A stretch of DNA of 60,179 bases, the filler included, from Basidiobolus ranarum (Eukaryota), in the NCBI GenBank assembly GCA_040143965.1. It is 8 parts of 8 records of this genome, joined end to end, with 100 filler letters (N's around TTAATTAATTAA, not from the genome) between each part and the next. Parts side by side here need not be neighbours in the genome. Positions count along the whole stretch, not along the records: positions 22,663 to 30,097 come from JASJQH010007994.1; 7 more parts are not named here. One strand, given 5' to 3'. The position numbers and the translations under genes are program-made. The notes beneath the pieces were generated by a model. That model did no database searches. It was not told the origin of the DNA and was given only the letters and a program-made list of their open reading frames with translations. Positions 1-60,179 of this stretch are shown here, one piece after another (within the stretch, counting starts at the first letter, position 1; every line of letters begins with the position of its first letter).

Positions 1-1337
1 TGGGCTTTTGCAAGCAAATGGCAATTGGGCTAGTATAGGCCTATTCACAAAACATCTCAAAAATATATGCAATTATTGACTTAGAAAAGAAAGAAAAGCA
101 GCTAGAGAAGTTCTTAAGATGCAGGAAGTTAGTAGACCCAAGGGAAAAGCAAAGGATCCAGTGAGTTTAGGCTATACTGTTCCACTTACCAAATTCTTCA
201 TACCATTACAAAAATCTGCATATCCAGAGTCAGCTATACTGGCAAAAATGCTTAATTTCACCATGGAACCAGGTACACCAGTTTGAAGAGTGCAAAATTC
301 AGAAGTTCATCCAACACCTGGCACCTCTCCATAAGCCAAAACACAAGCAAATAAAACTCACAGCTCTCCAACCTCAACTGGTACTTTCCAAAGTGTTGAA
401 ATTAGCCCCAAAGTTAAAGGCAAGCAAAAAGTCAAACAAACACTGCAAAGCACCCTCAGTAATGTTACACTACAAGGATGTACAAAAATTGTCAAAGTGC
501 TTGAGGAGTATTTTCAAAAGTATGAAGGGAAAAACACAGTGCAAATATACAAAAAGCTGCTTCATAAAAAGAACATTCAAATTGAAATTCAGTCTGGTGT
601 TGACTGTGCAGATATCTGGGAAGAACTTAATACACAGTGGCACAATATTGCAGGGTATCTGCCAGATAGCTGGAAGAATGTTGATTCAGCAACATTAATA
701 TAATGGTGGCCTTTGATGGAGATATTACTGTAAACTCATGTTGGATATGAGCTAAACCTTGGGTATGAAGAACTCTATAACAATATTCAGGAGAATATAT
801 CAAAGAAACTAGGAATTTCAAAGGTGACAAATTAGCATTCAAGTGGTAAATATGTAAAATTTGAGTTTTGTTTTTTGCACTTGCATTGATCCATAGTTCT
901 CTGAGATTGTAGCCAATCATGTGCAACTATTTTGCAAGATATTGAAATTTCACTCCTGAAACTGAAAAATTGATTAAAATCAAACATAACTTGACAATTT
1001 TATGATGGTAAATAAATGGTCAATCCTAAATGGATTAAAATTGTGAAGGTTTTCCTACAATAACAATCCTCAAATTTCTGTCAGGGAGAGTGTAGCTTAT
1101 GTAGCATCCACAGAACACCAAGTCCAGCTGGCTAGAAAACACCCTTTTGCCAGAGTGTAGCAAATCTTTGCAACTGTCTAATTCATATTGGTGAGTTATG
1201 CTCAACCAGCTTCTCCTATTTATATGGTTCTCAGCATCTAATTTCAGAGTTTTAAAGTTTGTTATCACCTTTGTCTTTGACCTAAAGGAATTTATTGACT
1301 CACATATATAAGAAAAGTACAAGGAAACCAAATGGAG
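1..1337. mobile_element. Probable degraded transposon relic (unclassified)
   Basis: No CG dinucleotide seen until ~1338. Broken ORF fragments with scattered stops. Same composition as the copia relics in contig 7. No diagnostic domain recognised. Confidence 0.4.
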
Positions 1338-2735
1338 CGTTCTGATTTAACTGAAGCCCCAAAATGAATATGCACTGGTTATCAATGTCAGCTTATAACA
1401 GTGCTATTTTTTACACAACATCCTCAAAACAAGCAGATATTATGGTAAGCATCACAAGACAAGCCAAAATGAGCAGCACTAGTCATTCTGAGAACACCCC
1501 TCCGCAATGATTGACTACAATACCACTGAAATCTAATCACAAAATTCAAGAGTGATGTAGTGGATATACATACCACAACAACGGTGTAATAAACAAGATG
1601 TAATATGTATGTTTATTACCCTCCATAATGTACTTGGTGCAGTTTTTCTAAATTGTATATCTCAAGATTTGCTTATCTGAAATAGTAATATTAGTGACAA
1701 ATTGATAGCTGGAATGGTGAAGAATTGAACTTAAGCATACTTAAATGATACTTGCAAGTCAATAGAATAACAGTATATGCCTTGATAAATATTTACTTCT
1801 TACTGAGAGCGCGACATGTCAAAGTAACTTTCACCTTCAGTCGATGTGTTGATCTGTGATCGGAAATTTGCACCACTTCAAACACATCAAATCGGCATCT
1901 TGGCAAATTATCTTTCCACTTTAATTCAAGATCCCACGACTAGAAAAAGGCCATCTATCATGATAGCAAGTCCTCCATAAACAGTCCAAGGTCCTTGATT
2001 ACTAATTTCCCTTATGAAAATCGGAATATTTCAATGTTTAGCGATTGAATAAAGAAACAACTAATGAGGCCAGTGCAATATGTCGGGCATATCATTGTAA
2101 ACATTGAGTTTACCCACTTTAGCCTACAGGTCATAAAGCACTTACATATCCCCCGGCGCAAAGTGGGCACTAATATCATACTGCCACGCGGGAGATATTG
2201 AAAAAGTCCAGTTCAATCTATACAGATGTAATTGAGTTTGTATGGACAACCAGTATCATCAACAGAGCGGAATGTGATGCAGCGGATGTACTCTGCATAT
2301 GCTCATAAGTTCCAACCTGTATGCTATGATATTTAGCCCAGTATATAATGAGTGATGTGCATGTAAAGTTTAAGTTTGAGCAGATCACTCTGCTTCGTTA
2401 ATATGCTAATGCAATTACCTAAGCATCCCACTGATAATCACATGTAAGCATCGACACTGCTTCGTACCTCCCTATTGATAATAGTCAGGAGCCAGACACT
2501 ATGCAGAATTCTTAGTGAGGCAATTGAATCTTGAATAAAGAACCTTTCCCAGTACACACAGTATTTCCTGTTATACCTACAGAAAGGCTATGCAGCAAAA
2601 CTAAAATAGAATTTAAGCGACTCAGTACTTGCATACACATAACTACCCATAGCAATATCAATGAAGCTAAAGATGACGTAAGTTACCATTGATTTCAATA
2701 AAAGGTCTTATATGTTTACTAATGGTGGTAGAAAA

Positions 2736-3583
2736 ATGACTACTTTCTCTAACTCCGACTATAACAGTGACAACTACAGGAAATTCCGGCCAAATTACCA
2801 GCAGGATCTGTATCAGTTGGTCTACAAACAGCATACGGAAAATGGAGCCAACTTTGATGTTGCTCTCGATGTTGGGACAGGTTAGTTGTTTAGAGAATAC
2901 ATAATGCATACATCTCATGACTCTTTTTCCTAGGCACTGGTCAAGTAGCCGAGTCTTTAGCGGCAAGATTCCAGAAGGTATATGGGATAGACTCTTCCAG
3001 TACAATGTTAGATTCCGCTATTAAAGGAAATAATATCATCTATTCGGTTGGGTCTGCTGAGGACTTGTCTCAATTTGGAAGTCAAAGCATAGATCTAATT
3101 AGTGTTGCCGAGGCTTTCCACTGGTTCAATCATTCTAAATTTTTTGATGAGGTTCAGCGGGTTCTCAAGCCCCAGGGTACTCTAGTAATTATAGGTTACA
3201 GCTTTTTATTACTTGAAGGGCAACAAGAAGCCACAGAAAAGACCAAAAAACTCGAATTAGAGTTGACTCCCTTTTTTGAAAAGGGTCATGAGCATCTTCG
3301 CAGTCTTTATCGTGACATTCATATTCCGATGCATAATGTCCAGAGATTATACTATCCTAGATATGGTAGTGAACCATTCATGCGAGAAAGCTTTACTGTC
3401 TCCCATCTAAGAAGCTACTTCAAGACCTCCTCTGCATACAAAACCTACTGCGCAAAATTTCCTCTAGCAAATGATATAGTTGATACAAGTATTAATGAAA
3501 TGCTCAAAGAAGGGCAACTTCCTGAGAATCAGTTGTTTGATGTTACCTGGGAATCAGTAATAATACTTGGTCACATGCGCTGA
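2736..3583 (+). CDS. Class I SAM-dependent small-molecule methyltransferase (Methyltransf_11, Crg1/Tmt1-like)
   Basis: Exon 1 2736-2880 (MTTFSNSDYNSDNYRKFRPNY...ALDVGTG), GT-AG intron 2881-2933, exon 2 TGQVAESL...DLISVAEAFHWF...VLKPQG. Motifs YxxxRPxY, DVGxGTG and AFHW. Confidence 0.9.
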
Positions 3584-3982
3584 GTGCCCCTAATGTAGTA
3601 AAGTAATTGAACTCCATATTCTATATTATTAAAATATCAAACACTGGCGATTGAGATCATACAGACTAATTTTAGTGAATTGTCAGATCGGGTGTCCCTT
3701 ACTTCGTGTGGCGATTGCCATATTCCTTCTTGCATAGTAAGACCGAAGCACCCTTTGCTTCGGACTTAGGTTGGAACATCGTATGTAATGATCATATTTG
3801 CAATGTAGTTTGAGTCGCATTTCAGGGGTGTAAGAAGAAGCACTACAAGAAGGTCACGGCTTATTACTAGATGATCAAGAATTTCGTTTTAATAGGGGAT
3901 TTCAGAAAGGCAGTATCTATATAAGAAACGATGCTAACACTACCCAGTTAGCATTCCACTATTTGAGGCGCTACTGACAAGT

Positions 3983-4880
3983 ATGGCTACTTACGGCTTG
4001 AGTGATTTCAATTGCGCTAACTACCGCAAATACCGCCCGCTGTATAAAACGGACTTATATCAAGAATTATACAGATATCACGAAAAGCATGGCGGAAAAT
4101 TTGTCACCGCTTTGGACATAGGAACAGGTAAGAATCCAACCATGATAAATGTATGATGCTAGCTAAATGTAGGAACCATCATGCTACAATGCAAATACTG
4201 ATCGTGATTACTCTATCATAGGGACCGGACAAGTAGCAGTTGCATTGTCAGCTAAATTTCTGCAGGTCCACGCTATTGATCCATCATCGAAGATGCTGGA
4301 AGCAGCAGAATCTCGCGATAACATTCATTATTCCTTTGGTCAGGGAGAGGATCTATCCCAATTTGAATCGGGGACTATAGATATCATTACTGTTTCTGAG
4401 GCATTTCATTGGCTAGATCACTCTAAGTTCTTCCAAGAAATACGTAGGGTTATGGCTTCGCAAGCCACCCTGATGGTTATTGGCTATACTAATCCGACTA
4501 TTATTGAGTACCCTGAGGCAAGTAGAAAACTTCAAGCTCATGAAGAAAGAATTGCTCCACTCCATGAGAAAGGACGGAAACATTTAGCTTCGCTGTATCG
4601 AGGTATTGATATTCCATTTGCTGATGTGAGACGATCTTACTACCATCCAGCCGATCCTCAATCCATCCTACGTTCTGAAATGAATGTGGACGAATTGAGA
4701 AACTTCATGAAGACTTATGGGAGCTACAAGATCTACTGTTCAAAGTATCCCCATGAGCCTGATGTAGTAGACGCAGTTATTGAGTCTATTGTGTCGAGTG
4801 AGCAACTGAAAGACGATGACAGGTTCACTGTCTCATGGAACACAGTTGTTATCTTCGCTCAAGGGCACTTATTATCCTAA
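3983..4880 (+). CDS. Class I SAM-dependent methyltransferase, tandem paralog of the upstream gene
   Basis: Exon 1 3983-4127 (NYRKYRPLY...ALDIGTG), intron 4128-4221 at the same position as in the paralog, exon 2 TGQVA...SEAFHWLD. Confidence 0.9.
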
Positions 4881-4963
4881 ATTATTGAATATTAATAAAC
4901 TATTATACTAAATTATTGAATATTAATAAACTATTATCCTAAATTATTGAATATCAATAAACT
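4871..4963. repeat. 31-bp tandem repeat x3 covering the stop codon and AATAAA
   Basis: Unit ATTATCCTAAATTATTGAATATTAATAAACT at 4871, 4902 and 4933, with one mismatch in each of the later copies. Confidence 0.9.
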
Positions 4964-4980
4964 GTTTGCATCTAGCCTGC

Positions 4981-5097
4981 GATTACTCCACATAAAGTAA
5001 CTGTTTCCAACTTGCTTGAGATTAATCCATATGAAGTAACTGTTTCTATCTATTTTGAGATTAATCCACATAAAGTAATTGTTTCTATCCTAAGATA
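4981..5097. repeat. ~39-bp imperfect tandem repeat x3
   Basis: GATTA(A/C)TCCA(C/T)AT(A/G)AAGTAA(C/T)TGTTTC... at 4981, 5020 and 5059. Confidence 0.8.
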
Positions 5098-5249
5098 CTA
5101 TTAAGTTACCGGATAATTTAAACTAATAGCAATTGCAATGTTTATTTGACATTTATAATTCAGAGTACTGAATTTCTGTAATTAGTGAGTGATACAAATG
5201 CTGCGCTATCTTAATAGTGCAATACAACTGATCGCCAGAATCCTACTAC

Positions 5250-6342
5250 TCATGCATTAGAGACTTTCTTTACAGTAACAAACTTCGCACTTAAAATCTC
5301 TTCTTGGCGACTTTCATCGAAACTTCTTACTTTCATGAAGAATGTATCAATAAATTCTGCTAACTGAGAGTCATTACTAAAAACATTTCGTTTAGTCAAG
5401 CCTGTCTGGAGCTGAGGCCAGACAGTAGCTTTCAACTGGGCTATGCCGTACTCCCCGCGACCAAAATCGGTTTGACGTGAGTATTCAGTACAGCTTATCA
5501 GGCTGAGAGATGGGACCTCACGTATAGCTCGCTCAATATCCTCCTGTGTACGGAGTAGCACTGGAACTAGAGTGGCATCAAGAAGATTAATATCAATATT
5601 ATATTCCTCAATATGTTGTTGCCAAACAGCATCCATATCTCTCAGAGTATCTAGTCTGTTGAGCAAAGAAAAAACCAAGTGGCCATCGAGGCGTAGCTCC
5701 ATTGCGCGGCTTCTGAGGAAAGAAACCAATTGACAATGACCTGCTTCTTGAATTTGCCGCTTTTGGTCAGTGGTAATTTGAGAAGAGTAAAGAGTTAATG
5801 GGCGATAGAGAGTGGTAGAGATACTCTGAAGCCAATGAACACAGTTAAATGAAATCGCCAAATCTACGTGGTCATTTGGAAGACACTGACTGTAGAAAGA
5901 TTTTGCACTTATCATTGTGATGATGAGGTGATCCGGATTGCTGTTAACGAGAGAATGATTCTGATAGGTCAAAGTCGGATCTTGCAGACATTTGAATACC
6001 TCACCAAAGTCATTGAGTGGAAGATCATTGTGATATACTTGTACGGTTAGGGGTTGTGTATTGCTTCTTCTTGCATGAATGGAGTCTAATATAGCGTTAA
6101 TGACGGTCATTGAGTTTCTTCCGTGACTACATCCATAATCGCCAATAGTAAAGGTCGATCCTATGTCCAGGTTTTGTACTTCAAAGGCAAGAAAGGTAGT
6201 TAGAGAGTGATAGCAATCATTAGTAACCGGAATGACAAATGCACTAATATCCGGAAAGGCAGATACCTGTTTTGTTCAACACCTCAATCCCGAATTGATT
6301 GAATTGCGCCTGAACTTTCGAGTTAGAATTATAATCTTTCAT
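5250..6342 (-). CDS. SABATH-family (Methyltransf_7) SAM-dependent carboxyl methyltransferase
   Basis: MKDYNSNSKVQ...; after an intron (~6267-6179) TIGDYGCSHGRNS, YHNDLPLNDF, SFYSQCLP, SFNCVHWL and FLRSRAMEL are all SABATH motifs. A small upstream exon starting at 6427 is possible. Confidence 0.88.
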
Positions 6343-7361
6343 TGCTTGCGGGGTACAAGTTTCTTCTATAAAATGAGAAGGGTAAGAATTCCATATCAAT
6401 TATTGTACTTGGTTTACGCATGTCCATCAGTGCCGCTAGAATTTGAGTGATTTTACCTTGACTCGCATTAGGGCGCGCACTTGCGGCTGGGATATTAAGA
6501 CTCATGATTTCTGAAGTGGGCTTACAAATTCTTGACTCTTTTTATATGGCTTACCGCAGGAACCATGATACCTTTGGAGTAATTCCACAGTGTGTTTTGC
6601 GCAATAGGAGAGCTATTGCATAGATACAGTCATCGAATACTCTCCCAGGCCGGATACAGATGAGAGATAATATATGGAATTCATCCAAACTTATCCCAAA
6701 ATCCATAGTTTTTCTACCATGCAGTTCTTGATTTGTCAGTATTGATTAGGTTTGGAACTTGGCCTCCGATTCATTTTTGTACTTATAGGTATTAGCTTAT
6801 GATCGGTGTGTATGCGATTTAGAGTAGGATAATGTATGGGGTTGAATTAGAATGAGGTAATTTACAGGGTTAGGGATTACCATTAAATTTCCTGCATTGA
6901 CTCATGGAGTCTTTATCTACTTTCGAAGTGTTTGTTCTCAGGGGCGCTATTTTATTATAATATCAGCCCATGTGATCATCATTGTGTTCCCATCGGTGAT
7001 TTATCAAATACAAGAGCTGTATTGCAATCATACTTACAGCTCAAGCTTGAAAAATCTACGTTCACAATCACCCGAAACTGATCCAGTTAGGTTGCTTGAT
7101 ATTTCACAAATTACTTATTAAGAATATCCTTTGTATACAGTTGATAGTAAAGAGAAAACTGGATCCCTGTTATGGACTTGTAACATTTGGAAAAACTTTT
7201 TGTAGTATACAAAAGTAAATAAAGAAATAAGTGAATATTGGAGAAAACCTATTAATGTTACAAATCTAGAAATGTTGAAAGTGTTGATAAAAAGCTTTCT
7301 ACTTGTAGTTCGCTACTCATGCTTTATAAATATTGATATATCAATAACACTAAGCTCCATG

Positions 7362-7477
7362 TATATATATGTTAAAGTATTTGGGAGCCTGTTGGAAGTG
7401 GTTTGGAGAATTAGAGGAATTGGTGGTTTTCACTTGTTGATTTATTGAGTAGAAAGTTGACATTTATAGTTTTGTCA
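7362..7477 (-). repeat. Dispersed repeat (LTR-end-like), homologous to 10908-11024
   Basis: Reverse complement TGACAAAACTATAAATGTCAACTTTCTACTCAATAAA...CCACTTCCAACAGGCTCCCAAATACTTTAACATATATAT aligns by eye with 10908-11024. Confidence 0.7.
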
Positions 7478-7577
7478 NNNNNNNNNNNNNNNNNNNNNNN
7501 NNNNNNNNNNNNNNNNNNNNNTTAATTAATTAANNNNNNNNNNNNNNNNNNNNNNNNNNNNNNNNNNNNNNNNNNNN
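7478..7577. other. Artificial contig spacer N44-TTAATTAATTAA-N44
   Basis: 100-bp linker with stops in all six frames, repeated identically seven times in the window. Confidence 0.98.
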
Positions 7578-8461
7578 CCCCGTACATACTACGAATGAGG
7601 TGTTGTACTGTTTTCATTGAACAATAATTCGCACTCTTGCTGCAGCATTGGGACCTTGAAAAGTAAGGAGCACCGCTTGAAACTCTTGCATGCCTCTGAA
7701 ATATCCCGTTACTTTGCAGTGCTTTCATTATCATAGAAGCTGCATGGCCAGGCATTGTATCCAACTGGCTCTTTCCCAATTGGATCCTTCACATGCCCAG
7801 AAGTCCTAGCCGTGGCTGTGTTGGCTTTGTGGCTCTCATCGTCACATTAACGCCAACTCAGTTTCCTAATAATTGGGTCATTGGGTGACGTCGTACTCCA
7901 GATGCTCAATGATCTTCCAGGTTTCAAGGGCTAGAGATCATTTTCATTGGATGCTTCGCTTCAATCTGAGGTCAGTGATCTGGCCTGACAATCATTCGGT
8001 GATTTTAGGAGCATTTTTTATATACATGCTTTGCCTGATTAAGCTGCATGTGCCACCAATCCAGATAAAGTTCATTTAGGTTTTTAGGACATTCCCCTTT
8101 AAATTCTTACAATCCGCGACTACTGATATCCAATGAGATTGCTCGAGAACATTGAAATATCATTAACGTGTTCTTGACTTCAACTCTTATAACCTCGTAT
8201 CATCTCGGCAAGTCTTACTTTCTTCACTCCTCTAAAGATATACTTAGACTTGCATTGCAAAGAGCCTAGGCAACTTGACTTCCTTATCGACTCTCCATCC
8301 TTCATAATTATTGAACGTTAACTTTGGGTTCCCTCTAACGAGCTGTGTACTGGCAAGAAAAGCCTTGGTCATACGTTTCGTATAGATAAGCAAATAGCCC
8401 AATTCATACCCCTTTACCTTTGCCTTCACACTTCCCATTATTAGAAGATTTTATTTTTAGC

Positions 8462-9650
8462 ATGTCACAATATCCCATAAAATACTACGAGAGCCACAAT
8501 CCTATGAATAGGGAAGTTAAATACGCTAGAAATGGAGTACCTGCCAATACACCCCAATCCGATCCTAGAGTCATACGTGAGTATAGTAGTCACGGTAGTC
8601 TCAGAGCTATGAATAGATATCCCCCTTCCGCTCAATTCCAAGCACAATATTCGCCACAGCAACGCCCACCACAACACAAACAATCTGTCTATGCCCGTAG
8701 CGGGTATCCCAGTACCGCTGGTTTTTCTCATGGCCAAAAGCCTTATCCAGCCCCCCATGGGTATTCTCAAAGGCCATTTGAAGGGTATGGGGATACGTCC
8801 AGCTATGTACATAGTGCAGCTGCTTCAGAGACGTTGTACAAGAATCCTGGGATATTAAGAGGGGTTACGGCGTCCACTCTAAATCCTCAACATAAGGCTG
8901 ATGCCGCTCCTCTACCCACGGGCTTACCAGAGAATGAAGAAACAGACTTAATGAATTCCAAGAAGGGTGAGATTGAAAAGTTGGAGGATGAGGGGTCAAT
9001 AAGTAAGAAGAAGCGCAAGGGAGTACGACCATGTTGTTGTTGTCCTGGGTGTTGCTCACGTAAAGTATGTGTAATTGTCACCTTCCTGATTTGCATATTG
9101 GTCGGTGTGGTAATTTGGCTACTCTATCCTAAAGTACCATCGTCCTCTATCGAAACCATCCAACTATCGGGAACACCGCAAGTCAACAATGAGCAGTTGC
9201 CCTATTTTTTCAATGCAACTTTGATGATTCGTGTAAGCATGAACAACTACAATCTAATACCTATATCTTTAAGTAAACTTGAGGCAGTGGTAAGGGGTTT
9301 TCACTTGAGAAACATTTGATTTAACCACTCTAATCATCATCTTTCCCCAGGGTTACGATTCTAATACCAATTCCGAAATTGGCAGAGGGATTGCTGAGAA
9401 TGTTTCCCTCCCAGGTCAACGTGTAACGAGCTTTGAGTTTCCATATGTTTTGACATATTTCTTTGGTAACGTTTCCGATCCAACTTGGATTCATCTTGCA
9501 CGTTCATGTGTACCCACCTTAGTAAACTTCCCAGACCGTAGTGCTATGGCGGTACGGTTTATGGCCAGCATGTGGTTTCCAATCCTTAGTTGGACAGGAT
9601 GGGTGCCTAAAGTCACATACCAAGGAAACTTTGTGTGTCCTGAGCCCTGA
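8462..9650 (+). CDS. Single-pass membrane protein with Cys-rich juxtamembrane motif and LEA_2-like C-terminal domain
   Basis: Low-complexity N-terminus, PCCCCPGCC, TM helix VCVIVTFLICILVGVVIWLLYP, NYNLIPISL motif. Intron 9290-9350 joins in frame to the 9450-9650 ORF. Confidence 0.7.
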
Positions 9651-10907
9651 GATACCTTGCATGAGGCAAGATGCAATAGGGTCATGAGTTTTGTATCGTA
9701 CATAGTTGTGTTATTAATCAGATCTGCCATAATCCACCAACTGGGTATTTACTAAAATAAACGGAATCATTCTAGCACGCACTCAAATGACCCACAATCA
9801 ATATTGTTAGCAGTTCTGTCCAAAGACTCCCTAGTTACCATGTCTCTATTGAGCACTGCAGCATTGATCTTGGAAACGTCGACAACAAAGCGACCGTGAC
9901 GATACTATTCAAAGTCTGCGATGGACAAACAAAAATTCGTATATACTCTGTTGGACACTTCTGGTTGACCGTAGCTGTCCAGTCTCTAGGATCAAATCTC
10001 GCTGAATGGTCGGCATTGGCCAAGAATTTCACCCGCAGCTGATCAAGTGTATGTCTAGCAACCTACTTGTAGCCAACATATGGCATATTACTGATTCGCC
10101 TATTTTGATGTTGATTTACAAATTTTGATGTATGACCATCACAAGGTTGGATACATTAAAGCTTGTAAAACTGTAGCTGTTTCGAAGCACCTAACACGTA
10201 GAACATGTAGTTGATTGTATTTTCTGTAATATCTACAGGTTGCGTTTTAGAATAGGATTAAAATAAAGCAGTTATCAGCACAACTCTTTTATGAATCATT
10301 CAGGGGAGGAAAAGCACCAAGTAGTATAGTCTTTATTTGGACACATTTTTCAATCTATATAGAGATATTTAGCATAATAATCTCCCAACTAATTTTAATA
10401 TAAATGGATATACTTAGTAATGTTGTCAGTTTCTGTAGTTGTAAAGGTACTGGGACGGGGAAAGGTAGTTTATGTTATGTTATGAAATATGAGCTTTGTG
10501 GTGGCTCGCACTGCAAAAAATATATCTGGACAGATTCCAATCATAAAATAAATCAGACTGCCTACCAGTCATTAATATTGGGCACAAGGGATGAAAAGTA
10601 CTAGGTGATGTGAATTTTTTTAGTGAAAACTAATCATCCAAGGTAAGTGACATTTTGGGTTAGCAAACGTCTAACAAATTATGATAGCATAAGATTATAT
10701 CTGTTGAAATTAGCATTGTCTAGACATCTATATAGTTATGTATAGCCTAGTATTTAGTTATTCCATATTGAAATAAGATATCACGAACTATTCTCAAGAG
10801 GAATTTACTTACAACATTTTGAGAACTTGTCCTAGAGGCCACAATCTTTGCACACATGTTCCTGGGATCTTCTTTAACATATTCTACATGTTTGTGTGTT
10901 TACCCCT

Positions 10908-11024
10908 TGACAAACCTATAAATGCCAGCTTTCTTCTCAATAAAATTAATATGGCAAAATCATCAATTTTTTCTAGTTCTCCACACCACCTCCAACAACT
11001 CCCAACATACTTCAACATATATAT
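10908..11024 (+). repeat. Dispersed repeat (LTR-end-like), homologous to 7362-7477
   Basis: TATAAA and AATAAA motifs, ends ...CAACA followed by TATATAT; CpG-poor surroundings. Confidence 0.65.
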
Positions 11025-12665
11025 CTTTCCAATTAGCCCAAGAATCTTGTTAGTCTTACCAACTACCTAATAAAAAATGTGCTAGTACTATTTCAACTTC
11101 CATTTTTACTATTGGTAACTCCCCCCTCACCAATCGATACTTTATAGCAGTAGTCATGCATATCAACTTTTTGTTTTTTTAAGAGTTTACTGGTAAATAA
11201 ATACTGCCAATTATTTTCTGATCTCAATTTTTATATTTTTCTATCATACAGTTTTCTAATCTACGTGACTAAATATTGTTCAAGTAGTTGTTCCTTCTCC
11301 AGATACAATACCGTCAGTAATGCTAACCTCTCAACAGTTCTGTGACTAGCATCCGATTTCATAATCAAATCTTTGCCAATTGCCTGCGGAACGAAGCATC
11401 TATATCAAGCCGCTTAATAATCTACATCACTGCAGGTATTTCTCATATTCCATAAAATCTATCCTTCCGCTGTCTATTCAAGTTCAACAACAGTTTTGGG
11501 GCTGATGCCAATGCTTTCATGTTATCTTGATTACTTCCTTGTTAATTGTAGTGAATAATTGCTATATATTGCCAAATAGCTTGTAACTTTTTGGATAGAG
11601 AGAACTAGCATTTATTGCATTGCTAAACTTCACAAGCACCAGAGAGCATTGGTGGTACTTCATATATCATCACATAAATATACTGACTTATGCCCCCGAT
11701 TAATCAAATTCTGAACACTATAACTCGAACTAGATATCATCAGCTACAGCACACATTATTCGTGAGAATTCTAACTTACTACAACAGGGTATTAATTCGA
11801 TCAATATAATTGTAACAAATCAACCAGTTAGTCTCAGTGACAACTAGATTGCCGGTCAAACGAAATTCCCGCTTTCAAGGAAAATGTATACATCGCTGAC
11901 TCGTGAAATTATATAGTAGAGAAGAGCTGTGATATTTACTTCGTGTATAGAAATACTGTAGCTTCAATTAGAAGTTTCACATTTATCATGCCAACTGTTG
12001 GCTCCCTCATGTAGCTGCATATAAACCGCAAAGGTGTCAATTAGAGAATAAATTGGTTAGAGTAAAGGGAGCCGTCCAGTGAAGATATCTTATTGCTAGA
12101 TATATCATCTCGAAATAATATGTCCCAACTTGGATAATGAGCCAGGGGGTTGCTGCAGATAAGCCGTTAGGGTTAGGGTTAGCAATACTCTTAGATATTA
12201 AACTGCGACAGTATTTACTATGACATTCATTATCTACCCTTCTGAATATAGTAATATGCTAATCTAGGTTACCTCTAGTTTGACTCGAATGCTATCACTT
12301 GGTGGTTAGTGTTCAAGGTTTCATTAAAGTGCTATGAAATAAGAACCGGGAACAGAGTTCATAGCTACACGGAACGAAACTTATGAAAGTGACAGATGTT
12401 ATAATATCAACTACACTGATAACTTAATTTAAGCATCGAGAATGAACAATAGAATCGATGGATTGGTTTCAAAATCTCTTGTTTTCCTAAGTGGACTTTA
12501 CTACCACCTAAAATGGAGGATATTCCAGAGATATGAAAATCCTTCATTAACAATCATGAGATTGAATACATGGCTCGTATACCAGCATAAGGCTATAAAT
12601 TTGAGCATCTAGGCTAATCAAAAAAATATCAACCAACACTTTCTGGAAAAGTGACTCAAAGAAAA

Positions 12666-13345
12666 ATGTACACTTTAACTCCCTTCCTTATCTTGTCCAT
12701 CTGGCTTCATAGCTTCATCGTGCAGCCTTTACCTTAGTACAATACTAACATTCAGAGCATGGAGCGATCAGACTCTGGTATGCTGGTCCTATCAAATGCT
12801 TACCAACCAAGCTCTCCAAAAGGAATCGAAATTCCACGGGCAGCCGCTATCGAGGAAATCAGTCAGGTGGTGGCCCCAACAATAACAACAGTGATAATGG
12901 ATATACACACAGCACCAGGTACCAAAGCAATGGCAGAGTAAATGGGAACAATAACAACCAGAGCAACAATAGCAAAGGCTACCCATCTGGAGGCACTCTC
13001 CAGTTTCGATTTAATAACGGACAATGCACTGACTGGACAGACGCTAGATATGCTCAATTAACAGGCCATCATGTAGATTGGTCAGACGATGCGTTGAATT
13101 GGCCTTCCTCAGCTCGTAACTCTGCTGGGTGGACCGTATCCAGCCAAGCTAAATCACCATCCATTATTGCTTTGCAACCTGGAGTTCAGGGCGTTGAAAG
13201 TGATGGCTATGTGGCGGTTGTTGAAAGCATTGATTCCAATGGAGACGTTTATACCAGCGATTACAACTACAATGGTGGACCTGATATCCAAACTTTTGTT
13301 ACTTTTAAACCAGGAAATGGGGTCGGTTTTATCTGGCATGATTGA
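12666..13345 (+). pseudogene. Secreted CHAP-domain (Cys/His amidohydrolase) protein, apparently disrupted
   Basis: Signal-peptide-like MYTLTPFLILSIWLHSFIVQPLP followed by TAG. A shifted frame gives an Asn/Gly-rich linker then NGQCTDWTDARYAQLTG...WTVSSQAKSPSIIALQPGVQG...GYVAVVE...TSDYNY...FIWHD. The catalytic GHVA reads GYVA. Confidence 0.75.
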
Positions 13346-13968
13346 TTTGTTAAGGCAACAGCTGCGTCACTACAGTGTTAGGGTGTTTGTTCGCTGGTCA
13401 ATAAATATAACATTCAGAAGTGCTTATACCAGGACACATGGTTGAATTGCAATATATGTTGGAATAGACACAGATGAGTTAGCTAATAACAAGTATTTTA
13501 ACATTGTTGATGATTGACCTGGTGTCTTACAGATCCTCAAAGGGTACTAAATACTTCGTGGTCTGCATTCAAAATCCTTATTTGTTTGAGATGATGGGGT
13601 CAGAGTGACAGAAGTAACTATATTTATTACAAACTTACCTGAATTCACGCCTGGGAAGCAACATCTTAAGGCATAAATTAAGCGCACATAGCTACTATTG
13701 ACTATATTTAAGTTCATCTAGCACAATCCAAAATCGTCAAAGAATCTGGATAACATACACCTGTTTCAACTAGATTAAATGGAACAGAACAACTTGCACC
13801 ACCTTCACAGCGATCATTTTCCATAGAGAGAGTGATCAACCAAAGACTTGCCATTGACTGTCTTTGTGGCTTTCCCACCAGATCGAGAGAAAAAGCTTAA
13901 ATACCAGCTATGTTTTCTAGCAAAAACCATCAACACACCACTCTCCCCGGTGCCCTACTCTACCAGTC

Positions 13969-15023
13969 ATGAAGTGGTTTGGATTAATCATCGCCTCGTT
14001 GTCATTGAGTTATACAGCTTTGGCAACTCCAATCACTAAACGTCAAGATCTTACCACTATTGACACCAAAGAGCTCGGCATCCTCAAAACTCATGCTAGG
14101 TATGCATCAGCTGCTTATTGTCCTCAGGCTAAGGTAACAGATTGGTCATGTGGTGAACGTTGTGTAGGCCGTCTGAATGTAACATCCTACTTTACCAACG
14201 AAGCTACTGGCATAGCTGGATACATTGGTTACAACAACGAAGAAAAGAAAATTGTCATTTCATTCCGCGGGTATGGGTTTTTGTGGACATTGAACGATTA
14301 AGGTCCATTCTATTAATATCTTGTAATTCTTATAGATCCTCTAATTGGGCTAACTGGGCAAAGAATCTGGCTATTTTACCAAGAACATTTATCTACCCTA
14401 CGGCAAACGAAAATGTCAAAGTCCACAGTGGTTTCTATGAAACTTACACCAGCGTTGAAAAGACTGTTCGTTCAGGCCTTAAAGAGGTTTTGACACAACT
14501 AAAAGATGAAACGGATCCATACAAATTGGTCATCACTGGACATTCCTTGGTGGGTTGAATCACTAATAGCTCATTCTTCACCCATCCACTAATCACTAAT
14601 GAACTTATTTCAGGGAGCGGCGGTCGCAACCTTCTGCGCAATGGATATCAAGAGATTCTATTTAAATCCCGGCAGTGGAAGATCCTTCAAGTCGGAGTTA
14701 CTAATCATTGATCGCTCACAGATATACCTACACACTTATGGACAGCCTAGAGCCGGAAACGCTGATTTCTCACAACTAGTGTATAACACTTTTGGCCTGA
14801 ATACCACGCGTACAACATTGGCAAGAATCACTAACAATCGTGACCCAGTGACCAGACTTCCACCTCAAGATATGGGTTATTTCCATCATCCACATGAGAT
14901 CTACATCCGCAAGGACTCTACTACCGTGGCCTGTCAGGATGTTATCGGTGGCAAAGTAAGAGAGGACCCTAATTGTATCCTCGGAGTAACTTTTCCAATT
15001 GGCTTCAGTGATCATGGAAAGTA
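13969..15023 (+). CDS. Secreted class 3 (fungal triacylglycerol) lipase, 3' end truncated by contig end
   Basis: Signal peptide, YASAAYC, ISFRG (intron 14271-14335), VHSGF, GHSL|GAA (intron 14550-14613), TYGQPRAGN, NNRDPVTRLP. Confidence 0.93.
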
Positions 15024-15123
15024 NNNNNNNNNNNNNNNNNNNNNNNNNNNNNNNNNNNNNNNNNNNNTTAATTAATTAANNNNNNNNNNNNNNNNNNNNN
15101 NNNNNNNNNNNNNNNNNNNNNNN
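15024..15123. other. Artificial contig spacer
   Basis: N44-TTAATTAATTAA-N44. Confidence 0.98.
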
Positions 15124-15655
15124 ACCACGCTTGGAGGAGCTACTGGGGAGCGGGCGATGTAGAAGGAATATATAGCGATATCGGCAGAAGCTATTATTGA
15201 ACTTTTGCATGATTTAGTGCAACAATCCGGTTGATAGGTGTTTAGTGACTTTGGTGCGGTAAACTCGATTTGCTGAAATTCATTCACCTACGCGAACTGT
15301 CATTGAGGATCCCTCACATCCAATCTCTCTGGAAAGAATCACGATCGTGATGCCATTGGCGTAGAAGGAAAGAAACCAAATTTTAGATTTAGGAAAAACT
15401 GGTCAACGAAAGGATAGTGGGCGCCTTTGACGAAGCTATGATATGATTGATGTATAAATCGAACACTTGACGTAGCCTAAATGGGCTTTACTATATAACA
15501 AGAGAGCCTCCTGCAGCAAACTTGAAATACATCATTTTCTAGATCCGACAAGACCCTTCCCCTCTCTCTTTTTCCTAGGAGATCACATCAACAGCTCCCC
15601 ACCCAACTGAAGTTGACTCTGTCAAAGAGCGAGATATCATTTACCACTACCTGTT

Positions 15656-16657
15656 ATGGCCAAGTACCAGGATTGGGTGTTCAACAATGTTGCTTATACA
15701 CTGAATGGTCTGTCGATCATTTCATCGATATTGATAGCCATAACAGTATTGTGCATCTTCCTATATCATCGGAGATACGCAGACCGGGTTTCATTTAGAC
15801 TAGCGTTCCTTGTTGCTTTGACAGACATCGGCTATCATGTAAGCCAACTGACAGGCTATCACTCTAGTAGATCAGATTTTAAATGTGTGTTCAGCACTTG
15901 GGGGAACGTATATTTCAACTTGATGTACATCTTTTTGACGGCCACCATTGCGTTTAACCTGCAGATCGTCTTTATACATGGGAAACAGAATATTCGTCAA
16001 TTCGAAATCACATTCATTGCTATCTCGGTGTGTTCAGCATTATTCTTGAGTGGTTGGCCCTTGGTCTTGGGAAAATTTGGATACGACCCGAAGTTCAACA
16101 CCTGCTGGTACCTGCATCAGGATGAGACATTAACACTCATCTGGCATTGGTGTACTTTTCATTTCTGGGTGGCTGCGACTGTTCTGGAGAGCATACTGGT
16201 GGTGGCATTGGTCAATCAAAGCCAAATAGGCCGCAGGCGACAAATCTCACAAGAGCAGTATTCAGCAAATACTAAATTATCTCTAGAGCAATGTCAACAA
16301 CTAAAGCTGGTCAATTATGCCGTAAGCAGAATCGTGGGGTATGCGGTAGTACCTATTCTTACTCAATCTGCGATATTTATTTCATGTATGTACGGATACA
16401 CCCATGGAGAGGTTCCATTCGCCATACAAATCATCACTGTCATAGGGACTGGATTGCAGGGCGCGTTAAATGCGATTGCATTTACTTTTGATCCTGCCTT
16501 AAGGGCGTTCTACGACAAGTACAAGTACAAATCCAAGAACCCCGAAATTGTTTCATCAGAAAGCTTCAAACAGCCCTCACTCCCAACCCAGGGACACTTT
16601 GATCTATCCAGTAGGTTTGATACCCTATCCCTCGATGATCAACTCAGAGCTTTATAG
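15656..16657 (+). CDS. 7-TM G-protein-coupled receptor (cAMP-receptor-like / Git3-like)
   Basis: Seven hydrophobic segments. RVSFRL..LVALTD, C in ECL1, IAFNL, FGY...CWY, GLQGALNAIAF.FDP. Intronless. Confidence 0.8.
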   Translation: MAKYQDWVFNNVAYTLNGLSIISSILIAITVLCIFLYHRRYADRVSFRLAFLVALTDIGYHVSQLTGYHSSRSDFKCVFSTWGNVYFNLMYIFLTATIAFNLQIVFIHGKQNIRQFEITFIAISVCSALFLSGWPLVLGKFGYDPKFNTCWYLHQDETLTLIWHWCTFHFWVAATVLESILVVALVNQSQIGRRRQISQEQYSANTKLSLEQCQQLKLVNYAVSRIVGYAVVPILTQSAIFISCMYGYTHGEVPFAIQIITVIGTGLQGALNAIAFTFDPALRAFYDKYKYKSKNPEIVSSESFKQPSLPTQGHFDLSSRFDTLSLDDQLRAL

Positions 16658-17041
16658 ATTACCCGACTGATGGTCATTCCACACAACTTCTATATATATT
16701 CATGTACACTTGTATTTATTCCTTGAAAATAACTTCATTCACCTGCCCCTCTCCCAAACAAATAAGCATCGTAGGTAAATCAAAGTTGAAGGAATCGGAA
16801 ACCCTATTAAACCAAACCAACGACATGTTCAGAGTTGTATTGTACATGTTTGCGCCTTCCGTACCTCCTCACTGTTGAAATTGTATCGTGCCAACGTACG
16901 CTCAGACTCAACTCAAATCAGTTGTTCTTTCAAAGCAATGCGAACACTACTGCCATACCGTCTGTGGGTTGGGAAATGCAGGGATTTATTGGTACATTCT
17001 TTAATTTATAAAATAAATATACACGCTAGAATATAACCAGG

Positions 17042-17579
17042 TTATAAATTATTCGACCGTGTATCCAAATTGAATTTCGTATGTCCTCCATATGCTATAA
17101 TCGTAGGCTTTTTGTTGGGTGTAACTCTCTTCAAATGAGTCAGGGTGTATGCTAAATTTTTACCCCGCTTCACTACTTTACATTCAACCTCAACAACATC
17201 CCCAACTACCGCTCCGGACACAAAAGATATGTTCATCTCGGTTGATACACCGGTGCCATACTGAAATCCCTCCTCTAAGTAATACCAATAAAATAGGAAA
17301 TTAAAGTAAATCTGCGTCAACTAACAAGACCTCTCATATAGAACACTTACCACTCATACATTTGATCAACACAGAGGTACCCATATCAATCAACTGGGCT
17401 ATACATGCTCCATGTAGGCCACCCCCTGGATTGGCATCTTTAGGTTCAACGGTTAATTGGAAAACGCAACAGTCTGGTAAGACGGAAACCAACTTTACTC
17501 TTCTCCAAGTGTTTCCGCCAAACATTTCGTACTTTTGAGTTTCACGAAGTACATTCTCTACCGCTTCGAAACTAGCCAT
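17042..17579 (-). CDS. Hotdog-fold acyl-CoA thioesterase (ACOT13/PaaI-like)
   Basis: NPGGGLHGACIAQLID, GVSTEMNISF, VVKRGKNLAY, GGHTKF. Intron 17350-17275. Confidence 0.9.
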
Positions 17580-18128
17580 TCTAAAGTTCCAATTAAAAAA
17601 GGGGAAATGGAAGTGGGGTATGGAGGGTGACTATTAAAATGGCTGTGTGTGATCAAATTTGGCGGAATTCTTGTTCATTTTTAAAGAGACATTAAATCGG
17701 TGGATAATATTCCCACTGATCTACATTCACATGCTATATTTGAATATGTCCATTTTATAATATTCATTGAATTGCTAATTAGATAATTATGATTACCTAA
17801 ACAACAGTCATTCATCTCTCCTCTTATCCTATCAAAACGGTATAATCATTTCATTATTTCACACCTCTTGAAATGCTGGAAGTAACCAATCAAATACTCC
17901 ATTCATCCGGAGATATTGCTCAGGTTTCTCCTCATATACTATACTTCATAGTAACTAAACTACCTAACACTTCTGCCATTCACATATAATCTACACTGAT
18001 CAAGAGTATGGAGTCAAATAATTCAGCAGTCAATAAAGAATTCCCACTTGAACTTCCTACATTTTATCAAGTATTGATTTCCGTCTAAATATGAAGTTTT
18101 TATGTGGCAGAAGGAGTCAAGTATCTAA

Positions 18129-19738
18129 CTAACAAACACCACTACCAAATTGGAGATCCCAAGCACGAGTATGCTCGGCAATATTTAGTGCCACCTTTCC
18201 TCCATTACAGTGTGGATCTTCACGAAAACCAGTGGGAAGCTTGTCTTTACAATCTACCGTTTGGGCCTCGGTACTTGATATATTATGTACCCAGATCTCA
18301 TGTGGATAATGAATATAGCCGAATATCATAGGTGGTACGTGAGGTACTGGATCAGCATTGTTGGTAACTCGCAAGAGATTTAACGAAGGCTCACCATCCG
18401 AGAAAGTCTGCAAAACAAGTTGACTAAATGCCTCGTTACCAGCTCTTGGGGTAGCATAGGTGTGAACCAAAAATTTCTCGGGATCTAAACGATACTTCAA
18501 CAAGAAAAATTGACGAATATCAAGAGCACCGTGAATCGCCACCGCTGCACCCTATATTTTAATATTTTGTGTAAGCACGAAGTATTAACACTCTCAATAT
18601 CCAGAATCACTTACCAGTGAATGTCCAGTCACGATAATTTCATAATCAGAAACATCTTCCTTATCCTCGATTAGCTTTTCCAATACCTTGGTCATCCCAC
18701 TACGTACCTGAGCTTTTAATCCTTGGTAGGCTTTTAAAAAGCCACCATGTACTCTCACTGCTGGAGTTCCACCTGGATAATTCAGGTACAGTCTAATGGC
18801 GTCAACATTGTAAATCCAGTTACGTATGTTCAGCGAACTGTTGGATACAATGAATTACTATCCTTTAGAAAAGTCAAATTCTCTATCATCGACGTGTTCA
18901 CTTACCCACGAAAAGCCACCACAATCTTCTTTAAATCCCGATCGACCCCCACATAACCAGCAACTCCACTAAGGAAACTACTAAAGTATTCGAATACATT
19001 CATATTTCCCACACATTTATCACCACAACTCCAATTCTTAACGGTCACTTTGAAGCAGTAAGCAGCGGCGGCATAATTCGCATGTAATCTTAACCACTTT
19101 TGGATCCTAGGGTCCACTAAGGTTGTCTCATAGGGTTTATTTATCCATGTACCATTTACCATCTGTTGGCCCATCTCTAGCCTTTTCTCTCGTTCCTGTG
19201 CCACTGCTTCAGCGTATTTAATCAAAGCATCCGATTGTTTGCCATTGGATTCATCAAAGTCGTAGGTAAGTACGTTCCCATTTTTTCCATTCTTACGGGC
19301 TTCAGCACGTTTGCTGGCCTCTTCCGCCTCCAATAGTTGTTCGTCAGTAACGACAGTCGGTTTACCCTCTAAAATGATTGTACGAAATGGACCTTCCTTA
19401 GTTACACTCTTCGTACTTGGACTAGCTTCAGGTTTACGTGGACCCTGTATGGAAGGTAGAGCCTTTCCTCTTAGTCCTACTGGTGAGACCTTCGCTCTTG
19501 GCCTTGCTGGTGAGGCCCTTAGTCTTGGTTTTGCAAGTGGCACTTCCTGAGGTATGGTGAGCCTTGTTGATAGGATTTTATTGGAAGGCATGGTAGAATG
19601 TTCAAAGGATGGCTCGATAACGGTGGCATATTCAAATGACTCCTCAGTTTGAGATGCAGAACCCCCCTCTTGACTCGATATAGAATGAATATGACCCAAA
19701 ATAACCAATAGAACAGTTAGTGTCGATGAAGCACCCAT
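18129..19738 (-). CDS. Secreted class 3 lipase with long N-terminal extension
   Basis: Signal peptide, ~200 aa extension, YAAAAYC, VAFRG| (intron 18905-18838), VHGGF, GHSL|GAA (intron 18614-18552), TPRAGN, DPVPHVPP. Same intron positions as the 13969 lipase. Confidence 0.92.
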
Positions 19739-21523
19739 ATCCTACAAGTTAGTGAAGGGAAGTCCAAAAAATCACGGGTCAATTAAGGAACAAGTAGATC
19801 AAGAACCCAAATGAAATTCACAATATTAATGGTAGAAAGGGAAAATTTATTGGCACTTTGAATAAATACTAAATGTGTCCTTTCAAGGATATTTAAGAAT
19901 CATATTCGTAGTGAAACATCTCATGGTAGGAGAATATCAAGTAATGGATGTTTCAAATGAGTTATTAGCGGCAGAATTTCAAACTTTGTATTGAATTGAA
20001 TTGAGTTGCGTTAAAGTTGGTTCAAATTAGATCCACTGAGGCCATAACCTCATACTAGGTGAGCAATAATATGGCGGTGCATGTGCATTAACCATATTAC
20101 TGATACATCCACCATATAACTAACTTTGTTAACTTCAGTCATCGTCGAATAGAATATATTGCACAGTAATTGCATGTTATTCCTTGGAAAACCGTCCCAA
20201 ATGTTATGCTACTAATACTACCTTAACTTGTATAATATAGGATACAAGAGGCAAAAATCACTTTGATGACTGACTCCGAACAAGTATTTCTCTCAGGAAC
20301 TTGCAGTTATGTGCGTTTCGTAGAATCTGTAACAAATCTATAAAAATTCATATTATTCACTACTGGGCTTTATAGGAACGTCAAATATATTCGTTAGGTA
20401 ATTGTTTGGTGCTTAAAACTTGTAATGGTGAAAAAAAATAGTTCTTCTGTATTGACAAAGAAAAATGTGGAAACTAAATGACGGGGGAAATTATGAGCCT
20501 TTAGATGTCACTTGATTCCATTAATACGTGGGAAACATAAAATTCATGTTAATGCTCTAAGTGCGTACACGAGCTGTAATAGCCCAAAATGGATACTCTT
20601 CATTCAGTGAATTTTATATTTCGCCAGGTACTAGAAAAGGATTCTCTAAGGTGTATGTATAGTAAGATCTGATTACCATGTTCATATCCAAACCCTCCAT
20701 AGATCTCTCATGCTACTGCTTCCTAATGCTGGAAATGGCACAATCAATCAATCTGGAGTTGAACATGGGCAAGATTCTTTCACGTGACGACTTGCATCTG
20801 TTGTGGTGAATGTAGAATATTTATTCAAACATGAAACTCAGGCTATAATTAAGTAAAGTATCTTCTGTAGTAAGAAACTATTGGATTTTTAAACTAGAAA
20901 GGGTGTTGTGACGGATATTGCAAGTTTCATATGATACATGTAAAGAAGAATTTTCCAATATATTTTATGACTGACTAAGCATTTGTTTATTCTAAGATAT
21001 ATGGATGTTCCTGTTCTGCATGCCAAACAAACTAAACTAGTATGCTTTCTCAAAAAAATCACAAACCCATATCTAAAAATTCTGCTAGTCGTACTACACT
21101 AGAGATTATTGGGTAATAGTGAAACTAGGAATTATGGTGAGGATGACACTAGAATAAAGTGAGTTGTTTTGGAATTCCAATCATACTACAAAAAATCTCT
21201 CGAATACCGCTCACGGAAAACAAGCACTATCTGCACGCATTAAAGCAGTATATATAAATGGTAGATTCAATATTCTAAGTGTAGATTGTTGCTCTAGAGT
21301 CAAAACAGGGCTGGTTAGCCAATCAATCGTGTAAGAGATGATTTTTTTTCCAACCTGATTTGATTTCTCCTAGTTGCGCAGGGGAACCCTGAGTTTCATT
21401 TTTTGTGAAAACAATATATATATCGTTCTAGGTAGTAACAATTCTTCACTTCCTTTCACAATATGGCCTCAACATGGTAAGTTATCTCTCTACAATTGCA
21501 TTTTTTTATCGTTGTCACACAAT

Positions 21524-21607
21524 GTGATATGATGATTGCTTTGCCGCCCCAGTCGGACTATCTTATCCATGGCGAGAATATAAGCAACAGCCAAAAATCT
21601 GAGTTCA
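21524..21607 (+). ncRNA. snR67: Box C/D snoRNA, snR67/U31-like (LSU rRNA Gm guide)
   Basis: C box ATGATGA 21529-21535. Guide TGCCGCCCCAGT 21542-21553 is antisense to LSU rRNA ACUGGGGCGGCA. D' CGGA, D box CTGA 21599-21602. Flanking intronic stem. Confidence 0.85.
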
Positions 21608-21784
21608 TATGTGTTCAACGCAATGATTGCCACATCTTAAAAGTTCTACGTATTAATTCCATCTTCCTATAGATCTAGGTCACTTAATCCGTCGGATCTG
21701 AGCATAATGACGACCTGTAAATACGTTGAATAATCTTCCGTCAATCAAGGTAATTATTAGGCCCATAAAACCCAGTATTGGTTG

Positions 21785-21873
21785 TTAGAATGATGATACA
21801 ATCAAAATATTCCATGCTAATTCGTAAAAAAGACGCCGAGAAATTTTGTGCCTTAACTGGTTTACTGACTTTC
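21785..21873 (+). ncRNA. snR53: Box C/D snoRNA, snR53-like (18S Am796-equivalent guide)
   Basis: C box ATGATGA 21790-21796. Guide TATTCCATGCTAAT 21808-21821 is antisense to 18S AUUAGCAUGGAAUA. D box CTGA 21865-21868. Flanking stem CCAGTA..GGTTG / CAACC..TACTGG. Confidence 0.8.
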
Positions 21874-22562
21874 AACCTTTACTGGTTCTCAAATTTTCCA
21901 AATCTCAATATTCTAATTCCAGTCATTTTATAGATTCTTACCGAAAGCACATACATATGTATACATAATTGTACAATAAAAGATATCATATTCTCTCTTA
22001 CACTTTGTTAACTTAGATCAATAATTTTCTTGGATTTCGAATTCCAGCATATTATAATTCGGTGTTTGTTGGTTGCAAAGTAATAATGCAGATTCCACCG
22101 GCGTTAAACTTAACAGTTGTAGAGGCAATTACAGACCAATTGCATTAGGTGCTTCTATACATGATGGACATACAGATATCATCTCTTTGTATTACGAGAT
22201 ATCTACATTGCAAAAATACATGTCTACTTCGATAATATTCAGCTTACATTTTACAATCTGACATCAGTACCGAAATAGGTTATTTACCGAATTTCCATTG
22301 ATTTACATTTCTAAAGTACTAAACTGATCGATTTAAAGCAGGTCATGGTGGGGGATCTAAGCAATAAAGTGTACGTTGTCTAGCCTTTATATGCTTATTT
22401 TAATTCGAGTAACGAATGAAAAACAATGGTAGATACGTAGTATAGCCTTCCATCGATAAAATATAATATTCATTCCATTATACTCCTTGTTTGTGTCAAG
22501 AATACTGAAAATTCCTGCTGACACTGTGTCTAGAAGCCATTACCAAAGGGATAGAATTCTGC

Positions 22563-22662
22563 NNNNNNNNNNNNNNNNNNNNNNNNNNNNNNNNNNNNNN
22601 NNNNNNTTAATTAATTAANNNNNNNNNNNNNNNNNNNNNNNNNNNNNNNNNNNNNNNNNNNN
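22563..22662. other. Artificial contig spacer
   Basis: N44-TTAATTAATTAA-N44. Confidence 0.98.
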
Positions 22663-22756
22663 GTACTCGGCTCTCGTGTCCAAGGCTACCAAAGATGTGA
22701 TCACTGGACTGAAAGAGGCCACACCCAACCTCTTGGTTTTCAACTCCAACAAATAA
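22663..22756 (+). CDS. C-terminal fragment of a subtilisin / proteinase K-like S8 protease (partial)
   Basis: YSALVSKATKDVITGLKEATPNLLVFNSNK-stop matches the AT...I.G...TPNLL.FN C-terminus of proteinase K-type subtilases. AATAAA follows. Confidence 0.7.
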
Positions 22757-23102
22757 GTAAGTTTTGTAAATTTGCATGAAAACATGAATAAGTCAACCTA
22801 CCAATAAACATTCTAAACGCTCTAGAAGCGCTAGTTTATAAAGTATAAATTCACACATTTGGTTGGATTTTATCTGATTTGCGAATCCCAACTCTCGATA
22901 CCCATTATATATCTTTTGGAAATGTGAAGTACTTCTATTTATGAACGATGTTTTTTAGAAAATGCATCATTTAGCTATTTTCTACCTACTAACTATGTTT
23001 CAGCATATCTCGAATTCTAAATAAAAATATATCGAGTCTTGATTTTGAAAAAGTAAATGAGGATCGTGGGATTTATTTCGATGAAATTATGTGAAAGAGC
23101 AA

Positions 23103-24230
23103 CTATTCTTCATGAGGGTGACCCACTGTCTCAGGATTGTTAGTGTGTTCAATCTCTTCATTTTCATTCAGATCTGCATCTTCAATATCATCATTTAAGG
23201 CCGCCGGTATTTCGACATCAATGTTTTCATTGATAGGTACATGAAACCATCTTTGTCTACAAAAGAATACAAGTTAGTTGTGAGAAATTGTCACCATTGG
23301 ATAGAGCTATGGGCTAGAGCTTACATGAATTGTGGAGTGTCAAGGAGTCTCATGCCACCTGAAGCTGGCTCATTTGGCCATACGTCTACGAAGAAGTAAT
23401 ACAAATGGCCAAAGAAAATTCCGATAATACTTCCAATAGGTAGTTTACTGGAAAGTAGCATAGAGAAACCAAGGAGCACTAGTGGCAAATAGGGCGCACT
23501 AAACACAAAAAGTCCCAAGAAATTCAAGCGTATGAAAGGATTCCGACGGGACCAAATATATACAAGCGTGTAATTTAAAGGAGATCCTAGGAATGGCATT
23601 GATACAAATGGTGCTATCAACTGCAAACATTACATTTGGTTACTCAAAAGAACAGCCATGGCATTGATATCATGAATCTTACTAGTAATGACACTCCGGT
23701 CAAAAGAAGTAGCCACAGAAAATCACCGGGACGTCCATAGAATGACCCCTCTTCCAACATACGGCTATATCGACCACTACAAAATAAACCCATTAGTAAG
23801 CATAGAGTAAAAGCACTCTAATTTCTTCCATATCCGTACATAAAGAACATATGGAACATCCAATCCAGAGAAAATTGTCCAAAATACAGAAAAGTTGTAA
23901 TCAGCCTCCAGTACTAGTTTTTTAATGGAAAGAGAATTAGGATAATATTACAGCGATACCCTTCAACATATATGCTATGACTAACCTGTCCATTATACCA
24001 TATCAGCTCAAAACTATAATATAATTGAAACCAAGTCAACAGCCCGAGTTGCTAAGAGGGTTGTAAGATACGTGGTCAGCGCGTTGAATAAGGTTAACTA
24101 CGTCGAAATATAATGTAATCCAGTATAACTAAATAAGTACCACAGCTAGAGTCAACAAAACAGACACGGTAAGATACACTCTGGTAACAACCGGTATATC
24201 GAGATACCAAGTCTCCAACGGAATGGCCAT
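23103..24230 (-). CDS. DER1: Derlin (Der1-like ERAD membrane protein), six exons
   Basis: IPVVTR, YWRLITTFLYFG, RYSRMLEEGSF, YIWSRRNP, APYLP, GHLYYFFVDVWP. Five GT-AG introns. Confidence 0.93.
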
Positions 24231-24635
24231 TTTCGCCTTTACAAAGTTTCAGGAATGAATGAATTTAGGTTGAATGTGGATGTATACAAAAATCTAACTA
24301 TATTGGAACCAAACAGACTGAATGAGCGTTAATTCTAACTCAACCACTAGCTCAGGAATTCAGGTCCTTTACGGATTTTTTTGGGTACTGTTTTGAATAT
24401 ACAACACTAAAGACGGTAAACTTCTAGTAGATATAGATTTACTAATTACTCAGAAATAAGTAAGAAATTCGAAGTCAAGTGTTGTTAGTTGTTGATTGGC
24501 AATTATGTTCTGATCTAGTTATTTCATGCGAAACTTAGACTCGCATAAAATGGTAAATTTAACTAATTTCATAAATATAGTAGAGATCCCATAACTCTGC
24601 CATATCATATAAATGAACTCATGATGACTCCTTGA

Positions 24636-24800
24636 ATCTCTGGCTTCCTACCGTTGTAGAGAATGCGCATTTAAATCTATGAATGATGATTCGAAAGAGC
24701 TCATCACAGGAGTAGGGGGCTATCAAGCTCCGAATGGTGACTGCGGTCATCACTCCCGAACCCTTCTTTACAACCTTGTTAGCACAAGGTTGTCTTTTTT
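24636..24800 (+). ncRNA. Candidate structured ncRNA, Pol III-like, family unrecognised (5' end approximate)
   Basis: TATAAAT at 24608. GNRA hairpin 24684-24706, three-way junction 24709-24756 with a cUGCGg loop, perfect 10-bp hairpin 24770-24793, then TTTTTT. Confidence 0.55.
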
Positions 24801-25115
24801 AATAACTAAGAAATCACAATAAATTGGGATTGATTAAAATAAACCCTTCACCATTAAATAAGGAATCTCGTGATTGAGTTTTTGATGAAAATATCTATTT
24901 CAATACAAGTTTTATTCAAATGGGCAGAACCCTAGGTATCTAATCAAAAGAGCATTTGATCATTCTTGACTTCCGGTCTATTCTTTTCACTTTTATTAAC
25001 TGTGTGAAGTTCCAGAATGCCTAGTGCTTAAATTTCTTTTATTTCTCTATATCATTTAAAATTACTTTGCATCTTTTGATTATTTTTATTTAATATATTA
25101 CTACCTCGAATAAGT

Positions 25116-27496
25116 ATGAAGCATCAGCCTACTTCTCCTCACACTGATTACGTTACATCGGTAAATGTCGATGAGAGACTCGGATCTAACCCTGAGGAAT
25201 CAGTCATAACAAAACGTAGAGAACCTGATACAGATGAAAGTGGAACTAATTCTAAACGTGTTAAAATCGATAAGCAACACGAAAACACGTCCATCGACTC
25301 TAATGTGGATCTTCACCTGAATGTCACCATGAGAGCCGAATTATCGTCTGATTCCAATACTGAAGATAAAACCGAAGTTGGTACGCCTTCCATGGAACAA
25401 ATCGCCTCTGAAAACTTGCTCGCTATCGAGCCAGCTATCGATACTGCATTCGAACCTACCAGACAGAGTCTTACATCGAAGCTACTAGGAGAGTTGTCCG
25501 ACGAAGAAGAAAATAGTAATCCTGACGATAGTGAGGGAGAAAGCTTTGTTGACGAAGACTGGGACGGGGGTGATCTTGATGATGCTGACCGTGAATTATT
25601 AGGCGATGATGTAGATGTTGAAGGAGATTTAGCCGATCTCCTTTACTCTGACCTCGCTCACCATGAAGGTTCGTGTAGAATATTAGGATAGATATTTATA
25701 TTTAAAAAATCTAACTATCTGAATTAGACCCTCTGGAATTTACCCTCTATACAGAAGAGGAACGGCAATCCATTCGGGCTGACGCACGACAAAAAGGTAA
25801 GTTCTACCATAAAATATTACTTTCGATCTACCCAGTTGACTCTTCGATTACGTAGGTATCGTGATGTTTATACGTGAATATGTGCTTGAGAAGAAAATAC
25901 CTGTGGCTAAACTACTAGATGTTTTCGACCAGAAATTGGTAAATTTCAAGATAAACATAGATTGAAAGCATGTGACAATAATTTCTCATCATCTCTTAAT
26001 AATAGGCCGCTAGAGCAATGGGACGCCCTATGTTGCAGCTTTTACCGCTGTTAGAACTCTTGATCAGTCGATTTTTAAGAGAGCGCCAAAGACTTCCGGA
26101 TGTTAGCACAGTTGAGGATGTTGTCCGACTTATCAAAGAATCCAAGAATATCATGATATTAACTGGTGCTGGAGTATGTACATGCGCTAGTAGATACTGT
26201 TCACGCTATCTACTGACCACAATCAAATCATTCCTCTTTTTAAGGTATCAGTTTCATGTGGCATTCCAGATTTTCGCTCGCCTGACGGAATCTATTCCCG
26301 ACTTTCTCAATACAACCTTGAGGATCCCCAAGAGATGTTTGACATCGGATACTTCAAAGACTACCCTGAAGTGTTTTACTCCTTTGCCAAAGTATTAGCT
26401 TGTTGATAACTGCGTGCTGTTGAGATATTTATTAACAGAATCTTCAATAGGAGTTGTATCCTACTAACTTTAAACCCTCTCCAACACATGCATTTGTGAA
26501 ATTAGTTGAAGAAAAGGGAAAATTACTTCGTAATTACACTCAGAATATTGATACATTAGAACAGGCTGCTGGAATACAGAAGGTTCTTCAATGCCATGGT
26601 TAGCTTCGGTGATATTTGACTGGGTATTGAACGTGGATTGTATATTTATGCATTTGTCTGTTGTTGTGTAGGCTCCTTTGCATCTGCCAGCTGTATACGT
26701 TGCCATTATCAGGTGCCTGGAAGTGCCATTGAGCAAGACATCTTCAATCAAGTAGCTGCAGTCTTCTTTTTCAATCTGATTTAGGAATGATTACTAACTT
26801 CATTGATCAACCGTAGACTATCCCACGCTGTCCTAAGTGTATAGCTGAAGATCCCAATCTAGATGATGCCATTATGAAACCAGACATTGTTTTCTTTGGT
26901 GAGAAGCTGCCAGATGCATTTGAAGAGCATCTTTTAGAGGACTCGCGCCAAATCGACTTACTCATTGTCATGGGATCTAGTCTTCGTGTAGCTCCAGTAT
27001 CTAACATCATGAGTAAGCTGGTTACTGAGACAAGCTTATCTAGCACATTGGTCTAACCTTTACTTTTCTAGGCCACATTCCACAGAATGTTCCACAAATA
27101 CTCGTTAATCGGACACCCAATACACACATCAACTTCGATATACAGTTGTTGGGAAATTGTGACTCCATTGTGACAGAGTTGGCTCGAATGCTAGATTGGG
27201 AGCTAAAGCATGATCAAATTCCTGGTGGATCCTCTGCTGCGGTACTTGACCGAGTTGAAAAGCCATACACATTCCAAGAGCCATTATATTATTTGTTCGA
27301 AGGCGCTGTATTTGACGATAAACATTTATTGGAGTTCAGCTCGGATAGTGAGGACGAGGAAACAACATCAAGGAAATCTCAGAGGCTTGCCAAGAATCAC
27401 TCCCCTAACTCTGAAACGGACCAGGGAACCAGTGAATTACCGACTACGAAGAATGGGGAATCCCAAGATTCGGCAACTCCTCAGGAAATTAATTAA
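25116..27496 (+). CDS. SIR2: NAD-dependent deacetylase, class I sirtuin (Sir2/SIRT1), multi-exon
   Basis: [44 protein letters not shown], CxxC zinc pairs, [19 protein letters not shown]. Confidence 0.95.
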
Positions 27497-27872
27497 TAAA
27501 GAGGAATCTTAAATCTCAATGAATCTGTATCTTGCTAGATCTGGGCTTTCCGGTCAACTTTGTCACGGTTACACATATATGTGGACCCTTTATGTTGCCA
27601 GGATACATCAATAACAATGGATAGTGAGGCTTGGCAAAGAAGTTGGATTTATTTGCAAATACATGACGAGAATCTCTATCAATAAATATAAAATATTAAT
27701 GCCATTAAGAATATTGTGTTGAATGGGAGGGGAGGGAAGGTATTAAGCATAGGGCTTGTAGTTGACTTATTTATAGAACGCTTGTATGTTAATGGCAGCC
27801 AAAGATTAAGGCTAAATGTTTCATTGCAGGGAAGGGAAAGAGGAGAAAGGGAAAATATTCATGACATTATCA

Positions 27873-29376
27873 TCATTTCTTTTCCTCCACTTCAGCGACA
27901 GGTTCAGCCTGAGCTTTTTCGAAGATGAAGCCAATTATTTTCAGTGCTTGTGCTCTCTTTTTAATTACATGTCTTGGGCAAGAAGGATCACCCAAAACGT
28001 TATCACAGACATCTCTCAATACTGATTCCACTTCCAGTTTGCTACCTCTCCAAAGAGCATTCAATCCTTTTTGTGCTGCTTGCTCCTCAAGTGCAGTCCT
28101 GGCTTCAGCGTCCAAACCTTTCTTGTCAGCGTCTTGGAGTTGAGTAAAAGTACTTTGCATGTCCATTGCTGATCTTAGGGTAGAATAAGTTTCACCAAGA
28201 ATATGGCTCTTCTCACGGAACTGATGGAAATAACGGCCAATTCCAAGGAATTCATCACGACCTAAGCACTGACGAGCTTTAAGGCTATATGTATAACCAA
28301 TGGCGTGAAGAAGCTCCACACCGTAAGATTCCGCTTGAAGATCGTTGGCTTCATGTTGAATGTAAGCTTTAAATTTAGCTACTGACTCTTCATCTCCTGA
28401 GGATTCAGTAAACATGGCCAATTTGTTGGTAAGATTTTCTGCCAATTTATTAACCCGTTCAGCACGAGCTTTGGAGCGTTCTTCGGATTGTTGTTCTTCC
28501 TTTGCTTTCTTTTCTTCCTCACTTAAAGCTGCTTCTTCAGATTCGGGGTTCGACTCTTGCATGGCCTCTTTAAAGTCTTGAGCAATAGAGATTTCTCCGA
28601 TCCAATCCACAAACCGATCTCCACCAAATTGCTGCTTAAAGAAATCCTGAGGATTAACTAGAATGGGGGTTAATATATCAGCAAAAAGAAGGAACATAAA
28701 TTCCACATGTTATTATCCCTTACCAAAACCACCTTCAGGAGCAATGTTATTTTGAGGTCCATACTCGTTGTATTTCTTACGAAGTACAGGGTCGGAAAGT
28801 ACTTGATAAGCTTCGGAAATCTTTTTAAACTTTTAACACAAAAAAAAGTAGGTTAAACACATGCGACTAGAGAGAAGTGAAATGAACCAAATTCCTTACC
28901 ACTTCCTCAGCATCAGCTTCTTGATTTTTATCAGGATGATACTTCATAGCCAAATTGTAATATTTCTTTTTGATCTCACCGGCAGTGGCGGTAGGGGCTA
29001 CACCAAGGATATCGTAATATTCAGTAGAGACGGGGTTATCGTCTAGTAGATCATAGTCATATACGAGTATAAAGATTAAGAAATGTAGACTTTCCAAAGA
29101 ATATTATTACCCAAAAAGATAAATACCTGTGCCTATACGCCACGAACGCTCGCTTGTGTTTCCATTACCAGTAGAGCCGGTTTTTGGAGTGTTCAAAGTA
29201 TTGTTGATATATGAAGCAGCATCTATTTCAGCAACATTATTACAAGAGAAGCATTGAACTTGAGCTTTGCCTGAGGAAGGTTGAGTGGGAAGAGAGAATT
29301 CAAATAAAGTTTGACATTTTGGACATTTGACTGTCGCATGGGCTGGTTTATGGGAGGAAATAATGGAAGCTGACAT
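27873..29376 (-). CDS. J-domain co-chaperone with DnaJ-X domain (Djp1/Caj1-like) and N-terminal zinc ribbon
   Basis: EYYDILGV...[59 protein letters not shown]-terminal CPKC...CFSC. Three introns. Confidence 0.9.
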
Positions 29377-30018
29377 TTTGCTTTATGTCCTCTTGCTGAA
29401 ATAGAAGCTATAAAAATTAACTTGTAAAGTTTATATATTAAAAATTGAGGGGAAGCTAAATTGATGTCTGGTCAGATAGTTAAGTTTTTCGAATGATTCA
29501 ATTATTTTTCCGCAACCAACTGATTTGTGGATTCTATATAGTTACATTGGTACTATAATGAATTTTTTTGACATGTGATAGACACAGGATGAGTAGATAT
29601 CATTAGTAAACCATATTTCTAGGAGGAACAAACTAAGTGATGGTTCATAAATTATTAACACATTCCATGAATATTAAAGGAAAAGTGAATCGACAAGTAT
29701 CAAGTTGATAAATTTATTGTACTACGATTTTTTATCTTCGATAATTTCCCTGCTACGGAACGCAAAATCCATAAAACAGAGAGTACTAACCATATTTGCT
29801 GCAATGTCTAGTCTTACTGGTTAGTATAGATATTCAACTTCGTACTAATTCTGAGTAAAGATAGTAACAATGGATTTTAGACCTTAGAAGTAACCAATAA
29901 ATAATATCATGCATGCTATTATATCTATTTAGAGTTGAAACACTAGACCATATAGCTAGTTCTTAGAATGTTTATTGATAGGTTGACCTGTTCATGATTT
30001 CATGCAAATTTACAAAAC

Positions 30019-30097
30019 TTATTTGTTGGAGTTGAAAACCAAGAGGTTGGGTGTGGCCTCTTTCAGTCCAGTGATCACATCTTTGGTAGCCTTGGAC
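30019..30097 (-). CDS. Second subtilisin C-terminal fragment, identical to 22678-22756 (partial)
   Basis: 79 nt identical in reverse complement to the left copy; 3' UTR homologous but diverged. Confidence 0.7.
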
Positions 30098-30197
30098 NNN
30101 NNNNNNNNNNNNNNNNNNNNNNNNNNNNNNNNNNNNNNNNNTTAATTAATTAANNNNNNNNNNNNNNNNNNNNNNNNNNNNNNNNNNNNNNNNNNNN
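30098..30197. other. Artificial contig spacer
   Basis: N44-TTAATTAATTAA-N44. Confidence 0.98.
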
Positions 30198-33100
30198 ATG
30201 AAATCACCAAAATATAGATTACTGATCAAATATCAAAGTACTCACTTTAAAGCTGATGGTATTACCAATATACTTGATATAGGCGACAGTAAGCACTGTT
30301 GAGTTAGGTAAAGAAGCAACCTGACTCTGTTGTGGAGATCTAAAGACTGTTGCTGGCGTTGTTGAGCCAGGCAAGGAGGTGGCCTGAGTCTGTTGTGAAG
30401 ATATGTTGGTGGAAGTACTGGGCAAACCAACAGATTGGCCTTGCTGAAGTGGCTGATTAGCATTGGCTAAAGAATTGTGATAATTTGTATATCGATTTAG
30501 CAGAGCTTGGCGAATGGAGACTAGTCTTGGTATATTGGAGATGTCATTTAGTTCGGATAATTGTGAGATAGGCACAGCGGATGGAGAGTAAGCTTGGCTA
30601 ATAGATGAAGTCGGTGCATAAGGTTGCTGAGTACCAGTAATTGAGTTTGGAGCTGGTAAATTAACAAAGTTCTGCGGCTTTAATTGCCACAAAGTAGGCT
30701 TCTGTGACACAGACGTCTTCGAGGCTGAGGTTGCCGGAGGAACAGCAGTAGGCTCAGCAGGATTTTGAACAGGTAATTCATCTTTCTCAATATCATCCAT
30801 AGTCTCGGACTCACTTTCACTTAAAACGACATTCTCGTATTCTTTATCTTCTGGCATTCTGATCATTCGAGATTTGTTCTTTGGAACGCTCTCGGATGGA
30901 GTTGCATCAAGTTGCTCAGAATAGTGGATTTTCTATTAAATAAATTTTGGGTTACGGTTGGCCTTGAGGTTATAAAAATCAATACTTAATATACCTTGGT
31001 TCTACGAGCACCACGGCCGTACTCGACCGCGTCTTCTTTTCGTGATTCAGCTAAGCGATCTTTCAATATGTTATCCCAGTAATTTTCATCTTGAGTTTCA
31101 GAATCTTCAGTTCCATTATCGTTCACCCAAACTCTAGCAAAACTGAATGCCCCTCCAGAGGAATCAGCGATTCGTGGAGTACTTGAGGGGTCTGGTTCGC
31201 AGTTTGCCCTTTCCAACAGTTGTTCTAGCGCAGAATCATCGTATTTAATTGTTCTGGTCTCTGCCAGGCCTGGATTGTTTTCTTCATCAAATAATGCCTT
31301 GGCACCAAATTTCAATATACTCTCAACGTCAGTGGTATCCATATCATCATCATCAAGCCGCTCAATCACCAAATGGTCAAGCACTAGTTTGGTCTTGGCA
31401 ACCTCCATGATCTTTTGCTCAGCTGAATTCTTTGTAACAAGCTTGAGGACTAGAACTGTGTTCTTCTGACCGATTCTGTGGGCACGACTGATAGCCTGCA
31501 TGTCAGCATGTGGGTTGAAATCGGGATCAAATATGATGACAGTATCGGCAGTAGCTAAATTCAATCCTACACCACCTGCTCTGGTGGATAGCAGAAACAC
31601 AAAGTAATCGGAGTCTGGCTTATTAAAGGCGTCAATATATTGCTGGCGGACTTCACCAACCGTTGACCCATCAATTCTTAAGAATTTGTAGTCCTCACAC
31701 ACAAGATAATCCTCCAAAATATCCAACATAATCTGGAATTGAGAAAAGATGAGTACGCGGTGTCCTTGCTCTTTTAGTTTTTTCAGCAAACGATCTAGAA
31801 GTGCCATTTTCCCACTAGCTTCTATCAGTCGAATCTGGGTTTCTTCTAGTGACGTAAAGGTTTCTTCAACACCGTTAATCAAGTATGGGTGATTCAGGCA
31901 CTTTCGAAGTTCCATCAAAATGTTCAACATGGATGATTTTTTTTGGTTGGATTTACTATTCTTCCCAGTAATCGACTTTAGAAGTTGGTAATTGCGACCG
32001 AGAATTCCTTTGTATATCTCTTTCTGAAGCAACGTCATGCTAACAGGAACAATGACTTCATGCTAAGTTTAAAGTGTGTCAAATAATGGTATTGGTGCGA
32101 GTTAGAAATAATGTTCACTTACTTTACTCGGAAGTGTGGTCAAAACCTCAGCTTTGGTTCTTCTTAGAATATACGGTTTGACCAACTTGGAAGTAGAATG
32201 ATGCGTAAGTATATGAAGAAACTACAGTTACATCCGACTTATTCCCATAGTACCTCATGAAGTTCTCCGACTAAATCTTTCGAGAGATGCTCATACTTTT
32301 CCTCTAACTCTGCCTTCATCTTGAAACTCTTCGGGTCAATAAAACTTAACAGATTAAATAATTCTCGAATGTTGTTTTGCAAAGGAGTGCCTATTAAGAA
32401 CGAGTAGGGGCTTGGATCACTATAAGATCTTGAAAAATATTGATTTAACCCGATACGAACCTGTTAGAATGACTTTATGCCCGGCTTTGACCTCAGACAA
32501 TTTCGTAAAGAATTTGTTTGTTTCGTTTTTGAGTTTATGCCCTTCGTCGACAACCAATACTTCCCAAAAATTCTTTTTAAAAACGGCGGTTTCTTGAATG
32601 ATCATCTCGTAAGTAGTAATAACAACATGGCATCGGAGTTGTGAATTTGACCCTTCTTGAAACATTTCGTATTTTCGAATAAGTTTACGACTAGCACTAG
32701 ATCCGCTGTACGTCGCAACAACCAGCTCTGGTTCCCACTTGGAAAATTCCATGAGCCAATTTGCTAGGACGGAATTTGGGACTACAATGAGGAAGGGAAA
32801 TACTGCTCTGGCATTGAACAGAATACTAAGGAACGCTATGATTTGCACCGTTTTACCTGTAAAATGGTCTAAGTATATCACGTATACCATGAAGCATTAC
32901 AAAATGAGTGTTACCTAATCCCATCTCATCGGCCAATATACACGAAGACTGGTCTAACCACTTGTATAATAACCAACTATAAAGATAGAGTGTAAACAAA
33001 ATATTCTGTTCTAGATCAAACAAGCCATTACTTACTTTACACCCTCCAGCTGGAATGGCATGAGTTCTCCACCCTTAAGATAACTAGGCTGCTTCTTTAA

Positions 33101-35660
33101 TTCAATAAATTTCCCTGTGGACTTCTGCGAGTGACGAGATGGAACTTTGACTTGACATTTCTTGATGAATTTACGGAACGCTTGAGCATAATGGTCATAT
33201 TCTTCGGAACCAGCCTTTGGTGGGTCGTCCCAAGTTGCTAATTATAGAGGGAAGAATTACAATGGGTTAGAGCATAAAAATGAAATTTCAAGCAAGAACT
33301 CTCTTCTTACCTTCGTCATATGGCAGGTTTTGCCATTTGGCAAACATAGCATCCACATCGTCTGGTGTAGCATGCCCTATACTAACTTTGTCTTTGAAGC
33401 GAACATCCAAAAGTCTGTCTACCAAGGTCCATTCTTTTCTTATGACTTTTTCGGGCGGCTGAGACTCGGGATTCTTTTTAATAAACGCTCGTAGAAGGGC
33501 TGGAGAGACATCAAACAACCACCTTGATGTCACCCACTCAACATGATGATAAGATAGAGTTTTGAATTTGACTAAATAGAGAATATCCGTCCCTGATTCA
33601 TTCTCCCAATCTTCAATGAGATTGTGTTCTTTCTCTTCATCAAGGTATCGAAAAGTCAATATCTTCTCCACATCTTTTGGCCATACTTGACAATCATGGC
33701 ACTTCCAGATGGTAATGCGTCGCTTTCGTCTACTGCTAGTTTCATTGTCGACTATTTCAGTGTTGAAGCCGTCCTCATAGGATTCATCAAATGCTTCGAC
33801 GTAACATTGCTTGTGAGCAACATAAGAGCATCGATGGCATGGAAGTAAAAAGTTACTCTTGGAATCAGGTTCTATGCGCAAGGGAATCTCTCCTTTCTTA
33901 CCACATTGATAACAATGTGCTTGTATTGAGTCATCATTCTCTTCAGGATCACTTGTATTTATCTCTTCATCGACTTCCATATATTCTTCGTCAAGATCTC
34001 TCACAGTTTTACCGGCATCAGCATAAAACTGTTGCTCACCAGGCGGTACTACACGATGGAAAAGTTTACGTTGACTGCGACGCTGCGGTTCGGAGGATAG
34101 TTCATCACTCGAACTATCTTCAATTCGTAACCTTTTAGAATGGTTAACAGATTTCAATTCTTCTGAGTCACTACCCATGATTTTATTACTATTTCGTGTA
34201 CGCTTTGTAAGTCGTTGATAATTCCGCACTTTGGGCGTTAAATCGTCGGATTCTTCTTCCATCTCAGAGTCTGTCGTATCGGAGGCATCACTCATGTTGG
34301 GGGAGCTTTCACCATCCGAAGGCTTGAAGTCTTGTTGTTCCACTGATTCGTTTGGTTCAGTTGGTTCGACATCTATAATCACTAGAGAGCAGTACAAAGA
34401 GGGTAAGGACAGGTTCTCAGATAAATAAGAAGAGCTCTTTGTAACAAAGTATGGTTACCTGATACCTCGGGATACCATACGTAATCGGTGTGAGGTAGTG
34501 GCAACTGTGGCACATCTATAAAAAAAGCTGGATCTTGAAAGCTGGTGATAAAAGGATCGTTCTGATAGGAATCAAACGAATGTAAGCTGCTAGATGTTAC
34601 ATCGGCACTGCTTTGTGGGTTTTCTTTAGAGTATTCAGAATGTTCAAAATCTTCTATCAGATCCAAATGATCATCAATCTCTCTATCATGCAGCTATCAA
34701 GAACGATAGAGTACACTGTTTAGTAATCTGGTCAATTAATACGAATCATGATAGAAAAAGTCAAAGTATACCCATGATGTGTGGCCATTGCTCCACTCAG
34801 CCTGGTATCTGGGCTTCCCATTTCCTGATATTTGATGGGCAAGAATCCGCACAACTGTTACGGGGTCTTCTTTTTTCTCATGTTGGAAGGATTCAACGCT
34901 AGAAATGTTTCTACGCTTATCTGTGATAAAAAAGAAACCACTTTAGACTATGTACTTATAAATGCTTATTCAACATGACACTAGTCATACTTTTTGATGA
35001 ACTGTTTGGTGCTGTCATATCTATTTTTTTGCCCGAACGCGTTACACGTTCACTTCCATTAGCTGTGTGACTCTTCATTGAGTTTTTTGGCGTTGTAAGA
35101 GCATTATTCTGTTCACTATGGGTATTACGTACAAGCGGAGTAGGCGAAGTTAGAACAATGTCACTATCTTCGGATTGTTCAGATAGGTTCTGAATTTCAA
35201 TTATCTGAGCTGATTCCACGGCTTCAAGTTTTTCATTGCAAATCAACAAAATAGCTTCCTTCTCTTGAACAGTTTCAGCCTTATTGAGTTGTTTTAACAA
35301 GGTTTCTAGCTCTTCTTTTTCGGGAACTTTAGAACGAATGAGACTTTTCAATCTTTTGGTGACTTCCTCGTATGTGGTTTCTAAGTTTTTACGTTTAAGT
35401 GAGGGAGAATTCTGGTGAGATTTAGCAGTTTCCGCTTTGGATGCGTGTGCCTCAAATGCGTAAATTAAGGCACTACAGTGTTCAAGATTTCGACGTTTTT
35501 CCCAGGTGGCTTGATCCTCTGAATAATCTTTCCATTTGACCAAATATTCTTTTCCTTTTGGAGTGGTTCTGCTAGCTAAAACACTTTCCACCTCATATTC
35601 CTCGTTTTCACTTCCCACTTGCTCAATGTTGGCTTCGGTCTCGTTATCTATGGAAGACAT
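30198..35660 (-). CDS. CHD3/Mi-2/Mit1-like SNF2 chromatin remodeler (chromo, chromo-like, PHD, tandem chromo, SNF2, helicase C); 3' end uncertain at contig edge
   Basis: ILADEMGL|GKTVQ, VVDEGHKLKN, LTG|TPLQNN, ELRKCLNHPY, LLSTRAGGVGLNL, QAISRAHRIGQ, C4HC3 PHD. The 5' exons splice in frame by eye. Confidence 0.9.
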
Positions 35661-36204
35661 TCCAAGTGTTGCCTTAACCTCTCTTGTTGTTTTAGTGTAT
35701 ATAACCTAATCAACGCGTTGAATGCAAAATAATAAACCACTAGAAGTTGAGATAAGTTCCAAGTTTCTCTATGGAATACAAAAATATATTAACCAAGAAA
35801 GGGAGCTCTATGCGGTCACAAATAGTAGTAGTTGAAGAGTAAAATGGATATAGATAAATTTACAGAGAAACTTATTTACCCAATTCCTAATACTAAATCA
35901 CCATTATTGTGGCAGTGATGTGTTCTTGAATGTTTTATTTTCTATCAATACATGTAAATATCAAAACAAACATTAATTGTTTTCTTCCCAATCAATTAAC
36001 GCATTGTGATTTGGGATTAAATCACAGATCATCAAAATACAATGAAACACTAAGAGTCAAGTCAAATTAATGAAATAGTTCTCTGCTAATAGCTAGTTTT
36101 CTTCTAAACTCTTATGAGTTTATATAAACTCATCAAACTGACCATTCACTAAACTCGTACACTCTTTCAGTATTTATTAAAATGATGGTATAAATTATTC
36201 GGCT

Positions 36205-36238
36205 CAGTATAGATGGGCAGTATAGATGGGCAGTATAG
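36205..36238. repeat. 13-bp tandem repeat x2.6
   Basis: CAGTATAGATGGG CAGTATAGATGGG CAGTATAG. Confidence 0.85.
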
Positions 36239-36384
36239 GTATTTAGCCAACCCAAATCGAATCTAATGGTATATGACACAGGGTATAACTCAATGATATG
36301 GTTGTGGTATTGTTAGTGGATAGGAATGAATAATTAACTATTAAGAGATTATTTGCATACAAAATCTACTGCGGCGTAGATCCT

Positions 36385-37626
36385 TTACAATTGTCCTTGT
36401 AACACAAGTTCAATTGCATTGTTGATAAACTCTCTATGAGTGCTCATATCTACTCCGAAGGTAAGCGACAGTTGCTCGCGTACCTGCTTTTTGGTAACTG
36501 TCATTAAGTCAGCAACGGAGAGAATTCGGCGAATCTCCGCCAGAATTTCGTCGTCGTTGGGGAAATGGCTATAGGAATACTCGGAGCGGTGATCATCCAA
36601 GGCGCTTGAAGTTCTGCTAAGTACCATTTGTGGAGGATAGTATGAGGGAGTGGGTGCACGATCTGGAGAATATCCTAGAGAAGCTCTAGAGTCACCAAAC
36701 CCATTGATAATGGAGGTTGAGTGATTTGCAACAGGCATTGGTGAGGCTGGATGTGACGGTCTTGATAAGGATCTGGCGGAAGGTGGATAGTAGACTTGTG
36801 GATCATATGGGTTGGTGTATGTGGAACCAGGGAACTGAGAACCGCCGTAGTTGGATCCGGCATAAGGTGATTGTGAACGTTCCTTATTCTCGGAATATTG
36901 AGAGTTTTCAAATGGAGTTACTGATCTTGATCTCGACGTTGGTCTGGTGCCGGAATCTCTAGACACACTGGAGCTGGCCTCCCATACTTCCTGCTCAAAT
37001 TGACTCCATTTCTTCATGGGGATGGAGTTTGGATCGAAAGGCTCCTCGTTCAATATCACTTTCTTCTCACCTTTGTCACCTACTATCACACGAGTATTAC
37101 CCCAGGAGAAATCATCGAAATGCCAAAATGAGTAGATCGGGATAGCAAAACCGAACAATGGCATCGCAAGTAAATAGATAACCATCCAGCCAATATGTTG
37201 CCATTCTCGCTTAATGAGAAATATGACCGCTTGAAGGCCATATACCACACCAAACATGATCAAGGCAACGGTACTCATGTTATTTGGATCGATACATGCA
37301 GAAACAATTAAATAAAACAGGTACACTACGGTGGCAGGCATCGCTAAAGTACCAAACAGATCTAAAACCACTACAAAGCGCATAGAAAAGAGGCAGAATC
37401 CGCAAAGGTCAGGGAGGAATACTAGTTCAAGTAAGTTGTGTACAGTCGAGTTGATCCAACGACGACGCTGTGAGAGCAAAACTGACCACTTCTCGGGCGC
37501 CACCGTCAAACAAACAGCATCAGAGGTAAACTTCATCTTGTATTGTGGGAAGTGCTTCAACATCAATGTGGTCAAGTAACGATCTTCACCAAGTGAAAGC
37601 AGATTCTTCTTGTGCAGTGTGTCCAC
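36385..37626 (-). CDS. Chitin synthase, class V/VII type, C-terminal part with DEK_C domain (5' truncated)
   Basis: [30 protein letters not shown], and the C-terminal [20 protein letters not shown] motif. Confidence 0.95.
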
Positions 37627-37726
37627 NNNNNNNNNNNNNNNNNNNNNNNNNNNNNNNNNNNNNNNNNNNNTTAATTAATTAANNNNNNNNNNNNNNNNNN
37701 NNNNNNNNNNNNNNNNNNNNNNNNNN
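37627..37726. other. Artificial contig spacer
   Basis: N44-TTAATTAATTAA-N44. Confidence 0.98.
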
Positions 37727-37795
37727 CATCAACTTTCTCGATTACATATTCGAGCAGCTTAGTCTTTGGCCTCCTCCTTCTTTTGCTTTCCAATC

Positions 37796-38806
37796 ATGTC
37801 CTTCAACCTATCTTGCTTCTCAGCTCTACTAATCATTGGAGGGGCCAATGCTATTCTACAATATCAATCAAAGCCATTGATCACTGCTGAAAATTCGAAG
37901 TTTGGTCCTTTTATTGAGGGTACTTCTGTGGATAGAGAAGGCAACGTATACGCCGTAAATTATGGAAACAACTCCACTCTACCTACCCTGGGCCGCGTGA
38001 CCCCCAAACAATCACTTTTCTATGAGGACACTCAAACACCCGGAACTGCCTTCAACGGAATCAGGTTCGGTATCAAGGAATCTCATCATCATCATCATCA
38101 TAAAGTGGCTTACGTTGCCGACTACATCAACCATAGAGTGGTCAAAGTGACGGTGGATTCCCACGGCAAGACCGTTGGCAAAACACACTGCTCCAATCCC
38201 AAGTTCATCCAACCAAACGACATTACTCTTGCTAGAAATGGAAGGATGTATTTGTCAGGTATGAAATTCCACCAGAATACTCAGATTGGGGATGGTGATA
38301 TCTGGGTTTGCGCCAAGGAAGGGAAAACCAAACGTTTAGATGTCTTGGGTCGTACAAATGGGATTGAATTAAGTCCAAATGACAAATATTTATATGTTTC
38401 TGAAGCTATAGATAGAGATTCTATCACAGTTTCCAACAAAATCTGGAGATATAAGGTGCACAAAGCGACTGGAGAGATCAGTCATAAAACATTGTTCTTT
38501 GATTTTGCTACGGTTAATACTGCTGATTTGAATATCGATGGTATTCGTAGTGATATCAGAGGGAACCTCTTCGTTGTTCGCCACGGGGGTCAGGAAGTAC
38601 TCAAGATTTCCCCCAAGGGAGAGATACTGGCCTCCATCAAACTTTCTTTTACCTTCCCCACCAACATCGAGTTGGCTGGAAAACATGGCACCACTTTGCA
38701 CATAGTTGGAAGATGTGGCATCAATACCCCTGATGGTGAAGGGGTTGGCTGTGTTGATACTTGGGAAAACGACGTACCTGGTAGAGCTTGGTCTTTACTT
38801 CAGTGA
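37796..38806 (+). CDS. Secreted SMP-30/gluconolactonase/LRE-family beta-propeller
   Basis: Signal peptide, IEGTSVD, FNGIR, QPNDI, TNGIELSP, IDGIRSD, PTNIEL. Intronless. His6 run at 38084-38101. Confidence 0.88.
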   Translation: MSFNLSCFSALLIIGGANAILQYQSKPLITAENSKFGPFIEGTSVDREGNVYAVNYGNNSTLPTLGRVTPKQSLFYEDTQTPGTAFNGIRFGIKESHHHHHHKVAYVADYINHRVVKVTVDSHGKTVGKTHCSNPKFIQPNDITLARNGRMYLSGMKFHQNTQIGDGDIWVCAKEGKTKRLDVLGRTNGIELSPNDKYLYVSEAIDRDSITVSNKIWRYKVHKATGEISHKTLFFDFATVNTADLNIDGIRSDIRGNLFVVRHGGQEVLKISPKGEILASIKLSFTFPTNIELAGKHGTTLHIVGRCGINTPDGEGVGCVDTWENDVPGRAWSLLQ

Positions 38807-39113
38807 TTCAAATGTTCCATTGATTTCTAATATTCGAAATAAATACAAAAAGCTCTCTAAGCGTGAATGCAATACTGAATCTGGAGGTCATATGATTTCA
38901 TTTTAGACCTGTCTACTTTGTACTGATAAAATTGGATGCTTTCTGAGTGAATTGGACACGCAATGATGTACTTTCGTTAGGAATGCGCTTTATTCGAACT
39001 TGGTCTTGTAGATTACTCTTACGGCTAGTTAGATTTCTAGGTGTATTCTTGAACAATGTAAGTGAATCATTGGTAAATGCGTACAAAATGATGGTAACCA
39101 ATGAGAATGCTAG

Positions 39114-39721
39114 TTAAGAACTTTGTTCTGGGGTAGTCTGCTGTTCTATTTGATCGTTGTCGTTGTCCTCATGGAATATAGAAAGTGATAATTCTTCTTC
39201 AACTGGAATCTCTTTCTCATTGCGTAGAATGGCTTGACGTAGTCCACGGACTTTACCTGGTATATTTTCCTTCATAAAATCCGAAAATTCTTTCAACTAA
39301 GAGGAAGTTTTTTCAGAAATAAAACGATTCGTCAGATATAACTTCGATAAATAAATAGAAGAGGAAATCTTTTCCACTAAAACTTAGTGGTTACTAACAT
39401 TGCGTGCACCAGTATAAGTGCTAACACCAGCAACCAACATTCCAGCTCCAGAAAGACACAGCATAGTCCCAAGACCAAGGGTTTTTAGAGCAAATAGTCG
39501 AGCATCTTTCATAGCCCGTGTGTTGTTACTCGCTTGCTGTAATAGATTTGGTGTGGGTGTCGCTACACACAAAGATATTTAAAATAAAAGTCATTTCCAC
39601 TCAAATAATAAACTGGCTTACCTTTTTTACGGGAATACCACATGGAACCTGTTATTCCACTCACAAATGCTATCGTAGAGACAGTAAGTAAAAATCTACG
39701 TTCTTCTACTTCGGAATTCAT
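39114..39721 (-). CDS. TMEM242/Aim11-like (DUF1358) small membrane protein, three exons
   Basis: MNSEVEERRFLLTVSTIAFVSG...|ATP...ALKTLGLGTMLCLSGAG...GARN|LKEFSDFMKE. Two GT-AG introns splice in frame. Confidence 0.6.
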
Positions 39722-40610
39722 ATTTTATCAAACCAGGAGAGGTGGGTTTAGTGCCAATTCTACCACCCTTTTCGTAGTCACTTTTAATCGCACTTGAGAA
39801 GTTCAAGCTTTTTTCACTCAAAAACCCCGAGTCATGCCAATCTCAAGTATCGTGGGCTTCATTCGAACTTTGATTATGTCAAGCAACAATTATTCAAGAT
39901 TCGAGTCGGGATAGGTCATGTTTCAAATCCTTTAAGTATCCGGTTAACATCAAGTTATATTCACTAAATCTAAGCAACATGCGCATCTTCTTGCTTAAAC
40001 TAATGTCATTTGCGATCAGCTGATATGTATGGATTGATTTATGCATTACAACTCTGATCAGAGTTAAGGTTTCCTTAGAGCAATACTCACCCTAAGGTTC
40101 ATGGTTCATAACACGTCTGCTTCAACCTAGCCTCCCCTAATGTAGTACGTAATTTACTTGGGGAAATAGGACTCCTAAAACCTGATTTTTGTTGGCAAAG
40201 ATATGAAACCCCTTATCAGCTTTATTAGCTGGTTATGGATATGTAGTAACTTTAATCCCCTGACTCCTCTTACTGTGCAATGGTATAGATAACACACTCT
40301 TATTCGCTTGAAATCATCCAATTCCTTCCTAGGCTTCTAAATCAATTGGTCAACCTAAATACACGAATGGTTTGATTTACCAGTTGAACAGGAAATAATA
40401 AGACTAGTAGATATGGGGGAGGAGAGTTAAACGTTGAGGAAAATTTCAAATCAATATATTCCCAATAATCTAAATATATCCATAGTAAAATGGCGAAGGA
40501 GGTGGGGGTGAGGTGTGATGAGGCGTGTGGGGGGAGGGCGTTTGCTTCCCAGTGAGATTGATTAACTTAAAGTAGGTTTCTTTCATTCGGCCCTTTCTTC
40601 ACCCAACCTT

Positions 40611-40629
40611 CAAAAAACCAAAAAAAATA
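40611..40629 (+). promoter_or_regulatory. A-rich tract upstream of PABP, possible 5' UTR autoregulatory element
   Basis: CAAAAAACCAAAAAAAATA about 90 nt before the ATG. PABP mRNAs are known to carry A-rich autoregulatory 5' UTR tracts. Confidence 0.35.
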
Positions 40630-40664
40630 TCCTTTATTTTTTTTTAATATACTGTTGTATTTAA

Positions 40665-42749
<2,085 letters not shown>

Positions 42750-43781
42750 GAGTTGGAAGGTGAAGTTCGTCTCTAGCAAATATATCCTTTAATCTCTCTT
42801 GATGCGGTAGTTTGATTTTAGTCGAGTAAAGTTGGTCAACTCAACCTATTTTTTTTTCGATATTCGTGTCTGTTATAATCTGGGAATGCCTTCAAACAGA
42901 ACAACGTTACCAACTGTTTTATGACAAACTTTAGATTACTACATTATTGCAAATATAGTTATTTTAATGTATGGATTTATTTATTTACTTTCCTTTTGTC
43001 TCTCTTCCACGGTTGAGTTGAATAAAGTTTTTCAGTAAACGCTAGTTAATGTTTATATAGCAAGGAGTGAAGATGCTGAAGAGACGATAAATCAGTAACA
43101 ACTTAAGTCAATGTATCACTCTAGGCTCCGCTCAGACTGTGCCATACTTGCTCTCGTTTCGTCCTAAAATACGAATTCCTTGTTTGTGCTTACACCGAGT
43201 CCGTTTAATCTCCATCAATTGGACAATTTCTTTGCCCTCATATCTTTTTCATAAACTCCACTCTCACATAAAAGCAATTCAAAGGGACAAACTTCGGATG
43301 GTAAACTAGACATCCAAGATGAGCCAATGCCAACTATATTCACTATGGCCTCAAGGACAGGTCTTTGGTTGATATAAATGATAAAGAGTTGTGTCTATTC
43401 ACTGCTTCAACAACCACTTTTATTTATTTGTTCCTGAAGTTAGGTTGTAAATATTTTAACCAACTTGAACTTTTCGTCCAGGAGAGGGTATGGTGACTTG
43501 CTTTTACCTCGCACATAACAAGCGGAGGAAAAGAATGATTAAATTGATTGATTCATGACTTCTGATTTATCCAAGTTGGTAATGAACCGATTTAGTCGAA
43601 TGTCACAGATTCAAACTTAAGGCTTGGTTGGATTTGTAATCGATGGTTAAATGTATTTGTAAGTACTCATCAAATCAAATGCTGATCTCACTTTTTTTCA
43701 TTTTATAATACTCACCATGTAAAGAGAGGGGATCTTTCCTGTTTCTTGAAATAGATATTCATTTTGCTTCATAATCTGGGC

Positions 43782-44480
43782 TTGTCTCAAGAAGAAGAGG
43801 ATATATGGGCCTCTGACCACTCAGACGTTGAATACGAACGTCAGATAGCCGAGCGTGAATGGTCACGTTTGAACGAAACCTTTGGTAACGAAGGTTACAA
43901 AGAAGGCTTATCCGAAGGTAAGGATCAAACCATAGAGAGTTGCTTTGGCGATGGTTTTACTGAAGGAGGTAAATACGGAGTGAGAATGGGTGAGCTGAGA
44001 GGCTGGTTAAGGTAATTCGTGGCCTTTTTTAATAACCTATCTCCACCAAAACTTCAATATTTACAAGGTTAATCTACACTGTATAGTACTCTTTTGGTTG
44101 TAGCCGAGAGTCTTAATCTGGAGAACACCAAGTTGGTTGAGATAAAAACACTTGAAGAAGAACTTCGCCAGTATAAATCAGATAAGATGTTCTCCACTCA
44201 GTATTTTCGTAAGGAAAGTAGCATTCCAAAGCTGGAAAAGCCAAAGAGCCAAGGCTGTTGCAAAGAGGAGAATGACTCGGCTTGTTGCCAAAAGGACGAT
44301 AATTCTGGCTGTTCCGGAACACAAATTGAGCTCAATAACAAAGATAGATTAGAAACTCTCCCTACCGATACCCCGTATACTAATACCTTTCAAGATAGAC
44401 TACCAGCTGAAATAGTACGTGAATACGAGGACAAAGTGACAGAACTTGTCAACTCTTTAAACTTGAACATCTCTTTGTAA
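43782..44480 (+). CDS. YAE1: Yae1 (Yae1_N, deca-GX3) cytosolic Fe-S assembly adaptor; no in-frame ATG found
   Basis: (L)SQEEEDIWASD...EREWSRL...GYKEGLSEGK...FGDGFTEG..YG..MG..RG. Intron 44012-44086. Confidence 0.75.
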
Positions 44481-44957
44481 TATACAGTTTTGAATCTATA
44501 TTCTCCAATCAGTAGGATGTAGGTACCTCTATGCTTCTCTACCCGCATCAAAATCTGCTACAGTAAAGAGATAGTACCAAAATCCAATATTTACTTGAGA
44601 ACACAAATTTCGACACATTTATTAGCTCATAAATCACAAATATCTGCTTCGTATTATTGGGACAAGTTATACTACTACTAGCTGTCAAAGGGCTTAGATA
44701 AATGACCGTTAAGAAATACAAATACCTACCAGATTCGACTTAGCATAGATCGACGAACAGTGTGTTCAAGATCGTAGTTCTGTGAGATGATGATAGATTC
44801 AAAATGTTTTCTCGTTTTCTGGATACTAAACGTGTCATAATTATTCGGCAAGAGGAACATGAATAGTAGTAAGTGGATGATGGGTAGTGTGAGTGGGAGG
44901 TGCTGAATAGTAGATAGCAAGTTCCTCTAATCCCTGGATTTCTTTCTCGCATCGGAT

Positions 44958-45149
44958 CTACATCGGAAAGCTGTTAGAAAGGATTAAATCTGTACAAACG
45001 TCAATAGAATGAACTCACGAAGATTCCTCATGCCCGCGTTTGCCTTTCATGTCCTTTAGGGATGAGTTGAATTGATCTAACCCGAATAACTCCGGTTCAA
45101 CTGCTTGCTTTTCACACTGTCCAGGCCCATCGCGTCTCTGGGCTCCATC
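44958..45149 (-). CDS. PRP45: C-terminal fragment of SKIP/Prp45 (SNW1), divergent (partial)
   Basis: RRDGPGQCEK...LFGLDQF...KRG resembles the conserved RxGPVQFEK...FGLDxF tail. Confidence 0.5.
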
Positions 45150-45249
45150 NNNNNNNNNNNNNNNNNNNNNNNNNNNNNNNNNNNNNNNNNNNNTTAATTA
45201 ATTAANNNNNNNNNNNNNNNNNNNNNNNNNNNNNNNNNNNNNNNNNNNN
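45150..45249. other. Artificial contig spacer
   Basis: N44-TTAATTAATTAA-N44. Confidence 0.98.
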
Positions 45250-45816
45250 TGCTTCTTGTGAAAGGCAAGGATAGCTTGTGGTGGTCCCTTTGGCTCTATT
45301 TCTTCTCCTGTAACAAATCCCCAAAGGTCCTTGTTTTCTAGCACCATTTGCATCTTGAACTTCCAAAGGTGAAAGTCTTCTCCATCAAACTTCTCTGTGC
45401 ATGCAAAAACGTTGGTAATAGTACTGGTAGCCATTCCTTTGACAGCTAGCTTGGGGCTCATAACCTGATAGAAGTGCTTAGGGGATTTGGAAGTGTTTTG
45501 GACAAGATTTGGATATATGAATTAGACACTTAAGTTTTATTAAATTGAATATGTCCTATTTATAGTTTACTATGAAATGGGACTATTGGACATGCTTAGA
45601 TCATAACAGACATGCCTGTTAAGCATGGGTGAAAATTTGAGGTGATTTGGGGAAGTTTTGTAAAAATAGTGAAAATTGGTAAAAGTGATCTAATTGATAT
45701 TTCTATCAATTAGAGCAATAAACACATGTTTTTGAATGACAGAATTGAGTACTAAATAATCAGAATATGAATGAACTAACTACTAAATAATGAGTTGCTA
45801 TTTGCCTAATTCAACA
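45250..45816 (-). mobile_element. Ty1/copia element copy A: 5' LTR (45816-45466), PBS (45465-45454), gag start (truncated)
   Basis: LTR TGTTGA...TATCA, PBS GGTTATGAGCCC, gag EKFDGEDFHLWKFKMQMVLE. Confidence 0.9.
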
Positions 45817-46082
45817 ATATTAAGGTATTTGAAAGGGACTGTAGATCTAGTTCTGTAATACTCTGCCACTCCTGATTCACAAATTTTTTGAAGGCTACAG
45901 TGATGCCAACTAGCAAGGAAACCTTGATAATAGATGATCATCAACTGGGTGCCCTATTTCATATAGTAATGGAGACATAAGTTGGAATAGTAAGAAATAA
46001 CCAGCTGTAGACTTTCTGCTACAGAAGCAGAGTATATGGCTGCATCTCAAAATTCACCAGTAGCTTTGTGGTGGCTATTTTA
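45817..46082 (+). mobile_element. RT/RNase H fragment of an older host copia copy
   Basis: Translates to ILRYLKGTVDL...SWNSKK*PAV...ATEAEYMAAS. Confidence 0.8.
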
Positions 46083-49000
46083 TGTTAAAAATATATAAAA
46101 ACAACTCATTATTTAATAGTGACCTTATTCTTACTCAGATTATTTTGCACTCAATTCTGCCATTCAAAAACATGTGTCTATTGCTCTAATTACTGAAATA
46201 TCAATTAAGATCACTTTTACAAAATTTCATTATTATTGTAAAACTTCTCCAAATTACCTCACATTTACACCCATGCTTAACAGGCATGTTTGTTATGATC
46301 TAAGCACATCCTATAGTCCTATCTCATAGTAAACTATGAATTCAACATATTCAATTCAATATAACTTTAGTGCTAATTCACAAATCCAAATCTTTTTCAG
46401 AACACTTCCAAATCCATTAAACACTTTTATCAGGTTATGAGACCCAAGCAAGCTGTTAAGGGAATGTCCAACAGTGCCATTACCCATGTTTTTGCATCCT
46501 CAGAGAAGTTTGAAGGTGAAGACTTTCACCTTTGGAAGTTCAAGATTCATATGGTGCTAGAAGACAACAAACACTGCGGATTTGTTACAGATCAAGAAAT
46601 AGAGCCAAAGGGACTACCAGAAGCTATCCTTGCCTTTCACAAGAAGCAGAGGAAAGCACTCTCTACACTTTGTCTACATCTTAGATGCTCTCAATTGAGG
46701 CACATATAATCAGCAAAAACTTTACGAAATGCTTGGAAAACACTTGAGGGAATATATCTAACTACAGGTCTGGCTAATAGGCTATCTCTTGGCCAAAGCA
46801 TATTCTCATTTCAGAAAAAATCTGATAATTCTATGCATAAGCATATAAATCAGATAAAAACCATGGCAGATAAGTTCTTCTCCATTGCAGCACCTCTAAA
46901 TGAAGATGACTTAGTCATGACACTACTTGGGAGCCTGGCAGACAAGTTTAGGAACCTCATAGAAAATGTTGGTGATAGGGTTTTAAAAGAGGAATTAAGG
47001 AGATTGAATTCTCAGCAAAATAATGCAGAACAGGCATTGTTTGGAGCTATAAAACATGAACCAGGCTTGTATAATGGCATCCTTCCTGGGAAATCAATCA
47101 TATGCAAGTATTACAAAAAACCAGGCCATTTAATCCAAGGACTAAGCAGAAAATGGAACAAGCAAATCAAGTAAGCACTGATAGGGATCACCTATTGGTG
47201 TCTGCCCTATCAGTAACCTCTAAAGAAGACTCAGAGATGTGGTACATTGATTCAGGAGCCTCCCAGCCTATGTCAAACAAGAAAGATTGGCTTTCAGCTT
47301 AAATCCAATCCAAACAAGGAACATCCACTTAGATGATGACTTTGCACTAGTTGCAGTATGTAAGGCCACAGTTGTGCCCAATTTAGACCAAGATTCAGGT
47401 GCACCTTCTGCACAATTGGAACATGTACTCCATGTACCAAATATAGCTAAGAATCTACTCTCATTGAGCCAAGCAACAACTCAAAGACTAAATTTCATGT
47501 TTAGCAAGGCTGGAAGCACTATCACTGATCAGAATAACACCAAGTTGGCTACTGGGATTAAAACTCAAGACTTTATCAAGCTGGAAATCAATAAATTACT
47601 TTCTGAACATGCAAACTTGGCAAAACCGGTGAAAAAAGCTGTCAAACATGGCATGGAAGATTAGGCCATATTGGAGCACAAAAAATGACCCAAATGATCT
47701 GAAATCAGATTGTTTCAGGTTTGGAAATTGAGAATATCATTAAATTGGATCTGTGTGAAGGTTGCATATATGGAAAACATCACAGACAGCCATTTGCAAG
47801 CTCTGGAAAGATCTAATCCACTCAGAATTTGGCCCTGATTCAATCTGACATATGTGGGCCCATGAAAAATGTCTCACTAGGTGGGAAAAGGTATGTTATC
47901 ACCTTAATTGATAACAAAACAAGATATATATGGGTATTCTTGCTGAATCCCAAAGCTGAAGCCTAAGCTACATTCAAAGATTACTAAGCAATGGCAGAGA
48001 AAGAATTAGCACAAAAATTAAGGGTACTATGGAGTGATAATGGTTGGGAATACTGCTCCAATGACTGTAGTAGCTTTTGTCCAAAAGATGGAATTAAACT
48101 ACAAACTACTGCAGCTTATACTCCACAACAAAATGGAGTTGCAGAATGTGCTGTAAGGACCATAGGGGAGATGGCAAGATCAATGTAACATGATTAAAAG
48201 TTAGATTACTAATATTAGGCTGAATCTGTCTCCACTGCAGTCTAGATCAAAAACAGATGCCTCACAAGATTACTGTGAAATTCTACTCCATATGAAGCCC
48301 TATATGGATTGAAACCAGGTGTGGATCATGTCAGGATCTTTAGTTGCATAGCACATTGCCAAATTCCAGCTTAAAAATGCTCTAAATTGGATCCCAAAAG
48401 CAGAAACTGTATATTTCTTGATTATTATGGTGGATCTAAGGACTATAGACTGTCTGATAGCAAGAATCAGAAGTTAAATAAGTGCAGAGATGTGGTTTTT
48501 GATGAAAAAGTAAACTTATCACCTCAAATCACAGCTCTTGATCCAGAAACTACAATCAGCACTGTTCAAGAAGTGTCTGACAAAAATTCCAGCTGTATCT
48601 GAGCTCTAGTCAACCAAAATTCCAGTCCCAATTACACCAGAGGATGTTTCAGGACCTAGAAGATCATCCAGAAGGAGAGATAAGCAAGCAAACTGGTGGA
48701 ATACTTCCAATGCTGCTGTATATGCCTATGCAGCATTCTATGACAAGCCACAGACTCTAGATGAAGCTCTGGAGTGTCCAGAATCAAAATTATGGGAAAA
48801 AGCAATTTCTGATGAGTCTATATCACTTCAGGACAATAAAGCATGGGCTTTAAGTTCTCTACCATCAGGGAGAAAGCCAATAGGTTGAAAATGGGTCAAC
48901 AAAGTTAAAAATCAAGCTGATTGAACTATAGTAAGGTACAAAGCAACATTGGTTGTCAAAGGTTATTCCTAGACACCAAGAGGTGGTATTAATGAAATTT

Positions 49001-50061
49001 TTGCTCCAATAGCTAACTTTAGCTGCATTAGATCAATTCTGGGCCTCTCAGCCATCTAAAACCTTGATTTAAATCAAATGAATGTAAAAGCAGCATTTCT
49101 GAATGGAAATCCAGAACAAGAGATCTATAGAGAGTAACCAGACAGATTTGTTGACCTTAAACATCCTTGTGTTGTCTGTAAACTGCAAAAATTGCCATAT
49201 GGACTCAAGCAAGCACCCAGGGCATGCTACAACAAGATAGATACCTATTTGGAATCACCAGAATTCTAAAAATGCGCAGCAGCTTCCAGTATCTACATCA
49301 AAGCAAACAAAAATAGGATCCTTATCTTCTCACTATATATGGATGACTTCATCATAGCCACAAATGATCTAGAAGCACTTAATCAGACAAAAAGCAGCTT
49401 ATCAAACCAATTTTAGATGACTGATATGGGTGAATTAAGTTACATACAAAAACATCCTATTACTGTATTTCAAGATATTCACAGTTGTATTTCATGAGCT
49501 AAATGCCCTATATTTCATGCAAGAACAAAATATATAGATATTAGGCATCATTTCATTAGAGAAGGAAGAGAGAATGATATAATTGAACTTATCTATTGCT
49601 CTACTGAAGAAATGATAGCTGACATCTTAACCAAACCTTTAGCTAAAGCACAATTTGAATTAATTAGACATAAGTTTGGTAAATGAAAAATACAAAATAA
49701 TTTGTTGAGTGAGACTGTTGAAATTAGGTAAATAGCAACTCATAATTTAGTAGTTTGTATATTCATATTCTGATTACTTAGCACCCAATTCTGCCATTCA
49801 AAAATGTGTGTCTTTTGCTCTATTTGATAGAAATATCAGTACACTCACTTTCACCAAATTTCACTATTTTATCAAAGCTTCTCCAAATCACCTAAAATTT
49901 GCACCCATGCTTAACAGGCATGTTTTTTATGATCTAAGTATGTCCAATAGTCTTATTTTATAGTAAATTATGAAAAGGAAATATTCAATTGAATAAAACC
50001 CAAGTGTCATAAATCCAAATTTTGTCCAAAACACTTCCAAATCCACCACACACTTTTATCA
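46083..50061 (+). mobile_element. Ty1/copia element copy B, near full length but degenerate (LTR 46083-46432, gag-pol, LTR 49716-50061)
   Basis: Two ~350-bp LTRs, PBS GGTTATGAGACC, gag, protease WYIDSGAS, integrase SDNG...TPQQNGVAE, RT YGLKQAPR and LYMDD, RNase H RTKYIDIRHHF. Many stops and frameshifts and an internal deletion near 49440. Confidence 0.93.
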
Positions 50062-51310
50062 ATTACAGACTTAGGATACATGAAAAAATGTGCTATTACT
50101 GTATTTGAAGTTTATCAAAGTTGTATTCCATTAGACAAAAACCCAACATTTCATACTAGAACAAAACATATAGATATTAGGCATCATTTTGTTAGAGAAG
50201 CAGTCAAGTATGACATAATCAAACTTGTCTATTGCCCTTCCAAAGAAGTGATTGCTGACATCTTAACCAAACCTTTAGTTAAAGCACAACTTGAATTATG
50301 TAGATCCATGTTAGATTTAAGACAAATACAAAATAATTGGTTGAGTGGGAATGTTGATATTAGGGAAATATTAACTCATTATTGCGCAGTTAGTTTATTC
50401 ATATTCTGATTATTTAGCACTCAATTTTACCATTCAAAAATGTTGATTTATTGCTCTAATGATAGAAACATCAATAAGCTCACTTTTACCAAATTACACT
50501 AATTTCTCAAAACTTCTCCATACATCTCAAAATTTTACCCTTGCTTAATAGGCTTGTTTGTTATGATCTGAGCATGTCCAATAGTTTTGTGTTGTTGTAA
50601 AATATAAATAGGACATTTTCTATTAAACAAACTTTGAGTGTCTAATACCCAAATCCAAATCTTAACCAAAATGCTTCCAAATCCCCTGAACACATTTATT
50701 GTTTGCATCCACAGGGATGTTTGATGGTCCAGTGTTTTACTTTTGGAAGTTCAAGATGCAAATGGTGCTAGAAGACAAAGATCTTTGGGGATTTGTTACA
50801 AAAGAAGCAATAGAGCAAAAGGGACAACTGGAAGCTATTCTTGCCTTTGACAAGAAGCAGATAAAAGTACTCTCTGCACTCTGTCTCCATCTCAGAGACT
50901 TACAATTTAGGCACATGAACTCAGCCAAAAATGTCCATACCACTTGCAAAGCACCTGAGAGATTATATGAGAGTAAAAGTCTGGTTCATAGTCCCAATTC
51001 AGATGAGTTCTGATGATTCTATGCTTAATTTTTTAAATTGGATAAAGACTATGTCTAATCACCTCTTATCCATTGGAGCTCCTCCAAATGAAGATCACTG
51101 AGTCATGACACTACTTGGAAGCCTTCCAGAGAAGTTTGGGAAACTTATAATTGCCCTTGAATCCAGATCAGAGCCATCAACAATGGAATATGTTGGTGCT
51201 AGGCTTTGAAAAAGCAATTAAGGAGATCTAATTTACAACAAAATAATGCAAATCAGGTATTTTTTAGAGCTATAAAACCTCCAACAGGCTTCAGTAATGG
51301 TGCCCTAAAT
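50062..51310 (+). mobile_element. Rest of host copia RNase H, its LTR (50352-~50699) and a tandem gag fragment
   Basis: HTRTKHIDIRHHFVRE...ADILTKPL, purine tract TTGAGTGGGAA, LTR starting TGTTGA, then FDGPVFYFWKFKMQMVLEDKDLW. Confidence 0.88.
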
Positions 51311-51319
51311 TGATAAATA

Positions 51320-51400
51320 CTTCAATTAGAGCAATAAATACCCGTTCTTGAAAGACAGAATTGAGCGCAAAATAATCAAAATATGAATAAGCCAACTATC
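51320..51400 (-). repeat. Partial LTR of the same copia family
   Basis: TCAATTAGAGCAATAAA...GACAGAATTGAG...AATAATCAAAATATGAAT matches 45706-45780. Confidence 0.75.
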
Positions 51401-52665
51401 ACTACAAGAATCTAAGAAGTCAAGGCTTATTTGAGTACCAACACAATTATGCATTTGTATTGGCTTTGGGCAGTTTTTGACTACATACATAAACTATCAG
51501 AAAAGCTTGCCTGCCAGCTACTTTTATTAGCTTAAGTCTTCTCCCTTTTGAAAAGTTGAAGATTCCCAGCATCTCTTTACTATCCATCATATCTAGACCT
51601 AAGTCACCAGAACTTGTAGATAGCTTCTTACAGCCTTTGATTTTGGAATTTAAGTAGATATACAATCTGACTATAACACTACACTCCATGATCTTTACCA
51701 TCACGTGCCTGGTCTGATTTCAACCTACTCACTGTTATCAATTCTCTGTATAGTCATAACATCATAATAGGGATTAGCTGTAGACCTAAGATTAGTTGCT
51801 AAAGGGGATCAGCAGGAGTCAGAGCTTCTCATTGTGTACTATATACTTACTATTCAACAGCAGTCCAATACAACTTATTCAGCTGCAAAGTGGTAAGTTC
51901 ATTTTACATGAGCAATACAAGATAGGATCAAAGTTTGAATTAAGTAGGAAAATGCTTGAAAACATCTGGATACCATCATATTTCACCAATACCCCCATCA
52001 ATATACACTCACCTAGGCATTTATTTAAATGTAAAGACTGGAAGTAATGGATTTGTATATATTCAAGTGGAATCTTGAAAATATTTCTGCTTAATAAGTA
52101 TTAGCAACATTGAGGGTCATTTGTGGATATTGTTAACATATTCTCATGGCTTCAAACCACATTAGAAGATCTCAGGCAGATACAATTAATGTGCAAACAT
52201 TAAGTAATTAGATATGGCAAACTTTATTACAGGTTTAAAAAACATAGATTGAATCTATGCTGGTGTCAACTCATTCCCTGCTGCAACTGTTGCAATTGTC
52301 TGAGATTATAGGCTCTTGCTATACATTCTGGGGATTCCCAATGGAGCATACAAGTAGTAATATGATGCTGTATATTCAATTGTCAGTATTACAATATTCT
52401 ATTCTGATTTACAATTTATCAGCAAAATGAGTAATTGCTGTCATGCAATGGGTTCTGAACACTCCAGATTATATTGACCTTCCAACAAAGGGCTCTTTTC
52501 AATGTACCCATTGGTTTTGTATTATTTGAGCTCCATATAAGGAAAGAAACCGGAAGATGAATTGGTTCTAAGAAGAAATTAGGTAGGATACCCATAAAGA
52601 AAACTAAAAATAATAGAGGTAAAACCAGATGGAATTCTCTTCTATTTATATCAGATAATCCTAAT

Positions 52666-52765
52666 NNNNNNNNNNNNNNNNNNNNNNNNNNNNNNNNNNN
52701 NNNNNNNNNTTAATTAATTAANNNNNNNNNNNNNNNNNNNNNNNNNNNNNNNNNNNNNNNNNNNN
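52666..52765. other. Artificial contig spacer
   Basis: N44-TTAATTAATTAA-N44. Confidence 0.98.
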
Positions 52766-53160
52766 AAGCATATTGATGTTGTTGAGTTATGTCTAATCAG
52801 TCAAATATGTGCATATGTAGAGACTAAACACAGTGAGATTCTTGTATTTTTTGATTCTCATTATGGCTGGAATACAGAGCCTAAAATATTGAAATAAAGG
52901 CATGCACATTAATTTGAATTCCTACAGCAGTAAACCCAGTAATTTGCCATTCAAAAATTGCCAGATATTGAATAATGCATGCCAAATTTGAGGATCTATG
53001 TTTTAACTTTCATGAGTACCATCAAAATACCATCAAGAAACTGCCATCACACCATCAAAATCCCTGGCAGAATGCAAGCCACCAATATTGTGATGGTTCT
53101 CTGATGGTTTTGCTATTATGGAGGGTGGATCCAATCCAGATCAAATCAATTTTATTTTTG

Positions 53161-53640
53161 TTAGGGTTTTTTGACACCATTCACATATGTTGTGATATCT
53201 GAATCCTCAGACATATAAGTGTTTAAGAATTTTCTTTGTACTATCATCAACTTAGCAAGCCCTTTTTGCTCATGATGTTCTGCTAGGAATTCCCATGCAT
53301 TCTTGGCTGAGTCCACATCTCTGAGTAGCATAAGTTGTTGTGATCCAAGTCTTAGACAAATTTCCCTAAATGCCAATCTGTCTTTTTCTTTGACGGTTGC
53401 CCTAGCGTCTTTATGTTTTGGCTTCTTTGTTTCAGTGTCAGAATCTGTACTTTCTTCTTCAGAAGTTTCTTCTTCATCTGGTTGAACTATTTCCCAGACA
53501 TATTTCCCTTCAAGCACAAGTTGCATCTTGAATTTCCATTCATTGAAATCTTCCCCATGGAATGTTGGAATATTAGCAATCTCCCTTTGGGAAGAGGACT
53601 CTGATTCACTCACTGCTGCCATGTTGGAAGATCTTGGCAT
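53161..53640 (-). mobile_element. Ty1/copia gag relic of a second family
   Basis: IPTFHGEDFNEWKFKMQLVLEGKYVWEIV...SAKNAWEFL (DUF4219/UBN2-type gag N-terminus). CpG-poor flanks. Confidence 0.8.
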
Positions 53641-54546
53641 AATGGGGGTAGACCTTGTATATTAGAGGCAACTTATGATAGTGTTTTTTGGTAGCTTTAT
53701 TATTACAAGAATGTGGTGACTTACATGGTAGAGAAGTAAATCAATTGTTTGAGATATTCAGGAGTTTGTGTAATAAGATATTATAGATATGTGGGGGTAA
53801 TAAGACATACTTGTTATATAGATATAGAGATATTCCTGCTTAGAATATTGGGGCTATTGATATGTTGCTTTCTGTTTCTGATATATGTATCATAACTAAA
53901 GTTAACTAAGATGTTAAATAAAGCTTGATTATCCAACAACCTGAAGTGAATGTTCAGCAACCTTACCATGCATGAGTCATCCCTACATACAAGAATACAC
54001 AGAGTAGAAAAATAATGGCCATTCCAATGTAGTTTCTCAATGTTATCTACACTCCTCCCCAAATAGGGTACACAATTGGTACTAGGTAACCATGTATTTA
54101 CAAGTTTATGGCAAGCATTGTTGTTGTGAATTATGTTCTGTGCTCTATCTGCTGGTCATTATAAACTTTGATGGGTTTCTTCAGCAATTTGCCACCATAC
54201 TAACGGTGTGCAACAACAACAGGTTGGAATAGTCTGATCAGACTTCGATTGATACCAGTTGAAGAGTTAATTTTTTTTGCTGTATATCCTAGTAGTGAAA
54301 ACCATTCATGTTCACAGAAACCTTATTAAACAGATCTAAGGCAAATATTATGTTTGCAAATTTTCTTTCGCATTCAACCCAGTTTTCATCTATTTTTGTA
54401 CAACTGATTAACAGTGTGATATCGTTTCAAGCTAGGTTGTTGACTATTTAATTCAGGTGGCATATTTCTAACACAACTCCACCCTACAGTGCAAAAGTAT
54501 AAACCATAAGTAACTCACCAGCGATACATAAAATAATTTGGATTTA

Positions 54547-54930
54547 ATGAAGTTTGCCAGCTTTATCACTCTTGTTGCCTGTACCGCAATTGTTGCTGCT
54601 CTTCCTGGCGTGGAATCCGATGTCACTCCGGTGAATACGAATGATTGAGACGTCCATGTTAAAGGCGGAGATTGTCTGGGATATACAAGATACTACAGCC
54701 ATCTTCCTCATGGCTATTACGGTGATACTCAAAACAGATATACTTTTGACTGTACCTCAAATATGTCCAAGAAAGGAGACCCAGAAAAAGTAAGTGATCT
54801 TCAGCATTCATTTGACGGTTGATTTTAGCTTACCAGTTCAATTGCATATTTCATTGAATGCAACAATCTCTATAATAGCTGCTGTTTCACTGGTGGAAAC
54901 AGAGGGTGTTACTATAAAGCCATCTTCTAG
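54547..54930 (+). pseudogene. Small secreted Cys-containing protein, disrupted
   Basis: Signal peptide MKFASFITLVACTAIVAALP, in-frame TGA 54646-54648, intron from GTAAGT at 54790. The last exon CCFTGGNRGCYYKAIF-stop needs a frameshift. Confidence 0.45.
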
Positions 54931-55748
54931 TCTGGCTAATAATATTGGTTAATGTTTCCAGAGCTTTTCTCTAGTTACTCAAACTAGTTTTTGAATATTT
55001 ATGGCAATTGTTCAAATAAAGCTTCAGGAAGTCATTGGATTACATATATTTAAAAGTATTTCAAATTTACTCCCTATTGAATCGCTATAACAGTAGCGCT
55101 GAATAAATCAAGTTTATGTATGTTGGGTGCACTGTGGACTAAGTATCTTGCTTTGCAACACTGGTAGTCTTTAACGTGTTGCATTTGTAGATGCAGACCT
55201 GAGTAGGTGCAAAGGAGTGTTGGTAATGCAAGCTGAAATGAATTTGTTTGAGAATCGAAGCAATACATTGAAGCCCATCTTCACGCAGATTGAAGCAGCA
55301 GCATGGTAGCTATGTTGAATGTAGTAGGCAAAATCTAAATGGAAAAATTGGATATTTTCGAGCAGTATTCATTACTAAGTACTTAAACAACTCATAGATT
55401 TCATGCATTTGCATACTCTTTGCATAAAATCTACCCATCCCTTACTAAATCCCAAGTGCAGGGTTATAATAGTAGTACCTAGCATTATATTTATGTGATA
55501 TTAGAAGCTATATCCCTAACGGGTTGAAAAGTAGAAGTAGGGGTAAGACTGCTAAATCAAAAGTAGGTACATACATAGATCTATCTATACTATGTAAAGC
55601 AATTTCAATATAATCGCATCCAATTTACCTATTGATCTACTGGAGGTAGGGGGCAAAGCTAGACTTAGGGCGTTATTAAGTATAAATAGTTAAGAAAGGC
55701 CGTCTATAGTAATCAAGATCTAAGTACTCAGTCTTCTAATACCCCAGT

Positions 55749-56090
55749 ATGCGTTTCGTTCTTGCTTTATTAGTTGTTTTGTGCGCAATTTTCTCAACAA
55801 TTGCTGCACCATTACCACTGAATGCAGTGGTAAATATCGACACTGGGTCTACTAGTCCATCATCCACTCCCGGTAGTTGTGACGATGTTAATGCCAAGAT
55901 TAAGGTTTTGGGTGAGAATATCGCCGCTGTTGTGTGCCTTAAAGGTGACCAAGAATTACCTACTGGTATGGTACCAAACTCAAGCACAGAATGTCCAGAT
56001 CTCGAAGCACGTATTACCGCCTTAGGATTAAATATTCGTGCAATTGTATGTCTTCATGATGGCATCAAGATTGCAGTTAATGTTCAGTAA
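55749..56090 (+). CDS. Small secreted protein with two Cys-bounded internal repeats
   Basis: TATAAATA at 55681, signal peptide, repeats CDDVNAKIKVLGENIAAVVCL and CPDLEARITALGLNIRAIVCL, AATAAA ~56146. Confidence 0.8.
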   Translation: MRFVLALLVVLCAIFSTIAAPLPLNAVVNIDTGSTSPSSTPGSCDDVNAKIKVLGENIAAVVCLKGDQELPTGMVPNSSTECPDLEARITALGLNIRAIVCLHDGIKIAVNVQ

Positions 56091-57601
56091 TTTGAACCAA
56101 CGTTGCACTAATATCAAACTTTCTAACTAAATAGAATCATAATTAAATAAACTATTGCTTACATTTGGCATTTTACTATGAGTTTTATAGCAATACCTAT
56201 CCCCACTATCCATAGGTCTACTCTATAATTCATCAAAAAAATATAGTATTTTAAGCAGTGGCAATGTACATATGTATATTTGTATATCGTATGGAAACAG
56301 AACAGTTGAGTATTTTCTCATGCCAGCAACTTTTGGTTTTTTAATCTAGTGATGACATCACGTAAAACCAAGATATAACACAAACATTTAAAATACAGAC
56401 AAGGATTAACTAAGCCCAGAAGTGACAATGAAACAAGACAAGTGAAAAAATAATGGTGATCTAGAGAGAGACACAGCCATAACTACTATGATAAGATAAT
56501 TGCAGTTGCGAAGGGCTCACCTAGCTAACTTAGTATAAAGCAGTATTCCTGAGTAACATCCCAAGTACGCATTTGTCATAGCACTGGTTGAAATATTAGT
56601 TCAAGTTGTATTCTTTATTTTGCGACCATGATAGACTGGGATGAGATATGCTGACGATACAGATCCGTTAAGCACTAAAAAGAATACTTTTTGAGAAATA
56701 CTAGGCGATAAATGTATTCACAGATATTATTGCAGTTAAAAACCAGCAAATTTAAAACCGATACGCCTGGTACTATATATGGTGGTATGTTCTCAAGGAT
56801 TATCATTTACATGCTCAGTGATAAAAATATTTTACGCATGTGGTTATTCAGGTACTACCAATTGCAAGTGAATTAATTTTGACGCTTTAAGATGCAATTC
56901 CTTAATCATCTTTGCACAGTATTTCTATCATCAAACTCAATTGCCTGATCTTCAGAACTAGTAGATTCTTCATTATTCGAGATGGTTGCATTTTATATTG
57001 CATAAAAGATCAATCAATTACTCCAACAATTGGTGTAACTGTTCAAAATTATCCATTAATGATTAATTGGATCTTTCTCCCTCCCATATAGATGCTCTGG
57101 AAACTAGGAAGTAATTGATACAACGCTTCAGATGACTACCAGTACAACCTGTGTGAATCGTTTTTGAAGCTGTACGAAGCCCACTTACTCTTTTGTCTTG
57201 CAAAATAAAGGTCACAAGTTCAAACCTGGCTGTATACATGATTTTAGGAATGTATGTCGTATCAGCTAGATCTATCGAGCTTTGACCAACGATATTTGTG
57301 GGCTAAACTAGGCGAATGATTTATATTATATAAATTCAAGAATGCACTAACCAAATAAGTAGATAAGATGTTGTTATTATTAATATTTGTTGCCTGTTTT
57401 AGATGAAATGAATATGAAAACAAACAAGTAATTTTGACGATTACTGAGGGTCACATGTTTATTTCAATAGATAAGGTTAGGGTTAGGCGATGTATATATT
57501 ATATTGCGAAAATTATCTAGAGATCGCATTATTCATAATGGTATTGTGGTTCGATGGAGCAGGAGTATTGAGCCGTAAAGAATGACATGGATCGATAGCA
57601 C

Positions 57602-58849
57602 TTACAAGTTACTGCGAGGCCTGACTTCCTTCTCAAAGTACTCCTTGACACCTTTACGAATGTCTAATGCACAGCCATACGAAAGGGTATAACCGGAACC
57701 TCCGTGACCGTAATTGTGGAAAATCTTAGGGTTTCTATCATCTTGACCTACGCGGGGCTCATCACGGAAAGGGCGAATTCCAACACGATAATAATAATCG
57801 GTGAATTCAGCTTTTGCTAAATCCGGATAGAGATTGACACATCCCGCCTTCATTCTCTCCAGGTATTGATGCTCTTTTTCGTTCCACTTTAATGTTTCTT
57901 CTCCCATTTGGGCATAACCACCGAGAATAAGGATATCATCATTTCTTGGTACGATGAACTCGAATCTTCCTTCATCGGCCTTTCTCTTCTCTTCGGCAGT
58001 GGCATTGGCATCAGCATCACGTTGGGAGATTGAGATACAACTTTCAATTTTCTTGAACCGCTTTCCATCATTCTTGGCATGAATTAGGATTCCACGAAGA
58101 GGCTTCATTTTGTTGTCCCCACAGAGCTCTCTTGAAGCCATACCGGTACAGTTAACGATAATATCAGCTTTGAATCGTTTCATCAAATCAGGAGCTTCTT
58201 CATGAAGAGTATCTTCAACGACACCCTGAAGAAGAGTAACACCCTTATCCTCAACTAATCGCTTTAGCCAATGAAGATAGTTTCCCGGATCAACGACGTA
58301 TGACATATGCTCGTAACCCTCAACGATATTGTAACCATTCTTTGTAGGATTTGTATTGATGTTGTATTTCTTAATCAGACCTTGAACATCATCATCAAAT
58401 TCGTCACATACCACTTTAATTTCATCCTTTTTTTTCAATCCTCCAGCAGTCAATTTCCGATCGAACAGGAAGCATGACTTACGTTTACGAATACCAGTAT
58501 CATGCGCACCAAACTCTTCGGCAATGTCCTTGAATTGCAGGTAGGAGATTTGACACCAACGTTGTAAATTTTTCAACTGTGCATCGGTATCCTTTCCATG
58601 CGAGCCACAAACGGCCGGTGGCCATTCCCATAAAGCACCGGCAATTTCTGAGACGATCTCTTCCCCATGAGCTCCGCGTTGAGCATATCTCTTGGCTAGG
58701 ACAGTTACTTTACATCCAGAATTACGTAAGGTCCAAGCGGTAGTGAGACCAGAAACACCTCCTCCAATAATAAGTACATGAGGCTTGGTACCATCTGCAC
58801 GAGTAATTTTTACTCTCTGGTAAAGGTCTCCGGAATTCATTTTTTGCAT
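57602..58849 (-). CDS. FAD-dependent D-amino acid oxidase family protein, intronless
   Basis: IIGGGVSGLTTA (Rossmann fold), SEIAGALWEWPPAVCG, IVNCTG, PLRG, GIRPFR, HNYGHGGSGYTLSYGCA. C-terminal SNL is PTS1-like. Confidence 0.9.
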   Translation of the reverse strand: MQKMNSGDLYQRVKITRADGTKPHVLIIGGGVSGLTTAWTLRNSGCKVTVLAKRYAQRGAHGEEIVSEIAGALWEWPPAVCGSHGKDTDAQLKNLQRWCQISYLQFKDIAEEFGAHDTGIRKRKSCFLFDRKLTAGGLKKKDEIKVVCDEFDDDVQGLIKKYNINTNPTKNGYNIVEGYEHMSYVVDPGNYLHWLKRLVEDKGVTLLQGVVEDTLHEEAPDLMKRFKADIIVNCTGMASRELCGDNKMKPLRGILIHAKNDGKRFKKIESCISISQRDADANATAEEKRKADEGRFEFIVPRNDDILILGGYAQMGEETLKWNEKEHQYLERMKAGCVNLYPDLAKAEFTDYYYRVGIRPFRDEPRVGQDDRNPKIFHNYGHGGSGYTLSYGCALDIRKGVKEYFEKEVRPRSNL

Positions 58850-60179
58850 TTTGAGTTAGTTGAAAGTTCTTTTCAAGTATTGGTTAATGTGGAGTCAGCT
58901 AAATGCCAGGTGATATGTTGAATGTTGGTCGGTAGTTTCATTTTATATTTTCTAAGTGTCTTGTTTTGTGTAACTGGTATCCTGTCCCATTGTGAAGCCT
59001 TGAACTTTCTTAACTCTTCTACGGAAATCTGGCTATTGAGCCTGTTGGGCTATGTTGAAACCTTGGCTATGTTGAACGCGCGGGACTTGACTGGTAAGGA
59101 TATAGATTAGTGAAGTAAATATTTAATTCCCAAAAAGGTGGTATGATATGTATTGCTTAATTCATGTGAATGAATCAGATAATTAATTAGACAGTCAGCT
59201 ACAAAGCTAACGTTATTAACGAACATTGTTTGATGGTGTATTCAAGGTATAGCAGTAAATGCGTACTACCTACACCAGTTTGTTATTATTAATACAATGA
59301 ATATATCCTGGAGACGCTATTCCATTTACGGAAAAATAGGAATTTTTGTAACTGCAATTCACTTTTACGTATCATGTCATCGGTGTATGATGAAGTTTCC
59401 TGTAATGGCAAATTCCCAGTGTAAAGCGATAAACTGCATGTAGAACATTTCAAGTTATATTTGGTTATTGAAAACGGTCTAGACACTTTTCTTTAGAATA
59501 CTCCACTTGATTCATTTACATGTTTGGTCATTCCCATGAATTCTTTCACTTGGTTAATCTAACCTATGGTTAGTAATGGTTGATAAGACATATCTACTTC
59601 GTTGACTAATGTAGTAATGGAGTTTTAATAGTAGAGATGGAGTCAGCACAAGCTCAGCCCTGGTCCTGTCGTGGCGCAGGCCAGCAGCAAATTTATTTTG
59701 CTAAGTATAAGCTCTTGAGCTCAACAGATCTCGATTTCATATTTCCAGTATAGTATTATCATTCTCCGCAATTTCGACCATTGAGATTCAAAGTGACTGA
59801 CAGACACAGCAAGTAGAAAAAACATATCATTCAAAATTAAATTTTTCTGTAGAGTATTAACATATGGCCTTAATGATATAATGCCACATGAACGTAGAGA
59901 ATCCAGGTGGAGTGGAAAAAATCATATTTACAGCAACATCAGAGAGCTGTTAATTAACACACACGGTAAGCCGGGTGAATAAAGGGGTGTGTTTGTACGG
60001 AATATATGTGAATCTTTATGCCCTCATGATTGGAAATCTTCTTAACGCCACAATCCTGAAAGTTAATAGTGGTCAATAGTACAAATATACAGTATGAAAC
60101 AAGAATGCGAAGAATATTCTGAACTGAGGCTGTAAGCGCTAAGGAAGGCTGTGTATTGGAAATAATCCCACCACGATCT

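Follow-up and report, generated by a model that had tools for sequence, protein, structure and literature searches.

A candidate structured small RNA gene in the divergent derlin-SIR2 intergenic region of Basidiobolus ranarum

Between the divergent genes for a derlin and a SIR2 protein in the fungus Basidiobolus ranarum lies a short G+C-rich stretch that is predicted to fold into a compact array of hairpins. The question it raises is whether this is the gene of a small RNA, promoter DNA serving the two neighbours, part of a longer transcript, or a relative or relic of something already described. [quoted passage not shown] Here we present a computational analysis of the locus in its window, by which we mean the whole stretch of 60,179 nucleotides that was analysed. 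The reading that we prefer, tentatively and as possible rather than probable, is that the + strand carries an unannotated gene of its own for a small non-coding RNA outside all described families, perhaps transcribed by Pol III.

Setting and anatomy of the element

The window is made up of eight unrelated contigs of ~7.4 kb in descending order of length, joined by spacers of the form N44-TTAATTAATTAA-N44 (7478-7577, 15024-15123, 22563-22662, 30098-30197, 37627-37726, 45150-45249 and 52666-52765), and the true context of the candidate is only the contig at 22663-30097 (7435 bases). There, as had been proposed, it lies between two divergent genes that could both be placed: derlin (Pfam DER1), on the minus strand with its ATG at ~24230 and the N-terminus MAIPLETWYLDIPVVTR, and SIR2, on the plus strand, annotated as protein P0121 of 622 aa with its start at 25116. 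The candidate sits mid-way in the 886-bp gap and, given these two positions, is claimed by neither gene. Further along the contig is a DnaJ-X exon (27873-28703, minus strand), which matches a B. ranarum protein at NCBI with 100% identity and has relatives at 75-83% identity in B. ranarum and B. meristosporus. Elsewhere in the window, 4870-5089 holds adjacent tandem arrays of a 31-nt unit (three copies, 95% matches) and a 39-nt unit (3.3 copies, 82%).

The initial annotation had listed a TATA-like box, a series of hairpins, a three-way junction, a pyrimidine-rich linker and a T run, and all of these were recovered where it had placed them. They lie in or next to an island of raised G+C at 24616-24794, common to both strands, that has the first and the last helix at its two edges. 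Its G+C is 45.8%, against 29.2% in 24400-24615 and 26.8% in 24795-25115, a value that is matched by just 7.5% of the 179-nt windows in the 60 kb and that exceeds the neighbouring exons (41-44%). Upstream of the island on the + strand are a motif resembling an upstream or proximal sequence element (USE/PSE), GATCCCATAACTC at 24585-24597, recognised by consensus match and with the core ATCCCATAA at 24586-24594, and a putative TATA box, TATAAAT at 24608-24614, which begins 13 nt past CCCATAA.

Read from 5' to 3' on the + strand, the island opens with a 5' domain (24622-24706), in which the predicted fold pairs 24622-24640 with 24688-24706 in a long-range stem that encloses two small hairpins. The GNRA hairpin previously described for this part, UGAUGAUUC[GAAA]GAGcUCAUCA (that is, UGAUGA-UUC[GAAA]GAG-c-UCAUCA), is present as sequence at 24684-24706, but the energy minimum forms the long-range stem in its place, and the local hairpin forms when the 5' arm 24622-24634 is absent. 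In the folding model the two are thus alternatives, in competition with each other. The suggestion that a repeated UCAUCA permits an alternative fold was borne out in extended form, in that UCAUCAC is present twice (24701-07 and 24747-53), AUGAUGA is likewise present twice (24621-27 and 24683-89), and two competing 5' folds are predicted.

The 5' domain is followed by the three-way junction at 24709-24756, with a closing helix GGAGU/ACUCC (24709-13/24752-56), two G-U pairs, and the arms GGGGCU[AUCA]AGCUCC (24716-31) and GGUGAC[UGCG]GUCAUC (24736-51), the latter capped by a C(UGCG)G loop. A pyrimidine-rich linker, CGAACCCUUCUUU (24757-24769), is predicted to be single-stranded and leads to a perfect 10-bp terminal hairpin with the loop UAGC (24770-24793). 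A T6 run at 24795-24800, a putative Pol III terminator, closes the element.

RNA structure or promoter DNA

Set against shuffled sequence, as the initial annotation had suggested, 24620-24800 proved stable: at -58.1 kcal/mol its z-score is -3.34, and of 200 shuffles a single one did as well. The contig was scanned on both strands in 162 windows of 180 nt, each compared with 25 dinucleotide shuffles; the three most negative z-scores, -4.16, -3.67 and -3.45, all lie within 24373-24912, as do 7 of the 12 lowest. This concentration of the top three of 162 windows at the locus, together with a sharp-edged 179-nt island of exon-level G+C that exceeds the needs of binding sites, argues against the rival that survives best, namely that there is no RNA gene here at all. 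The stretch would then be non-transcribed bidirectional promoter DNA of derlin and SIR2, its palindromes would be protein sites or chance, and its TATAAAT would serve SIR2 or nothing. We regard this as unlikely, with a real chance all the same of being right, and the position of the stretch mid-way between divergent genes is in its favour.

The comparison of strands bears on both readings. It had been argued that the G-U wobbles and both special tetraloops work on the + strand only, and a + strand preference was found for the junction but not for the region as a whole. On the + strand the junction (24709-24756) folds at -20.9 kcal/mol (z -3.41) and accounts for 54% of the ensemble; over the same interval the minus strand reaches -13.9 kcal/mol (z -1.83) and forms no junction, because the two G-U pairs turn into C-A mismatches. 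The junction therefore counts against promoter DNA. By contrast, the overall fold of the minus strand is equally good (-56.3 kcal/mol, z -3.59 over 181 nt, against -58.1 kcal/mol on +), and the z-scores for a 286-nt region are -3.93 (+) and -3.40 (minus), which favours the promoter-DNA reading. The 5' domain behaves in the same way (-23.1 kcal/mol, z -3.01 on +; -22.2 kcal/mol, z -2.48 on minus). The terminal hairpin, being a perfect DNA palindrome, has the same stability on either strand (z -4.96 on +, -4.98 on minus), again to the credit of the promoter-DNA reading. The GAAA and C(UGCG)G loops we take, from established knowledge of GNRA and UNCG loops, to be special on the + strand only. The + strand evidence is thus real but thin.

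The terminal hairpin has the longest stem (10 pairs) among the five terminator-like sites of the contig, for which the chance expectation is 4.5. Perfect hairpins of at least 10 bp are represented by three distinct cases in 60 kb (4 raw hits, against 0.73 per shuffle); one of them is pure A/T, and of the other two only that at 24770-24793 is trailed by a T run. Two other perfect hairpins of the window, one of 11 bp with a loop of 4, TCTAATTGATA / TATCAATTAGA (45689-45714), and one of 9 bp, TTACCACTG / CAGTGGTAA (55812-55833), have no T run after them.

A separate 12-bp hairpin with two G-U pairs lies at about 24518-24553, ~290 nt upstream of the derlin ATG, with CCAUUUUAUG preceding it on the minus strand. 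The minus strand gives it clearly the greater stability (-12.5 kcal/mol, z -5.08, against -8.0 kcal/mol on plus). It probably belongs to something other than the candidate, and might be part of a derlin leader or a feature in its own right. As a neighbour that favours the opposite strand, it adds to the case for promoter DNA.

What can be said of transcription depends on the motifs around the island. External promoters of the USE plus TATA type are textbook in plants, ciliates and animals but not in fungi, and fungal Pol III genes are known to rely on internal boxes; in the literature on SNAPc or type-3 promoters in fungi we found nothing on point. The core ATCCCATAA fits two of the eight USE consensuses in Table 1 of PMC8287931, RTCCCWTA (Stentor) and CCCRTAA (Ostreococcus), both given there for type-3 snRNA promoters, and it matches 7 of 8 positions of the Auxenochlorella consensus ACCCATAA from the same source; these three lineages all lie outside Opisthokonta. 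The octamer TCCCATAA occurs 6 times in the window where 3.2 are expected and is not, on its own, enriched. As a composite, CCCATAA-N5-35-TATAWAW is found a single time, at this locus, where 0.16 would be expected, and 13 of 100 shuffles contain one or more. The gap between USE and TATA in Arabidopsis is 23-24 bp in Pol III genes and 32-34 bp in Pol II genes (PMC8287931), and that of the candidate is 13 nt. The core also falls within the loop of a weak hairpin (24560-24616, + z -2.18) formed by the imperfect inverted repeat GTAGAG / CTCTGC at 24575-24605; instead of acting in a promoter, the USE-like motif might belong to this hairpin.

The remaining two motifs are common in this A+T-rich window, and the promoter-DNA reading gains by it. 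TATAAAT is present in 27 copies (both strands counted), and T runs of at least 6 number 70 on both strands, or 1.18 per kb. A T run of at least 4 follows within 400 nt downstream at 25 of the 27 TATAAAT sites, and in 6 of these 25, the candidate included, the first such run comes at 150-300 nt. As TATAAAT and T6 are so common, their succession alone weighs little. The T6 at 24795-24800 is nonetheless placed as an oligo-T terminator without internal T4+ should be, being the first + strand run of at least four T after 24500.

The TATA box and the fold make conflicting demands on the start site. A start ~27 nt past TATAAAT (A24635) drops 24622-24634, the 5' arm of the strongest helix in the 5' domain. 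With a start near 24635, the local GNRA hairpin forms, the 5' half is like shuffles (z -0.95), and the z-score of the whole RNA falls to -2.92. The island and the long-range stem begin at 24616-24622, just 8-14 nt past the TATA box. One of three things must hold: TATAAAT is not the -30 element of this gene, the long-range stem is unreal, or the folds alternate. The last is offered because the copies of AUGAUGA at 24621 and 24683 compete for GAGcUCAUCA.

Coding potential and the SIR2 transcript

The longest ATG-initiated ORF over the candidate is 47 aa (24679-24822), and a phmmer search of it against 1.84 billion representative proteins found no convincing homologue; the two matches, at E ~2e-4, were both to internally repetitive proteins, over three and five stretches. 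Five stop-free frames of 25 aa or more overlap 24520-24810; all of them except one of 26 aa (24514-24594) were compared with Pfam, which gave 0 matches at E up to 1. Two frames are open across the island, one on the + strand (24628-24822) and one on the minus strand (24619-24798), and their codon-usage log-odds are +0.048 and -0.027 bits per codon, respectively, the corresponding values being 0.196 +/- 0.116 in coding chunks and 0.042 +/- 0.09 in other open frames. The score, derived from those open frames of the window that reach 150 codons (23 in number), is weak at 60 codons; the + frame value of 0.048 is within the lower tail of the coding chunks (above their 5th percentile, about 0). The ORF, phmmer, Pfam and codon lines all point the same way, away from a coding role. 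Taken as a whole, the element looks functional and non-coding.

These results bear on the next rival, that the stretch is part of a Pol II transcript, whether as a long structured leader of the SIR2 mRNA, as its non-coding first exon, as a promoter-upstream transcript, or as a short coding exon or micro-protein missing from the annotation. The stretch has the orientation of SIR2, lies 316 nt upstream of the SIR2 ATG with a TATA box in front, has exon-like G+C, and is crossed by the two open frames just described. Two SIR2 introns were mapped by tblastn, with approximate boundaries, at 25668-25726 and 25799-25854; their 5' ends are seemingly GTTCGT and GTTCTA, and AAG/GTTGTC at 24786-24794 of the candidate resembles such GTT-type starts. 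These introns are, however, 56-59 nt long, and roughly 300 nt would be required here. As a leader the stretch would also be poor, since eight ATGs lie between 24613 and 24734, and with their short ORFs they would block scanning. Furthermore, the SIR2 frame is open for just 36 nt upstream of its ATG, the annotated SIR2 protein begins at 25116, and a coding role is opposed by the lack of any protein homologue, Pfam match or codon bias. On balance we consider membership in a Pol II transcript distinctly unlikely.

Copies, known RNA families and a possible Pol III transcript

A dispersed origin was the other concern raised at the outset, in the form of a high-copy SINE or MITE fragment. Within the 60 kb, that is, across eight unrelated contigs, no second copy was found by blastn or by a single-sequence covariance model (R1), whose next-best score, 13.8 bits, was the candidate's own opposite strand; at the scale of the window the element is single-copy. 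Beyond the window, a 26-nt pattern from the junction had 0 exact matches in a metagenome collection, and 185,579 prokaryote genomes contained no exact match to a 27-nt junction segment (24715-24741). The derlin exon was found at four metagenome loci, at 51-71% protein identity; these had no SIR2 or DnaJ nearby and no similarity to the candidate RNA by blastn, nhmmer or the covariance model.

Known families were sought with Rfam 15 (4227 models), the gathering cut-off of each family being the criterion. No match reached it in the whole window, so the claim that the candidate belongs to no known family is upheld, and ARAGORN found 0 tRNAs. The window thus contains no recognised snRNA gene of Basidiobolus, and the consensuses that ATCCCATAA fits are those of other lineages only. 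Permissive searches of 24400-24950 (551 nt) and 24596-24812 (217 nt) returned only noise, at 10.9-18.2 bits against cut-offs of 36-120.

We accordingly think an origin from a dispersed element improbable, whether as a copy or as a relic (SINE-like, or a piece of a MITE), and likewise a pseudogene, now decayed, of a small RNA already known. B-box-like sequences can be picked out by eye, TTCGAATC on the minus strand (24688-24695) and GGTTCGGG (24755-24762), and the terminal loop region GUUAGCAC may resemble the AGC-triad segment of U6atac. Against these hints stand the single copy in 60 kb, the empty ARAGORN and Rfam results, edges of the island that by eye show neither terminal inverted repeats nor target duplications, and the fact that the element sits in a short-contig assembly without breaking the contig.

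Most of the sub-threshold Rfam noise at the locus came from models of C/D snoRNAs, drawn by the UGAUGA repeats. Like box C/D snoRNAs, the candidate has two RUGAUGA-like boxes per strand, and its weak alignments were to SNORD25, ceN70, snR75 and Afu_294 (10.9-16 bits, against cut-offs of 39-65 bits). A box C/D snoRNA was nevertheless rejected: C-like boxes are present, but CUGA (box D) is absent from both strands of 24616-24800. Other contigs of the window carry two sub-threshold sites on the + strand, one matching SNORD126 at 2340-2407 (28.3 bits, E 0.12, cut-off 55) and one matching snR67 at 21525-21604 (27.9 bits, E 0.14, cut-off 55), and these could be real divergent snoRNAs. As for H/ACA snoRNAs, inspection by eye found that ACAGGA fits box H, but that ACA falls 13 nt past the second domain and not 3 nt from the end. 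The same kind of inspection did not recognise a k-turn, a hammerhead, an SRP Alu domain or the CR-I of RNase P/MRP.

At the locus, the models for major and minor snRNAs, 7SK, SRP, RNase P/MRP and telomerase RNA gave no match at E up to 10. U6atac was set aside despite GUUAGCAC, as its context is unfit and its model is without a match. U4atac was considered on the minus strand, where GUGCUAAC is present, but by eye neither a 5' stem-loop nor a stem II region lies upstream. More generally, the minor snRNAs U11, U12, U4atac and U6atac had no covariance match, and inspection by eye revealed no Sm site and no box for pairing with a 5' splice site or branch site. This negative carries weight in Basidiobolus, a genus with an unusual wealth of minor introns (PMC10639083). 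Its U4atac is reported to be detectable only at lowered confidence (PMC11347168), which gives some room to a divergent relative that models would miss.

The search for a telomerase template found, on either strand, no permutation of CCCTAA, CCCTAAA, CCCCAA, CCTAA or CCCTTA plus one base. The window contains no telomeric arrays that would define the Basidiobolus repeat, and no publication on Basidiobolus telomeres was found by title or abstract opening. The sequence CCCGAACCC (24755-63) would correspond to a TTCGGG telomere, a type that is not known to occur.

The weakest of the rivals, a very divergent member of a type-3-promoter family (U4atac, a 7SK-like RNA or a short Pol III telomerase RNA) overlooked by the covariance models, can point to a promoter type, a size and a 3' hairpin with U tail as in ciliate telomerase RNA and 7SK, and to CCCGAACCC as a 1.5-repeat of a 6-mer beside a helix, but is highly improbable given models of U4atac, U6atac, U11, U12, 7SK and telomerase RNA without a match at E up to 10 over 217 nt, no Sm site or k-turn by eye, no common telomere motif plus one base on either strand, and a window without telomeric arrays.

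We return, then, to an independent small RNA gene and to what it would resemble. Like the type-3 Pol III genes (U6, U6atac, 7SK, MRP, and plant and ciliate telomerase RNA), the candidate has a CCCATAA-type element, a TATA box and an oligo-T run, and as a compact structured RNA of a predicted ~160-185 nt it is of similar size to their products; it has no match in sequence or structure to U6, U6atac, 7SK, MRP or telomerase RNA, and its USE-TATA gap is 13 nt rather than 23-24 bp. The terminal hairpin followed by a U run we take to be a likeness to LARP7/La substrates such as the 3' hairpin of 7SK and stem IV of Tetrahymena telomerase RNA. As in these substrates, the hairpin is directly before the U run and a single-stranded, pyrimidine-rich linker lies ahead of it, but there is no match to the 7SK model and no template for a common telomere motif.

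A second likeness is to bacterial riboswitches and attenuators, with which the candidate shares a junction, duplicated segments with alternative folds, and a terminator-like hairpin with T6, as well as a placement upstream of, and co-oriented with, the gene of an NAD-dependent enzyme. The best weak + strand Rfam match over the hairpin was indeed to a Bacillus sRNA terminator (15.6 bits). Unlike a bacterial riboswitch, the candidate lies in a eukaryotic nuclear setting among genes with introns, and no riboswitch model matched it. Intrinsic terminators are inactive on Pol II.

In the working that we propose for the small RNA gene, an snRNA-type promoter made up of the ATCCCATAA element and TATAAAT would direct transcription, probably by RNA polymerase III. 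The transcript would start between ~24617 and 24636 and stop in T6, yielding an RNA of roughly 160-185 nt. Its 3' end would be shielded by the perfect hairpin and the U tail, as in Pol III RNAs bound by La, LARP7 or Lsm proteins; the three-way junction with its stable tetraloops may be a protein-binding platform; and the duplicates of AUGAUGA and UCAUCAC would give the 5' half two mutually exclusive folds. The candidate is well-formed, and the Pol III reading is plausible, resting as it does on common motifs plus one suggestive USE match.

A more far-reaching proposal is that this is the first of a lineage-specific family of small RNAs under a plant- or ciliate-style type-3 promoter in a fungus, a new RNP scaffold of 160-185 nt with a 3' end of the LARP7/La type. 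We put it forward as a speculation that is unlikely to hold. In its boldest form, CCCGAACCC would be the template of a short telomerase RNA made by Pol III in a member of Opisthokonta.

Should the locus turn out not to be expressed, it would amount to no more than a structured island of raised G+C within a bidirectional promoter. If the RNA proves real, an unclassified small RNA would be added to a poorly studied, minor-intron-rich fungal lineage, and its promoter would be weightier than the RNA itself, external USE plus TATA promoters not being textbook for fungi. If the promoter reading is true, early-diverging fungi would have retained SNAPc-type external Pol III promoters that yeasts have lost. 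Discovery of RNAs from their promoter elements is the strategy of PMC8287931, and the same USE upstream of the snRNA genes of Basidiobolus would help to uncover hidden RNAs, such as telomerase RNA and U4atac, in early-diverging fungi.
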